Shown: positions 1 to 64,000 of the stretch, in pieces | How positions within the stretch are numbered: position 1 is the first letter of the stretch | How the letters are laid out: every line of letters starts with the position of its first letter | Assembly (NCBI GenBank): GCA_951406725.2 | Contig: OX597822.1 | Location: forward strand, 78,306,001-78,370,000 | DNA length: 64,000 nt | DNA from: Octopus vulgaris | Taxonomy: Eukaryota | Direction: 5' to 3' | Made by a program: the position numbers and the translations under genes | Notes under the pieces: model-generated | Told to the model about the DNA's origin: nothing | Seen by the model: the letters and a program-made list of their open reading frames with translations, nothing else | The model's database searches: none

Positions 1-659
1 TATGTAACCTTCATCCACTTTCCATGTGGGCATGGGTTTGTTGGGTCTTCATGGTCCATGTGAATTGATGGCTACCCTGGTATATACAAGGCAGTTACAG
101 ATATGTTGCAAGGAACAAAGAAGGATCCAGGTCCTTGGAGTTCTATGATTCCAATAACCTAATTCATGAAACCGGTCAACCATCTAAACCTCTACCACTC
201 GGATGAACACCCTAGTCAGATAGCCTTCACATTCTCCAGAAAATGGAAATAATGTCTACTTGTGAATACTAAGTCTTTCCCAAGTGAAAAATGTACCATT
301 TAAGATTGACTAGTCATTAATTATATCAAAGTAAGTGCAGACAGACCGTCAGAGACAAAATAGCCTGAGGAGAGAAAATATGGAAGCTGATAACCACATG
401 TTAATTGAAAGAAATATTAGATGACATTGAGAAGATGGAGATTTATGACTTACAATAGAAAACAAATCACGCAGTGGGAGATCATCAGCTAAGACCACTG
501 AGAGGAATTGATTTCTACGGACAGACAAATCATAATTGGTGAACCTGCTGTACAACTGGATTTGTGATCGCAATGCATTACAGAAGATGGTGAAAGATGA
601 AAGCGTCTGCCAAATGGACACCTCATCAGTTAACAAGCTTGTCAAAAAAGGTGGTTAGT

Positions 660-1170
660 GATAAGAAGGCAAGAAAGGCTGCTGGACCCTCAAGAGATGA
701 TCACTGAAATACTATAAATACATGGCAAAGTAAAATATATTAGTCAATCAGGTAGTAGAGGAGTGTGTTGTCTCCATTGACTTTCGCATCATCAATTGAT
801 ACAAAAACAAAAGTGATGCTTTGGTAAAAGCAACTGCAGAGACATCAGATTGATAGACCAATATGGAAAGCAACAAACAGAAGTTTTCACTAATTAGGAA
901 GAGGGAGATAGAGCTTAAGTGAAATGTTGGCCAAGGTATTCCATTACCTTATTCCTGGTGAGACAACTACAAGAGATGTTATTAGCAAAAATCAGTCCAC
1001 TATACTTAGTATTCACTGACCTGGGAAAAAGTCTCTGACGGAGTTTCCCACTAAGTAAGTCGTGTGATGGCTAAGAAAACACTGCAGATGAATGTTTGTG
1101 AAAGCCAAGCAAATATTGTATCATGATACTGTCATCAGGGTGAGAGTGAGCCACAAGTTGAGTAAGGAAC
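660..1170 (+). pseudogene. Decayed RTE-clade LINE reverse-transcriptase fragment
   Basis: Manual translation gives KAAGPS (about 675-692) and FLVRQLQEMLLAKISPLYLVFTDLGK (about 952-1030), matching the RTE RT consensus GKAxGP and IFxxRQLQEKxxxxxxPLYxAFVDLEKAFD. Frameshifts and stops are present. Confidence 0.7.
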
Positions 1171-1171
1171 T

Positions 1172-1275
1172 TGGCATCCAGCTATAGAAACCATGTCGAA
1201 ACAGATAATGGAAGCTGATGCCATCTGCCAAACCATCCAACCCACGCCAACATGGAAAATGGATGTTGATGAGGA
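1172..1275 (+). mobile_element. Retroposon 3' tail (ccatccaacccacgccaacatggaaaatggatgtt); an inverted copy of the same tail lies at about 10-50
   Basis: The two copies in the window match in reverse complement. The tail directly follows the RTE RT remnant. Confidence 0.5.
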
Positions 1276-1314
1276 GAAGGAGGATGAAATGTATATATAT
1301 ATATATATATATAT

Positions 1315-1575
1315 AAATATATCCATATATACATACATATATGTACATACCTACATATATATGTATATATACATGCATATATGGGTACAGGACATCAAAA
1401 AAATTAACAAAAAGAGACACAAGAACAGAAAAAAACACAGAAAACAAATTTTTTGTCGAACAAAAGAAACAAATAGAGAAACGAGACAGGCAACATAAAG
1501 AACATTCCCTTCATCAGTTGTCCCTCGTTTTATCTACCCCGCATTTCGATGGTAGGGACAAGACGCAACTTCATA
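1315..1575 (-). mobile_element. Short non-coding interspersed element carrying a rearranged hammerhead motif (copy 1)
   Basis: Co-linear similarity with 26320-26600 (atatgtacatacctac...atatgggtacaggaca..aaaa...ttcccttc.tcagt). Confidence 0.7.
1506..1568 (-). ncRNA. Putative non-circularly permuted hammerhead ribozyme (copy 1)
   Basis: Minus strand reads UGCG-UC^-UUGUCCCU-ACCAUC-GAAA-UGCG-(14 nt)-AGGGACAA-CUGAUGA-AGGG. Stem I is 8 bp perfect, stem III is 5 bp with 2 G-U, stem II is weak. Confidence 0.65.
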
Positions 1576-3181
1576 TTATGTTGCACAGACAAATCTCACA
1601 ACTGTTTTGAGGTCCTAGAATGAGGTTGGGCTATGAATATTGTATGAGAGCTATCTGAGATTTGAAAAATTATTAAAATACTCCATGAAGCAAAAAAAGA
1701 TCATATTTTCAAAAAGTTAGTACGCAGTTTCAGATACCATAGAAAGTAGAAAACAATTTAATCTTTCATTGTTTCCCATTAAAATTTGTACATATTTGTT
1801 TCCACTTGTGGCACAAGGTCTGATAAATTTATATAGATAAAGTGCTCCACCAGTATCTGTGGCAATTGTGTCCCTCATTAAAAGAAATATATCTTCAAAG
1901 AGTTTGCACACACTTTTAAGAAATACCATAGAAAATAAAAGTACCACAGGGAAGTTTTCAGTTCCAGAGACACAAAGAAGGGACTATTTTTCAGTGTCCA
2001 GGGCACCACAAGGATTTTTTTTACCATAGTTGCAAATAGATAAATTAAAAGTTTTTTTTTGTTTTTTTTAATAAATTGAGATGTATAGAAAATTTGTAAT
2101 TTTTCTCATTTCCTCCATTCTAAGAAAATAAGTTACATAACTTATGGATACTTTTGTGTTGAATAAATAACCTTTAAATAACAAGCTAGATTTAATACTA
2201 ACTTAAAAGCCACACTCCATGTGAACCTTTAAACTAGCTCCTATAGAGGGCTAATAGGGCCTGTGGCCCAAAACTCAAGTGAACTAAACAGCATGACTAT
2301 AATACATCTACAATGACTCTATGCCCTGGTGGTGTTTGATCAGAAGTTAAGGATGGATGAGAAGTAATTCTGTAGTGCAGTCATTCTATTGTTCTAGTCC
2401 CAAGTTGAATTCCAATTGTTGGCCAATTTGTCCCGAAGTTCTTATCTCCACATAAAATTAACGAAGCGAATGTTATTTATCTCCCTTTTGATCATTGACG
2501 TCCTCTGACAAGATGGCGTGGATCAGCCAAGCTTTATCTGTTAGAAATAGCAACCCAAATGCTTTTAGGTGAGATCCCAATGCTGGGTGTGCAAGGACCA
2601 AATGAAGGGCAGATTTTCAATCCTGGGATTATCGTGATTCCAAAAAGGTATACTATGTCTACGTAGAGCAAATGTAGGCTGAGATACAGGGGTCCCAGAC
2701 AGACTGACGGAATTTCGCTTTTATTATTATAGATAGTTGTGGGAGATTGATCTGAGGGATGGCATAGAAGAAAACTGAACATTTAATCTATTATTTCACA
2801 TTTGGCATTTATTATGTCTTAAAAGAAAGCAACGAGCAAAGCAGAGTCATTAACACGTCAGACAACATGTTTAGTGGTAGTTCGTTGGTCTGTACGCTCT
2901 GGGTTCAAATGCCGCCGAGGTCGACTTTGCCTTTCATTTTTTCGGGGTCGATAAAATAGCCACCAGCCGATCACTGGTATCGATCGACTCAACTAGCTAC
3001 CTCTCCTACAATTTTCGGGCCTTAGTGCGTTGTTGCTTAAACAATGGAAAGGTAGAGAGGGGAACCCTTATTAGGATGTGATAAGGGCTAAAGTTGACCT
3101 GAATCCAGCCCCACATATACACACACACTCATACAAACAGCCATACATATGCAAATGCATGTAGATACATTGTCGTCATCG

Positions 3182-3549
3182 TGGCACCCCGTCGGTTACG
3201 ACGACGAGCGTTCCAGTTGATCCGATCAACAGAACAGCCTGCTCGTGAAATTAACGTGCAAGTGGCTGAGCACTCCACAGACACGTGAACCTTTAACGTA
3301 GTTCTTGGGGAGATTCAGCGTGACACAGAGAGTGACAAGGCTGGCCCTTTGAAATACAGGTACAACAGAAACAGGAAGAAAGAGTGAGAGAATGATGCGG
3401 TGAAAGAATACAGCAAGGTTCACCACCACCCCATCCCGGAGCCTCGTGGAGCTTTAGGTGTTTTCGCTCGATAAACACTCACAACGCCCGGTCTGGGAAT
3501 CGAAACCGCGATCCTACAAACGCGAGTCCACTGGACCATTGCGCCTCCA
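3182..3549 (-). mobile_element. tRNA-derived SINE, family C
   Basis: tRNA-like head with B box (gtttcgattccc) on the minus strand; tail gatcaactggaac.ctcgtcgtcgtaaccgacgg shared with 31421-31794 and 60742-61098. Confidence 0.85.
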
Positions 3550-4539
3550 CTACACACACATACATATACATACACACACAAGGACACTCACTCAATCACA
3601 CACACATATGCGCATACACGCCATGAGAGAATGGGAGAAGAGGCTAACCATAGAACCTGGTTGAGCAGCCAATGATTGTAAAAACTAATTAATATCAAGA
3701 ACGCCATCTTTATCAAGTGGAAATACTTAGCTGAGTTGACCAAAGTTATGAAGGCGAAAGCTTTTAACCAATCAGATTTAAGGTCAGTTCCACCCACCAA
3801 CCCCCACTCCTACTTTATCTATCTGCTATGCGAGAGTTGAACTTGAATTTTCATTAGATTATCAGGGTCAAGTGCTTCACCACCACCACCATTACTATCG
3901 CCATCATAGTCGCCGTCGTTTTCAGAATCACAATCATCACCAACATCATAATCGTTATCATTAGTATCATCATTATCACCACCACCGCATCGTCACTACC
4001 ACTGCATCATCATCATCATCACCATCGTCAACCATCCCTGCTACTATCATCGTTATCATCATCATCATCATCATTATCATCACCACCATCAGTTGAATAG
4101 AGGTTCTAAGTGGCTGCTCATCATCATCATTATTCAACCGTGGTCGAGACAATGGAATTTACCATGCTACGCCAGACTTCACGGTCCATCATGGCATTAC
4201 GTAGGTCCTGTTGCTGGATACCTGTATCCCTGGAGATTACATCAGGGTAGGAGAGTGTGCGTCGCTCAACCTACTAGAAATATCAATCAGATTTCTTTCA
4301 AATCACACCCATAAAAATCTTGAAAAGGGAAGGCCACGTGAGATGATGTAGTCCTAAACACACATTGCCTGAAAAGAGGACAGGATGGTCATAACTATCA
4401 TAGAAAGTCTTTGATCATAGGTCTACACAATCAGGGCTGACCTGGGGTTAAACAATCACAATTTAATCTCCGTTTCTTTCCTTTGTATGAGTAGATTGGA
4501 TGAAATTGGCAAATACATAAAGTTATGCGACCCAATCAG

Positions 4540-5755
4540 CACAGGATTAACCATTAAGCAAAATAAGCACGTGCTTGGGCATGAAGGGAAGCGGGGTACC
4601 AGAGAAATGGTAAATGGTTTACAGCGAAAAACAAATCAAAGTTTTTAAACTTGCTAAAATAGTATTCAGGATGCTTAAGGGGGCGAGCTGGCTGAAACGT
4701 TAAGCACGCCGGGCGAAATGCTTAGCGGTATTTCGTCTGCCGTTACGTTCTGAGTTCAAATTCCGCCGAGGTCGACTTCGCCTTTCATCCTTTCGGGGTC
4801 TATAAATTAAGTACCAGTTACGCACTGGGATCGATGTAATCGACTTAATCCGTTTGTCTGTCCTTGTTTGTCCTCTCTCTGTTTAGCCCCTTGAGGGTAG
4901 TAAAGAAATAGGTATTTCGTCTGTCTTTAAGTTCTGAGTTCAAATTCCGCCGAGGTCGACTTTGCCTTTCATCCTTTCGGGGTCGATAAATAAGTACCAG
5001 TTGCGTACTGGGGTTGATCTAATTGACTGGCCCTCTCACCCCAAAATTTCGGACCGTGTGCCTAGAGTAGAAAACAATATAGCTGCTATCTAAGGCAGCG
5101 AGCTGGCAGAAACGTTAGCACACCAGGCAAAATGCTTAGCGGTATTTCGTCTGCCGCTACGTTCTGAGTTCAAATGGAGCCGAGGTCGACTTTGCCTTTC
5201 ATCCTTTCGGGATCGATATAATCCGTTTGTCTGTCCTTGTTTGTCCCCTCTGTGCTTAGCCCCTTGTGGGTAGTAAAGAAATAAGTATTTCGTCTGTCTT
5301 TTCATTCTGAGTTCATATTCCGCCGAGGTCGACTTTGCCTTTCATCCTTTCGAAGTCGATAAATTAAGTACCAGTTGCGTACAGGGGTTGATCTAATCGA
5401 CTGGTCCCCTCCCCAAAAAATTTCGGGCCTTGTGCCTAGAGTAGAAAAGAATATTCGGGATGCCTTATCTCTACAAAGTATAGAAGCAGATGTTTTACAT
5501 AAGATTAATTTTGAGGATCTGATCAAAAACTTTGCAATTAGAAAAAGTAAGAGAAAACTTTTCAAATATAAATCAAGTGGAAGTATACATAAATAAACGT
5601 TATTTTCCATCTTGCTGTTTCGTTTCATTTTATCTATTTCACGGTTTATTATCGTTTGTATTTTGAACTACATATATATGGGGCACCAAAATTTTTAAGT
5701 GCTTAGGGACTCAAAAATTTTGGTGCTTAGGGACTCTGTGGGTCTTGACCCGGTT
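4540..5755 (+). mobile_element. Non-autonomous hAT-derived element interrupted by a SINE multimer
   Basis: 5460-5565 translates LSLQSIEADVLHKINFEDLIKNFAIRKSKRKLF, resembling the C-terminal dimerisation region of hAT transposases. Degenerate terminal sequences ggattaacc... / ...gggtcttgacccgg. Confidence 0.5.
4680..5450 (+). mobile_element. Multimeric tRNA-derived SINE family B insertion (four core units)
   Basis: Repeated ttctgagttcaaattccgccgaggtcgactttgcctttcatcctttcggggtcgataaa core; probable TSD tattcaggatgc / tattcgggatgc. Confidence 0.9.
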
Positions 5756-6020
5756 ATCACCGCAGTCTTAAGACATTGGCAAACTGGACAGTTGCCGGGG
5801 ACCCCACAGTTCTATATAAAGGGTCCAGTGCATTGACTTACACAAAGGCTTCTAATGCTGTTAAGATGGCTCAGCTGATAATCATTAATTTTGTGGTGCG
5901 GTGGAAGGTTCCAACACTGGCCAATAAAATTCAACTCCCGTCTTGTGCCGGAAATGAAACCAGTCAATAATCGGTAATTTCGGGTGGATGATTACAAAAA
6001 ATTGCACTCTTTTCTTCAAG

Positions 6021-6420
6021 AGGCACATGTATATCAGTGTGGTTAAGAAGCCCCGTAACCATGTGGTACCGAGGTTCAGTCTCACTGCACGGCACCTTGG
6101 ACAAGTGTTTTCTACAATAGACATGGGCCTATCCATGCCTTGACAGTGGACTTAATGGGTAGAAACTGTGTGGAAGCCTGCCGTGTGTATGTATGAATGT
6201 ATGTATACATGCATATGTGTTTGCGCTTGTCTTTTGTCCCCCACCATCGCTTGATAAAACGTGTTGGTTTGTTTGCGTCCTCATAATTTAGTGGTTCATT
6301 CAAAGAAATCGTTAGAATAAGTGTCAGAGTTTTAAAGAAAAAGTATGTTCGACCATACACTTCAAGGCGGTACTCCAGCATGGTCGCAATCCAATGAGCG
6401 AAACAAGTGAAAGATAAAAG
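6021..6420 (+). mobile_element. tRNA-derived SINE family A (diverged)
   Basis: Head, internal microsatellite and ccagcatgg...gaaacaagt tail as in other copies. Confidence 0.8.
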
Positions 6421-6729
6421 AAAATAAGAAGCAAGACTCTACGCAAATATTTATAAGGAGGACACATGATGGATGAAATAATATAATAAATCACCGCACA
6501 AAATCAGTTTGGGTAACATTTATCTCTCTTGATTTTGTTCATGTTTTTCTTTTGCAAAACATGAGGGCAGGGGTCTATAAAACGCCATCCAGAGAAAGGG
6601 GCCGCTGAGCTACACGAGTTTGAGAACCAGTAATTCATCAACAAAATAGAAACTGTTTGTTCTATCGGTAGACGAACATGTTAATTCCTCTCCATTTTTT
6701 AGGCTAATTAACGAAAATTATATTAAGTA

Positions 6730-7119
6730 GGCGTGGCTGTGTGGTAAGAAGCTTGCTTCCCAACCACGTATCCACTGCGTGGCACCTTGGGCAAGTATCT
6801 TCTTCTATAGCCCCAGTCCAACCAAAGCCTAGTGAGTGAATTTGGTAGACGGAAACCGAAAGAAGCCCGTCGTATATATTTATGTGTGTGTATGTGTGCG
6901 CGCGTGTGCGTGTGTTTGTTCCCCCACCCCACCGCCATCGCTTGACAACTGATGCTGATGTGTTAATGTCCCCCACAACTTAGCGGTCCTGCAAAAAGAA
7001 CAATAGAATAAGTACTAGGCTTACAAAGAATAAGTCCTGGGGTCGATTTCTTCGACTAAAACCCTTTCAGGCGGTGCTCCAGCATGGCCGCTGTCAAATG
7101 GCTGAAACAAGTAAAGGAG
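6730..7119 (+). mobile_element. SINE family A
   Basis: gtggctgtgtggtaagaagcttgcttcccaacc head and gaaacaagtaaa tail. Confidence 0.85.
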
Positions 7120-7324
7120 TAGCAGAACACCGCCTGGAAAGAGGTATTTCTGCCAGTAGTACGTAAAAGTCTTTTCTACAAGATGTACAAGGGCTGAAAT
7201 TTTGAGTGAGAGAGAAGTCAATCACATTGACTCCTGTGTTCAACCTACGCTTGTTTTATCGATCCCCGAAAGGAGAAAAGGTAAAGCCAGTTCTGGAATT
7301 ATTTCTATACAAAACAAAAAGAAA

Positions 7325-7710
7325 TACACATTATTTACATTTGACAGATATTTGTCTTCATCATGTTTGTTGTTAACACAACGTTTCGGATGATATACCC
7401 TCCAGCCTTCTTCAGGTGTCTTGGAAAAATTTCGAACCTGGATTTTCATTCCTACGGTATTTTTTCGATGTTGTTGTTGTTGTTGTTGTTCTTGTTCTTG
7501 TTGTTCAGGTCACTGCTTGGAATCGAATTCGGAATCTTGGGGTTAGTAGCCCGCACTCTTAAACACTACGCCATATGCCCGTAGGAATGAGAATCCAGGT
7601 TCAAAATTTCCCCAAGACACGTGAAGAAGGCTGGAGAGTATATCAGCCGAAACGTTATGTTAACAACAAACAAGATGAGGACAAATATCCGTCGAATGTA
7701 AATAACGTAC
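7325..7710 (-). mobile_element. tRNA-headed element with inverted ~130-bp hammerhead-bearing arms (Penelope-like pLTR-type arrangement)
   Basis: Arms 7325-7457 and 7579-7710 are reverse complements. The centre (7505-7579) on the minus strand is tRNA-like (tggcgtagtg A box, ttcgattcc B box) and is followed by an (aac)n tract. Confidence 0.75.
7375..7420 (-). ncRNA. Minimal type I hammerhead ribozyme, intact core
   Basis: GACAC-CUGAAGA-A-GGCUG..CAUCC-GAAA-CG-UU^-GUGUU, with palindromic ACGU stem III. The + strand copy at 7616-7661 has C3->G. Confidence 0.7.
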
Positions 7711-7869
7711 AGAATTCTTCATCTCTTAAATATACAACTGTATTAAAAAGAAATACAGTTAATTACTTTTCTCAGCCATGCTAACGATCCCGCCAGCTCA
7801 CCACCTGAAAAAATACTAACAATTTTCATTGAGAACAGTCAAACAGATTATAACGAACTTAAAAAGTGA

Positions 7870-8074
7870 CAAGCAGAATTATAGGATTTCTCATTACTTA
7901 CAACACCGAATTCCCGAACATAGATGGTCCGGAGCCCGCCAAGCGGAATTCTAGGGTTTTTCATTACGGGTACAACACCGAATTCCTGAACATAGATGGC
8001 CCGGAATCTGTCAAGCAGAAATATAGGAATTTTCATTACGGGTACAACACCGAATTTCCGAACATAGATGGTCC
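7870..8074. repeat. 72-bp minisatellite, about 3 copies
   Basis: tacaacaccgaattc recurs at 7899, 7971 and 8043. Confidence 0.9.
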
Positions 8075-8542
8075 AATAACTCACTTAATAACTTAAGTAA
8101 ATTTAATACTTTAGTATACGTTAGCCAAGGTGACCACCCCTGGTTCAAAATTACCAGTAATTCGGAGAGGTTTGGGGAGCAAAGATTCCGGAAAATCAAT
8201 GTGGTATCTGTATTGTATAAAGTTTTGGATATAAAATATTAGATCTTGTTTTAGTATCTCCAAAATCTTTAGGAATACAAGAAATATCACAAACGGCCAT
8301 CATTTATTTTGTTGTTGTTTCGGTCGCTGGACAGCGGCCATGCTTGAGCACCACCTTGAAGGGCTTTAGTTGACCAAATCGACTCCAGTATCTATTTATT
8401 TCATAACTGTTCCTTCGGTCTTTACCACCTTTTAACATACATCTTCCACCTTCCACCTTTCACATCTACTTCCTCCTCACCTTTTCTTGTTTATTCCGTC
8501 ATTCTATAATCCTGTTTTTAGCTTGTTATGCCATGTGGGCAC

Positions 8543-8624
8543 AGCCTGAGGATTGCGTGAAGACACCAGACGTGTTACAAAATGCTGTCTAAGCTGTTTT
8601 CATCGCATGAAACTAATAGTAGCT
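8543..8624 (+). ncRNA. Type I hammerhead-like motif with long stem II
   Basis: AGC-CUGAGGA-U-UGCGUGAAGACA...UGUUUUCAUCGCA-U-GAAA-CUAAUAG-UA^-GCU. Confidence 0.6.
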
Positions 8625-8737
8625 CATAAAAATATATGCTGTGTTTATCAAATAATATTTATTTCTCACCAGATAGAGTACTTTTTTTTGCTAATTTTAC
8701 CATCACGGAACAGTACACTATATCGCACACGCTACCA

Positions 8738-8768
<31 letters not shown>

Positions 8769-8929
8769 TACCATATATACACAAGTTTACACACACACAT
8801 ACCGACCATCCTCTCACTTTCCTGTCCCAGAAACCACTTTCTCTTTCACCTTCTACTTCCGGTCCAGTCAGTGCACGTGGACTGTTGGCGATTTTTTATT
8901 ATTTCTCTTTCTTTCTCTTTGGCCTTTCC

Positions 8930-8965
8930 TCTTTCCGACGAAGAGCTATGCTCGAAACGTTAACA
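8930..8965 (+). ncRNA. Degenerate minimal hammerhead motif
   Basis: CCGACGA-A-GAGC-UAU-GCUC-GAAA-CG-UU; U4->C and weak stem I; related to the copies at 27734 and 47381. Confidence 0.45.
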
Positions 8966-9073
8966 ACTCACTTCACCGATCGTCGAATTAATATAGTTCT
9001 TCTGCACATCTTCACGTTCGTTTTTTTCTTCTTTTTTCTGTTTTTAATTGTTTGTTTATTAATACATACGTAG

Positions 9074-9397
9074 GAGCACTCCGCCGGTTACGACGACGAG
9101 GGTCCAAGCTGATCCGATCAATGGAACAGCTTGCTCGTGAAATTAACGTGCAGGTGGCTGATCACTCCACAGACACGTGAACCCTTAATGTAGTTCTCAG
9201 GGAGATTCAGCGTGACACAGAGTGTGACAAGGCTGGTCCTTCGAAATACAGGTACTACTCATTTTTGCCAGCTGAGTGGACTGGAGCAACTTGAAATAAA
9301 GTGTCTTGCTCAAGGACACAACGCGTTGCTGGGAATTGAACTCACGACCTAACGATCGTGAGCCGAATGCCCTAACCACTAAACCATGCATCTTCAC
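9074..9397 (-). mobile_element. tRNA-derived SINE with a CORE-like body and family C tail
   Basis: Minus-strand tRNA-like head, gtgtccttgagcaagacactt...ctccagtccactcagctg body, and shared C tail. A similar copy lies at 15992-16304. Confidence 0.8.
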
Positions 9398-9418
9398 TAC
9401 ATACATACATACATAAAT

Positions 9419-9730
9419 ACATGGTGGTTGTCTACTCTTTATGCATAGACTGACCACCTCTTGTGCTTACACCTTAGACCCATCATAGCGTCTGATGTGG
9501 TTTTTTAAACCAGACAATGTACTGAAAAGACACCCACATAGATTGCATATCTGATTTGGACGACCAAGAGCTGCAGATAAGTTCTGATCTTTGTGGATCT
9601 TAAAATGTCTTTTGAGACCTCCATTACATTTGCAGACCTTCTGGCATACATGACATTGAAAGGTGTGCACAGATATATATATATATACGCAGAGTAGTTG
9701 GTGGAGGTTCGTTTTCCATGGGCTTTTAAT
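9419..9730 (-). pseudogene. 3' end of a LINE (probably RTE) encoding C-terminal C2H2 zinc fingers
   Basis: FQCHVCQKVCKCNGGLKRHFKIH and CNLCGCLFSTLSGLKNHIRRY, followed by a stop, a very short 3' UTR ending caaccaccatg, and a (TATG)n tail. Confidence 0.6.
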
Positions 9731-9782
9731 ACATACATACAAACATACATACGTACGTACGTACATACATACATACATACAT

Positions 9783-9822
<40 letters not shown>

Positions 9823-9923
9823 ACATACATACATACATACATACATACATACATACATACACACACACACATACATACATACATACATACATACATACAT
9901 ACATACATACATACATACATACA

Positions 9924-9954
<31 letters not shown>

Positions 9955-10221
9955 TGTGTAACCGAGTATCTTCATTTTAGTAAGACACTTATCTCTATCT
10001 CTGTTTTGTACTTTTAACTTAATCCGACAGGATAATTACTAGACTTAAAATTAAATGCTGCAATGAATCTGTTGGTTTTAGCCTTTCATTGAGGTATCCC
10101 AGCATGGCCGCAGATCAACGACCGAAACAAGTAAAAGATGGGGAAAAAAAATAGAAGCTACAATATTATCAAACCATTTTGTGCATTTAAATTTTGACGA
10201 CTGGAACGTAGAAATATGATT

Positions 10222-10435
10222 GAAGAAGAAGAAGAAGAAGAAGAAGAAGAAGAAGAAGAAGAAGAAGAAGAAGAAGAAGAAGAAGAAGAAGAAGAAGAAG
10301 AAGAAGAAGAAGAAGAAGAAGAAGAAGAAGAAGAAGAAGAAGAAGAAGAAGAAGAAGAAGAAGAAGAAGAAGAAGAAGAAGAAGAAGAAGAAGAAGAAGA
10401 AGAAGAAGAAGAAGAAGAAGAAGAAGAAGAAGAAG
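10222..10435. repeat. Pure (GAA)n tract, about 70 units
   Basis: Direct reading. Confidence 0.98.
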
Positions 10436-11715
10436 GGAGACATTTTTTATCTTTATCTCACATCCTGATCTTGTTGCAAATAAGGAATCACAAAAGCAAA
10501 TGAAGACGATCTATTTTGGAATAATATTAAAGTACTTCCGGATATTTAGTAGCAGTGAAGGACATGGTTCAAGCATGACATTTCCTTCACGGCATCTGAG
10601 AAATTTTGGTTCATCCTTTTACACACACACACACTCAACACACACACACATACACTCAAACGTGCGCGCACACACACATACACACACTCAAAATCGCACA
10701 AACACACACACACACTCATACATAATAAATTTGTGTGTGTGCGTGCGCGTGCATGTGAGTACAAATATGTATGTATATATTTGTATATACTCATATATAT
10801 GTATACATACTATATATACATCCATATAAAAGCGCACACGCAGACATATATTCATACACACACACACACACACTCATAAATAATATACGTATGTGTGTGT
10901 GAATGTATGTGTGTGTGTGAATGTATGTGCGTGTATGGATGTGTGTGTGTGCGTGCAAATATGTATGTACATCTGTGTATGTGTATATATATGTATATAC
11001 GTATATACATACATACATACATACATGCATACATATATACATACTATATATCCATCCATATATATGCATGTATATGTATGCACACGGACACATTTAGATA
11101 TATACAGATATATATACACACACACACACATAGACACACACATACACACACACACACATATATGTATGTATATGTATGTATGCATCTTTATACATATATA
11201 TATATTTCTGAGAAAAGTGATATTGTTTCCGTGCAGGGATAGGTATATTTTTCTGAGAATATATATATATATACATGTGTGTGTGCGCACGCGCGTATTA
11301 CGTGTGTGTGTGTGTGTGTTTTGTATAAACTATCCACTTAAGCAAGTTAAAAAATAACTCGTTTGGTGGACAATTTGAGAGGAAATGACAGTGGTTCAAA
11401 GAGTTTGGGAGTTTCGTTAGTGGAGAAGGAAGTTCTCTGGAATGACGTGGACAAGCACAAAAGGACAATAGTAACCAGCCATTCCATTATAACCTCACCT
11501 TTACTCGTCCTGGTTTTTATCTGGTTAACTGGGGTCAAAAGTCAGACGAACCGGGACGAGTGGCAACGACAAAGGCTCTAGGAAGCGATTCCTCGTATAT
11601 AATTCAATTTCCAATTGCTGTATCCGTCGAGTATCAGAATAAAGATGTTGTCCATACTGTGTGAGTGTATGTTTAAAACCTCGCACACACACAGAACGCG
11701 CACACATACACACAC

Positions 11716-11792
<77 letters not shown>

Positions 11793-11918
11793 CATACTAC
11801 ACACATACACATGCATATCTATACACACACACACATATAAATTTATGTTTATATTCATATTCTGTTAGTCTTTTACTTGTTTCAGTCATTTGACTGCGGC
11901 CATGCTAGAGCACCACAT

Positions 11919-11968
<50 letters not shown>

Positions 11969-11969
11969 C

Positions 11970-12022
<53 letters not shown>

Positions 12023-12364
12023 TATATATATATATCTGTGTGTGTGTGTCTTTGTGTCTATGTTTGTTTATCCCCACCGCCTGACAACCGGCGTTGGCGT
12101 GTTTACGTCCCTGAAACGTAACGGTTCGGCAAAAGTGACCGATGTAATAAGTACAAACCTTTAAAAGAAATAAGTAGTGGGATCGATTCATCCGACTTAA
12201 ATTTCTTCAAGCGGTGCCCTAGCATGGCTGCGGTACCTTCCCAAGCGTCAAACTAATACATCTACTTGTTGTTTATACACCTGTCTTCGTCTTTGTTTTT
12301 CTGTAAATTTCAACTATACACACACACACATGTATGTGTATATGTAAATAAATGTAATATAAAT

Positions 12365-12467
<103 letters not shown>

Positions 12468-12495
12468 TAATAAACTTTGTAAACAAAAGATAATA

Positions 12496-12584
12496 GTGCC
12501 TCAAGAAAAGGGAGCCTAACATATATGTAATAACTTAAATTTGCATAACTCTTTGTCGGCTTTCCTTGGAAACATATGTAGTAC
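12496..12584 (+). ncRNA. Type I hammerhead remnant with long stem II (G5->C)
   Basis: GUGC-CUCAAGA-AAAGGGAGCC...GGCUUUCCUUG-GAAA-CAUAUG-UA^-GUAC; palindromic stem III. Confidence 0.55.
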
Positions 12585-12869
12585 GTATTTATTCACTCCT
12601 CTCTCTACACCCAATGATTTATAATTGCATAGTTGGCAATTATAGAGGATCATTTAACTGGAATCTTCATCGAATCCTACAAGAGACGGAATGTATGACA
12701 CACTGATTAATAAACATTGTTGTTGATCGTATATTCTCTGTTTTGTGTTATCTGTACAAGCCCCGAATATGCTTCAGGCTAATAAACTGCCTGTCCCAAG
12801 ATCTTTTTGAATCGCACAACTCTATATACACATACACATATGTATATGTATATAATCCATCACTATATA

Positions 12870-13266
12870 GGCGCAGGAGTGGCTGTTTGGTAAGTAGCTT
12901 GCTAACCAACCACATGGTTCCGGGTTCAGTCCCACTGCGTGGTATCTTCTGCTATAGCCCCGGGCCGACCAATGCCTTGTGAGTGGATTTGGTAGACGGA
13001 AACTGAAAGAAGCCTGTCGTATATATGTATATATATATATATATATATAAGTGTGTGTGAATATGTTTGTGTGTCTGTGTTTGTTTCCCTAGCATTGCTT
13101 GACAACCGATGCTGGTGTGTTTACGTCCCCGTCACTTAGCGGTTCGGCAAAAGAGACCGATAGAATAAGTACTGGGCTTACAAAGAATAAGTCCCGGGGT
13201 CGATTTGCTCGACTAAAGGCGGTGCTCCAGCATGGCCGCAGTCAATTGACTGAAACAAGTAAAGAG
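12870..13266 (+). mobile_element. SINE family A, near full length
   Basis: ggcgcaggagtggctg head, B-box-like gggttcagtccc, canonical tail. Confidence 0.9.
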
Positions 13267-13274
13267 TATATATA

Positions 13275-13450
13275 TATTTGTCGCCAAGCTAACATGGCAG
13301 TCCAGAAAAATAGGACAAATGCTGCCGTTGATTAAGTCCCCTGTTCGAAGGTTGTAATGGACACAGGTTTGTGTGTCACATAGCTAGCTGGAGGTGATGG
13401 CAGCATTCGTCCTATTTTTCTGGACTAACATGTTAGCTTGGGGACAAATA
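13275..13450. repeat. Foldback / MITE-like element with ~55-bp arms
   Basis: tatttgtcgccaagctaacatggcagtccagaaaaataggacaaatgctgcc and its reverse complement at about 13398-13450. Confidence 0.85.
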
Positions 13451-13495
13451 TTAATACCAGTATTGCTGCCATAGTTTCCTTTAGAGAGATTTAGA

Positions 13496-13587
<92 letters not shown>

Positions 13588-13614
13588 TTTATATATGTTT
13601 ACACATATATACAT

Positions 13615-13645
<31 letters not shown>

Positions 13646-14678
13646 CATGTGGCACTCCGTCGCTTACGACGACGAGTGTTCCAGTTGATCCGATCAACGG
13701 AACAGCCTGCTCGTGAAATTAATGTCCAAGTAGCTGAGCACTCCACAGACACACGTGTACCCTTAGCGTAGTTCTCGACTCTAGGTTTAGGTATTGCTCG
13801 TGTGGGAAAAATTTTTTAAATTACTCAATTTTTTCTTTCATTTTTATATATGAGTGTGTATGTGTATACACACACACACACAGCCATTCTGTTCAAAGAA
13901 TGACCGTAATATGAAACATCATTAAGTGTCTTTTCCAGGTGGTGCTTTTAAGTGAGCCATGGCCTCTGCCAATTCTAGCCGAAACTTCTCTAAGTATTCT
14001 AGATATTTTAAGTGTGTGCGTGCGTCGTCTGACACCGGAAAAAAAACATGCTTGTGTTATCAACTTAATTAGCTTACAGCTGTTCCTACAGTGAAATGCA
14101 ATGGACTCTTAGTTGAACGCCTGAATAACATTCTATAGCTTATATTTTTCGCCTTATTTGTTCTGCATTTTCTACTAGCAAATCTAATTGCCTTTGAGAC
14201 ATACTTTTATTTATATACATAAGCAATGACTTTCTCACTAGTAACGCTTTCCCTGTACATCATTTTTTAATCCCCAAATAAATTGCACTTCATATTCGAG
14301 GCTCCGATAAAGCAATAGGATGTTATTCTTGCACTCAAATAAGAGTTCACTGTATCTTATAACGGAAACAGGTGTAAGGTAAGGCAGTTCATAACATAAC
14401 CATCGTTTTCCTGCGTCATTACTTTTTTACTCATTACCGCTCTATACCAGCCTAATACTTTGTCCTGAAATATACCAATATTGAGTTCTACAGCAGGTTA
14501 TTAGTCTCACAATGTCTAAGCGAAATTTGTGTGTGTGTGTGTTTGTGTGCGTGCGTGTCTGTGTAATATGTGTATGTATATGCATACATACATACTTAAA
14601 TGCACTCATACATACATACACATGCATGCATACATACATACAAACACACATACATACATATATACATACATACATACA

Positions 14679-14712
<34 letters not shown>

Positions 14713-14826
14713 CATGCATACATACATACATACATACATACATACATACATACATACATACATACATACATACATACATACATACATACATACATACATA
14801 CATACATACATACATACATACATACA

Positions 14827-14857
<31 letters not shown>

Positions 14858-14972
14858 TAGAGTGGTATAGTTTGCATGAAATATTGTCTGATATAGATAA
14901 CTGTTTGTAATTTATTTGAAAAGCCAAAACAATGTGAGTTATAAGAAACAAGATAAATTAATGGTTAATAGT

Positions 14973-15010
14973 TTTCTTGAAGAAGAGGTCTTAACCCCGA
15001 AATATCGAAA
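14973..15010 (+). ncRNA. Degenerate minimal hammerhead motif (C3->U)
   Basis: UUUC-UUGAAGA-A-GAGG..CCCC-GAAA-UA-UC^-GAAA. Confidence 0.45.
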
Positions 15011-15091
15011 TGCAAGATAAAAGTGCCATCTATTGACTTATATTATTTCTAGTGACGAACAATATTTTGCTTTAAAAAAAATTAAAATATT

Positions 15092-15147
<56 letters not shown>

Positions 15148-15214
15148 AGGATAGGTAGATATATAGTAGATAGATAGATACCAATTTGGTAGACGGTGAC
15201 TATATAGGACACCG

Positions 15215-15253
<39 letters not shown>

Positions 15254-16401
15254 TGTGTGTGAATGTGTGGTGTGTGTGAATGTGTGGTGTGTGTCTCGTC
15301 TCTTGACAATAGGTGCTCGTTTGTTTATATCCCTGTAACTTAGCGGTTTAACAAAAAAAACATGTAGAATAAGCACCAGACTTTTGAAAACAACATAAGC
15401 GCTGGGGTCGATTCACCCAACCAAAAATTCTTCAAGGTGGTGCCCCAGCATGGCCGCAGTCCAATGACTCAAACCAGTGGAAGGTAAAGTTTTCAAAAAA
15501 GTAATCTGCCTTGTATAAATCTGTTAATTCTATAAAAAAAATCACAACTCCTTAAAAACTCATACCCTACCCGCCAACTCTAAACCCAGTAACCCGTGCA
15601 TTTACCGCCCACATTGAGCTTCCAATGTCTCCATTGGATACTCTCACCCATGTTCAGAACCATTTGCCAGGGGGATGTTTTTCCGTTGGTTCGATGTATG
15701 TGATTCGGTAGTGTAGGTGGGAAGGGATAGTCCTCCATCCCGTTTCCTAAAAGGACCGTTTGCGACACTTTTATAATGGCGGCACTTTCGGGTTTGCTTT
15801 ATAAGCCTGTTATAGGTTCGGGGTGGGGGCTGGGACTAGTGGGCTTCCTCGAATGGCACACATTCTAGCTACGTCACTGGTTCGATGTAATCTATTCATT
15901 GCTGCTTTGGGTGTTGTTGTTGCTGTTGTTGTTGTTGTTGGTGGTGGTGGTCCAGTGCAGTTGCGTAGCTAGAGTGAGGGTAGGAGTAACTGGCCCTCTG
16001 TCGGTTACAACGATGAGTGCTCTTGTTGATCCGATCAATGGAACAGCCAGCTCATGAAATTAACGTCCAAGTGGCTGCGTACTCCATAGACACAGGTACC
16101 TTAACGTAGGATATTCAGCATGACACACAATGTGATGAGGCTGGCCCTTAGGAATATAGGTACGACTCATTTTTATCAGCTGAGTGGACTGGAGCAACGT
16201 GGAATAAACTGTCTTGCTGAAGGGCACAATGCGTAGCCGGGAATTGAACTCACAATTCTATGATTGTGAGCCTAATACTTTAATCACTTAGCCACACGCC
16301 TTCTCTGACAGTAGAGGTAAGGGGCGGTTCGTCCCGGTCGATACCTTTATGGGGACGGTACTGTTGGTTCTACTGTATAGACTTGGAGACCCGGGGCAGG
16401 A

Positions 16402-16945
16402 CGCGAAATTTTTTTCCCCACGAGAGATCTGGACCCCAGTTATGAACTCATTTGCATACAGCCAATCAAAGCTCAACTATTAAACTAACTTATGAGCGCA
16501 TAACAAGTGAGGGGTGATAAAATAAGGTCACTTGGGTAAAGAATGACCATACTTCTTTTCTCTTTTAAGAATGCTTATTGTTCTTGTTCTTGTTTCAACC
16601 ATGACTGCCTCTGCATAGTTATTTGTGCTGTTGTAAAACAGTAAGGGGAGAGGGTTGCTAGCACATCACCCTCTACCCACATTTTTCTCATCCACATCTC
16701 TACTATATGGGGCCCTAACAAAATCCGATAATCGGTATAGAAGCAAATCTATCTAATTACTTGTCTCCTTCTAAAATCAGGCGTAACTTGGCGATCGGTC
16801 GACTTACAACACCGTTCTTCGTCTTGAGTTTACTCGGTAGAGTGTGTTTGTTAACTTGACAACAAGGTCAAGGCGAGGTCTGACTGGCTGTATGCAAATG
16901 AGTTCATTACTGGGGTCCGGAACTCTCGTGGGAAAAAATTTCGCG
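16402..16945. repeat. Inverted ~72-bp arms (16402-16474, 16875-16945) containing octamer motifs, possibly within a hAT-type non-autonomous element (15958-17008)
   Basis: The arms are reverse complements. Outer ends cagttgcgtagct / agctacgtcactg resemble TIRs; no TSD was found. Confidence 0.7.
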
Positions 16946-17198
16946 GCCAGGACCGCAAATTCAAGAGCTGCTCTAGGCGGCACACAGTCTAGTCCAGCTA
17001 CGTCACTGATAATATATGTTGTTTTGTTGTTGTTCAGCCCAAGGTCAACCCTGGTTAAAACGGACTCATGGTCGAAGGCTCTTCAACTACGACCAACCCA
17101 GACTACATTATATAATACGTCTTTCTTTCTTTGATGACAATGCAGTGTGATTAAAGAGAGTTTTAGCTGTTGTTTCTAGTAGATCGAGTATCACAGAT

Positions 17199-17370
17199 CA
17201 GTGACTCTCAACCTTTTTAAAACCTGGATTTTCTTAGGAGACACACCAAAAAAGTAAAATACTAGCCAGTGAAAGAAAAATTATATTTATAGAGAGAAGA
17301 CGGTCGAGGGCCGCCGGAAGGATGCTTGAGGGCCACATGCCGCTCTGGGAGTTACGGTTGAGAACCGCTG
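17199..17370. mobile_element. hAT-type MITE
   Basis: TIRs cagtgactctcaacc / ggttgagaaccgctg. Confidence 0.6.
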
Positions 17371-17539
17371 ATTGATATACTTCGTTAGAGAGGAAGAGAT
17401 AGTGGTGGAGTAGGGGTGGTATGTTGTCATTAGCTTGTTTCCTATTCGACTCCTATCGATTACCTAAATATCAACGAAATGGTGTAATCGATATTGTTGT
17501 GAAATCAGTGTATCTATTTCGGTAAACAAACGTATAAAT

Positions 17540-18225
17540 AAATGCATGAGTGAATGAATGAATGAATGAATGAATGAATGAATAAGCATTCGAGTAAATG
17601 AGTGACTAAAATAATGAATGAAAGACGAAATGAGTGATTGATTGTTTGAATGAATTAAAAATGATTGAATAAATGAATGAGTGAATGAACGAATGACTGA
17701 CTGACTGACAGAATGAATGAATGAACGAATAAATAAATGAATAAACAAATGAATGAATGATTGATTGAAAAAGTATACGAATGACTAGCTGACAGACTAG
17801 GAATGAATGAATTAAATAATAATAATAAATGACCGCCTGAGTGACCGAATGAATGGGTGAATAGATAAATGACAGAATGAATGAATGAATAAAAACGAGA
17901 CTGACTGAATGAATGAATAAATGAATGAGTAAATAAATGAACGAAAGAATGAATGAACAAACGAATGAATAAAAAGTAAGACTGAATGAAACAATGAATG
18001 AATGATTGACTAAATCAATGAAATGAATGAATGAACGAATGAATGAAAGCAAGACTGACTGACTGAATGAATGAATGAATGTGTGAATGAATGAATGAGC
18101 GAACGAATAAATAAACAAACGATTAAATGAAACGATGAAAGAATGATTGACTAATTGAATGAATAACTGAATGAATCGATGAATGAATGAAGGAATGAAT
18201 GAATGAAGGAATCGATAATCAATAG
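17540..18225. repeat. Degenerate (GAAT)n simple satellite
   Basis: Direct reading. Confidence 0.95.
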
Positions 18226-18689
18226 GGTAGTTCAGATATCAATAAGCACAGCTGTTGATCTGTGAGGGATGATAATAAGTGATATTAAAACATTCAAATA
18301 TACAACGAGCCAACGACGAGACGTCCTCTGTGTAGATGTCCCATCTGCTAGATATAATAGCTAAAACTCTCTCATATCTCACGCATTATACTCTAAAAAA
18401 AACAGAAGGGTATATTAGATAATGTAGTCTGAAATATACTTAAAAGCAAAAATAGACGGGACAGCCCGAGCTGTAACACCTTTAATAATGGTGTTGCTTG
18501 ACCTGTTTGCTAAGAAAGAGCAACCAGAGTCTGTAAACCACAACTGTTGCTTTAGATAAGAAAGGAAGGACACTAGTTTTGGCCGTAGCAGTAGTAGCGG
18601 TGGAGAGGAATGGACGATTGGGAGATGGTGTGTGATGGTTGTGGTCGTTGGTGATGGCAGCGTTAGGGGGTCGTGGTGCGTAGAGTATA

Positions 18690-18794
18690 GTAGTAGTGGT
18701 AGTGGTGATAATGGTGGTGGTGGTGGTGGTGGTATTGATGTGTTGGCTATGATGGTGTTTGTAGTGATGGTAATGATGGTGATGTTGGTGGTCT

Positions 18795-18849
<55 letters not shown>

Positions 18850-19305
18850 GGTGGTGGTGGTGGTGGTGGTGGTGGTAGTAGTAGTTGTTGGTGGTGGTGT
18901 TGTTGTAGGAGTAGTAGTGATGGTCATTATGTTGTTAGTAATACTATTTCTAGTGATGGTGGCGATGGTGTTCGCGGTGGTGATGGTGGTGGTAATTCTT
19001 TCTGCTTTAGGCCCACAACTTGAAAATTTTGAGGGAGTGGGGGATAGTCGGTTACATGGACCTTAATACACAACTGGTACCTATTTTATTGAGCCCGAAA
19101 GGATGAAAGACAAAGTCGACCTCCCTTTCAGGTTAAGTGATGATAATGATGATGAAGATGATGATGATGATGATGATGATGATGACGATGATGGTTGTGG
19201 TGGTGGTGGTGGTGGTGGTGGGGGTGGTGGTGTTGGCGGCGGCGGTGATGATGATAATGGTAGTGATGTTGATGATCATGGTGATGATGGTAATGATGGT
19301 GAAGA
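18690..19305. repeat. Compound (GGT)/(GTA)/(GAT) trinucleotide tracts with an embedded SINE B fragment (about 18995-19125, minus)
   Basis: Direct reading. Confidence 0.85.
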
Positions 19306-19623
19306 CGGTGATAGGAGAGAAAATTTCGATTTCCTTACAAAACCGTTAAAAAAAAAATTGGCAAAATAATCCGGTATCTTCATTAATAAATCACGAGCGC
19401 ACTTGCGTGTACGTGTGTGTATGTGTGTGTGTGTATTTATCTATATTCGTGTGTGACTACTTGTGTTCGTGCGAATGTGTGTATGGGTGTGCGTGTGTGT
19501 GAGTGTGTATGTGTCTACCTGCATTTGTGTGTGACTGTATTTGCGTGTGTGGGTGTATGTACGTGTGAGCGTGTATGTGACGCTGTCTGTGCAGTCCTCT
19601 GTATGTGTGAGTGTTATCTGTAT

Positions 19624-19661
<38 letters not shown>

Positions 19662-19924
19662 CTGTGTGTGAGTGTGCGCGTGTGTGCGTTACTGTTTTGT
19701 CCTACATGAGCGTAAATCGATGAAACCTATTGATCGAAGGGCCTCAGAATGTAACCAGCTCTATTTCTGTTCTGTTTCCTTTTTCCCGGGAATAGTATAT
19801 CTAGGACTACATTAACCGATGTGTCCTTCCTTTTAGCTATTAACATAACATATGGTATGGAGTCAAATTTAAATGCTATTTCTAGCAGATCAAACAATTA
19901 CCTAGAGGCTTCGTCGCTGGTCTG

Positions 19925-19960
<36 letters not shown>

Positions 19961-19981
19961 CACAGGTGTATGTAAGAAAGT

Positions 19982-20031
<50 letters not shown>

Positions 20032-20344
20032 GACAGAGACAATTCGCATGGGCGTCAATGGTGTTTGAGGAGTGCGTGGGTGTCCGTAATTGGTGTTTTT
20101 CTATTAGACACAAACTGATGATATACACTATAAATAGACATCGACTATAAATAGATACAGGCTGTACATACATACATACATACATACATACATACATACA
20201 TACATACATACATACATACATACATACATACATACATACATACACATATACATATATGGTAGACGGAAAGTGAAAGTAGCCCATCGTAAATATATATTAT
20301 ATATATATATAAATAAATCAAAACTTACATATATATATACATAT

Positions 20345-20435
<91 letters not shown>

Positions 20436-20790
20436 TATTTGTATGTATGTATATATTTGTGTTTGTGTCTGTGTTTTTCCCCACTCCACAATTGCTTGAC
20501 AACCGATATTGGTGTGTTTACATCCCCGCGGTTTACATCCCCGCGTTTAGGTCCTCGTGTTTACATCCCCGCGGTTCAGCTTGTCAAGCGGTGTTGGGGG
20601 AACACTCACAGATGCAAAGACTACGGGCTTCTTTCAGTTTCCGTCTACCAAATCCACTCACAAGGCTTTGGTTGGCCTGAGGCTATAGTAGAAGACACCT
20701 ACCCAAGGTGCCACGTAGTGGGACTGAACCCTGATCCATGTGGTTAGAAAGCAAGCTTCTTACCACACAGCCACGCCTATATATATTATG

Positions 20791-21041
20791 TTTTGGAATA
20801 GTGGATCTCGAAGCACACATAAAGCTATAAACAATAGCATGTAAATATGGGTTGAAAAACTGTTTGGATAGGAAAAGTGGAGGGCTGCCTATGAGATACG
20901 AACCCACAACTTCTATAGACAGGTTCGTGTCTCAAGAGCAGCCTTCCACTTTCTTTTTATCTGAAAGGGTTTTTTCCAACCTAGTATTTACATGGTGTGG
21001 TTTATAGATTTATGTGTGCTTCGAGATCCACAATTCCAAAA
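20791..21041 (+). repeat. ~250-bp foldback (arms ~115 bp, 17-nt loop)
   Basis: ttttggaatagtggatctcgaagcacacat...gagatacgaacc / ggttcgtgtctc...atgtgtgcttcgagatccacaattccaaaa. Confidence 0.95.
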
Positions 21042-21642
21042 AGAATAACTTCACGCTCGCTCGAAATTTTATTAAATCCTTCTGACGTCAAAAGTACATA
21101 CATACATACATACATACATACATACATACATACATACATACATACATACATACATACATACATACATACATACATGCATGCATGCATACAGTAAAAATAT
21201 GCAAGACTTTACTAAAGTTCTAAATGTGAATTTGTCTGAGTTAACTACATCCCAAATATGGAGCCTTCTACCTTTGTTGCAAACCGGCTCCCTCCACAGT
21301 GGAAGATTTAATAATTAAAAAATAGAAGAGACATACATACATACATACATACATACATACATACATACATACATACATACATACATACCCTGTTGTTGAT
21401 GTTGAAATTTCAATGAAGGAATCTTGGGTCTAGGTTAGAAACTGGCTAATTCTCTATTGACAAGAAATCTTGAAATAAAACTAAATAATGACATAATACA
21501 TGCATGCATGCATACATACATACATACATACATACATACATACATACATACATACATACATACATGCATACATACATACATACATACATACATACATACA
21601 TACATACATACATACATACATACATACATACATACATACATA

Positions 21643-22180
21643 CATGGTGGCTGCCCCCTCAATATCAAGTATGGCCATTGCACGAAGCTTAATCAATGTT
21701 GTTAGCGTGCAATGCCTGTGCAAGAAGATTCTTTTTAAAGTGAGGAAAGGCTGTGCACTGAGTCAATCCCACTCACTAAGCAACAACAGCCATAATCCGA
21801 AAAGAAGAACAAGTCAACATCATTGGTAACCACTGAGCCGCAGGCTTTATGTCGGAGTTATCCCAGTTACCTGAGTTACCTTCTCCTAGAAGGATGCCCT
21901 AACAAAGGCTAGGAGTCCTTCACTCCCAATGATTTAACCGCACGATCGGGTATTCAGTCTGATTATTTCTATGTCCCCATGCATGATACATCCTTAAGAC
22001 ATTTATTAGATGGCCGATGACTCTCAAGAGTTCCTCCGCCCTTTGACGGGTTTTGTTTTTCATCCAGCAGGGTGTCCAATAAACACCCTCCTGTGTTGCC
22101 GGTTTAGTCGCCGACGACCCGACCATGCAACAGGTTGTACTGGGTTACATGTTACCAGTAGCACTCGAAAGTAATCTGAC
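21643..22180 (-). mobile_element. ~540-bp non-coding retroposon (family D) in a (TACA)n tract, probably an RTE-derived bipartite element
   Basis: Close, co-linear copy at 43335-43894. The minus-strand 3' end is gcagccaccatg(tatg)n. No ORF and no tRNA head. Confidence 0.75.
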
Positions 22181-22227
22181 GATAACATACATACATACAT
22201 ACATACATACATACATACATACATACA

Positions 22228-22261
<34 letters not shown>

Positions 22262-22522
22262 CATACATACATACATACATACATACATACATACATACAT
22301 ACTTACATACATACATACGTAAATATATGATGATTGCCTCATGTTGTTAGATGATAGCCGTCTCACATTCACCCTGAGTGTTCCGAGTTACCATCGCCAT
22401 GTGACGTAATGAAATACAAAACGGATGAAGAAATGAAACGACTGTGAGAAATTTGTACGTCATTGGATTTAAGTGACAAAAGCTTCTACAACACTTTTAC
22501 CAATCGCTCGGTTGCCAAAGTA

Positions 22523-22940
22523 CAGGGTGGTCCGAAAGTCTTGTTACCCCCTACATATTGTTGATTATTGTCATTATTATCATTATTTTTGTTTTAGTAA
22601 TATGACATGTGCCACACCCCACAATGCTATCACTGTCCAGAAATTCCTAAATGAAATTTATCGAGATAGATGGATAGGTCGAAGAGGGCAACAACATCCG
22701 GCACCAGTCGATTGGCTTCCCAGATGTCCAATCTTGCAATAATGCTCTGTGGGGGTATTATCAAGGAGAGAGTTTCACATAAGCGATACAAGAATACCCA
22801 ACAAATGAAGGATGCTTTTTCGGCAGTCTTTGCAACAATCACCAAAGCACAGGTTCGTAAAATATCACACAGGACATAGCACCGCATCATTTTGTGCCAC
22901 GAAAATGATGGTGTTCATACAGACCTTCTCGGTGTGTGAC
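22523..22940 (+). pseudogene. Internally deleted Tc1/mariner-superfamily transposon, DD41D(rosa)-like transposase C-terminus
   Basis: TA+cagggtggtccgaaagtc terminus; peptide ATPHNAITVQKFLNEIYRDRWIGRRG...DWLPRCP followed by a frameshifted ..GIIKERV. Confidence 0.7.
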
Positions 22941-23157
22941 AGCGTCAATGAAAGTGAATCAACTAAATCCAGTTCGTGCTTCGGATTACTGCTTTATTTG
23001 TTCTTCTATTCCTGTGTTCTGCTATTTCTAGTCTACTTACTTTTTAAAAAAAAAAATTGGTTGTTATTTCTAGCACCGGAACTATGTGCACCTTGGGATT
23101 GAACCCAGAACTATGAGGTTGGTAAGCAAGCTACTTACCACATAGCCACCCCTGCAC

Positions 23158-23305
<148 letters not shown>

Positions 23306-23316
23306 CTATGTATGTA

Positions 23317-24607
23317 CGAGGGGCGTTCAATAAGTAATGCCTCTGACCCACTTGCAGTTGTTTGATCTAGCTGAAAATTTACATGTGCAATTATTTATAT
23401 CTCTATAGATTAAGTGGCAAATTACAGCTCTGAACTAATTGTGGTTTCTGATTTACAGGTGTTTGAACCGAGTCAAGTGTGAAATGGAGCCTGTTGAGTG
23501 TCGAGCAGTGATCTGGTTTTTGTATTTGAAAGGACGCACACCACGGGAGACTTTTGATGAAATGAAAGTAACTTATGGTGATGATGCCCCATCATATGAC
23601 CTTGTAAAACGCTGGCATCATGAATTCAAACATGGTTGGAACTCTGTGGAAACAGCTCCCAGATCTGGTCACCCCCCTTCTGCCATTGATGAGGCATCTG
23701 TCCGTCAAGTTGAGGCTGCCATTTTGGAAGATCGACGCATAACTATTCGCCAAATAGCCCATGAGGTCAAGTTTAGTACCGGGTCTGTGGAAACTATCAT
23801 TCATGACCATTTGCATATGCAAAAGGTGTCTGCCAGATGGATTCCCAGGTTGCTCACACCTTTCCAGAAGCAAGAACGCGTCGAGTGCTCGAGGATGAAT
23901 TTGGAGATGTGCCAAGAAGATGAGTCAAAATTTTTCAAAAGACTGATTACACAGGATGAAACCTGGGTCCATCACTATGATCCAGAGACCAAAGCCCAGT
24001 CAATGCAGTGGAAGCACCGTGACTCACCTCCTCCAAAGAAGGCAAGGGTGCAACCCTCCGCTGGCAAGGTCATGCTCACAGTCTTCTGGGACCAGACGGA
24101 GTAGTGATGACAGATTTCCTGGCAAAGGGTTCCACAATTACAGGAGCCTATTATGCTTCACTTTTGAGGAAATTAAGAGAAGCTATCAAAATCAAGAGGC
24201 GGGGCAAGATCAGCAAAGGCATCCTCCTCCTGCAGGACAACGCTTCGGTCTACAACTCGCGTGTCGCCAGATCAGAAGCACAGGCGTGCAGCTATTAACT
24301 CCTCCCCCATCCCCCTACTCTTCTGACCTTGCACCCTCTGATTTTCACCTCTTCCCAGCCATGAAGTTGTTTTTGAAAGGAAAGTGTTTACCAGATGATG
24401 CAGCCTTGATTTCTGAAGTCACGTCGTGGTTGGAGGACCAAGCTGGGGTCTTTTACAAAAACGGTCTCCAGAGTTGCATCAAACGATGGGAGAAATGTGT
24501 AACTCTGAGTGGTTCCTATGTAGAAAAAGACTAATAACTGTGCCAAGTTTCGTTGCTCTACTGCTATGGGAAGTGGGTCAGGGGCATTACTTATTGAACG
24601 CCCCTCG
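23317..24607 (+). mobile_element. Full-length mariner (D,D34D) element with TA TSD
   Basis: 37-bp TIRs cgaggggcgttcaataagtaatgcc.ctgacccactt (1 mismatch), flanked by TA within a TATG tract; length 1291 bp. Confidence 0.97.
23484..24534 (+). pseudogene. Mariner transposase pseudogene
   Basis: Motifs WIPRLL, TQDETW, LLQDNA and PYSSDLAPSDFHLF, split over three frames by frameshifts near 24095 and 24305 plus a premature TAA near 24296. Confidence 0.95.
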
Positions 24608-24639
24608 TATGTATGTATGTATGTATGTATGTATGTATG

Positions 24640-24671
<32 letters not shown>

Positions 24672-24879
24672 CCGGGTAACCGGTCTTATGAGTCCTAGGA
24701 TTCAACATAGTAATGTCCGGCCGTTGCTGCTGCTGATGATGATGACTGTGTGACACCCTTATCCAATCCCCTTAATATTTTCAAATACGATAGATAAGGA
24801 AATATTTCGGCTGCTATTTCTAGGTCGTCAAGTGATCACATAGCTGTCTCTTTATTGGATCCATATGTAAAAAAAAAAA

Positions 24880-25212
24880 AGGTGGTGGGGGTGAAAATCC
24901 ATGGGATTGCACCTAGAAAGTTCTCCCTCCGAGGAACGAGTCCAGGGAAGTTTGTTCGTGGCAGCCCAGCAGTCGTCCATGCATACCAGCTTCTCCTTTC
25001 TACTCCACCGATGTTATCCAAAAGAAAGGCTAAGGGGACGATACAGCTTGGCGCCCGTGACGTTGCAACTCATTTCTACAGCTTAGTGGACTTGAGCAAC
25101 GTGAAATAAAGTGTCCTGCTCAAGAACACAACACACAGCCCGGTCGTGGGAAACGATCTCACAACTTCATGATTTTGAGCCCGACCGCTTTAACCACTGA
25201 GCCATGCAGCTC
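24880..25212 (-). mobile_element. tRNA/CORE-like SINE with a distinct tail
   Basis: Minus-strand tggctcagtggttaaagcg head and gtgttcttgagcaggacactt body. Confidence 0.65.
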
Positions 25213-25502
25213 CAGCAGATGCATATGTACTGGTACTATAAGTAGATATAACTCAATTGTATGGCTAATTGTAACTTCCGAGGATTTCTGAGTCCTTATA
25301 GATGTTGTCGTTCTCATTGTTGTTGATGTTAAAATAATAACCAAATAGGCGAACAAAATTCCTTTCCCAACCTTTGATAGGAAATAGTTTCACAGAGTGT
25401 CATGTGCTTAAAATAATTAAATCTGGGATGAACACTGAAATAGAGACAAGCACCTAGTGAGCTGCATCCGCATAGCACCGGTGGCTGGTTTATATATAAA
25501 TG

Positions 25503-25556
<54 letters not shown>

Positions 25557-25763
25557 AATGTACATCAGTGTGTATACACACTAATACATATTCAAACACA
25601 CACGCACACACACACACATACACCGTCGTCGTCGTCATCATTATTATTATTATTATTATTATTATTGAATACATATACTAACGTACATGCTTTGTTTATT
25701 TTCTGGTGGCTGCAATGGTGTAGCAGAGTATATAACTCTCATGTTGCCGGTGCTAAAACACCT

Positions 25764-25845
<82 letters not shown>

Positions 25846-25947
25846 TGTGTCTGTGTGTGTGTGTAATTAATGAAGGATAAAACGATTTAATGATTTTATT
25901 GGACAGCATGTTAAAACCATTTAGGTAACTATTTATACACATATATA

Positions 25948-26090
25948 ATTATATAGATATAATTATAGCAAAGGGTGTGGATAAACCACACGAACATGGT
26001 AGAAATAGATGCTAATAGGTCTATAAACCACATATTATTTTTACTCCGTTAGCACATCCACACCTTTTGCTATAATCATATCTATATAAT
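25948..26090. repeat. Foldback with ~35-bp arms
   Basis: attatatagatataattatagcaaagggtgtggat / atccacaccttttgctataatcatatctatataat. Confidence 0.85.
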
Positions 26091-26104
26091 GATACATCAG
26101 TGTA

Positions 26105-26190
<86 letters not shown>

Positions 26191-26218
26191 TGTATGTATG
26201 TATGTATGTATGTATATG

Positions 26219-26250
<32 letters not shown>

Positions 26251-26264
26251 TGTATGTATGTATG

Positions 26265-26305
<41 letters not shown>

Positions 26306-26319
26306 TAATAAATAAAACA

Positions 26320-26600
26320 TATGCATATATACATACATATATGTACATACCTACCTCAACATGTATATATACACGCATATATGGGTACAGGACACCAAAA
26401 AAAAACGTCGAACACAATGAGAAACGAAAACATAAACACAAAACCAAGGAACTGGACATTTTTCTTAAACAACAACAAAAATAGAGTACAGGACAAATAA
26501 TACAAGGAAAATTCCCCTTCTTCAGTCGCCATGGTTTCATCTACTCTGCGTTTCGAAGGTGAAGGCGATACGCATCTTCAATAGAAACTTTCCTTCCCGC
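26320..26600 (-). mobile_element. Interspersed element carrying a rearranged hammerhead motif (copy 2)
   Basis: Homologous to 1315-1575. Confidence 0.7.
26514..26574 (-). ncRNA. Putative non-circularly permuted hammerhead ribozyme (copy 2)
   Basis: Minus strand reads UGCG-UA^-UCGCC-UUCACCUUC-GAAA-CGCA-(16 nt)-GGCGA-CUGAAGA-AGGGG. Stems I and III are perfect. Confidence 0.7.
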
Positions 26601-27375
26601 GAAAAGCAAATTAAATAAAATTTGAGATCTTTTTGCGGAGGGGTAAAAATGGTAACAAAAACAGGACAGTAACGACAGTACAAAATATAAACAGTAAAAG
26701 ACAGGACAAGGAGAATAACAAGACAAGAAGGGCTGTTAAGCCGAACGAGAAAAAGTATTACGAACGCTATTTTTGAGAACGGCGAAGGAGCAACAGAAAA
26801 TACCGTCCACACTTCAATGAGAGAAATATAGTATGATGGAATTTTATTCAGCCATTTGAAATTCTTATATAACAACAAATTGTTTCGCAACTTAAAAGAT
26901 AATTTATTTTGTTATATTTTATAAGTAACTTGCTTACATGTCTACATTGATATACACAATCTTTAGATTAATGCAAACATTAAGCTTTCCTCATCAGGCT
27001 AGAAGGAGTCTATGTTAAAAAAAATAATCCCTCGACATAACGCTTCAAGAACGCAGTGTTAATACTTAAAAAAGAACCTTGAAAAATATGGAAGACGATA
27101 ATAATAAAATTAATTGAAATTAATAAGACAGTTTTCTAAAGAAGGGAAGGGAAATTTAGTAAGATAATAAAAAAGTAACTTTCAGATAATTTTGACATTT
27201 TTTAAACAGGGATTCGTTTCTAACCCATGGATGTTTTCTAACTTACGCTCCGAAATTTTTATAGAGGTTTCAGTCAGCGTAATAAAGACTAGCTATAAGA
27301 AGAATTCATCATTCTCTCTCTCTTTCTCTCTCTGTAATTAATATAATAAGGACGGAGAATTGTACACCCACAAAG

Positions 27376-27409
<34 letters not shown>

Positions 27410-27574
27410 GTCATACATGATATATTCTCTTTAAAAGATTGTACGACACGTGTTTCTCCTACATAGATATCTTAGGATGTGATATCCTAAATTAGCCAGA
27501 ATCTGGATTATTGTAGAGTACTTGTAAGGATTTCATATCATTTGTCTGGATTTTATATCCTTATGCACTCATAC

Positions 27575-27681
<107 letters not shown>

Positions 27682-27733
27682 GCGCTAATCTACAAGGTTT
27701 TTCTTATTCTCTCTCTGTTTATTTTCTCTAATT

Positions 27734-27770
27734 CCTTTCTGTTGAAGAGCATAGGCTCGAAACAAAATAC
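27734..27770 (+). ncRNA. Decayed hammerhead of the CUGUUGA family
   Basis: CUUU-CUGUUGA-A-GAGC-AUAG-GCUC-GAAAC; cleavage triplet lost; lies in a repeat homologous to 47250-47490. Confidence 0.5.
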
Positions 27771-27880
27771 TTTTTTCCTTTTTCCCGAGCATCAAACTAA
27801 TACATCTGTTTGTTGTTCATACACTTGTCTTCTTTTGTTTTACTATAAATTCCAACTATGTAGACAAACAGACAGACAGG

Positions 27881-27920
<40 letters not shown>

Positions 27921-27933
27921 TAGACAGACAGAC

Positions 27934-28013
<80 letters not shown>

Positions 28014-28106
28014 TAAAGCATCAAAGTGTATCATCCTTAGTTGTTATATTTTACTGTTCTATCTACCTACCAATCTATTTATCGTTCAGCTAAGAGTATA
28101 ACCCAG

Positions 28107-28410
28107 TGAAGGCGCGTGTCCTATGGGCAAAGGTAATTCACTCTCGATCTCGCGATCGCTGTTTCGATTCCCAGACCGGGCGGCACGTTGTGTTCTTGAT
28201 TAAAACACTTCATTTTACGTTGATCCAGTTCATTCAGCTTTAAATGAATAAACCCACGGTGGACTGCCATTCTGTTCAGGAGGAATGTTTGTCTGCCCGC
28301 CTAGCGACCAGGGATGGCATCATTCGAAAGCTACGACGATGCGAGGAAGCGCATTGTGACGAGCAGTGTATAACCACATCCGCTAATCTGGCCGATACAG
28401 TGATACAATG
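28107..28410 (+). mobile_element. tRNA/CORE-like SINE with a third tail type (tail also at 63103-63185, minus)
   Basis: gtttcgattcccagaccggg B box; tail gcgcattgtgac.agc..tgt...acatc shared with 63103-63185. Confidence 0.7.
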
Positions 28411-29317
28411 ATAAGTATAATCCAGCTGTGTAAAAGAAAAATAACCAGTTTTAGTTCCACTCTGATGATGACATTTTGGAAAGATTTTATTTTTATCATC
28501 AGTTGAACAATTCCAAGGTCATTTGCCATTTAATTCATCAAAGACTATCACATTTCCTGATCAACGCCTACATCAATCCACCCACCTGACGACAAGGCCA
28601 TCAACCGATCAACAAGACAACCAACCAACCAGCCAACAACCTCGTTGCCGTAGTATTTCGTTTCAGACTTCAATTTTAGATTATTTATTTTTAGATAACT
28701 ATCAAGGGGGCGGAGGGTTAGAAAACTCGTTCAGGGCGTCAAACAAAATGTCATGCGGTATTTGTCGCAGATCTTTATCTTTGCAGTTCAAATCTCTCCG
28801 ATGTCACGTTTACCTTTCAATTTCCTGAGATCGCTAAAATAAATTCTCATATTGTATAAGTGTCTTCTACTATAGCCTCGGACCGACAAATGACTTGCGA
28901 CAGAAATTGGCACACGAAAACTGTGTAGAAGCCCATTGTATGTATATAGAGATAGAGAGAGATAGGTAGGTAGATGGGTATGTATATATATATATATATA
29001 TCTATTTATCTATCTATCTGTCTATATATATATATATATATATAAATCGGCCATCGTAATCATTTATAACCGTTATGTTACGGGGACATAAATAAACTAA
29101 TACAGGTTGTCAAACGGTGATGGACAATAAACACAAATACAAGGACACACACAAGTATACACATATACATGCATACATGCATGATAGACAGACAGAGACT
29201 GACAGACAGATAGAGAAACAGATGGACGGACAGTCGGACAAATACACAGGTGGACAGACAGACAGATAGGCAGGCAGGCAGGCAGGCAGGCAAGCAGACA
29301 GACAGACAGGCAGGCAG

Positions 29318-29402
<85 letters not shown>

Positions 29403-29908
29403 CGATGAGTGTCTTCACAGTTTCCATCCATCAGAATCCTTCGCAAGGCCCACGGTCAGCCCGGGGTGTCAGTAGAAGATTCTTGTCGAAGGTGTCACGG
29501 AGTGGGACTGAAGCGGAAATCATGTGGTTGTAAAGAGAGCTCCTTAACCACACAAGCATGCCTGTGCAGAAGCACCGATCTGGAAGTCTTTCCTTTTGAG
29601 GTGGCGAGCTGGTAGTATCGTTAGCACGCCGGGCAAAATGCTTAGCGGCATTTTGTCCGTCTTTACGTCATGAGTTCAAATTTCGCCGAGGTCGACTTTG
29701 CCTTCTACCCTTTCGGTGTCGATGAAAGTAAGCACTAGTCACACACTGGGGCAGATGAAATCAACTAACTCCCTTCCCTAAAGTTTCAGGCCTTGTGCCT
29801 ATAGCAGAAAGAACTTACCTTACCAAATGCCTTAATAATAAAGTTTCTAATAGAGACACGAAGGAACTACTATCGATTAAATCGAATCCAATATTTGACT
29901 GGTACTTG

Positions 29909-30318
29909 AAGGCGGTGAGCTGGCCGAAACGTTAGCGCGCTGGGCGAAATGCTTAGTGGTATTTCGTCTGCCGCTCCGTTCTGAGTTCAAATTCCGCCGA
30001 GGTCGACTTTGCCTTTCTTCCTTTCGGGGTCTATTAAATAAGTACCAGTTACACACTTAATCCGTTTGTCTGTCCTTTTGTCACCTCTTTGTGTAGCCCC
30101 TTGTGGGCAGTAAAGAAATAAGAAACGTTTGCACGCTGGGCGCAACGCTTAGCGGTATTTCGTCTGTCTTTACGTTCTGAGTTCAAATTCCGCCGTGGTC
30201 GACTTTGCCTTTCATCCTTTCGGGTTCGATAAATTAAGTACCAGTTTCGTATTTGGGTCGATCTAATCGACTGGCACACTCCCCCAAAATTTCGGGCCTT
30301 GTGCCTAGAGTAGAAAAG
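29909..30318 (+). mobile_element. Dimeric SINE B with 19-bp TSD; a monomer lies at 29600-29812
   Basis: TSD aatatttgactggtacttg at 29890-29908 and 30319-30337. Confidence 0.9.
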
Positions 30319-30442
30319 AATATTTGACTGGTACTTGTATTTCATCGATTCCTGGCGGAAGTTGAATGCAGAAAGGAAAAGCGATGGAACTGAACGCAGC
30401 AAAGCATTTTTGTTCCACACTCCACGTTTTCAATCTCCAGAC

Positions 30443-30498
30443 AGTAGTAGTAGTAGTAGTAGTGGTGGTGGTGCTGGTGCTGGTGCTGGTGCTTGTGC

Positions 30499-30542
<44 letters not shown>

Positions 30543-30627
30543 CTGGTGGTGCTGGTGGTGGTGCTGGTGGTGGTGCTGGTGGTGGTGGTGGTGATGCTGG
30601 TGGTAGTAGTAGTAGTAGCAGTAGTAG

Positions 30628-30658
<31 letters not shown>

Positions 30659-30789
30659 GCTGGTGGTAGTAGTAGTAGTAGTGGTGGTGGTGCTGGTGGT
30701 GCTGGTGGTGCTGGTGGTGGTGGTGGTGGTGATGCTGGTGGTAGTAGTAGTAGTAGCAGTAGTAGTAGTGGTAGTGGTGGTGGTGGTAC

Positions 30790-30844
<55 letters not shown>

Positions 30845-30854
30845 TGTTGTAGTT

Positions 30855-30889
<35 letters not shown>

Positions 30890-30931
30890 GGTGGTGGTGG
30901 TGGCAGATGTAATTGTTGTTGTTGTTGTTGC
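30443..30931. repeat. Compound (GTA)/(GGT)/(GCT)/(GTT) trinucleotide array
   Basis: Direct reading. Confidence 0.95.
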
Positions 30932-31420
30932 TTTAATGGAATTAACAGAAATGTCATGCCAATAAATGCCAATTGTCTGCCATTAAGAAAATTCCTTCCC
31001 ATTTAATAGAGATTTGGTGACATTCATCATTGACTCTCAGCCCACCAATTCTCACCCTTCTCCCTGTAAACTCTTCAACAGCATCGTTACCACCACTATC
31101 AACATGGGTGCTTCAATGTGGTCGCTCTATCTGCTAGAAATAACAGTCAAATTTCCTGCAAATCACACCCTATCTTTTTTTTAAATAATGTGGTTGGTAG
31201 GGGGTACGCTGGATTATGTGGTCCTGGGTTCTCCGTACATGAAAAGGGAGACGAGATAGTCATGGCTGGAAAGTCTTTGATGAGAGGTCATCTCAATCAA
31301 AACAGACCTAGAGTGAAACAACCAAAAAACGGCCACTGACTGGTAACGGACGTTCAGCTACGAGATTTGAATTGCGGTAGATATAGGATACCATTACAAG
31401 ATGTGGTGGCTTACATATCG

Positions 31421-31794
31421 TGACGTTTCGTCGGTTACGACGACGAGGGTTCCAGTTGATTCGATCAACGGAACAGCTTGCTCGTGAAATTAACGCGCAA
31501 GTGGCTGAGCACTCCACAGACACGTGTACCCTTAACGTAGTTCTCGGGGAGATTCAGCGTGACACAGAGTGTGACAAGGCTGGCCCTTTGAAATACAGGT
31601 ACAACAGAAACAGGAAGAGTGAGAGAAAATTGTGAAAGAGTATAGCAGGGTTCACCACTAGCCCCTGCTGGAGCCCCGCGGAACCTTTATGTGTTTTCGC
31701 TCGATAAAAACTCACAACACCCGGTCTGGGAATCGGAACCGTGATCCTTTGACCGCGAGCCCGTAGCCCTAACCACTGGGCCATTGCACCTCCA
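31421..31794 (-). mobile_element. SINE family C
   Basis: Full-length match to 3182-3549 and 60742-61098. Confidence 0.9.
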
Positions 31795-31796
31795 CG

Positions 31797-32330
<534 letters not shown>

Positions 32331-32861
32331 AAGCAAAGATCCTTGAGCAATGATGCCAATTCAAAACAACCAACGGGTAACATATGACACCACATATAGC
32401 CGTTGATCATCATCATCATCATCATCGATTTTTGTCATCGTCGTCGTCATCATCATCATCATCAATAACGACGACAACAAATCATAACATGGTGTTGACA
32501 GTAACTATTTTGCCCCCCCTCCCCCCAAAAATGTAACAAAAACGCGAGTCAGTGAGGAACATCGATGTAGTCTTTCGATTTGCTAGAAATAACAGCGAAA
32601 CACCACACCCTCCCAACTGTCTTTACAAAAAAATGTGGAAGGCTACATTGTACAATGAAATTCTACTTAAGCAATTTATGAAAATAAGGCGGAATTGTCG
32701 TAGGTGGAACGTCGCCACTGACTGTAGGTCTGCTCTGATAAGATTAATATCGGAGCTAACCGACTACTACTACTACTACTACTACCGCCACCACCATCAT
32801 TACTACTACTACTACTACTACTGCCACCACCACCATTACTACTACTACTACTACCGCCACC

Positions 32862-32907
<46 letters not shown>

Positions 32908-33311
32908 GTTCTGTTATATGATTTCAGATCAAAATTCGTTAAGCATACAAATATAATATAAATAAATAAATATTTATACTTTCTCATACCCACTTAATAT
33001 AATTAAACTAATTAACCAGGGTGTGATATATTTTCCATGGGATACATTTTCCATGCTCCTTATTCACTCGCTATCAATTTCATATTTCCCCACTCTATTT
33101 ATAAAACATATACGAAGTGGCATTTAATTTGAACAACTGACATTTAAAACAGTAATCTATATATCATACTTAATATATACACAGCGTGGATAGACCAGCT
33201 CCAACGGTATTCATTCTGAGTTAACATTTCCTATGGATGTTCTATGTTAAAAACGCAATGAATATCGGAAGGAGACAAAAATAATCGTCACAGTAGCATC
33301 CAGTGAGGGTA

Positions 33312-33764
33312 CCAGATACATCTCAGCCTTTTAGGACCTTTTAATGACGTGTACCGGCAGCCAGATGTATCTCAGCCTTTTAGGGTCCTTTTAATGACGT
33401 GTACTGGCAACCAGATACATCTCAGCCTTTTAGGGTCCTTTTAATGACGTGTACCGGCAACCAGATGTATCTCAGCCTTTTAAGGCCCTTTTAATGACGT
33501 GTACCGGCAACCAGAATTATCTCAGCAATTTAGAGTCCTTTTAATGACATGTACCGGCAACCAGATACATCTCAGCCTTTTAGGACCCTTTTAATGACGT
33601 GTACCGGCAGCCAGATGTATCTCAGCAATTTAAGGTCCTTTTAATGGCGTGTACCGGCAACCAGATACATCTCAGCCTTTTAGGGCCCTTTTAATGACGT
33701 GTACCGGCAACCAGATACATCTCAGCCTTTTAGGACCCTTTTAATGACGTGTACTGGCAGCCAG
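33312..33764. repeat. 50-bp minisatellite, 9 copies
   Basis: Unit ccagatacatctcagccttttagggcccttttaatgacgtgtaccggcaa starts at 33312, 33361, 33411 ... 33711. Confidence 0.97.
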
Positions 33765-34795
33765 CCACATACTTAGGCGAAAACTCATCACCTTTGATGT
33801 AGGTAAAAGAGAATAAAACATTCACTAATACTGCGAATAGTTGTCCGGTTGAATAAAAATCCAGTATATGCAATTGAAGCAGTATAAAATTAACATGGTC
33901 GTCTACGTACTGTGTTTAACGTAAAAACATCGTTGATAGGCCAGTTATTTGTTGTTATAGAAGTAGCTGTTGCTGTTTTAATACCATGATCAGCTCTGAT
34001 CAAGCAGACCTATATTCGAGGAGATGGTCAGTCGTGACCATCCCATTGTTTTGTATATCTTGGATAACATTGTTTAACGTGTTCTTTCTTCTTCTTTTTT
34101 TAAGGTAGTAGATTATTTGTGGGAGATATGGCTGCTGTTGTTCTTTAACTCCAGGTCAGCTTTCATCAAGCAGATACATGATGAAAAGTGTTCTAGCCAT
34201 GACATTACTATCGGGATTTTTGGTAGGGGGGGTCTGTTTTGACAATACATATTGAACTATATTATTTTTATGTTATTCCAATTTAAAAGAAACTTTGGAA
34301 TGGAGATTTGGCTGCTATTTCGAGCATGTCGAGTAACTATGTAAAGGTTGCTTTGTTGGCAGGCGTGATCTGGTGTTGTCACAGCGAACGCCCAAGAAAT
34401 GTTCTCTAAAACGATCGGCTAGTCACCAACTAGTTTCACCGATATACAAAAAGCTGCTGCCATTTTGTGTAAATCATTATTCTCTCACCCTACCGTGCAT
34501 AGAGAAGAAGGTAAAGTCAGAGGTTATAATATAAGAAAATAAAATTAGAAAACGTTAGCTGACAGCACTATTCAAAGAGAACAACATTGAAAATATACTG
34601 AAAGAGTAACCATGGAAAATTCACTAATAGAAAAACACAATGAAATACCAATGCACAGGTACAGGACATGTAATATAAGCCATGGAATCTACCAGAAATT
34701 AACCAGTGAATACTTTTTAAGGAGGCGTTGATGATTTTATCAGTTATAGCAATATTTCCATGTTCCTTTTCAACTTCCGCTCATATTACTGTCAT

Positions 34796-34841
34796 TTCAT
34801 TCTGATGATGATACTGATAAAATCTCGAAAGCATTAATGAA
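34796..34841 (+). ncRNA. Minimal type I hammerhead-like motif
   Basis: UUCAUU-CUGAUGA-UGAU..AUCUC-GAAA-GCA-UU^-AAUGAA; 6-bp stem I, weak stem II. Confidence 0.5.
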
Positions 34842-35936
34842 TTAATGAATTAATGAATTTAGCTACGTTATTTTTTCATACTAAACATAAAGAAGTGACA
34901 AAGAAATATGAAAAACCCTTAATAAGGAAGATAACAGGGTTTTTAATGTAATAAATTTGAAAAAAATATAGCTGTTTCTTATGGTATGTGAGAATGCAGG
35001 TATGCACGGAGTGTAGTAACTGATTTTAATAAGAAAAAAATAAACGAGTATATTTCAAAAGTTGTTTTAAAAGGCAGCAAGTCTAGTCTTAAAAGGGCGA
35101 CAACCCCGGCTTTACAGAGGTAGAAAGACCTAACAAAACTATAGTACATCAATATAAGGTTTGGGCTCTCATGCAATGCAAGAATTTCATGTAAAGAGCA
35201 GCAATTAAATCAATGTTAAGTAGTCTAATGAGATACATGTAATCTTGCACGAGATGTATTTGTGTTCCATGTACACACATTTCAATGGATCATCAGGTGT
35301 CAAGTGCCAACACTGAATAAAACTGTATTCGCATAATTCTTTGCACCCTTGCGATTATTACGAGACGGCAATGCTGAGCTTAGAAGAGCGTAAATCAAGC
35401 CTTTGATCTCTTGGAGGCTGTGTCAACACCCAACTGGCTGAAAATTACTTCAACGTACATTTTTCAACATAAACACGTATTTATATTATCATCTTCAGCA
35501 TCGTATCCGGCTTACTGGAACTGCAGTTGTCCGCTTACAACAAGGAAGACCTCGTGCCACCCAGATCGAGTAAGGCCATCATATTGTGAGGCGACATATG
35601 CAAGAGACGTTACTGACAGCTATGAAAACAGATCAACAGCTGTCTGGATGATGCCAACGACGTATTGGCGACGATCTCTACGAACGACAGTCTTAAGAGA
35701 GCAACATCAGCATGCTAGACTACAGAGAACATAAAATAAACAGAAATGGACAGCAGTTGGGATTATGTTTTACATATTAGTACAAAAATCTTTAAAGGAT
35801 CAAAAGAACTGTGTAACCTAAATTATGCTCTTTTTTTCTTTCCAGTAAATTTCAATCTAAGGACAAGAATGCGACGTCACAATTGTAAACAAGAGTGTAG
35901 AGACCCACGGTTTTTACTTATTGTATTTGATCACCG

Positions 35937-36245
35937 TGGAGGCACATGGCCTAGCGTTTAGAGCAACGGACTCGCGGTCGAGGGATTGCGAGTTCGAATC
36001 TCAGACCGGGCGATGTGTGTGCGTTTATGAGCGAAAAACCTAAGCTCTACGCAGCTCCGCCAGAAGGTAATGGCGAACTTCTGCTGACTCTTTCGCCACA
36101 ACTTTCTCTCACTCTTTCCTCCAACGTCTAGCAGCTCACCTGTAACAGATCGGCGTCCCGTCCAGGTGGGGAACCTATACGCCAATGAAACCGGGAAACC
36201 GGCCCTTATGAGCCAGGCATGGCTCGAGAAGGAACAAACAACAAC
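35937..36245 (+). mobile_element. tRNA-derived SINE with a family C-like head and a different tail (tail also at 53130-53236, minus)
   Basis: gagttcgaatctc B box; gaaaccgggaaaccggccc.tatgag tail. Confidence 0.8.
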
Positions 36246-36259
36246 ATTTCATCGCCAAA

Positions 36260-36800
36260 TTGCTTGTTGCATAATTTTAAAGCTTTTGAGTTCGTCTTTC
36301 GGTAAATAAGATTCGGTCTTGATTTGAAGCCTCCCCTCTCTTCGGTATTGTCTCTAAGTAAGAAGGTTAATCAATCCTGTGGTACTTTATGACCAAATTG
36401 AAACCTTTTACATTTTTAAAAAGAAAAAAAGGAGACAAAGTTCTTGACATTTTTTCTGAAGTAAAGTTGGCTTCGTCAACATTGACAATTTGAGGATCAT
36501 CGTAATTATTTTCATTGATCATTTTCTTTAATTAAGCAGAATATTTACCTGCAGAAACTTCATCTACATCTGTTGCTTCTTTTAATTTTACGGTTTTCAT
36601 TACTGTTCCAGTTTTGACATTTTCTAACCAATGTTTACTGACGTAAAATGTTGCAAGATTCCTTGATATTTGCTTGTCTTTCTTATCGAGAAAAAAATTG
36701 GTTAAGAGCTTAGATCATTATATAACCGGTGTTAATTGGAATTCGCTTCTAATTACAATCTTTCAACCATAGTATTAATAGATCCTCTACATCAATCAAT
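36260..36800 (-). pseudogene. Decayed pogo/Tigger transposase fragment
   Basis: Minus-strand manual translation gives WLENVK...LKKMINENNYDDPQIVNVDEA and GHKVPQD*LTFLL...FKSRPNLIYRKTNSKAL, matching Tigger QIFNVDETG and GHKxxKDRLTLLL...KPxLIY..NPRAL. Confidence 0.7.
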
Positions 36801-36965
36801 ATTGGACTTCGATTCCTAATGCAGTGTAAACTAAACAATGTTAATGCTACTTCACCTTTATCCTGGTACTCGCTTGCTTTGCATTGATGAGAACTACGAA
36901 GTCAAGACCATGATTTACTTTCGGTGTACTACGTACATCAAACGAAAGATTAGCACAAATGCACG

Positions 36966-37129
<164 letters not shown>

Positions 37130-37139
37130 TATTATTTTT

Positions 37140-37475
37140 CTTTTACTTGTTTCAGTCATTTGACTGTGACCATGCTGAAGCACCGCCTTTAGTCGAACAA
37201 ATCGATCCCATGACTTATTCTTTGTAAGCCTAGTACTTAATTTATCGGTCTCTTATGCCGAACCGCTAACTGACGGGGACGTAAACACACCAGACACACA
37301 AACACACACACACACACATACATACGACGGGCTCCTTTCAGTTTCCGTCAGCCACATCTACTCACAAGGTTTTGGTCGACTCGAGGTTATAGTAGAAGAC
37401 ACTTGCCCAAGGTGCCACGCAGTGGAACTGAACCCGGAACCATGTGGTTGGTAAGCAAACTACTAACCACGCAGT
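37140..37475 (-). mobile_element. SINE family A
   Basis: Reverse complement of the family A consensus. Confidence 0.85.
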
Positions 37476-37500
37476 CATTATGTATATATGTATGAATGTA

Positions 37501-39777
37501 TGTATGTATAAAAGAGAGATTCTACCCGTTTGTATGTTTGTTTGTCCCATAAAACGAAACTAATCGGTTCAAAGGAAGCAACACTAATTGTGCTTCAATA
37601 AAGTCTTCTGTATTATGGTATCATGTGAAAACACTTCTACTTTCGACAAATATAAGATCGAAGCTTTCAAGAGATCAACCAGCTGAACTATTTACAGAGC
37701 AGCTTCTGAAACTCCGTGAAGAGAGAGTTCCAATTGATGAAGAACAGTTTCTAACACTCAATCGAAAATGTAATTTAACTGATTCCGTCGATGATTTGAT
37801 GGATGTAATATTTCCCAATCTTCTTCATAATTACAACAATGCTGATTAGATCTGTGTGCGAGCTATACTGACTCCAAAAAATGTTGCTGTACATAGCATT
37901 AATAATATGCTATTGAATAAAACTTCTGGGAGAAATATTCACTTATAACTCAAATGACAGGGTTGTTGATAATCAGGATATTGTTAACTACCCCATCAAA
38001 TTTTTGAACTCACTACAACCACCAGGTACGATTCCTCATCATCTTCAGCTGAAAAGAATGGACTCATATTATGCTGTTGCGTAATTTGTCTCAGCCAAAA
38101 TCATGCAAAGGTACAAGATTAACTTATGACAAACTGCATTGAGGCAAATATTATCACTGGCTGTGCTAAAGGTGAGACCATCTTCATTTCTCACATACCA
38201 GTTATACTATCTAATATCTCATTCCAATTTAAGCGGTTACAATTTCCTATGCGAGTTTTTTTTTTTTTTTTGCCATGAGCATTAATAAAATTCAGGGCCA
38301 AACACTAAAAGTTATTTGAACAACCATGCTTCTCACATGGCCAACTTTATGTAGGAGCATCACATGTGGGAACAAAAGCAAATCGTTTTGCTTATGCACC
38401 CCGAAATAATTTTTTAAAAACCATTGTTTATAAAGAAATATTCGGTCTAATGCAACATGAATACTTCAATAACTTAATTTATCATTACTATTGTTATATT
38501 CAAGATTGAGTAAATTACATATTTAAATGAACTGTATTATATAATTGCCATTACTGTATGGATAAATACAATAAAACATACAACTCACTTATTATTATAT
38601 AATAAACAAACAGAAGTTTATATATGAAACTGATTTTTTTTTTTCTACTGCAATTATTTTGTGAGATGGAGGCTTTCAAGAGACCAATCAGCTGAGCTAT
38701 TTGCAGAGCAGCTTCTGAAGCGTGGTGAAGGATGAGTTCCAATTGATAAAGAACAGGTTCTTACACTCAATCCAATATGTAATTTAACTGATTCCGTCGA
38801 TGATTCGGTGGATGAAATTTTTCCTAATCTTTTTCATAATTACAACAATACAGATTTGATCTGTGAACGAGCTATGTTACTGAACATAGTATTAATAATA
38901 TGCTATTGAATAAACATCCAAGAGAAATATTCACTTATAACTCAACTGATAGGGTTGTTGATGATCAGGATAAGTTTTGAACTCACTACAACCATCAAAT
39001 ACAGTCCTCATGGTCTTCAGCTGATAAAATGGACTCCTATTATACTATTAAATAATTTGCCTCCACCAAAATTATGCAATGGTACAAGATCAATTGTGCA
39101 CAAACTCATGAGGAACTGCATTGAGCAAATATTCTCACAGGCTGTGGTAAATGTAAGACGGTCATCATTTCTCAAATACCAGTTATACCATCTAATGTCC
39201 CATTCCAATTTAAGTGGTTACAGTTTCCTATCCCACTTTCTTTTGCCATGAGCATTAATAAAAATCAGGACCAAACACTAAAAGTTGCTGGATTGCAACT
39301 TGAACAACCATGCTTCTCACATGGCCAACTTTATGTACGAGCATCATGTGTGGGAGCAAAAGTAAATCTTTCTGCTTATCCCCACCCCCTCGAAATAAAA
39401 CAAAATCATTGTTTATAAAGAAATATTCACTCTTAATGCAACATGAATACTTCAGTAACTGAATTTGCCATTACTATCATTGCTTTCAAGATTGAGTAAA
39501 TTAACTATTCGAATGAAGTGTATTATATAATTGCCATTACTGTATTGATAAATAAAATAACACATACAACTCAATTATTATTATTATCATATAATAAACA
39601 AACAGAAGTTCATGTATGAAATTAATCTTTCTTTCTACTCCAGTTATTACATATGTTTTTTCTTATAAAGATACAAACATACAGGAGGAGTAAATTATAT
39701 ATATAATAATACTTTGAATGTGGCTCCCGAGAAACAGTAAAAGTAATTACCCGATCATCGACGGGTATTACTGCTAG
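37501..39777 (+). mobile_element. Decayed Helitron with a duplicated PIF1-helicase C-terminal segment
   Basis: Motifs [48 protein letters not shown] and CFSHGQLYV, present in two blocks (about 37620-38450 and 38670-39435). 3' hairpin tacccg..cgggta then CTAG(39774-39777)+T. 5' end approximate. Confidence 0.9.
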
Positions 39778-40633
39778 TATATGTGTGCGTGTGTGTATTC
39801 AATTTTAAGATGAGACTTCACATCTCACAGTTATTAGTTTCACATCTCTATTCTCAGGCAGCTAAGATGGTATGTTGAGATTAAAGGGAGATTCAACAGA
39901 TATTTCAAGCTGGTGGAGTGAGTACTTAGAGGCTTCTGCGCGCATGCGTGTATGCTAGTTTATGAGCGTAAATTTGCAGTAACGTATGTTTGTGTGCATA
40001 TGTATGTATTTATGTATGCATGTATGTATGTATGTATGTATGTATGTATGTATGTGTGTGAGTATGTGTATGTCTTTATGTGTGTGTGTATGTAAGTGTA
40101 CGTGTGTGAGTCAACATGCGCACACAAAAGAACGTCAGCAGGAAGTGACTTATTTATAATTTCCTGTCGGAATAGATATTTACTTTTGTTTTGTTGCTTG
40201 ACCTAAGTTCAATATTCAATATTGATCAAACTGACCACGGTGATCAAGAGCATTCTACCTGTGACCATCCCTTTTTTTTTTTTTTGTTTCTTGCTTTTGA
40301 TCTTTGTCATTTGAATCACAGTCACCGATTTTATTGAAAATTTTTTACAGATGATGTTGTTTTGTATGCCAATTACGAAAAGAAAACCACAACCATTTTC
40401 CAGAGAAACTAATAATAATAAAAAATCATGAACTTTAAAATATGGAAGTTTTTTGTAATTTTAACCAATTAACTCTTTTGTTTTTCCACGCTGTCTCCTC
40501 CTCCTCCATCACCACAACCCTGTGCCAATAATTTCGTAGTCTCCATCGTCTTATATTTCCTTTCTAACACGGCAGAGTATACTTCCAGGCAAAATTGACA
40601 GCTATTCCTAGCAAGTTGAGTAACACATGCAGA

Positions 40634-40803
40634 CAGTGGCGGACTGGCCAGGTTGCCAGCTTGCCTGGTGGCAAGTGAACCCCAGCGCCATTAGAATCCA
40701 TATATGGGGGCCACCCTTAGTATTTCAGGGGCCCTTCTACTGAACTTTGAGAATTTTTTATTCACTCCTGGAATAATGCATTAATTATTTCAGTCTGGCT
40801 GTG
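40634..40803. mobile_element. Degenerate hAT-like MITE
   Basis: Ends cagtggcggactg / cagtctggctgtg. Confidence 0.4.
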
Positions 40804-40847
40804 TTTGTAGACATTTGAAAAGAATACTTTTAATAAAACATAAATAA

Positions 40848-41248
40848 GGAATGGTTGTGGGTAAGTAGCTTGCTTACGAACCACATGGTTCCGGGTTCAG
40901 TCTCACTGCGTGACACCTTGGGCAAGTGTCTTCTACTATAGCCTCGGGCCGACCAAAGCCTTGTGAGTGGATTTGGTAGACGGAAACTGAAAGAAGCTTG
41001 TCGTATATATGTATATGTATATGTACGTGTGTGTATATGTTTGTGTGTCTGTGTTTGCTCCCCCCCCAACATCGCTTGATAACCGATGCCGGTGTGTTTA
41101 CGTCCCCGTAACTTAGCGGTTCAGCAAAAGAATCGATAGAATAAGTACTAGGCTTACAAAGAATAAGTCCTGGGGTCGATTTGCTCGACTAAAAGAGCGG
41201 TGCTCCAGCATGGCCACAGTCAAATGACTGAAACAAGTAAAAGAGTAA
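40848..41248 (+). mobile_element. SINE family A
   Basis: Canonical sequence. Confidence 0.9.
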
Positions 41249-41399
41249 AGCATTGTAGTTGCGGGTGGGCTCCCTTGTAGTTGCGGGTAGACCCCCTTGT
41301 AGTTGCAGGTGAGCCCCCTTAATCTCCTGGCAACCAAGTCCGTCATTGCATACAGAAGCTTCCATTACTGATTGCCTGCCAACCTTTTGGAGTCGATAA

Positions 41400-41822
41400 A
41401 ATAAGGCCAGACATTTTAGTGGAAGAGCTAAGTCGATTACATCTACCCCAGTACTCAATAGGTGCTTATTATATAGAACTCCGAAAAGGCGAAGTCGACC
41501 TCAGTGAAACTTAAACTCAGGACGTAAAGCCAGAAAGAATGCCACTAAGTATTTTGTCCGGCATTCAAACGATTCTTCCAGTCCGCTGCTTTAAGCAGCA
41601 GAAAATAATGGTTTCAAATTTTGGCACAGGGCCAACAGTTTCGGGTGACGGATTAAGCCGACTATATCGACCCCAGTAATCAACTGGTACTTATTTTATC
41701 GACTCTGAAAGGATGAAAGGTGAAGTCGACCTCGGTGAAACTTGAACTCAAGACGTAAAGCCGGAAGGATTGCTGCGAAGCATTTTGTCGACATTCTAAC
41801 GATCTCGTCAGCTCGCTGCCTT
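41400..41822 (-). mobile_element. Two diverged SINE B copies in tandem
   Basis: Reverse-complement gaaaggatgaaagg..aagtcgacctc core occurs twice. Confidence 0.75.
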
Positions 41823-42644
41823 ATGCAGCAGGAAATAATAATATTTGTTAAATGTATGGGAAAATAACCTCAGAAAGACTTATACAGTTTCAAATATAAT
41901 CGATCCTCAACAATTTCCCTCGAAAGGAAACTAATAGATTAATTATTTCTCGTGTTTTCTAGAGATAGACTATTGCTTTAGTTTGTTCAAGTCTCCATGC
42001 TTAAATCCATTTCCTCCTGTACAAGACTCAACAAATGGTAAATTCTATTGAAAAATTTCTAGCTCGCACAAGCATGACATTTTAAATGTCATTACGGCAT
42101 CAACTTGTTAAATCCTGTCATATTTGACTGCTTACCATCTCTGGCGTCTGTAGTGTTTCGCAGGAGTGAGTCATCAGTAGCATAGGAAACAGTCGGAATT
42201 TTCAGAATTGTTTTTAAGAATATTTTATTCTTACTCTGTTGACAGAGCGAATCTACAGTCTGTTTTTCAAATAGATAGCACCACAACTTCCCAATCGTCA
42301 TCATCATCATCATCATCATCATGTATTCATCATCATCGTCGTCGTCGTCGTTGTCGTTATCATTATCATCACTCTCATTACTATTGAAGGTTGTTCTTGC
42401 ATTATTATTTACGCCCATGGTCGCAGACATAGTTGTGTTGTTAAGATGTTCACTTTGCAAACACGAAGTTTCCTTTTCAGTCCCGAAACCGGATTTTTTT
42501 CTGTTTGGCAGCCACTTTTCAATTTCATCAATTTTGTTCCAGTTAATTTCAAAATTTGGTGTAATGATGTAGTTTTGTACAGTAATTAATGACATAAAAT
42601 TCAATTTCGCCATAAATCAATAAGCAAAGAGTTAATAGCTTTTA

Positions 42645-43030
42645 TCTCTCTCTATATAAACGGCAGTTTGTCTGTGCGTGTTTCTGTGTGTCTGTTTTCT
42701 CGTACCCTCACCCTGACCACGGCTTTCAACCGATTCTGATGAAACTTGACACACACATAGCCCAATGTCATAATTCAAAACTAACGCAGCGAAAATTTTG
42801 AAAAGTTCGCCCAGTTCTGAAAAAAATCGATAAATTCGACATGGGGTCGAGAATCAGAAACCCAAACCACAGACCGTCTAGGGGACGCAACTCCACCTTT
42901 TTTAACTCTCAAAAAAAAATTTACCATCATTTTTTTTCCATTTTTTTGCTATTTTTTGGCTATAACTCTCTAAAAATGCTTTATAGTTATTTCCCTTACA
43001 AACCTGAGCAACGCCGGGCGATACTGCTAG
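42645..43030 (+). mobile_element. Non-autonomous Helitron
   Basis: Starts A|TC(tctctctatataaa), has an internal (tgtc/tgtg) tract and subterminal hairpin cctgagcaacgccggg, and ends CTAG|T. Confidence 0.85.
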
Positions 43031-43334
43031 TAGTTTATAAATTTTGAGTAATTTTAGCCAATTGTTAGACACAGATACATTCATGCCTGTTTCCATAGTA
43101 ACAAGCCAAATGTTGGCACTCTCTTGTTTAAAAAAAAAAAACCTGTCTTTACAAAAAACTGAAAACGTGTGATTACGAAATATTTTATTTATATAGAGTT
43201 TCTTCTGCTCTTAAAACTAGAAAATATGTTGCTTGTTCTTTTTTTTTCCTGAATTAAATTGAATACTCAAAACTACAAAATATGTGTTGGTAGACTGAAA
43301 TTGTGTGGAAAGCCATCGTGTGTCTGAATACATA

Positions 43335-43894
43335 CATGGTTATCGAGCTGCCCCCTCGTTATCGAGTATGGCCATTGCATGAAGTTTAATCAATGTTGTT
43401 ATCGTGCAATGCCTGTGCAAGAAGATTTTTTTAAAGTGAGGAAAGGCTGTTCACTGAGTCATTCCCACTCACTAAGCAACAGCAGCCATAATCCGAAAAG
43501 AAGAACAAGTCAACATCATCGGTAACCACTGAACTGCAGGTTTTATTTCGGAGTTATCCCAGTTACCTGAGTTACCTTCACCTAGAAGGATACCCTAACA
43601 AAGGCTAGGAGTCTTTCACTCCCAATGGTTTAACCGCGCGATCGGGTATTCAGTCCGATTATGTCTATGTCCCCGCGCATGATACAGCCTTAAGCCATAT
43701 ATTGGATGACCGATGACTCTCAAAAGTTCCTCCGCCCTTTGACGGATTTTGTTTTTCATCCCGCAGGGTGACCAATAAACACCCTCCTCACCAAGCAAGC
43801 TTGGTGGGGTTGCCGGTTTAGTTGCCGACGACCCAACCATGCAACAGGTTGTACTGGGTTACATGTTACCAGTAGCACTCGAAAGTGACCTGAC
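43335..43894 (-). mobile_element. Family D retroposon, copy 2
   Basis: Homologous to 21643-22180, with an extra hairpin caccaagcaagcttggtg. Confidence 0.75.
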
Positions 43895-43910
43895 ATATAT
43901 ACATACATAC

Positions 43911-44022
<112 letters not shown>

Positions 44023-44105
44023 AGAGAGAGAGGGGGAAGTGTGTGTGAGAGAGAGAGAGAGAAAGAGCGAGGGTAAAATTTCGGGCCTTGTGCCTAGGAT
44101 AGAAA

Positions 44106-44212
44106 AGAGTACAGAAAGTCAAGACTCAGTATCAGAAAGCCAAGATTCGGAGTACAGGAAGCCAATGCTAAGAATACAGAAAGCCAAGGCTCAGAGTACA
44201 GAGAGTCACAAC
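44106..44212. repeat. Degenerate ~22-bp tandem repeat, about 5 copies
   Basis: agagtacagaaagccaagactc-like units. Confidence 0.75.
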
Positions 44213-44720
44213 CTAACCGGTGCTCTAAATACTCTACCAATCGATCACCTTTATTTTAGATACATTGTGTGAAAATAAAAGGATAATCAGAGCTGGATTA
44301 CCTTACATCATAGGATTGCTCGACCATGGCTGGCCTGTTTAACGCTGTGATTTTGAACTTAGAAACCAAACATCCGGAACAAATACAGCAAAGTGTGTGT
44401 CCGATACTCAAAAGATTTGCAAATTTACTACTTCAAATAAGCCCAATAAGAGTAATTAGTAGGTTTGAAAAAGTAAGTTCGGGGTCGGGTTATTCGACTA
44501 AAAGCCTCGAGGCGGTGCACCAGTATGGCCGCGAGGCTTTCGGTCAAGCAAAATTTACTGAAACAAGTAAAAAAAAAATAAAACATGTAAAAGATGCTTT
44601 GATACGACGTAATTTGGTGAAAAGGGGGCGCTGCGGTACAAACGAGAGAGAATCAAGGACGGAGACGATCTTGTCTGGTATCTTTTCTTTAATTAATGTT
44701 TGTGAAGGAAATGCTAGCAG

Positions 44721-44791
<71 letters not shown>

Positions 44792-44971
44792 GTGATGGTG
44801 GTGGTGGTGGTGGTGGTGGCTTTGTGTGATGTGTGGTAGAAAAAGGAAAACATTTTAGTAGCCAATAATAGCGAATAAGAATTGAGGTTTCGTCAGCCAT
44901 CAGAGATTGGTAAGCACAAAACGACTATATATGTGTGGTTATGTGTGAGTGTGTGTATATGTATGTATGAG

Positions 44972-45017
<46 letters not shown>

Positions 45018-45206
45018 TATGTGTGTGCGCATGTGAGAGGTATCCCATATGGTTATGTTTTTGTACTTACATGCACAACACACACACTTCACATTGATAC
45101 GGCAGCGTGTGAAAAATATTCAACTTTTATTGTGGTTCGTGTTATGAAAGCGAATAGCACGAATTGTTAATTAGAAATATAAAACCTCTCTCTCTAACTC
45201 TCTCGC

Positions 45207-45243
<37 letters not shown>

Positions 45244-45564
45244 CTCTGTCTCTTCCCCCCTCTCTTTCACTCTTTTCCACTCTGTCTCTCCCCCCCCTCT
45301 CTCTCTATGATGTGTATGTATGTATACATAGGTATGTATTTATGCTTAGATGTATTTAAGTATATAAGTATGTATGTATGGCGAATGAATGAGAAAGGGT
45401 TGTTCAGTACATGTAGAGAATATGGAGTTTTTCTTTTCTATTAAAACTGAAGCAGAGACTTCAGTCTCGTAACTCGAGTCTCTTTCCACACCTATCTAGA
45501 CGTTTAGTGTTGACTATCGGGAAAATTAGTACTCGATACCATAACAGAGATTACTCTTTTACTC

Positions 45565-45794
45565 CTTTACTTGTTTCAGTCATTTGACTGCGGCCATGCT
45601 GGAGCACTGACTTTAGCCGAGCATATCGACCCCAGGACTTATTCCTTAGAAGCCTAGTACTTATTCTATCAGTCTATTTTGCCGAACCGCTAAGTTACGG
45701 GGACGTAAACACACCAGGAGGACAAACACAAATACACAAACATACGCACACACGTACATATATATGTGTGTTTGTGTGTGTGTGTTTGTGTGTA

Positions 45795-45825
<31 letters not shown>

Positions 45826-45995
45826 AAGAGAGATACGGGCTTCTTTCAGTTTCCGTCTACCAAATCCACTCACAAGGCTTTGGTCGGCCCGTGGCTATAG
45901 TAGAAGACACTTGGCCAAGGTGCCACGCAGTGGGACTGAACCCGGAACCATGTGGTTGGTAAGCAAGCTACTTACCACACAGCCTCTCTTACGAT
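45565..45995 (-). mobile_element. SINE family A
   Basis: Reverse-complement canonical copy. Confidence 0.9.
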
Positions 45996-46195
45996 TAATA
46001 ACATTTATCTATTGGTCGAGCAAGTATCTTTCTACTCCGATTTTCGCTTGTAGATGCAAGTCGTGTAGTCAAGTCATGACTTGACTGAAGACCCTTTGTA
46101 CTGAAGGTGAAAAAGAGAGTAACAGGAGACTGAACTGACCACAATATAATCTCTGTGTGTCTGTGTTTATATACATACATACACTTAAACAAAAA

Positions 46196-46237
<42 letters not shown>

Positions 46238-46244
46238 TCCTAAA

Positions 46245-46643
46245 GGCGTAGGAGTGGCTGTATGGTAAGTAGCTTGCTTACCAACCACATGGTTCCGGGT
46301 TCAGTCCCACTGCGTGGCACCTTGGGCAAGTGTCTTCTACTATAGCCACGGGCCGACCAAAGCCTTGTGAGTGGATTTGGTAGACGGAAACTGAAAAGAA
46401 GCCCGTCGTATATATGTATATGTATATATATATGTGTGTGTGTGTTTGTGCGTCTGTGTTTGTCCTCCCAACATCGATGCTAGTGTGTTTACATCCCCGT
46501 AAACTAGCGGTTCGGCAAAAGAGACCGATAGAATAAGTACTAGGCTTACAAAGAATTAATCCTGGGATTGATTTGCTCAACTAAAGGCGGTGCTCCATCA
46601 TGGCTGCAGTCAAATGACTGAAACAATCAAAAGAATAAAAGAA
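46245..46643 (+). mobile_element. SINE family A
   Basis: Canonical copy. Confidence 0.9.
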
Positions 46644-46708
46644 TATATATTCTTAGTGTATTGGAGTATCCCAACGGATTATAATGTAATCCTTGTATTG
46701 TCTTTTTT

Positions 46709-46813
46709 CATCCCCTGATGATTTTCACACAAGGTATATATGCAAGCTTATATATTTATATATGTTTTGTTGTTTGAATTGGATGCGAAATGAAACAATT
46801 GTAGGTGAAGATG
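46709..46813 (+). ncRNA. Type I hammerhead-like motif, intact core, long loop II
   Basis: CAUCCC-CUGAUGA-UUUUCACA...UGCGAAAU-GAAA-CAAUUG-UA^-GG(UGAA)GAUG; palindromic stem III, bulged stem I. Confidence 0.6.
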
Positions 46814-47199
46814 TTAATTAATTAATAAATTAATTTGCATCCATTGGATACAAATTAAAAAACTCAATTCAATAACACCGTTTACAAACTCTATGCTTGG
46901 AATGACCAATTTTAAATACTATTGGAACGTACTCACAAGGTACAGGAGTCTTATATGTATACCATTCTGCCTAAATAATGGAACTGCAGATGCAATATCC
47001 CTGCATATCCCACGTCTATTTTATTTCTCCACTTGACTCTCTATTTCATATCTTATCTAGAATAACTATTGCTTAACCATCTTCTCACACCGTCTCAGGC
47101 GAAGAGATATATATAATATCCTGGAAACAGCTGTATTACCTTCTCTTTATAAATGTTCTGAAATCTTTCACAGCCTTGGATTTTATCTCATTCTGTTAA

Positions 47200-47252
<53 letters not shown>

Positions 47253-47380
47253 CGGGAAGCTTTATGAAAATAAACAAAAGACGAAGGCAGGTTTACGGAA
47301 ATAAATAAAAGACGAAGGCAGGTGGAATACAAACAAACAATTGTATTAGTATGGCGCTCAGGAAATATAAATAAAACAAG

Positions 47381-47418
47381 TCTTTAACGTTTCGAGCCTA
47401 CGCTCTTCAACAGAAAGA
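47381..47418 (-). ncRNA. Minimal type I hammerhead variant (CUGUUGA core)
   Basis: UCUUU-CUGUUGA-A-GAGC-GUAG-GCUC-GAAA-CG-UU^-AAAGA; stems I and II perfect. Confidence 0.6.
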
Positions 47419-47501
47419 TACACAGAGAAGAAACACAGAAAGAAGGAGAGAAAAAAATGCGTGCAGAGGCTAGCGAATCAACATGGCGATCTATCTATCT
47501 A

Positions 47502-47577
<76 letters not shown>

Positions 47578-48289
47578 CATACATATATATACACATAGGC
47601 ATATGCATTACACTCTTTATGGTGCTCCCGTGACATTTACTTCTCCCTTGCGAACTCACAACCTCACCAAGGGGCAGGGGTACTAACGCTCAGATTAAGC
47701 ACCACAGATCTAAAACAACCTTAACACCCACCACCAACACAACTTCAAGTTTCAGCCCCACAAACCCGAACCAAATGGTAACATCTACAAGATCGCTCGG
47801 TCTGCGAGAATTAGCAACTAAATCTCCTTCCTTCAAATCACCATATACCGTCTCAGAAAAAGAAAACACGTTGAATAATGCGTTTCTAGATCCCATATAA
47901 GTAAGAGAAAAAAAGAGAAGGAAATGGTCTCGATTGGAATATCTTCGATTATTTTGTTTGCTCAAATAATACTGGCCTAGAGGAGGCTGTTTTATTGCAA
48001 GTGTCGAAATTGTAGCGATATTTGTTTGATCAGTCGACAACTGATGAGGGATGTCCTCGTCCATCATATATTTTTCTTGTTTTTCCGTATGTTACTTTGT
48101 CGTCACTTAGCGTCAGACTTTTATTAATTCAACTATTACTAATTCAATCACCAACAACTTCTACAACCATAACCAACCAACAGTAGTCTGACAGTCAGTA
48201 TCATTAACACCTTCAACACCATCAACGCTACACTGACGTTCATCCTTCATGTTGCTGAAGATGACCAGATCAGCAACTTTGCTCTTCTC

Positions 48290-48775
48290 TTTGTGAGCCC
48301 CGGGGTGGATTTTTAGGCCAATATTGGCATAAAAATCCATGGTTACATTAGCAGCACATAATAGCAGAATTAGAAACCATTGGGACTTTTGCTTCATGTT
48401 CAGCCCTCCTCTCTTTAGTTTCTCTGATCATTTCTGATTCTGACTGCTGTACTCTAGAATATACAAACACTAGGCCACAGTGAGTGATCTTGAGCAAGAT
48501 GTTCCCAAACAGACCTCAAGTTTCACATTTTCAAAGTAATTTTGAGTCTTTGTATCTCTATTTTGATCCACTACGTGACCAAGAGCAAACTGCTAGTTCA
48601 TCAAAGACTATCTGTTTCGGAATTCTGGAGTTGAGTATGCACGTTACATGCCCACCATATCGCAGTTGGGGTTTCCTTAAGAAAGCATACCTGCTTCACC
48701 TATTAGCTCCCCCTGGAACAATAGTATTAAGAGTTTTCTCTAAGCACTTGGTGATGAGAATTTTTTGCAAGCACG
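48290..48775 (-). pseudogene. RTE LINE C-terminal remnant
   Basis: Minus-strand translation LRKPQLRYGGHVTCILNSRIPKQIVFDELA...RYKD matches RTE QLRWAGHVxRMxDxRIPKQxxxGEL. Confidence 0.7.
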
Positions 48776-48784
48776 TTGGTTCGA

Positions 48785-49150
48785 CTAATATATTCTACGG
48801 ATGTGAAAACTGGAAAGAGACAGAAATGGGATGGGGGAATGGACAGCTACTGACTCACACACTTAAGGAGGATACTCGACATCAAATGGCTACAAAGTGC
48901 GAAACGATACAAGTGAGACGATAACGGGCATCAACAGGATCAGTGACGAAATAAAACGCAGACGCTCGGACTGTATGGTGGCACTAAAGTTAGACCCTGA
49001 GGAAAAGAGCACCAAAGTGGCCTAAAACTGCACGGCGAAGGACCATTGAGAAGGAAAGGCGATAAGAAAAGTGGAGAAGTTAGAATAAAGCCAAAACAGT
49101 GGTTGCAGAGATCGTGTAGCGGCCTTATGTGCCTCATGGCACAGAGGGAG
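48785..49150 (+). pseudogene. Second RTE LINE 3' remnant, opposite orientation
   Basis: FYGCENW, HTL, PKTARRRTIEKE and VAALCASWH motifs, with frameshifts. Confidence 0.65.
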
Positions 49151-49661
49151 CTAACTTACTACGTTAAGTGAAAGGGGTTATGTCGTTTTTTCGTTGCTCA
49201 TCTTAAGGGTAGCTTGGCCAGGTTTTACATCCGTAAAATTGTGTAGTCACCACAATAGTTTTGCACACATCAAGTACCAACATCATCATCAACAGCAACA
49301 ACAACAACACGAAGCACACGGTTACCACGATCAATACCACAGCATTATCACTAATACTGCCATCACCACCACCGCTGCCATCGACACCGCCAAGACCATC
49401 ACAACCATTCTACACATAGTATTTGACACAGCTGGAATGGTTTCTATAATACGATGACCATTATTTTAATGGTTTCAGCAGCTGTTGACATCAAAGTGTT
49501 TACCCGTCTGATAAGAGGAACTTCGAGATTTGATGAGGATAAAGATAAAGAATTGGAGCAGGAAATGAGTTAGTTTTTTTTTAATCTTTTTTTTTTTATA
49601 TATTTCTGAACTCTAAATAAAACCTCCAGGTATATCGGTATGGCTATCTATCTGTCTGTTG

Positions 49662-49735
<74 letters not shown>

Positions 49736-49833
49736 AGATATATATACGTGCGGGTATATATATGTTTATATATTTATGTGTGTGTCTCTGTGTGTGTATG
49801 CATTTAACTATGCATGGACGTATGTGTGTGTAT

Positions 49834-49910
<77 letters not shown>

Positions 49911-50479
49911 GATATATATATATACACACATAGGCACACACACTCGCACGTGCGCGTGAGCATTTATGCGACACAATATTTTGGGAAGTTACTTCCCCTC
50001 TATATCCACCGGCACCATCATGTGTGTGTGTGTGTGTGTGTGACCATCTCGCTCACTCGACCACTACTACCACCAAGACTACTATACACCACTGCCATCA
50101 ACATGGCACACACAATCTTACTCTCGCCTTTACAATATGAAAGCTGCATCAACATAAATTTGGATTATGTGTAGATGGTAACATATGCTGAACGTAATAT
50201 CTATAAACCCGTTTTCTGCTTTTTTTTTCATATTAAACATAATTCTATAAGAATGAGAAGTATATGAAATAATATTTTGTTTCACTAAAGTATTATTTTA
50301 CCCTTTTATCCTTTGCTGGTTTCAATCATTGGACAGCGGCCACGCTGGGGGATCAGTTTGAACAGAACGACTCCAGTATTTATTTTAAAAGTCTGATAAT
50401 TATTCTGTCCGTGTTTTTTGCGGAACTGTGAGGTTACGGGGCGTAGACACATCAACACCAGTTGTCAAGCGGTGGGCGA

Positions 50480-50528
<49 letters not shown>

Positions 50529-50786
50529 CGACCTTGGCAGAATTTGAACTCAGAACGTAAAGAGCTGGAAGAAATACCGTTAAGCATTTTGCCTGACGTG
50601 CTAACGATTCTGCCAGCTTGCCGCCTTAAGGCTACTCCTCATTATTGGACACATTTGTTTTATTATCATCACAGTCTGAATTCCTTTTAAATAAACTTAA
50701 AGTTTGTCTGTTCCCTACGTAGCTTTTAGTCCGCTAGAAATAGCAGGGGCCACAGGGGTCTCAAAAGTTTTGTTTTTTCTACATAA

Positions 50787-50944
50787 GGTGCAGATGTGGC
50801 TGTGTGGTAAGAAGCTTGCTTCCCAACCACATAGTTTCCGGTTCAGTCCCACTGCACCTTCGACAAGTGTTTTCTACTATTGCTGCGGGCCGACCAAAAC
50901 CATGTGAGTGAATTTGGTTGATGGAAACTGAAAGAAGCTTGTCG

Positions 50945-50975
<31 letters not shown>

Positions 50976-51260
50976 TTTTATATATATATTCTTTTATATA
51001 TATATTCTTTTATTCTTTTACTTGTTTCAGTCATTTGATTGCAGCCATGCTGGAGCACCGCCTTTAGTCGAATAAATCGACCCCAAGACTTTTCTCTGTA
51101 AGCCTAGTACTTATTCTATCGGTACCTTTTGCCGAACCGCTAGTTTACGGAGACGTAAACACACCAACATTAGTTGTCAAGTGATGGTGGTGAGACAAAC
51201 ACACACACATATATATACATATACATATATACGACGGGTCTCTTTCAGTTTCCGTCTACT
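50787..51260. mobile_element. Two partial SINE A copies in opposite orientation (50787-50945 +, 51010-51260 -)
   Basis: Match to the family A consensus. Confidence 0.8.
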
Positions 51261-51705
51261 ATATAATGTACCTTGTAATTTTTTTATATATATAAAATGA
51301 CATGGTCACGGCTGAAACATCGTTGATCATGTGTCAGCTCGATTTGAGAAGTCGGGGTGTTAAACAACAATAACAACGACTTCAACAACAATAACACTAC
51401 CAATAACAAAAACAACAATCAGTAGCAAAGAGAAAAACCTAAATTTCAAAGTAAAATAATTTAGTGATAAATTATTCTATTTCTTATCTATATTTTTCCC
51501 CTCTGCTTCATAATGGAGAATTATTTTATTCAAATTTCTCTTTGAATTCCTGCCATTTTCTATTGTAGCAAAATATAGATATATTCTCCATTACCATTCT
51601 GATTCTTGTGATAGTATTGGTCTTGCAACAATGACTTCACAGGGACACAGATTTCGGAGCGGAGGAGTGGCGACGCTGTCCGTTTGACACTACATTCTGT
51701 TGACT

Positions 51706-52303
51706 TTGACCTTTTAGCATTTCAATCGGCCATATCTGTTTTATGTTCAAACCAGCCAGATCCAGCGTCTCACACCTACCCTACAATGTCATTCCAAAAA
51801 TATACAGTCACATCATCGAAATCTCAAGACTACAATTTAATGGATGATTGAGCCAAAACAATGTAAATAAGTAACTGACATTTAAGAGCAGGCGTGGTTG
51901 TGTAGTAAGAAGTTTGCTTCCCAACCATATGGTTCCGAGTTCAGTCTCATTGCGTGGCACCTTGGGCAAGTATCTCCTACTATAGCATCGGGCTGACCAA
52001 AGCCTTGTGAGTGGATTTGGTAGACGGAAACTGGAAGAAGCTCGTCGTATATATATATGTGTGTGTGTGTGTGTGTGCGCGCGTTGTGTCTGCAACCCCC
52101 CATACCACCTCTGCTCTCGCTTGATAACCGATTTTGATGTGTTTATGTCCCCATAACTTAGCGGTTCGGCAAAATAGATCGATAGGATAAAAATCCTTTA
52201 AGGCGGTGCTCCAGCATGACCGCAATCAAATGACGAAAACAAGTAAAAGAAAGAAAAAAAAGAGAAAGAATTTGACAGAGTAATCGTAATCTTAAAGGGT
52301 TAA
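51706..52303. mobile_element. piggyBac-like (TTAA) MITE interrupted by SINE A (51888-52255, +)
   Basis: Ends ttgaccttttagcatt / aatcttaaagggttaa. Confidence 0.6.
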
Positions 52304-52677
52304 AAATAGACACGATGTGACAGAGTTTTGGAGAGGGGGTTGGGGTGGTGTGTCAGCTTTATCAGGCCTTTTTTTTTTGTTTCACTCAGCGGATTGCGAC
52401 CAAGCTGAAGCACAACCTCAAAAGATTTAGTCGAACAAATCGACCACAGTATTTTTTAAAGCCTGAGACTTATTCCATCGGTTTTCTTTCTGCCGAACCT
52501 CTACGTTACGGGGACGTAAACAAACCATCACGGATTGTCAGAACAAACACAAGGACACATAGACACATAATATATACGCATGTATGAATATATGCATGTG
52601 AACATAAAAATAGACATTTATATATAGAGAGAGATTTATACATACATAAATACATACATACATACATACATACAATA

Positions 52678-53007
52678 GGCATAGTAGTGGCTGTGTGGTA
52701 AGTAGCTTGCTTACCAGCCACATGGTTCCGGGTTCAGTCCCACTGCGTGGCACATTGGGCAAGTATCTTCTACTATAGCCTCGGGTCGACCAAACCCTTG
52801 TGAGTGGATTTGGTAGACGGAAACTAAAGAAGCCCGCCGTATATATGTATGTATACATATATGTATGTGTGTCTGTGTGTATGCTTGTGTTTCTGTGTTT
52901 GTCCCCCCAACATTGCTTAACAACCGATGCTGGTGTATTTACGTCCCCGTAACTTAGTGGTTCGCAAAAGAGACCGATAGAATAAGTACTAGGCTTACAA
53001 AGAATAA
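52678..53007 (+). mobile_element. SINE family A, 3'-truncated
   Basis: Canonical head and body. Confidence 0.85.
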
Positions 53008-53026
53008 TGTGTGTCTGTATATGTAG

Positions 53027-53100
<74 letters not shown>

Positions 53101-53233
53101 GATGCATATACATATATATATTTTTTATTTTATTTATGCGCCCTTTTCAAGCCTAGCCATGCTCATGGGCCCGGTTTCCCGGTTTCTGTGGCATATGTGT
53201 TCCCCCCAGCTGGACGGGACGCCAGTCCATCGC

Positions 53234-53297
<64 letters not shown>

Positions 53298-53424
53298 GAG
53301 ACGCATCTGCACCGCTGGATACTCCAGAACCGTTTGCTAAGTCCCAACCATGAGGGATCGATGTTAGACGTCTCGAAACAATTGTCGTGACTGATATTAT
53401 TATCTCGTATATTCCATCTTCCGC

Positions 53425-53490
<66 letters not shown>

Positions 53491-53551
53491 GTTTGTTCAG
53501 GATTACTCCATGTTTTTGAGAAAACAAATTCATTATTCTTATGCAAGAATG

Positions 53552-53621
53552 TTATTGACCTGTCAGAGACGTTGTCCGACGATGGCATAAATGGCTGAAA
53601 CTTCGAAGTCACTGTCAATAA
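53552..53621 (+). ncRNA. Type I hammerhead-like motif (U4->C)
   Basis: GU-CCGACGA-U-GGC..GCU-GAAA-CUUCGAAG-UC^-AC with distal stem I ttattgac/gtcaataa. A second remnant (gaaacaattgtc) lies at 53340-53392. Confidence 0.5.
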
Positions 53622-53656
53622 TATTCTTGTTTAAGAATTATATGTGTATGTATATA

Positions 53657-54543
53657 CATGGTGCGATGAGTAAGCTGTCGCCATTTTAGGATTTTTTTTT
53701 TAATTTAGTGCATACGCATTGCTTGTTTATGATTTTGTCGACTACACAATATAATAGGGTCAGTTGGACACGGTCTGTGAGAAAAACAGCACCATGACGC
53801 AATTCCGTCTGTCGGAAATTTTGAAACGATCTTGGTACTGCTTGGTATTCGCGCCGGAAGCTCCATTACGAACATTTCAGTGTGTTTGGGTGTCAATCTC
53901 AGGACAGTGCAATCTGAGGTCATGTACTGAGAGTGATGAAAATCAAACATCCAGTCAACATCATGGTGTCTGGAGTGATCACTAGTAGTGGAAACGTTAT
54001 GTCTCCATTCATCTTCCCACACGTCCTCAGACTCAACACGGAGGCCTACATCGAGAGCATGGAAGAGGTAATGCTGCTCTAGGACAAGAGGGTGGCCACT
54101 GGAAGACGCTATACCTGGCAACAGGGCTCTGCACCATGCCATAGACGCAGGATAACCTAGTCATGGCTGTCAGACAATTTCTGCGACCACATCATCCCTA
54201 ACACCTGACCACCTAGCTCCCCAGACTGCAACCCCCTTCATTATTATGTGAGAGCAGTTGAGCGAGAGTCCATCAAATCTCCTTGTAACACCAAAGACGA
54301 TCTGAAGGTAAGGATTATGACAGCATTCACCAACTTAAACATGTAGACCACCCAGAAGAGTTGTAGGAGATTCCGAAGTCATCAGGAGGCTGTGGTTGAA
54401 TCCAATGGTGAGGCGATTTTATTGAATAAATTTACTCTTTAGTATTTCAAGATATATTTTGGTACATATATCTGTTAAAATGAGATCCCAGTGTTATTTT
54501 CATTTTTTGGTAATTTAGACGACATTTCATTCACTGCACCTTG
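53657..54543 (+). mobile_element. Decayed maT/DD37D-like Tc1/mariner transposon
   Basis: Imperfect TIRs catggtgcgatgagtaagctgtcg / cgacatttcattcactgcaccttg; peptides KHPVNIMVSGVITSSG, TWQQGSAPCH and PPSSPDCNPLHYYV. Confidence 0.85.
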
Positions 54544-54548
54544 TGTGA

Positions 54549-54619
<71 letters not shown>

Positions 54620-55107
54620 GAGCTTCCACATAGTTCCCGTCTGCCACTGCCATTCCCAAGGCTTTGGCTGGCCAGAAGCGATAGTAGAAAACACTTACCC
54701 ATGTTGCCGCGCACTGAGATTGAACCCAGAACCAGGTGGTTGCAAAGAGAGCTTCTTAACTACATACCTATGCTTGCACCTATATGCTTGGCAATTTATT
54801 CTAGTAATTCCAGGTACAGACGAAGGGTGAAAGATATCGAGGTGGAGGGAATCAAGTTGATTAAATCACCCTCAGTAATTGACTGGTATATTATTTTGTC
54901 AGGCCCCAGAAGGACGAAATCTAAAGTCGGCTTTGCCAGGGTTTGAACTCGAAAATAAGGAGGACGTGACCGCAAGACATTTCATTTTTGTTCCCTGTTC
55001 TAGTATTAAAATACCTTGTCTAATATTTCAGTCAATCCCAGACAACTTAATCATACACTCTGACATACACATGCCTCCATCCATCTCTCGCGCTCTCTCC
55101 TTCTCTC

Positions 55108-55171
<64 letters not shown>

Positions 55172-55319
55172 ATTCACTCACTAAGATACATACACATACG
55201 TACGGAAGCAGACACTCATTTCCCATCTCTTATAACTATGTCTGGCTGAACCAGTGGTGGAAATGGTCTACAGATTACAAGAATAGTGGTAGACGACCTT
55301 TTCATGGTTCTCCACATTA

Positions 55320-55366
<47 letters not shown>

Positions 55367-55520
55367 TTCTCTTGATAAATGGATATATATACATACATAT
55401 GTGTATATAAATACACACACACACACACCCACATATATATATATATATATATGCATACACACACATATACATATATATATATATATATACACACACATAT
55501 ACATATATATATATATATAT

Positions 55521-55566
<46 letters not shown>

Positions 55567-55801
55567 GAGTTCGTACGAGGGTGTGTCAGTTGAGTGTACA
55601 GTTATGCTCCAGTGCAAATGTACCCGCTATCAGTCTAGTGCATATTGTAAGTTAGGACAAAAAAGAAACGAAAGAACAAACAACAAAATAATATCAAAAA
55701 GAAAAGAGGGGTGGGGAAACGCTAATTAATCACGCATTAGTGTTTTATTCCGTTCCTCCTTCTAATTCGCTGTTAAATCTAGTGTTAAGGGCAAGACTTA
55801 C

Positions 55802-56034
55802 CAATACGTGTCACGCATCGTAAAACACACAGACATAGGTGCACGCACAGAAGGATGAAGGAAAAACATACATGTTTCGCATACGTAATGACGTTGTCCG
55901 GTTTCACATCATCATTTTGTTCTTTGGATTCCTTTAGTAGAGTTCGCTCCATTACAAGCATTTGGGTTTGGGCTCCGGTTCCAGAATAACTCTCCCCACT
56001 TACCCCAGACTTCCTTTCACCAGTTTGAAAGGCT
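55802..56034 (-). CDS. Candidate host exon encoding an N-terminal hydrophobic (signal/anchor) segment
   Basis: Minus-strand acceptor (T)7-ag, open frame MERTLLKESKEQNDDVKPDNVITYAKHVCFSFILLCVHLCLCVLRCVTRI, and consensus donor G|GTAAGT in phase 1. Unique, non-repetitive sequence; no homology recognised. Confidence 0.35.
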
Positions 56035-56115
56035 CTAAAAAAATGTGTGGCCTCTTCCTTTTTCATTAAACAAGTAAAACAAAAATACTTTCCTTCCCAA
56101 TCTTGCTACCAAGTA

Positions 56116-56552
56116 AGGCGGCGAGCTGGCAGAATCGTTAGCACGCCGGGCGAAATGCTTAACAGTATTTCGTCTTTCTTGACGTTCTGAGTTCAAATTC
56201 TGCTGAGGTCGACTTTGCTTTCATCCTTTCGGGGTCGATAAATTAAGTACCACTTGTGTACTGAGGTAGATCTAATCGACTGGCTTCCTTCCTAAAAAAT
56301 TTGCACCTTGTGCCTAGAGTAGAAAACATTATCTATAAAGGTGGCGAGCTGGCAGAACCGTTAGCACGCCGGGCGAAATGCTTAACAGTATTTCGTCTGT
56401 CTTTATGTTCTGAGTTCAAATTCGGCCGAGGTCGACTTTGCCTCTCATCCTTTCGGGGTCGATAAATTAAGTACCAGTTACGCACTGGGGTCGATCTAAT
56501 GGACTGGCCTCCCTCCCCTAAAATCTCCGGCCTTGTGCTTAGAGTAGAAAAG
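56116..56552 (+). mobile_element. Head-to-tail SINE B dimer with 17-bp TSD
   Basis: TSD aatcttgctaccaagta at 56099-56115 and 56553-56569. Confidence 0.92.
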
Positions 56553-57029
56553 AATCTTGCTACCAAGTAGGTAGTCAGTTGAAATTTATTCTAAATTAAA
56601 AAGAGAAATATAACATACATACATACATACACCGGGTGAGGTTCTTTCAGTTTCCGTTTTCCAAATACAAATTAATCCGAACAAAACTGAATAGAGAGAA
56701 ACTGTATGGAAGCCTGTTCTGAGGATTGTAACTAACCTTGAAAAAAAAAGCCAGCCTTGTCACACTTTGTCTCTCTTTTACTCCCTGAGATTCATTGTAT
56801 TTGATGGCATATATGAAGCACCTCCCAGCTCAACCCCTAAAAATGTTCCAAAAGTCACCCCGGGTCCTATAGGCAAAGTTAGGTTTTCCATTAGCTTTTA
56901 TGCATTAAAAACTGCTGAAATTACGGTGCGTCTAATTTTTATATTCTTTTCCTTACATGAAAATCCCAAACAAGGGGAAAAGTCACTTAGTGTAAGGAAC
57001 TAAGGAGAAGGAGAAATTGAAATGAAAGG

Positions 57030-57350
57030 AATGGGTTTACTTTAGATTTGAAGGTGTTCAGTTCATGAGAAGCGGGGTGGGGGGAACAATGAGATGGAAG
57101 AGAATTGCAATGTCTGGCAATTCGAGAAAGAAAAAAAGCTACAACTGTAAAAAGACTTCCTTATTCGTGGAAGCACAACAGCATTTGGATGAAGACCGAG
57201 TGAGTTTTGAGTCAGGTGAGATGGTGCAAAGTGATCTGGAACTAAGAAGGAAAGTTCTTCAGAGCACTTCCTATGGCAATATCGAGAAAAACTAAGAATG
57301 GCGACGCCACTTCGATGTGGCAAGAGTTGCAGAGTTGAAGCAAGAGATAC
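57030..57350 (-). pseudogene. CR1/L2/Jockey-group LINE ORF2 C-terminal remnant
   Basis: LQLLPHRSGVA..SRYCHRKCSEELSFLVP...HPNAVVLPRIRKSFYSCSFF...LNTFKSKVN resembles LINE C-terminal LxHRRxVAxL..FYRY..GxCSxEL. Confidence 0.6.
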
Positions 57351-59420
57351 ACTAATCAAAATAATATTCTCGTGCGTTTTTTTTTTTTTTTATGTCAGCA
57401 ATTACGTTATGTTATGGGTACATGAATCTGTAGAATACTCAGCCACATACATGCTAATTCAAAAGGTAAGTAACAGGTAATTCAGCTGATGAAGCCATGC
57501 AATAGTCACCGTCGAAACTGGCGGAGATCCATTAACTGCACTTTTGACAGCGTTGAATTTGTTATGCGCAGCTGTGTGCAAACACTTTACATATGACTCT
57601 GCACACGATGTGTGTCATATGTGCATTGCATATTGAGTTTATTTGGTTACTGTGTTTACTTAATATACCGACCCTTTGCGCTCCTCCATGCCCCCTGTCA
57701 TATTACTATATAATTCTGTCCACCCCCACGAACTACCCGCACTCTAGATACGGGCCGCAAGTTTACTATACAAATCTCAACCATTCCTTACCATAACAAT
57801 ACTTCTCAACGGCGCCTGCCTGGCCTCATTTCTCTGCAAGCTTCTATTACCAATCCTCTGCTTCTCTCCCACCTCTGCACAATCACTCTGTGCGTACCCG
57901 GGCTTGTATGTGTGTATACATCCGTTCACCCTGACCATTTCAGCTACAGTCACCCACCTTTTAATAAGTTCAGCGATAATTATGACCTATCAAGTGCTAC
58001 TGCGGGTGTTAACCGAGTGTCTAATTGGAGTACCGCCTGATTGATCTCTACTTCTTTCTTTACTGCCAATTTTTACATCACACACAAAAAAGAAAAACTT
58101 GAAGTTATCTTTTCTGTTTTTCAACAACAAATCCATAACCTTTGGCCAATTGTTGGTTAAATGTTACCTTTTTTTTTTCGACATTTCTTTAGTTGTTTAA
58201 AACAGGAAGAGAAAAACAAGTCAACCACTTTCCACGGTGGCCTTGGCCAAGCTTCTCTCCTATGTGTCAACACTGTGAGCTGTACATTAATGCTAGGCAG
58301 CGAATACTAATTTAAAAACAACATAACATATAGAATAATATAACACATCATCACGTTGTTTTGATGTTATAATTAGAGCAAAATTTTGTTATTTGCATCA
58401 CTAAAGGTTTTTTAATAAACTCGGTTAAGATCATTGTTTTAAGAAAATCCGAGGTAATTTATGCGAGTCTTTCATTTTGTTTTTTCGTATTTTTAAGTTG
58501 TCTCAAAAGGCAAAATTAACGCCCAGCTCGACTTGTTGCAGGACGAAGAATAGAATGCTAAAAAAGAAAGAAAAAAAAAACAAGACTGTCCGGTCTAAAG
58601 TTAGTAATCAACACAATCAATTCTAAGCCATACGCATATGCAAACGCACACACACACGTACATACACGTACACAAGACATATTCACAGACATACACAAGC
58701 ACGTACACACACTGTGGTAAGAAGTTTGCTTCCCAACCACACGGTTCCGGGTTCAGTCCCATTGCGTGGTACTTTGAGCAGTGTCTTCTACTATAGCTCC
58801 GGGTCGACTAATGCCTTGTGAATGGATCTGGTGGACGGAAACTGAAAGAAGCATGTCGTGTGTGTGTGTGTGAAATATTTTCAATACTTATTTTAAAAAA
58901 ACAACTCTTTTCTCTCCTTTATTGTATTTTCAAAATGAAGAAAAAGCCAAACACAGCAAGTGCATGTGTGAAAAACGAAATTAGAGATTTAAAAACAAAG
59001 AGACATTTTCAGTCGTTTAAAATGCATAAAAGGAATATATTTTTTTATTGAAGAAATGTATAGATGGGATAAGAAAATATCATTTGTTTTCCCTTTTGTG
59101 TACCATATAACAACGGTTTGTCACAGAAGCACCTTATTTCAAGTAAAATTAGATTCGGGGGAATTATATCAGGTAAAGTAGAAATTATATATTATGTCAT
59201 GCATAAAAAAAAATTCTTACAGCGTTGCAAAACTACGAAAGTAACAGAGACTAGGGCTTGGCTGAGATAAAGGACATGGACCACACTCCTTTTCTTTTCT
59301 TTTTTTTTTTTGTGGGAGGTTTCTACAGAAACCCACTTTTTCGACTGCAGAGATTCCGAATCTGCAAAAAAAAATCGGCATTTTAAGCTTCAGGCCCCCA
59401 GAATTGTAGATCCGCCACTG

Positions 59421-59640
59421 GTCGAGACTTCTTGCTGGCCATGACATGACTTCAACCCCAATTGCATGGAGGAAATCCAAAGTTGTCTTTGCTTTATGAA
59501 TAGGAGTATTGTCCTTTTGAAATATGAAGTTCTCGCCATGGAGCCTTCTTCCTTGAGCCCTGCCCAACAACTTGATGTATCATGCAGCATTGAAACGTCC
59601 ATCCATGATGGCAAGTGGCAGCACGTTACTTTCACGAAAA
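59421..59640 (-). pseudogene. Tc1 (DD34E-type) transposase fragment
   Basis: NFIFQKDNTPIHKAKTTLDFLHAIGVEVMSWPARSLD. Confidence 0.85.
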
Positions 59641-59785
59641 GGCTCTTCCGTTGATAGGATCAACAGGAACACTCGTCGTCGTAACTGACGGAGTGTCAGT
59701 ATATATACGCCTTTCAGTCGGCAAGCATTTATATGGTTCAACCCTCCATTCAACTTCAACGTAAAATCTTGAGTTGCAAAAAGCT

Positions 59786-59853
<68 letters not shown>

Positions 59854-60442
59854 TAATGATTTCCAAACAGACATAAATTTCATCACAGGACTGATTGAAA
59901 CAAGTACGGTTGTCACTTCTGTCCACAGAAATATATTAAGATACAACTCTTCACATGTATCTAATGTATTCAATTAAGTGTAATTAGCACATGCAATGTT
60001 GGCTGATATCTATAGATTTATTCTGTAGTATTATGTAGCAGTAACTGAAAACATCATTTAAGTTCCTCAGACTGCAACAAGAAATAAAATACTATAATGA
60101 GGTACTGCTCATCAAAATAATTAGATTTAGATTAAGTTTCAAAACTAATCTATTTACTTAACAAACTTTTCTTATTTCGGTTGTCTATTATTTTTTATCT
60201 TTTATTTGTTTCAGTCATTAGATTGCGGCCATGTTGGGGCACCGTTTGAGCAATTTTTAGTTGAATGTATTGACCCCCGCCTCCCGCGCCAGTACTTGTA
60301 ACTTTTTTGGCAAAGCCTGGTACTTATTGTATCGATATCTTTAGCTGAACTGCTAGATTACGGGGACGTAAACACACCAACACCGCTGTCCAGCGATGGT
60401 GGGGGTCAAGCACAGACACAAAGACAAACTCACTCAAATATA

Positions 60443-60539
<97 letters not shown>

Positions 60540-60741
60540 AGAGAAAGAAAAAGGCATACTTTTTCAGAGATGCTGGTGTGTTTACGTCCCCGTAACTTAG
60601 CGGTTCGGCAAAAGAGACCTATAGAATAAGTACTAGGCTTACAAAGAATAAGCTCTGGGGTCAATTTGCTCGACTATAAAGGCGGTGCTCCAGCATGCAC
60701 ATTCTTCAGAATAAAGTACACTTGATATGTTATATCTTAGT

Positions 60742-61098
60742 GGGAAGCGCAATGGCCCAGTTATTAGGGCAGAGGACTCGCGGTCATAGGATCGCGGTTT
60801 CAATTCCCAGACTGGGCGTTGTGTGTGTTTATTGAGCGAACACATCTAAAGCGGCACGAAGCTTCGGCAGCGGATGGTGGCAAACCCTGCTGTACTCTTT
60901 CACCACAACTACCTCTCACTCTTTCTTCCTGTTTCTATTGTACCCGTATTTCAAAAGGGCCAGCCTAGCCACAGTCTACGTCACGCTGAATCTCCCCGAG
61001 AACTACGTTAAAGGTACACGTTTCTGTGGAATACTCAGCCGCTTGAACGTTAATTTGGATCAACTGGAACCCTCGTCGTCGTAACCGACAGAGTGCCG
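60742..61098 (+). mobile_element. SINE family C
   Basis: tggcccagttattagggcag A-box-like, gtttcaattccc B-box-like, canonical tail. Confidence 0.88.
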
Positions 61099-61414
61099 TA
61101 ATATATCTTAGTATATAATAGTCTCACAGAGATACTGGTGACACATGCAGATATATACATACTCATGCCTTAAACCTGTATACGCATGTATGTATGCACG
61201 TACATGTATATATGTGTGTATATTTATATGTGCATATATACTCACAACTGTATACATTAAAATATACATAATACATCCATCAGCAAGCCATAAATACACA
61301 CATACATACATACATATATATACATACATGCACACACTTATATACATACATACTCACATAATCCTTTTGTCCTTGTTTGTCCCCTCTATGTTTTGCCCCT
61401 TGTGGGCAATAAAG

Positions 61415-61452
<38 letters not shown>

Positions 61453-61490
61453 ATATATATACATACATATATATATATATATACATATAT

Positions 61491-61578
<88 letters not shown>

Positions 61579-62374
61579 GAGGCATTCAAAAAACCGCAGT
61601 GTTAGGTATTGATGTTACTGCAGCTCATTTTAGTGTTTTTCTATTTTATTTTCGGGAAGGAAATATGAGGAAAGACGGCGACATCGGTTGAAACACTTAC
61701 ATCATTCTACAGTTACATAGAACTAAAGTGTAAATTATAGCAGATGATATCGTAAACAACACCAACAAGACCATCATACCTTTACAAATAATTAGTTTCC
61801 TGTTACCCTACCGGCACTATTTACGATCCAACTGGTGCCACACCCGTTTAAAAGCACTAAAATTTCGCAGGCAGAGAACGTTGACGGAGTTCTCCCCTAT
61901 ATCATCTAGACGGTCTCTAGAACTACTTAGATAAAAACAGCAGAAAATACTTTTAAATCATTGCCGCCCTATTGACTTACAAACGTTAAGAAGAGGGTGA
62001 TTAATGCAGTCGGTGATAGGCTTTAAAAAAATAACGTGAGAGCATTGGAACGTTGATAATCATAAGTCTTCTTTCACCAGACCTAGGGCTAAACACCAAC
62101 AACAACGATAACGGTGGTGGTAACGAGAACGACGAGGGTGAGCATACAACGGAGTTACTGCAGCCATCTTTCTTTTGTCGCTTATCTTTTACTTGTTTAT
62201 ATCATTGGACTGCTGCCATGCTGGGGTACTGCCTTCAAGGGGTTTTTTAGTCAAACAAATCGACCCAAGTACTGATGTATTTGTACTGGTGCCTGGTACT
62301 TGTTCTATCGGTTTGATTTGCCGATCCGCTAAGTTTCAAAGCAGGTAACAAGAAAACAAACCGGTTCTCAAACG

Positions 62375-62435
<61 letters not shown>

Positions 62436-62639
62436 GGAAACGACCAGACATATGCAACGGGCTTCCACACAGTTTCCGTCTATCAAATTCATTCATACTA
62501 TGGCCCTTTGGTTGATCACGCGGTTGATGTCGATCAGCTACTTTGGTTTGGCAACAGGAGGCGGTTTTACTTTAGAGATGTTATTGATTTCTAAAATGTG
62601 GCGAGCCCTCATACGTCAACTAAGGACGAGAGAATCCAT

Positions 62640-62673
<34 letters not shown>

Positions 62674-62705
62674 AATGTAATATGTGACAGTTATTCGGTA
62701 GCCAT

Positions 62706-62766
62706 GATAAAACTCCGAGTTTCGGATGCCGGGGTGGAAATCCACACCGCCATCTCTTCAGTTATC
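62706..62766 (-). ncRNA. Type I hammerhead ribozyme, intact core
   Basis: GAUAA-CUGAAGA-GAUGGCGGUGUGGA-UU-UCCACCCCGGCAUC-C-GAAA-CUCGGAG-UU^-UUAUC. Confidence 0.72.
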
Positions 62767-63054
62767 CAGCCATCGGCAAAATACTATGAAAAATGACCGT
62801 TATACAAAGAGAAATTACTGTGTGATTGACCGTTATTAAGACAAAAGAGCTATTTGAATGACCGCTAAGTGAGGGGAGGGAGTAAAAGTAAGGGGGAAAA
62901 AGTTCATAGTATTCGCGTGAGCGCGCATGCTCATACCTACACATGCGCGCCCGCACACCCACATGCATGCGCCTAAAGGTATACACTCATCCACCCTCAC
63001 TTGAAACGTACACATCCTCACCCGCACCATTCACCAAATATATATATATATATA

Positions 63055-63106
<52 letters not shown>

Positions 63107-63200
63107 CGTGACCGACCAGGCTATCAGATGTTGCTACACATCGCTGGTCACAATGCGCTTCGCATTGTTTTAGCCTTCAAATGCTGGCTAAGCGAGCAGG

Positions 63201-63255
<55 letters not shown>

Positions 63256-63399
63256 ACAAACACACACACACACACACACACACACCATAAATGTTCATAC
63301 ACACGTCTATATACGCACAAGCACAAGAAAAAACAGGGCTAAGGGTAACAATACACAAAAAAGGTGTAAGGGAGTAAGAATATTGTTACCCTTAGCCCT

Positions 63400-64000
63400 G
63401 TTTTTTCTACTCTAGGCACAAGGCCCAAAATTTTGGGGCAGGAGGCCAATCGATTAGATCGACTCCAGTACGCAAGTGATACTTAATTTATCAACCCCCG
63501 AAAGGATGAAAGGCAGAGTCGACCTCGACAGAATTTGAACTCAGAACATAAAGACAGACGAAATACCCATTTCTTTACTACCCACAAGGGGCTAAACATA
63601 GAGAGGACAAACAAGGACAGACAAACGGATTAAGTTGATTATAACGACCCCAGTGCGTAACTGGTACTTATTTAATCGACTTCGAAAGGATGAAAGGCAA
63701 AGTTGACCTCGGTGGAATTTGAGCTCAGAACGTAGCGGCAGACGAAATACCTATTTCTTTATTACACACAAGGGGCTGAACACAGAGAGGACAAACAAGG
63801 ACAGACAAACGGATTAAGTCGATTAATCGACCCCAGTGCGTAACTGGTACTTATTTAATCGAACCCGAAAGGATGAAAGGCAAAGTCGACCTCAGCGGAA
63901 TTTGAACTCAGAACGTAGCGGCAGACGAAATACCTATTTCTTTACTACCCACAAGGGGACAAACAAGGACAGACAAACGGATTAAGACGATTATATCGAC
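63400..64000 (-). mobile_element. Tandem array of SINE B internal units (~180-bp period) running off the window end
   Basis: gaaaggatgaaaggcaaagtcgacctc...cagacgaaatacc...acaaacggattaag recurs three times. Confidence 0.9.

Follow-up and report, generated by a model that had tools for sequence, protein, structure and literature searches.

An insertion at 7329-7744 of a 64-kb window of octopus DNA (the window being the whole stretch that was analysed, 64,000 nt) represents a high-copy, non-coding retroposon, which quite probably combines a tRNA-derived head with the 3' end of an EN+ Penelope-like element (PLE) and would then be a SINE with a PLE, not a LINE, as its partner. Mobilisation by Penelope-type machinery, already claimed in the initial annotation of this DNA, is supported by the layout of the sequence, in which a target-site duplication encloses the whole unit, an inverted, 5'-truncated partner adjoins it and a 36-nt tail is present on one side. 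It is also supported by analogy with elements encoding RT and GIY-YIG domains, which the unit resembles in hammerhead layout and end distances. The PLE-partner reading would change the classification of a sizeable repeat family, and the insertion scars suggest a use for the hammerhead.

Structure of the insertion

We treat 7329-7744 as one insertion because 13-nt direct repeats flank the unit as a whole. The two copies of the repeat, at 7316-7328 and 7745-7757 (plus strand), are the longest exact repeat between the two flank zones; the last base of the left copy is common to the adjoining arm, and the right copy begins 88 nt past the predicted hammerhead cut. An anchored 13-mer was present in 30 of 8597 control site pairs. 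By eye, no duplication was seen around the head alone. Within these limits, a complete unit reads along the minus strand from the tRNA-like head (from 7582 or 7580 to 7505), through a linker at 7504-7458 that comprises the (AAC)n tract reported to follow the head and a 12-nt spacer, to the 3' arm (7457-7328), which stops at a "short" 3' end 51-52 nt past the predicted cut. This unit is met head to head by an inverted, 5'-truncated second copy consisting of the arm only (7579-7708, plus strand). The inverted arms of about 130 bp are real, being identical at 117 of 130 nt (E 3e-49), and the 64-kb window holds no further arm copy beyond these two. The inverted arm does adjoin the 5' side of the head as had been claimed, but the junction is an overlap of 4 nt between the 5' end of the head and the start of the inverted arm (7579-7582), not an exact abutment. 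The right arm continues to 7744, i.e. 36 nt past the end of the left arm, through an optional tail found at one end only (7709-7744, plus strand). Thus the extent first given, 7325 to 7710, took in the arms but set the right limit too early. Both 3' ends of the insertion face outward, and the duplication encloses the complete minus-strand unit together with the truncated copy and its extra tail.

Compared with the features that define EN+ PLE insertions, the unit has a hammerhead near its 3' end, with the cut 51 and 88 nt from the two ends, an inverted 5'-truncated copy adjoining its 5' end, and a one-end tail of the 30-40-nt class combined with a short target-site duplication of 13 nt. At about 290 nt with the tail, it is also short (<700 bp) and non-autonomous, as SINEBase asks of a SINE. 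The two arms share two letters that are in the minority in the family, at 7594 (12%) and 7625 (about 23%), which fits what would be expected if both were copied from one source. A shared G at 7581 and 7455 was dropped as a sign of a common template, as it may derive from the 5' end of the head. A reading frame of 54 codons is open through both arms, at 7581-7742 (plus) and 7455-7330 (minus), despite their 10% divergence; it has no Pfam match and no longer homologue (the homologue search being a weak test), and we rejected it as an ORF remnant on these grounds.

The tRNA-like head

The head occupies 7505-7582 on the minus strand, with an A box at 7573-7563, an anticodon-type loop at 7549-7543 and a B box at 7529-7519. 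Read from 7580, it carries at tRNA spacing 19 of the 21 tRNA positions that are invariant or semi-invariant, with U8 at 7573; shuffled 64-kb windows (30 shuffles) gave 0.33 such sites each, allowing up to 2 mismatches. It is on these 19 positions that we count the head as tRNA-derived in the sense of SINEBase (tRNA, 7SL or 5S), the covariance models being negative: at gathering and E-value thresholds, Rfam gave neither a tRNA nor a hammerhead match. ARAGORN called no tRNA at the head down to 80% stringency, and at 70% it made one unrelated plus-strand call among 159 background calls. Since neither Rfam nor ARAGORN gives a call, the cloverleaf of the head is degenerate. The head of the initial annotation is confirmed as tRNA-like. 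Of the two promoter boxes ascribed to it, the A box has 1 mismatch in the window copy and the B box lacks G53, and among the family rows listed there was no majority change restoring G53. A second B-box-like motif with 1 mismatch is present in the 5' part of each arm, at 7437-7429 (minus) and 7599-7607 (plus), and might stand in for the defective B box of the head. A comparison of the head with phage records returned only two chance matches of 23 nt.

The hammerhead motifs

The left arm contains a minimal type I hammerhead at 7375-7420 (minus strand), with stem I formed by 7420-7416 and 7379-7375, the core running from 7415 and the predicted cut at 7380/7379. The core is intact, all five pairs of stem I and four of the five of stem II can form (the exception being a C.U mismatch at 7390), and stem II is preceded by a bulged A and the UH by a palindromic CG. 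The minimal PLE hammerhead has been described by this core, a stem I of 4-5 bp, a bulged nucleotide before stem II and palindromic positions 15.2-16.2 (Cervera and de la Pena 2014, PMC4209133). Both the left arm and the family majority letters agree with the minimal type I hammerhead. The right arm does not: its motif, at 7616-7661 (plus strand, predicted cut at 7656/7657), is broken by a C3 to G change at 7621 and by the loss of the inner stem I pair at 7657. Thus, of the two arms that had been annotated as hammerhead-bearing, one has an intact motif, and the copy at 7329-7744 is decayed, with one hammerhead dead. The family majority mends every hammerhead lesion of the window copy, with C at 7621 in 95%, the pairing letter at 7390 in 94% and G at 7657 in 94% (X1). 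CpG decay aside, N7 was the only core position with three alleles among the family rows listed.

Applied to 20000 random arms, the descriptor that we used gave 2 matches; elsewhere in the window it had one, a weak match at 35498 (minus), where stem II is long and AT-rich. When folded to minimum energy, the head and arms did no better than shuffled sequences, except for the right hammerhead (z -1.9), and when two copies were cofolded the dimeric hammerhead fold was not the minimum-energy state.

The family in sequencing contigs

To view the family we compared contigs from four runs (three of them DNA and the fourth, X15, perhaps RNA) with 7111-7860 at 80% likeness, skipping 7458-7512. The four runs gave 29287, 28315, 23916 and 4000 matching contigs, and the depth over the head was 2.6-3.2 million in the three DNA runs as against about 50-60 for single-copy contigs. 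This corresponds to roughly 4-6 x 10^4 copies, with depth taken as an indication and not as a strict copy number. Linker followed by arm is the normal order, since an (AAT/AAC)n linker can be recognised in the loose ends before the start of the arm in 224, 226, 211 and 47 contigs. Linkage of head, linker and arm across the family is indicated by one listed contig that bridges all three (X10 record 10, with 14 differences and 6 gaps) and by indirect signs. On whether head and arm co-occur, which the initial annotation had proposed to check, the evidence is divided: the linker-arm join recurs, but depth in X1 is higher over the arm (up to 8.6 million) than over the head (3.2 million), and arms without a head are therefore common. 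Such an excess is what 5' truncation and inverted partners would give; it is also compatible with a separate family of headless arms. Arm depth peaks just past the cut, at 8.6, 4.0 and 7.7 million over 7661-7685.

The outer ends of the family pile up at 7328 (where 166, 116, 106 and 12 contigs have loose ends), 7705 and 7709, and listed pieces run to 7732-7746, with a depth of 1.25 million at 7711-7735 in the tail. A 9-nt unit at the short 3' end (7700-7708) varies in copy number across the family, as seen from a joint of 7328 to 7700 and from loose ends. At the other side, the inverted junction of the window copy makes up 0.05-1.9% of the local depth. As this is below 2%, the inverted arm must be made anew at each insertion and is no fixed terminus. 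The initial annotation was thus correct in seeing an inverted copy, but not in taking it as a fixed part of the element.

The same hammerhead layout in other animals

The exact pattern of the arm had no match in metagenome, viral and genome collections, and the pattern of the hammerhead layout had none in viral contigs. The layout was found, however, in at least 119 metagenome loci (at least 125 matches). Stem I pairs in 104 of the 125 listed matches and in 18 of the 36 distinct types among them, compared with a mean of 3.4 and a maximum of 10 after shuffling. Of the 77 long ORFs at the listed loci, 29 were scanned, giving seven RVT_1 and two GIY-YIG matches. The hammerhead lies 83 nt behind an ORF with RT and GIY-YIG domains at one locus (L026), 82 nt behind a GIY-YIG ORF at another (L054), and, at two more (L073 and L081), 267 nt behind RT ORFs of 835 aa that are arranged in tandem and contain a Zn linker and a GIY-YIG motif. 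The last two loci (L073:68-7964 and L081) consist of tandem PLE units of 3933 nt, each bounded by the hammerhead layout and each with an upstream open frame of 373 aa that belongs to no Pfam family.

Six loci were picked for clear flank repeats of 8-16 nt. In four of them (L001, L032, L091 and L099) the short end lies at +44 to +58 from the cut and the duplication starts at +81 to +89, to be compared with +51 and +88 in the window; the other two differ (+79/+108 and +90/+86). The tRNA head seems to be special to the octopus family, as a pair of A and B boxes within 300 nt upstream was found for 1 of the 125 listed layout matches, with 2 mismatches. ARAGORN, run on 40 of the at least 119 loci, found one tRNA, unrelated to a hammerhead. 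The best matches of the arm among these loci span only the hammerhead itself (35-43 nt). Four strings of head and arm motifs were absent from the O. vulgaris supplement, and five arm strings were absent from the supplement of Craig et al., whose one octopus PLE hammerhead differs. In these loci and supplements no autonomous partner of the family came to light.

A possible mechanism of insertion

At the 5' end of PLE insertions there is an inverted 5'-truncated copy, and a tail of 30-40 bp is often found at one end (Craig et al., PMC8557442). Arkhipova et al. (PMC3846280) reported duplications of 9-10 bp, a tail of 31 bp, palindromes where inverted copies join, and trans mobilisation by pLTRs alone. 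The PLE protein PAc cleaves and extends both strands and prefers AT-rich DNA; it is predicted to be a dimer, two internal start sites define the tail, and mainly uncut RNA is used (Frangieh et al., PMC11167929). On this basis, a pathway for the octopus family can be envisioned. Judging from the boxes of the head, Pol III would most likely make an RNA of about 290 nt that contains head, linker, arm and tail. An RT/GIY-YIG protein supplied by a PLE elsewhere would then bind its 3' part and nick the two strands of an AT-rich target 12-13 nt apart, leaving the duplication that is observed. By analogy with the biochemistry of PAc, both 3'-OH ends could prime reverse transcription, one from the short start (about +51) and the other from the long start (+88), and the two starts would give the one-sided tail, the ends themselves being observed. 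The two cDNAs would finally meet head to head and be joined through an overlap of a few nucleotides, such as the 4 nt at 7579-7582. In this pathway the complete copy would have to stem from uncut RNA. The description of the unit as ribozyme-processed is consequently inapplicable to head-bearing copies, because reverse transcription starts at the 3' end, from which the cut would separate the head; at most, cleavage supplies the template of the second, inverted piece.

It is here that the positions of the joints are informative. From 293 joints we took the best 15, chosen for support, which consist of 10 joints of antisense to sense arm, 4 opposite-strand joints, which we interpret as short indels or duplications inside a single arm, and 1 internal deletion; there was no empty-site joint among them. 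In these 15, the 10 inverted joints start at 7658, 7654, 7633, 7665, 7653, 7657, 7658, 7706, 7638 and 7658. Six of these 10 are within 4 nt of the predicted hammerhead cut, and four fall on 7657-7658, the first two nucleotides past it. The best 12 of a further 209 rows gave five more inverted joints, starting at 7658, 7659, 7582, 7708 and 7627, and one head-to-tail joint. A binomial p of 5.6e-6 for the clustering overstates the case, as the rows were selected for support and any hot spot would meet the 7-nt window with a chance of about 6%. What can fairly be said is that there is a hot spot and that it coincides with the cut, as would happen by chance in about 6% of cases. Two of the 15 listed joints are losses of 3 nt at the predicted cut within one arm (7653-7659 / 7381-7383), for which slippage or cutting and rejoining are possible, and in two runs 25 nt are duplicated over the GAAA half (7366 to 7646).

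From these few rows, it can be proposed that synthesis of the second cDNA frequently ends at the hammerhead cut, with the 3' cleavage product as its template, a step to which we would give an even chance. The competing explanation, which concerns this step alone and is otherwise compatible with the pathway above, is that no hammerhead cut takes place in vivo and that the pile-up at 7653-7658 marks an RT pause or fold-back at structured or palindromic RNA. We regard it as a serious contender, if not quite an even one. The four listed joints on the first two nucleotides past the cut argue against a pause, as does the catalytic core being kept in the family majority while N7 varies, but a competing hairpin begins at about 7654, and the A at 7657 that is private to the window copy can shift the reported joints by a few nucleotides. 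In vitro, hammerhead mutants of PAc RNA were fully active, cleavage being dispensable, and no RNA reads ended at the cut (Frangieh et al., PMC11167929). The other animals can be read in both ways. An inverted upstream partner accompanies 20 of 103 motifs among the matches listed (19 of them independent), with starts at -143, -104, -98, -49, -32, -18, -17, -12, -11, -5, -4, -2, +1, +2, +15, +25, +35, +44 and +58 from the cut. Five of the 19 lie within 5 nt of the cut, which is weak support for its use, and the four starts that lie inside stem II (-11, -12, -17 and -18) also speak for a pause.

The function of the hammerhead in EN+ PLEs has been called unclear (PMC8557442). We tentatively suggest, as a possibility that falls short of being probable, that in this family, taken as a Pol III SINE with tens of thousands of PLE-mobilised copies, the hammerhead acts at integration: two RNAs would pair through the palindromic stem III, one of them would be cut, and a PLE dimer would use the uncut RNA as template at one nick and the 3' cleavage product at the second. 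If true, this would explain the head-to-head insertions of PLEs and give their EN+ hammerhead a function that can be read from genomic junctions. With about 4-6 x 10^4 copies there should be thousands of natural junctions, and whether the second cDNA ends at the cut can be decided by counting them in one assembly.

Other origins of the head and the inverted arm

A different view of the head is that it is a passenger and not the promoter, i.e. that a dead tRNA or a piece of a SINE was captured by a non-autonomous PLE or retrozyme-like unit. Mobilisation would still be by a PLE, and transcription of the unit would depend on read-through by Pol II or on a tandem copy lying upstream. Such capture of unrelated DNA between pLTRs is on record (PMC3846280), and the B box lacks G53. 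Also in its favour are one tandem joint, in which the arm end is followed by the head (7582 to 7328, X4), and the heads that often carry 2 extra nucleotides and then a short inverted copy of their own first bases (7575-7582, with loose ends behind 7582 in 122, 93, 94 and 10 contigs); similar palindromic junctions have been ascribed to self-priming (PMC3846280). We nevertheless consider capture improbable. The 5' end of the family is the 5' end of the tRNA, where depth falls about 100-fold (in X1, from about 1.2-1.3 million on either side to 13171 at 7581 and 5932 at 7583), and the majority letter at 7563, carried by 97% of the depth, makes the A box complete. Furthermore, the right arm and tail lack a run of T4, and the T5 run of the left arm is built by two letters that are in the minority in the family.

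An ordinary SINE mobilised by a LINE, with a motif that merely looks like a hammerhead and an inverted arm produced by L1-type twin priming, is very unlikely. It would account for a tRNA head accompanied by a simple-repeat tract, and octopus genomes are described as having abundant LINEs (PMC13282606). Here, however, the simple repeat lies inside the unit and not at the 3' end. Twin priming gives non-overlapping pieces, while the two pieces of this insertion overlap over 130 nt. The hammerhead layout also agrees with PLEs, as do the two possible 3' ends, which lie 36 nt from each other.

The least likely of all is the case against which the initial annotation had set its claim, an independent SINE lying inside a foldback element or MITE, or else a one-off chimera of SINE and PLE at this locus, for although the exact junction of the window copy is rare (<2% of depth), the linker-arm join recurs in hundreds of contigs from all four runs, inverted arm pieces that start at many different positions of the arm are joined to head 5' ends, the arms are unequal by the 36-nt tail, and a single duplication encloses everything, with none seen by eye round the head.

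Relation to known elements

In the way it works, the element resembles a non-autonomous PLE that has acquired the head of a SINE-like unit, and it is neither a SINE in the strict sense nor a retrozyme. With the EN+ PLEs (Penelope/Poseidon, Neptune and Hydra; PMC8557442, PMC3846280, PMC11167929) it has in common the hammerhead near the 3' end, the inverted 5'-truncated copy, the 30-40-nt tail at one end, the short duplication, the AT-rich target and the palindromic junctions. Unlike them, it has no ORF and consists in its 5' part of a tRNA-like head that contains A and B boxes. MRC1 of Chlamydomonas, a non-autonomous PLE whose 3' end is shared with autonomous PLEs, likewise makes PLE-type insertions, and its description mentions neither a tRNA head nor a canonical hammerhead (PMC8557442).

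The SMalpha and Sjalpha repeats of schistosomes (PMC6765202, PMC8490949) are short and non-coding and also have a Pol III-type promoter followed by a type I hammerhead. Their units are arranged in tandem and freed by cleavage, so that the promoter ends up at the 3' end of the cut unit; in the octopus family, by contrast, the units are dispersed, the head stays at the 5' end, the hammerhead is of the minimal PLE type and the insertions carry PLE scars. No PLE partner is named for SMalpha in its descriptions (PMC6765202, PMC8490949). Animal non-LTR retrozymes (PMC7229834; bioRxiv 10.64898/2026.07.22.740005) are again non-coding, have a type I hammerhead and have been proposed to use PLE enzymes, but they form tandem arrays with a hammerhead in each unit and give circular RNAs, and their descriptions contain no tRNA head. 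The window element is a single unit with an inverted partner, and with one head-to-tail joint among the best 12 of 209 rows in place of tandem units, we did not assign it to the non-LTR retrozymes.

Like tRNA-derived SINEs (SINEBase, PMC3531059), the family is short and non-autonomous and has a tRNA-like head with internal promoter boxes. It differs from them in that its apparent partner is a PLE and not a LINE or LTR element, in its internal simple repeat and in having two alternative 3' start sites. SINEs are defined in SINEBase as dependent on LINEs (PMC3531059), and a strict SINE was rejected, as the PLE-type 3' end and scars and the internal (AAC)n take the place of a LINE partner and a 3' simple-repeat tail. 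A MITE or foldback DNA element was rejected as well: instead of fixed and equal terminal inverted repeats, there is a 36-nt tail at one end and an inner junction that varies between copies. An analogue with an LTR partner is provided by Helenus and Ajax, Pol III passengers of LTR elements that were described in 2024 (PMC10886601). Each half of the octopus element thus has a precedent, in schistosome SMalpha on the one hand and in non-autonomous PLEs on the other. Our search of the literature, as distinct from Repbase and Dfam, where the family may already be named, found no tRNA-headed element with PLE ends and no SINE with a PLE partner. Papers on cephalopod repeats give classes only, with many unclassified SINEs (PMC13282606, PMC8967140, PMC6962438, PMC4758252).

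Other features of the window

The DNA of the window is of animal type and contains many microsatellites and SINE-like repeats; its repeats look like those of Octopus. Six other tRNA-like heads with 0-2 mismatches are present, at 9386, 16294, 23148 and 31783 on the minus strand and at 28117 and 35947 on the plus strand, and by eye they apparently come from further SINE families. Close to the insertion, at 7885-8075, about four degenerate copies of a 55-60-nt unit can be made out by eye. Further downstream are a frameshifted mariner-type transposase (23439-24534, plus strand) and a fragment of a Pif1 helicase (38910-39251, plus strand).

What the first reader, a model, noticed from the sequence alone, without database searches (positions are those of the whole stretch)
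26514..26574. Second, diverged copy of the permuted hammerhead shows compensatory changes
Seen: UGCG-UA^-UCGCC-UUCACCUUC-GAAA-CGCA-16 nt-GGCGA-CUGAAGA-AGGGG. Relative to copy 1, stem I pairs 2 and 4 change U-A to C-G on both strands, and stem III G-U pairs become Watson-Crick. The free N7 changes U to A and the triplet changes GUC to GUA, still NUH. Core changes fall only at tolerated positions while the surrounding element is well diverged. Inference: this is a dispersed mobile family, perhaps a Penelope-dependent non-autonomous element or retrozyme, under selection for a rearranged self-cleaving RNA. It could act in cis as a pseudoknot or in trans between tandem units.
Basis: partly seen in the sequence, partly recalled or inferred. 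Interest (0 to 1): 0.9.

Follow-up and report, generated by a model that had tools for sequence, protein, structure and literature searches.

The report
Split-core permuted hammerhead in Naiad retroelements
Thousands of jumping-gene copies in this animal genome, and related elements in corals, a box jellyfish, a squid and a parasitic worm, carry a likely self-cutting hammerhead RNA whose parts are shuffled and whose catalytic core is predicted to be completed by a strand lying upstream, a wiring I could not find described; cutting itself is untested.

Summary
The motif is real (minus strand, predicted cut 26569/26568). It has the non-circular S-G-C hammerhead order, which Eckert et al. 2023 found only in metatranscriptomes. 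It lies in a ~790-nt non-coding Penelope-like unit with at least 10,536 exact pattern hits (control 194). Across 17 subfamilies the core is invariant while stems I and III covary.

The strand before GAAA pairs with an upstream strand (26596-26592), not with the AGGGG after CUGAnGA (89 versus 1 of 122 hits fully paired). A second upstream strand pairs next to stem I. The ring is therefore likely opened between A9 and G10.1, a position the published six-permutation scheme treats as unbreakable.

The same layout sits in the 3' UTR of Naiad retroelements in three phyla, a clade reported to lack canonical hammerheads. Copies' 5' ends pile up just after the predicted cut (24 versus 3), consistent with cleavage in vivo. 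A second (coral-type) set did not show this pile-up.

Cleavage is not shown, and no young autonomous partner was found. Verdict: new variant of a known ribozyme, high interest.

The parts
26300..26820 (-). Copy 2 of a ~790-nt non-coding Penelope-like unit (subfamily A1), 5'-truncated about 250 nt before the cut, with its 3' end running into a (TA)n/(TATG)n tract
26601..26610 (-). U-rich strand that may pair weakly with the G-rich strand after A9 (outer helix). Weak in this subfamily, clear in others
   Evidence: about -3.8 kcal/mol for an A1 copy; coral-type loci; inferred
26592..26596 (-). U1, GAAGG: predicted 5' strand of helix II; its first G would be G10.1
26580..26588 (-). U2: pairs with 26541-26534 to form the helix that ties the far ends of helices I and II
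26564..26574 (-). S block: stem III strand UGCG, U16.1, A17, predicted cut between 26569 and 26568, stem I strand UCGCC
26555..26559 (-). 3' strand of helix II, CCUUC (last C = C11.1)
26547..26554 (-). GAAA core plus stem III strand CGCA
26534..26541 (-). Partner of U2 (GAUGAAAC)
26519..26530 (-). Stem I strand GGCGA plus CUGAAGA core
26512..26518 (-).
26106..26300 (.). (TA)n/(TATG)n microsatellite at the 3' end of the insertion, the preferred target type listed for octopus Naiads
   Evidence: (PMC8557442 supplement)
1300..1574 (-). Copy 1 (subfamily B), truncated about 12 nt 5' of its cut (1562/1561), so it lacks U1 and U2; carries decay changes in stem III

Best explanation
This is a hammerhead-type RNA motif in the non-circular S-G-C order inside a high-copy non-autonomous Penelope-like unit, predicted to self-cleave in cis at 26569/26568 with its helix II likely built from an upstream strand, so that the chain would be open between A9 and G10.1. 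Shown: the sequence order, the invariant core, covariation of helices I, III, upstream-II and U2, the Penelope-like insertion pattern, and the same layout in Naiad 3' UTRs. Inferred: the five helices form together as a multiple pseudoknot; the 5' and 3' flanks close as an extra outer helix at the A9/G10.1 position, with a further hairpin in many families; the RNA cuts, processing longer or tandem transcripts into unit-length or 3' fragments; and a Naiad-type RT/GIY-YIG protein copies these RNAs into (TA)n tracts, so many copies end just 3' of the cut.
For: Core U16.1, GAAA and CUGAnGA are identical in 17 of 17 subfamilies, with NUH = GUC 7, GUA 4, AUC 2, GUU 2, AUA 2. Across distinct strand types: stem III 38 of 44 Watson-Crick, stem I 29 of 30, upstream helix II 24 of 25 (P=0.016, 5 types), versus 11 of 35 for the strand after A9 (P=0.74). 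Generic scan: upstream partner fully paired in 89 of 122 hits, control windows 46 of 484, after-A9 strand 1 of 122. Coral-type loci: outer helix 7/7 paired in 39 of 46. The same architecture was read by eye in the published consensus sequences of Naiad_Ovul, Obim, Esco, Amil/Anas, Naiad-2_Movir and Plae. The motif lies 1.3-1.7 kb downstream of Naiad-type RT remnants in 4 of 9 loci. 5' ends: 24 in [0,30) versus 3 in [-30,0), p=5e-5. HRIMA-1 SGC ribozymes with the same set of helices cleave in vitro (PMC10085705).
Against: No cleavage data. The nested minimum-energy fold of copy 2 (-35.3 kcal/mol) contains none of the ribozyme helices; this is expected for pseudoknots but shows a strong competing fold. 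The 5'-end step at the cut is absent in coral-type loci: 12 versus 9 of 79. The outer helix is weak in subfamilies A, B and D, and G-G follows the first base after A9 in 17 of 17 subfamilies, which fits the ordinary alternative. No published precedent was found for a helix-sized insertion at A9/G10.1 being active. In the anole Poseidon element, hammerhead cleavage was not needed for insertion in vitro and no RNA-seq ends were found at the site (PMC11167929). All RT hits found are broken or partial, though A1 copies are 95-97% alike, so the mobilising enzyme is unidentified. No RT match was seen within the coral-type loci (31 had at least 1 kb upstream).
Confidence: 0.72

Rival explanations
1. 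Ordinary type-SGC hammerhead: G10.1 comes from the strand after CUGAnGA (one extra base, then a weak G-C, G-U, G-U, G-C helix II), and the upstream strands form a folding aid or an off-switch that is displaced, wholly or for the first 1-2 pairs, before cutting.
For: An extra base between A9 and 10.1 and a G10.1-C11.1 pair are listed signatures of Penelope-like hammerheads (PMC4209133). This register is 94.3% paired in 24 copies. AGGG or UGGA follows A9 in 17 of 17 subfamilies.
Against: That pairing is mostly G-U with 1 double-sided change and is no better than shuffles. In family E, the coral-type loci, Plae, Movir-2 and Esco the strand after A9 is not complementary to the strand before GAAA, while the upstream strand is.
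Confidence: 0.15
2. A hammerhead-derived folded RNA that no longer cuts but serves as a binding or packaging signal for the Naiad protein; the 5'-end pile-up reflects reverse transcriptase stalling in the pseudoknot.
For: Hammerhead cleavage was dispensable for Poseidon in vitro. 8 of 9 tested Xenopus retrozyme dimers did not cut (10.64898/2026.07.22.740005). No step at the cut in coral-type loci. 14 of the 24 piled-up ends lie at +15 to +29, near stem III.
Against: All catalytic bases and NUH are kept across families whose stem strands are only about 48% (III) and 65% (I) alike. 10 of 89 and 20 of 91 ends lie at 0 to +14, past the downstream strands of stems I and III, and only 1 of 89 lies between -60 and -5.
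Confidence: 0.1
3. The ribozyme works only in trans, by strand exchange between tandem units or two RNAs, like the minimal type I hammerheads of other Penelope-like elements.
For: Partial head-to-tail tandems exist. Subfamily B has a self-complementary CGCG stem III strand. Minimal Penelope-like hammerheads act as dimers.
Against: Most stem III strands are not palindromic. All partners are present within one unit. SGC ribozymes were shown to cut as single constructs.
Confidence: 0.03

Closest known systems
Type-SGC hammerhead ribozymes / HRIMA-1 (Eckert et al. 2023, PMC10085705)
   Same: S-G-C block order; short link from stem I to stem II; a helix binding the far ends of stems I and II; full core.
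   Different: Known only from metatranscriptomes, none in genomes of known organisms. There the helix II strand follows CUGAnGA directly and block C is assumed unbreakable. Here that strand and the tying strand lie upstream of the S block, and the flanks pair at A9/G10.1.
Type I hammerheads in pseudo-LTRs of Penelope-like elements (Cervera and de la Pena 2014, PMC4209133)
   Same: Position near the 3' end of a Penelope-like unit; many fast-diverging families with covariation; G-C pair next to G12.
   Different: Those are C-G-S, often minimal with a palindromic stem III and dimeric. This is S-G-C with full 4-5 bp stems.
Naiad Penelope-like elements (Craig et al. 2021, PMC8557442)
   Same: (TA)n targets, 5' truncation, partial tandems, inverted 5' copies and short tail extension. 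The motif is in their 3' UTR.
   Different: Reported to lack canonical hammerheads; Ovul and Esco were flagged only as 'HHR_half_core', Movir-2 as 'HHR_core'. The window's element has no coding region.
Animal non-LTR retrozymes (10.64898/2026.07.22.740005)
   Same: Non-coding, one hammerhead per unit, derived from or dependent on Penelope-like elements.
   Different: Defined by type I hammerheads in tandem arrays. Here most copies are single or 1.x units with a permuted motif.

Membership tests
Hammerhead ribozyme | Core CUGAnGA, GAAA and NUH with A15.1-U16.1 | tested here: met
   17 of 17 subfamilies
Hammerhead ribozyme | Helices I, II and III flanking the core, with covariation | tested here: met
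   I and III. II with the upstream strand:
Hammerhead ribozyme | Site-specific self-cleavage after H17 | not testable with these tools
   Indirect only: 5'-end pile-up, absent in coral-type loci
Type I, II or III hammerhead | Circular block order C-G-S, G-S-C or S-C-G | tested here: not met
   5, 0 and 3 of 156 copies with loose stems; no Rfam hit
Type-SGC hammerhead (Eckert 2023) | S-G-C order | tested here: met
Type-SGC hammerhead (Eckert 2023) | Helix joining the far sides of stems I and II | tested here: met
   U2 helix 68 of 72 Watson-Crick; register optimised per family, so the statistic is inflated
Type-SGC hammerhead (Eckert 2023) | Helix II strand directly after CUGAnGA (unbroken block C) | tested here: not met
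   1 of 122 versus 89 of 122 for the upstream strand; P=0.74 versus 0.016. A weak 2-4 pair version stays possible in subfamilies A-D
Penelope-like element | 5' truncation, partial tandems, inverted 5' copies, tail extension, microsatellite targets | tested here: met
Naiad (autonomous) | N-terminal GIY-YIG plus RT open reading frame in the same element | tested here: not met
   The ~790-nt unit runs tail-to-head with no room for one. RT remnants are linked only to the N-type motif
Non-LTR retrozyme | Type I hammerhead in tandem repeats | tested here: not met
   Order is S-G-C; upstream tail motif at unit distance in 10 of 184 rows
Non-LTR retrozyme | Circular RNA monomers | not testable with these tools
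   Only contigs were available

The most novel reading that the evidence does not exclude
Naiad retroelements across at least three animal phyla, and their non-coding parasites, use an active hammerhead of a seventh wiring. It is non-circularly permuted and opened inside the catalytic core between A9 and G10.1, where one or two extra helices make a four- or five-way junction and the rest of the transcript enters. Its cut defines the 5' end of many genomic copies.
Probability: 0.62. Interest if true: 0.92.

Novelty: new variant of a known kind. Interest (0 to 1): 0.86.

Why it matters
It would be the first non-circularly permuted hammerhead in the genome of a known organism within the literature I could search, and at very high copy number. 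It would break the assumption behind the six-permutation scheme that CUGAnGA and helix II cannot be separated. It would explain why Naiads appeared to lack hammerheads. The A9/G10.1 junction would become a natural insertion point for engineered switches. The pile-up of 5' ends offers a genomic read-out of ribozyme cutting in Penelope-like elements, whose role is an open question.

Tried and rejected
Rfam scans: on the whole window the 150 listed of 267 matches were nearly all microsatellite-driven miRNA models, with no hammerhead among them; on 26400-26820 there were 2 chance hits.

Repeat finder on the window was swamped by microsatellites.

Conventional layouts were rejected. Helix II without the extra base was rejected: 5 of 25 Watson-Crick.

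One search had a wrong anchor for subfamily B; it was redone. The per-position outer-helix table was off by one; it was corrected.

Sequencing runs: no RNA holder listed. Contigs of 4 guessed-RNA runs dip in depth around the cut, but they cannot show ends and may be DNA, so they were not used.

Search for an intact, young autonomous partner: 134 of 752 candidates were scored and all were broken or partial. Of 20 further RT loci, 2 carry the N-type motif on the RT strand and none carries an A-D unit in place. tblastn of the RT fragment on 120 coral-type loci found no hit.

A possible helix between the conserved GAGUAG linker and the U-rich upstream strand was seen in some families only and is unresolved.

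The look-up of earlier findings by place and by sequence was blank.

PMC3334697 and PMC4509812 were not held. A paper citing the latter mentions hammerhead variants 'containing additional helices', so a precedent for an extra core helix cannot be excluded.

Full report
Observation. The minus strand at 26574-26514 reads UGCG UA ^ UCGCC UUCA CCUUC GAAA CGCA (16 nt) GGCGA CUGAAGA AGGGG. A descriptor for the order cleavage block, GAAA block, CUGAnGA block with 4-bp stem III and 5-bp stem I finds this site and copy 1 (cut 1562/1561) and nothing else in the window, and 0 hits in 60 shuffles. Copy 1 is cut off about 12 nt upstream of its site. Its G-U pairs in stem III are private decay, since its relatives mostly have CGCG:CGCG.

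The element. The window is G000:C9:78306001-78370000 of a 2.8-Gb genome. The pattern CGAAA-N18-34-CUGAnGAAGG has 10,536 exact matches against 194 for the reversed control; a 3' tail motif has 5,976 against 0. Both are lower bounds on copy number. Copies are variably 5'-truncated and end in (TA)n-type tracts. Some carry an inverted 5' piece or the tail of a previous unit in front. Tail runs into head with a period of about 790 nt in subfamilies A-D. These are the insertion features described for Penelope-like elements, Naiads included (PMC8557442, passages). The best A1 matches are 95-97% identical to copy 2.

Covariation. On a MAFFT alignment of 24 hand-picked natural copies, stems III, I and the after-A9 version of II were 94.7% paired, 9 of 14 pairs changed on both sides, and 0 of 500 shuffles reached the score. 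Helix II in that register was mostly G-U with one double change. I then assigned 152 upstream-intact copies to 17 subfamilies by nearest natural reference; truncated copies were dropped. Core letters are identical in 17 of 17. Over distinct strand types stem III is 38 of 44 Watson-Crick and stem I 29 of 30. Families are related, so the shuffle P-values are indicative only.

The five bases before GAAA have a fully complementary partner 22-29 nt upstream of the cut in all 17 subfamilies (one with a G-U): GAAGG:CCUUC, GAACG:CGUUC, GAGCA:UGCUC, GACAC:GUGUC. Located without reference to its partner, it scores 24 of 25 Watson-Crick over 5 types (P=0.016), against 11 of 35 for the strand after A9 (P=0.74). 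Directly behind it a second upstream strand pairs with the stretch just 5' of stem I (68 of 72; register optimised). A generic scan of all loci then held (1.02 Mb) gave 122 distinct hits. The upstream partner was 5/5 paired in 89, control windows further upstream in 46 of 484, and the after-A9 strand in 1. The scan also revealed a further family E with GGCUG:CAGCC and, in L042, AGCUG:CAGCU.

These two helices are the helix II and the I-II tying helix of validated SGC ribozymes (PMC10085705; parts 3-6 of 8 read; supplement not read), but their strands lie upstream. In that paper CUGAnGA and the adjacent helix II strand are assumed inseparable, and no SGC RNA was found in the genome of a known organism. 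The inference is that the ring is opened between A9 and G10.1.

Other animals. Craig et al. report that Naiads lack canonical hammerheads but flag 'HHR_half_core' or 'HHR_core' in some. Reading their consensus sequences by eye (supplement parts 24 and 25 and passages), I found the same order with upstream helix II and tying helix in six entries: Naiad_Ovul and Obim (octopus), Esco (squid; 4 of 5), Amil/Anas (coral; 5 of 6 in Amil, only the 3' part of Anas seen), Naiad-2_Movir (box jellyfish) and Plae (acanthocephalan). In the last three the bases after A9 pair with a strand upstream of a hairpin that precedes U1, giving a five-way junction. I did not read all Naiad entries; one in part 16 looks like the ordinary SGC form.

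The coral-type motif was then checked with tools. Of 46 with the upstream hairpin, the outer helix is 7/7 paired in 39 (24 all Watson-Crick) and helix II 6/6 in 28. In G000 the Naiad-type motif has 273 exact hits (control 0). It lies 1,336-1,669 nt downstream of RT remnants on the same strand in 4 of 9 loci (RVT_1 matches below Pfam's cut-off) and downstream in 2 of 20 further RT loci. In subfamilies A, B and D the outer helix is weak (-2 to -4 kcal/mol).

Footprint of cutting. I mapped 5' ends in 89 distinct copies chosen only by the 3' tail motif (from the first 100 of 5,976 matches, all on contig C1; 4 rows flagged as internal deletions dropped). 24 lie 0-29 nt after the predicted cut, 3 in the 30 nt before it (two at -2 and -3; p=5e-5) and 5 in the next 30 nt downstream (p=5e-4). 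A partly overlapping sample of 91 anchored on the G and C blocks gives 19 versus 5 (p=0.007). 39 or so of the 89 copies extend well past the site, so uncut or circular templates are also used. End points come from local alignment and are fuzzy by a few bases. Against this reading: coral-type loci show 12 versus 9 of 79, stalling of reverse transcriptase in the pseudoknot could explain ends at +15 to +29, and Poseidon's hammerhead was dispensable in vitro with no RNA ends at its site (PMC11167929, passages).

Mechanism. Most likely (0.72) the transcript folds in cis: the S block binds the G block (stem III) and the C block (stem I), the upstream strand supplies helix II and ties it to helix I, and the flanks pair where A9 and G10.1 would be joined. 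The RNA would then cut after A17, and a Naiad-type protein would copy cut and uncut RNAs into TA tracts. Every step after the pairing pattern is inferred. A nested folding program gives none of these helices, so a competing inactive fold is plausible. The rivals are an ordinary SGC fold with an upstream switch (0.15), a non-cutting structural signal (0.10) and an obligate trans dimer (0.03). A shared CATCC(A/T)TT motif near the 3' ends of Naiad_Ovul and of subfamilies A, B and D hints at the partner, but no intact enzyme gene was found.

Literature. Nine searches were run. 'type-SGC' occurs only in PMC10085705. Naiad plus ribozyme since 2022 gives one relevant preprint, which used type I descriptors only (10.64898/2026.07.22.740005, parts 1-3 of 5). 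None of the listings or passages described a helix at A9/G10.1. Also seen: PMC4209133 part 2 of 4; passages of PMC13725137, PMC3088659, 10.64898/2026.09.16.752053 and PMC10162972. PMC3334697 and PMC4509812 were not available, and subscription papers are not searched. Hammerhead numbering and the structural role of G10.1-C11.1 are from established knowledge, recalled.

Verdict. A real, strongly covarying hammerhead-like RNA of an apparently undescribed wiring in Naiad elements and their non-coding dependants. It works like a type-SGC hammerhead but fails one defining feature of that type (unbroken block C). New variant of a known kind; interest 0.86.

Noticed in passing
L042:-, L069:-, L070:-, L146:-, L170:+, L284:- (G000): A further family (E) with the same split-core layout, a long hairpin before U1 and a different, shorter 3' tail; found by chance in flanks of other loci.
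   Followed up: partly
PMC8557442 supplement, parts 16-19: One Naiad in part 16 looks like an ordinary SGC hammerhead with the tying helix after A9. Elements in parts 17-19 have a strand after CUGACGA complementary to the stretch before stem I. Naiads may hold both forms.
   Followed up: no
window 26541-26546 (minus): The linker GAGUAG after stem III is kept in subfamilies A, B and D without a consistent pairing partner; unexplained.
   Followed up: partly
L010, L038, L049, L240-L259: A CATCC(A/T)TT motif near the 3' terminus is shared by the Naiad-type element and subfamilies A, B and D; a possible recognition site for the RT or endonuclease.
   Followed up: partly
G000 genome-wide: Subfamily A1 is young (95-97% identical) while all Naiad RT hits scored are broken or partial; the active enzyme source is unknown.
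   Followed up: partly
window 25932-26106: Imperfect inverted repeat of about 175 nt (71% self-match) directly beyond the microsatellite.
   Followed up: no
window 33287-33836: Tandem array with a 50-nt period.
   Followed up: no
window 4727-4982, 63496-63751, 40861-41033, 5284-5455: Other dispersed repeat families (8 copies each of about 172 nt; one pair of 256-nt arms 92% complementary).
   Followed up: no
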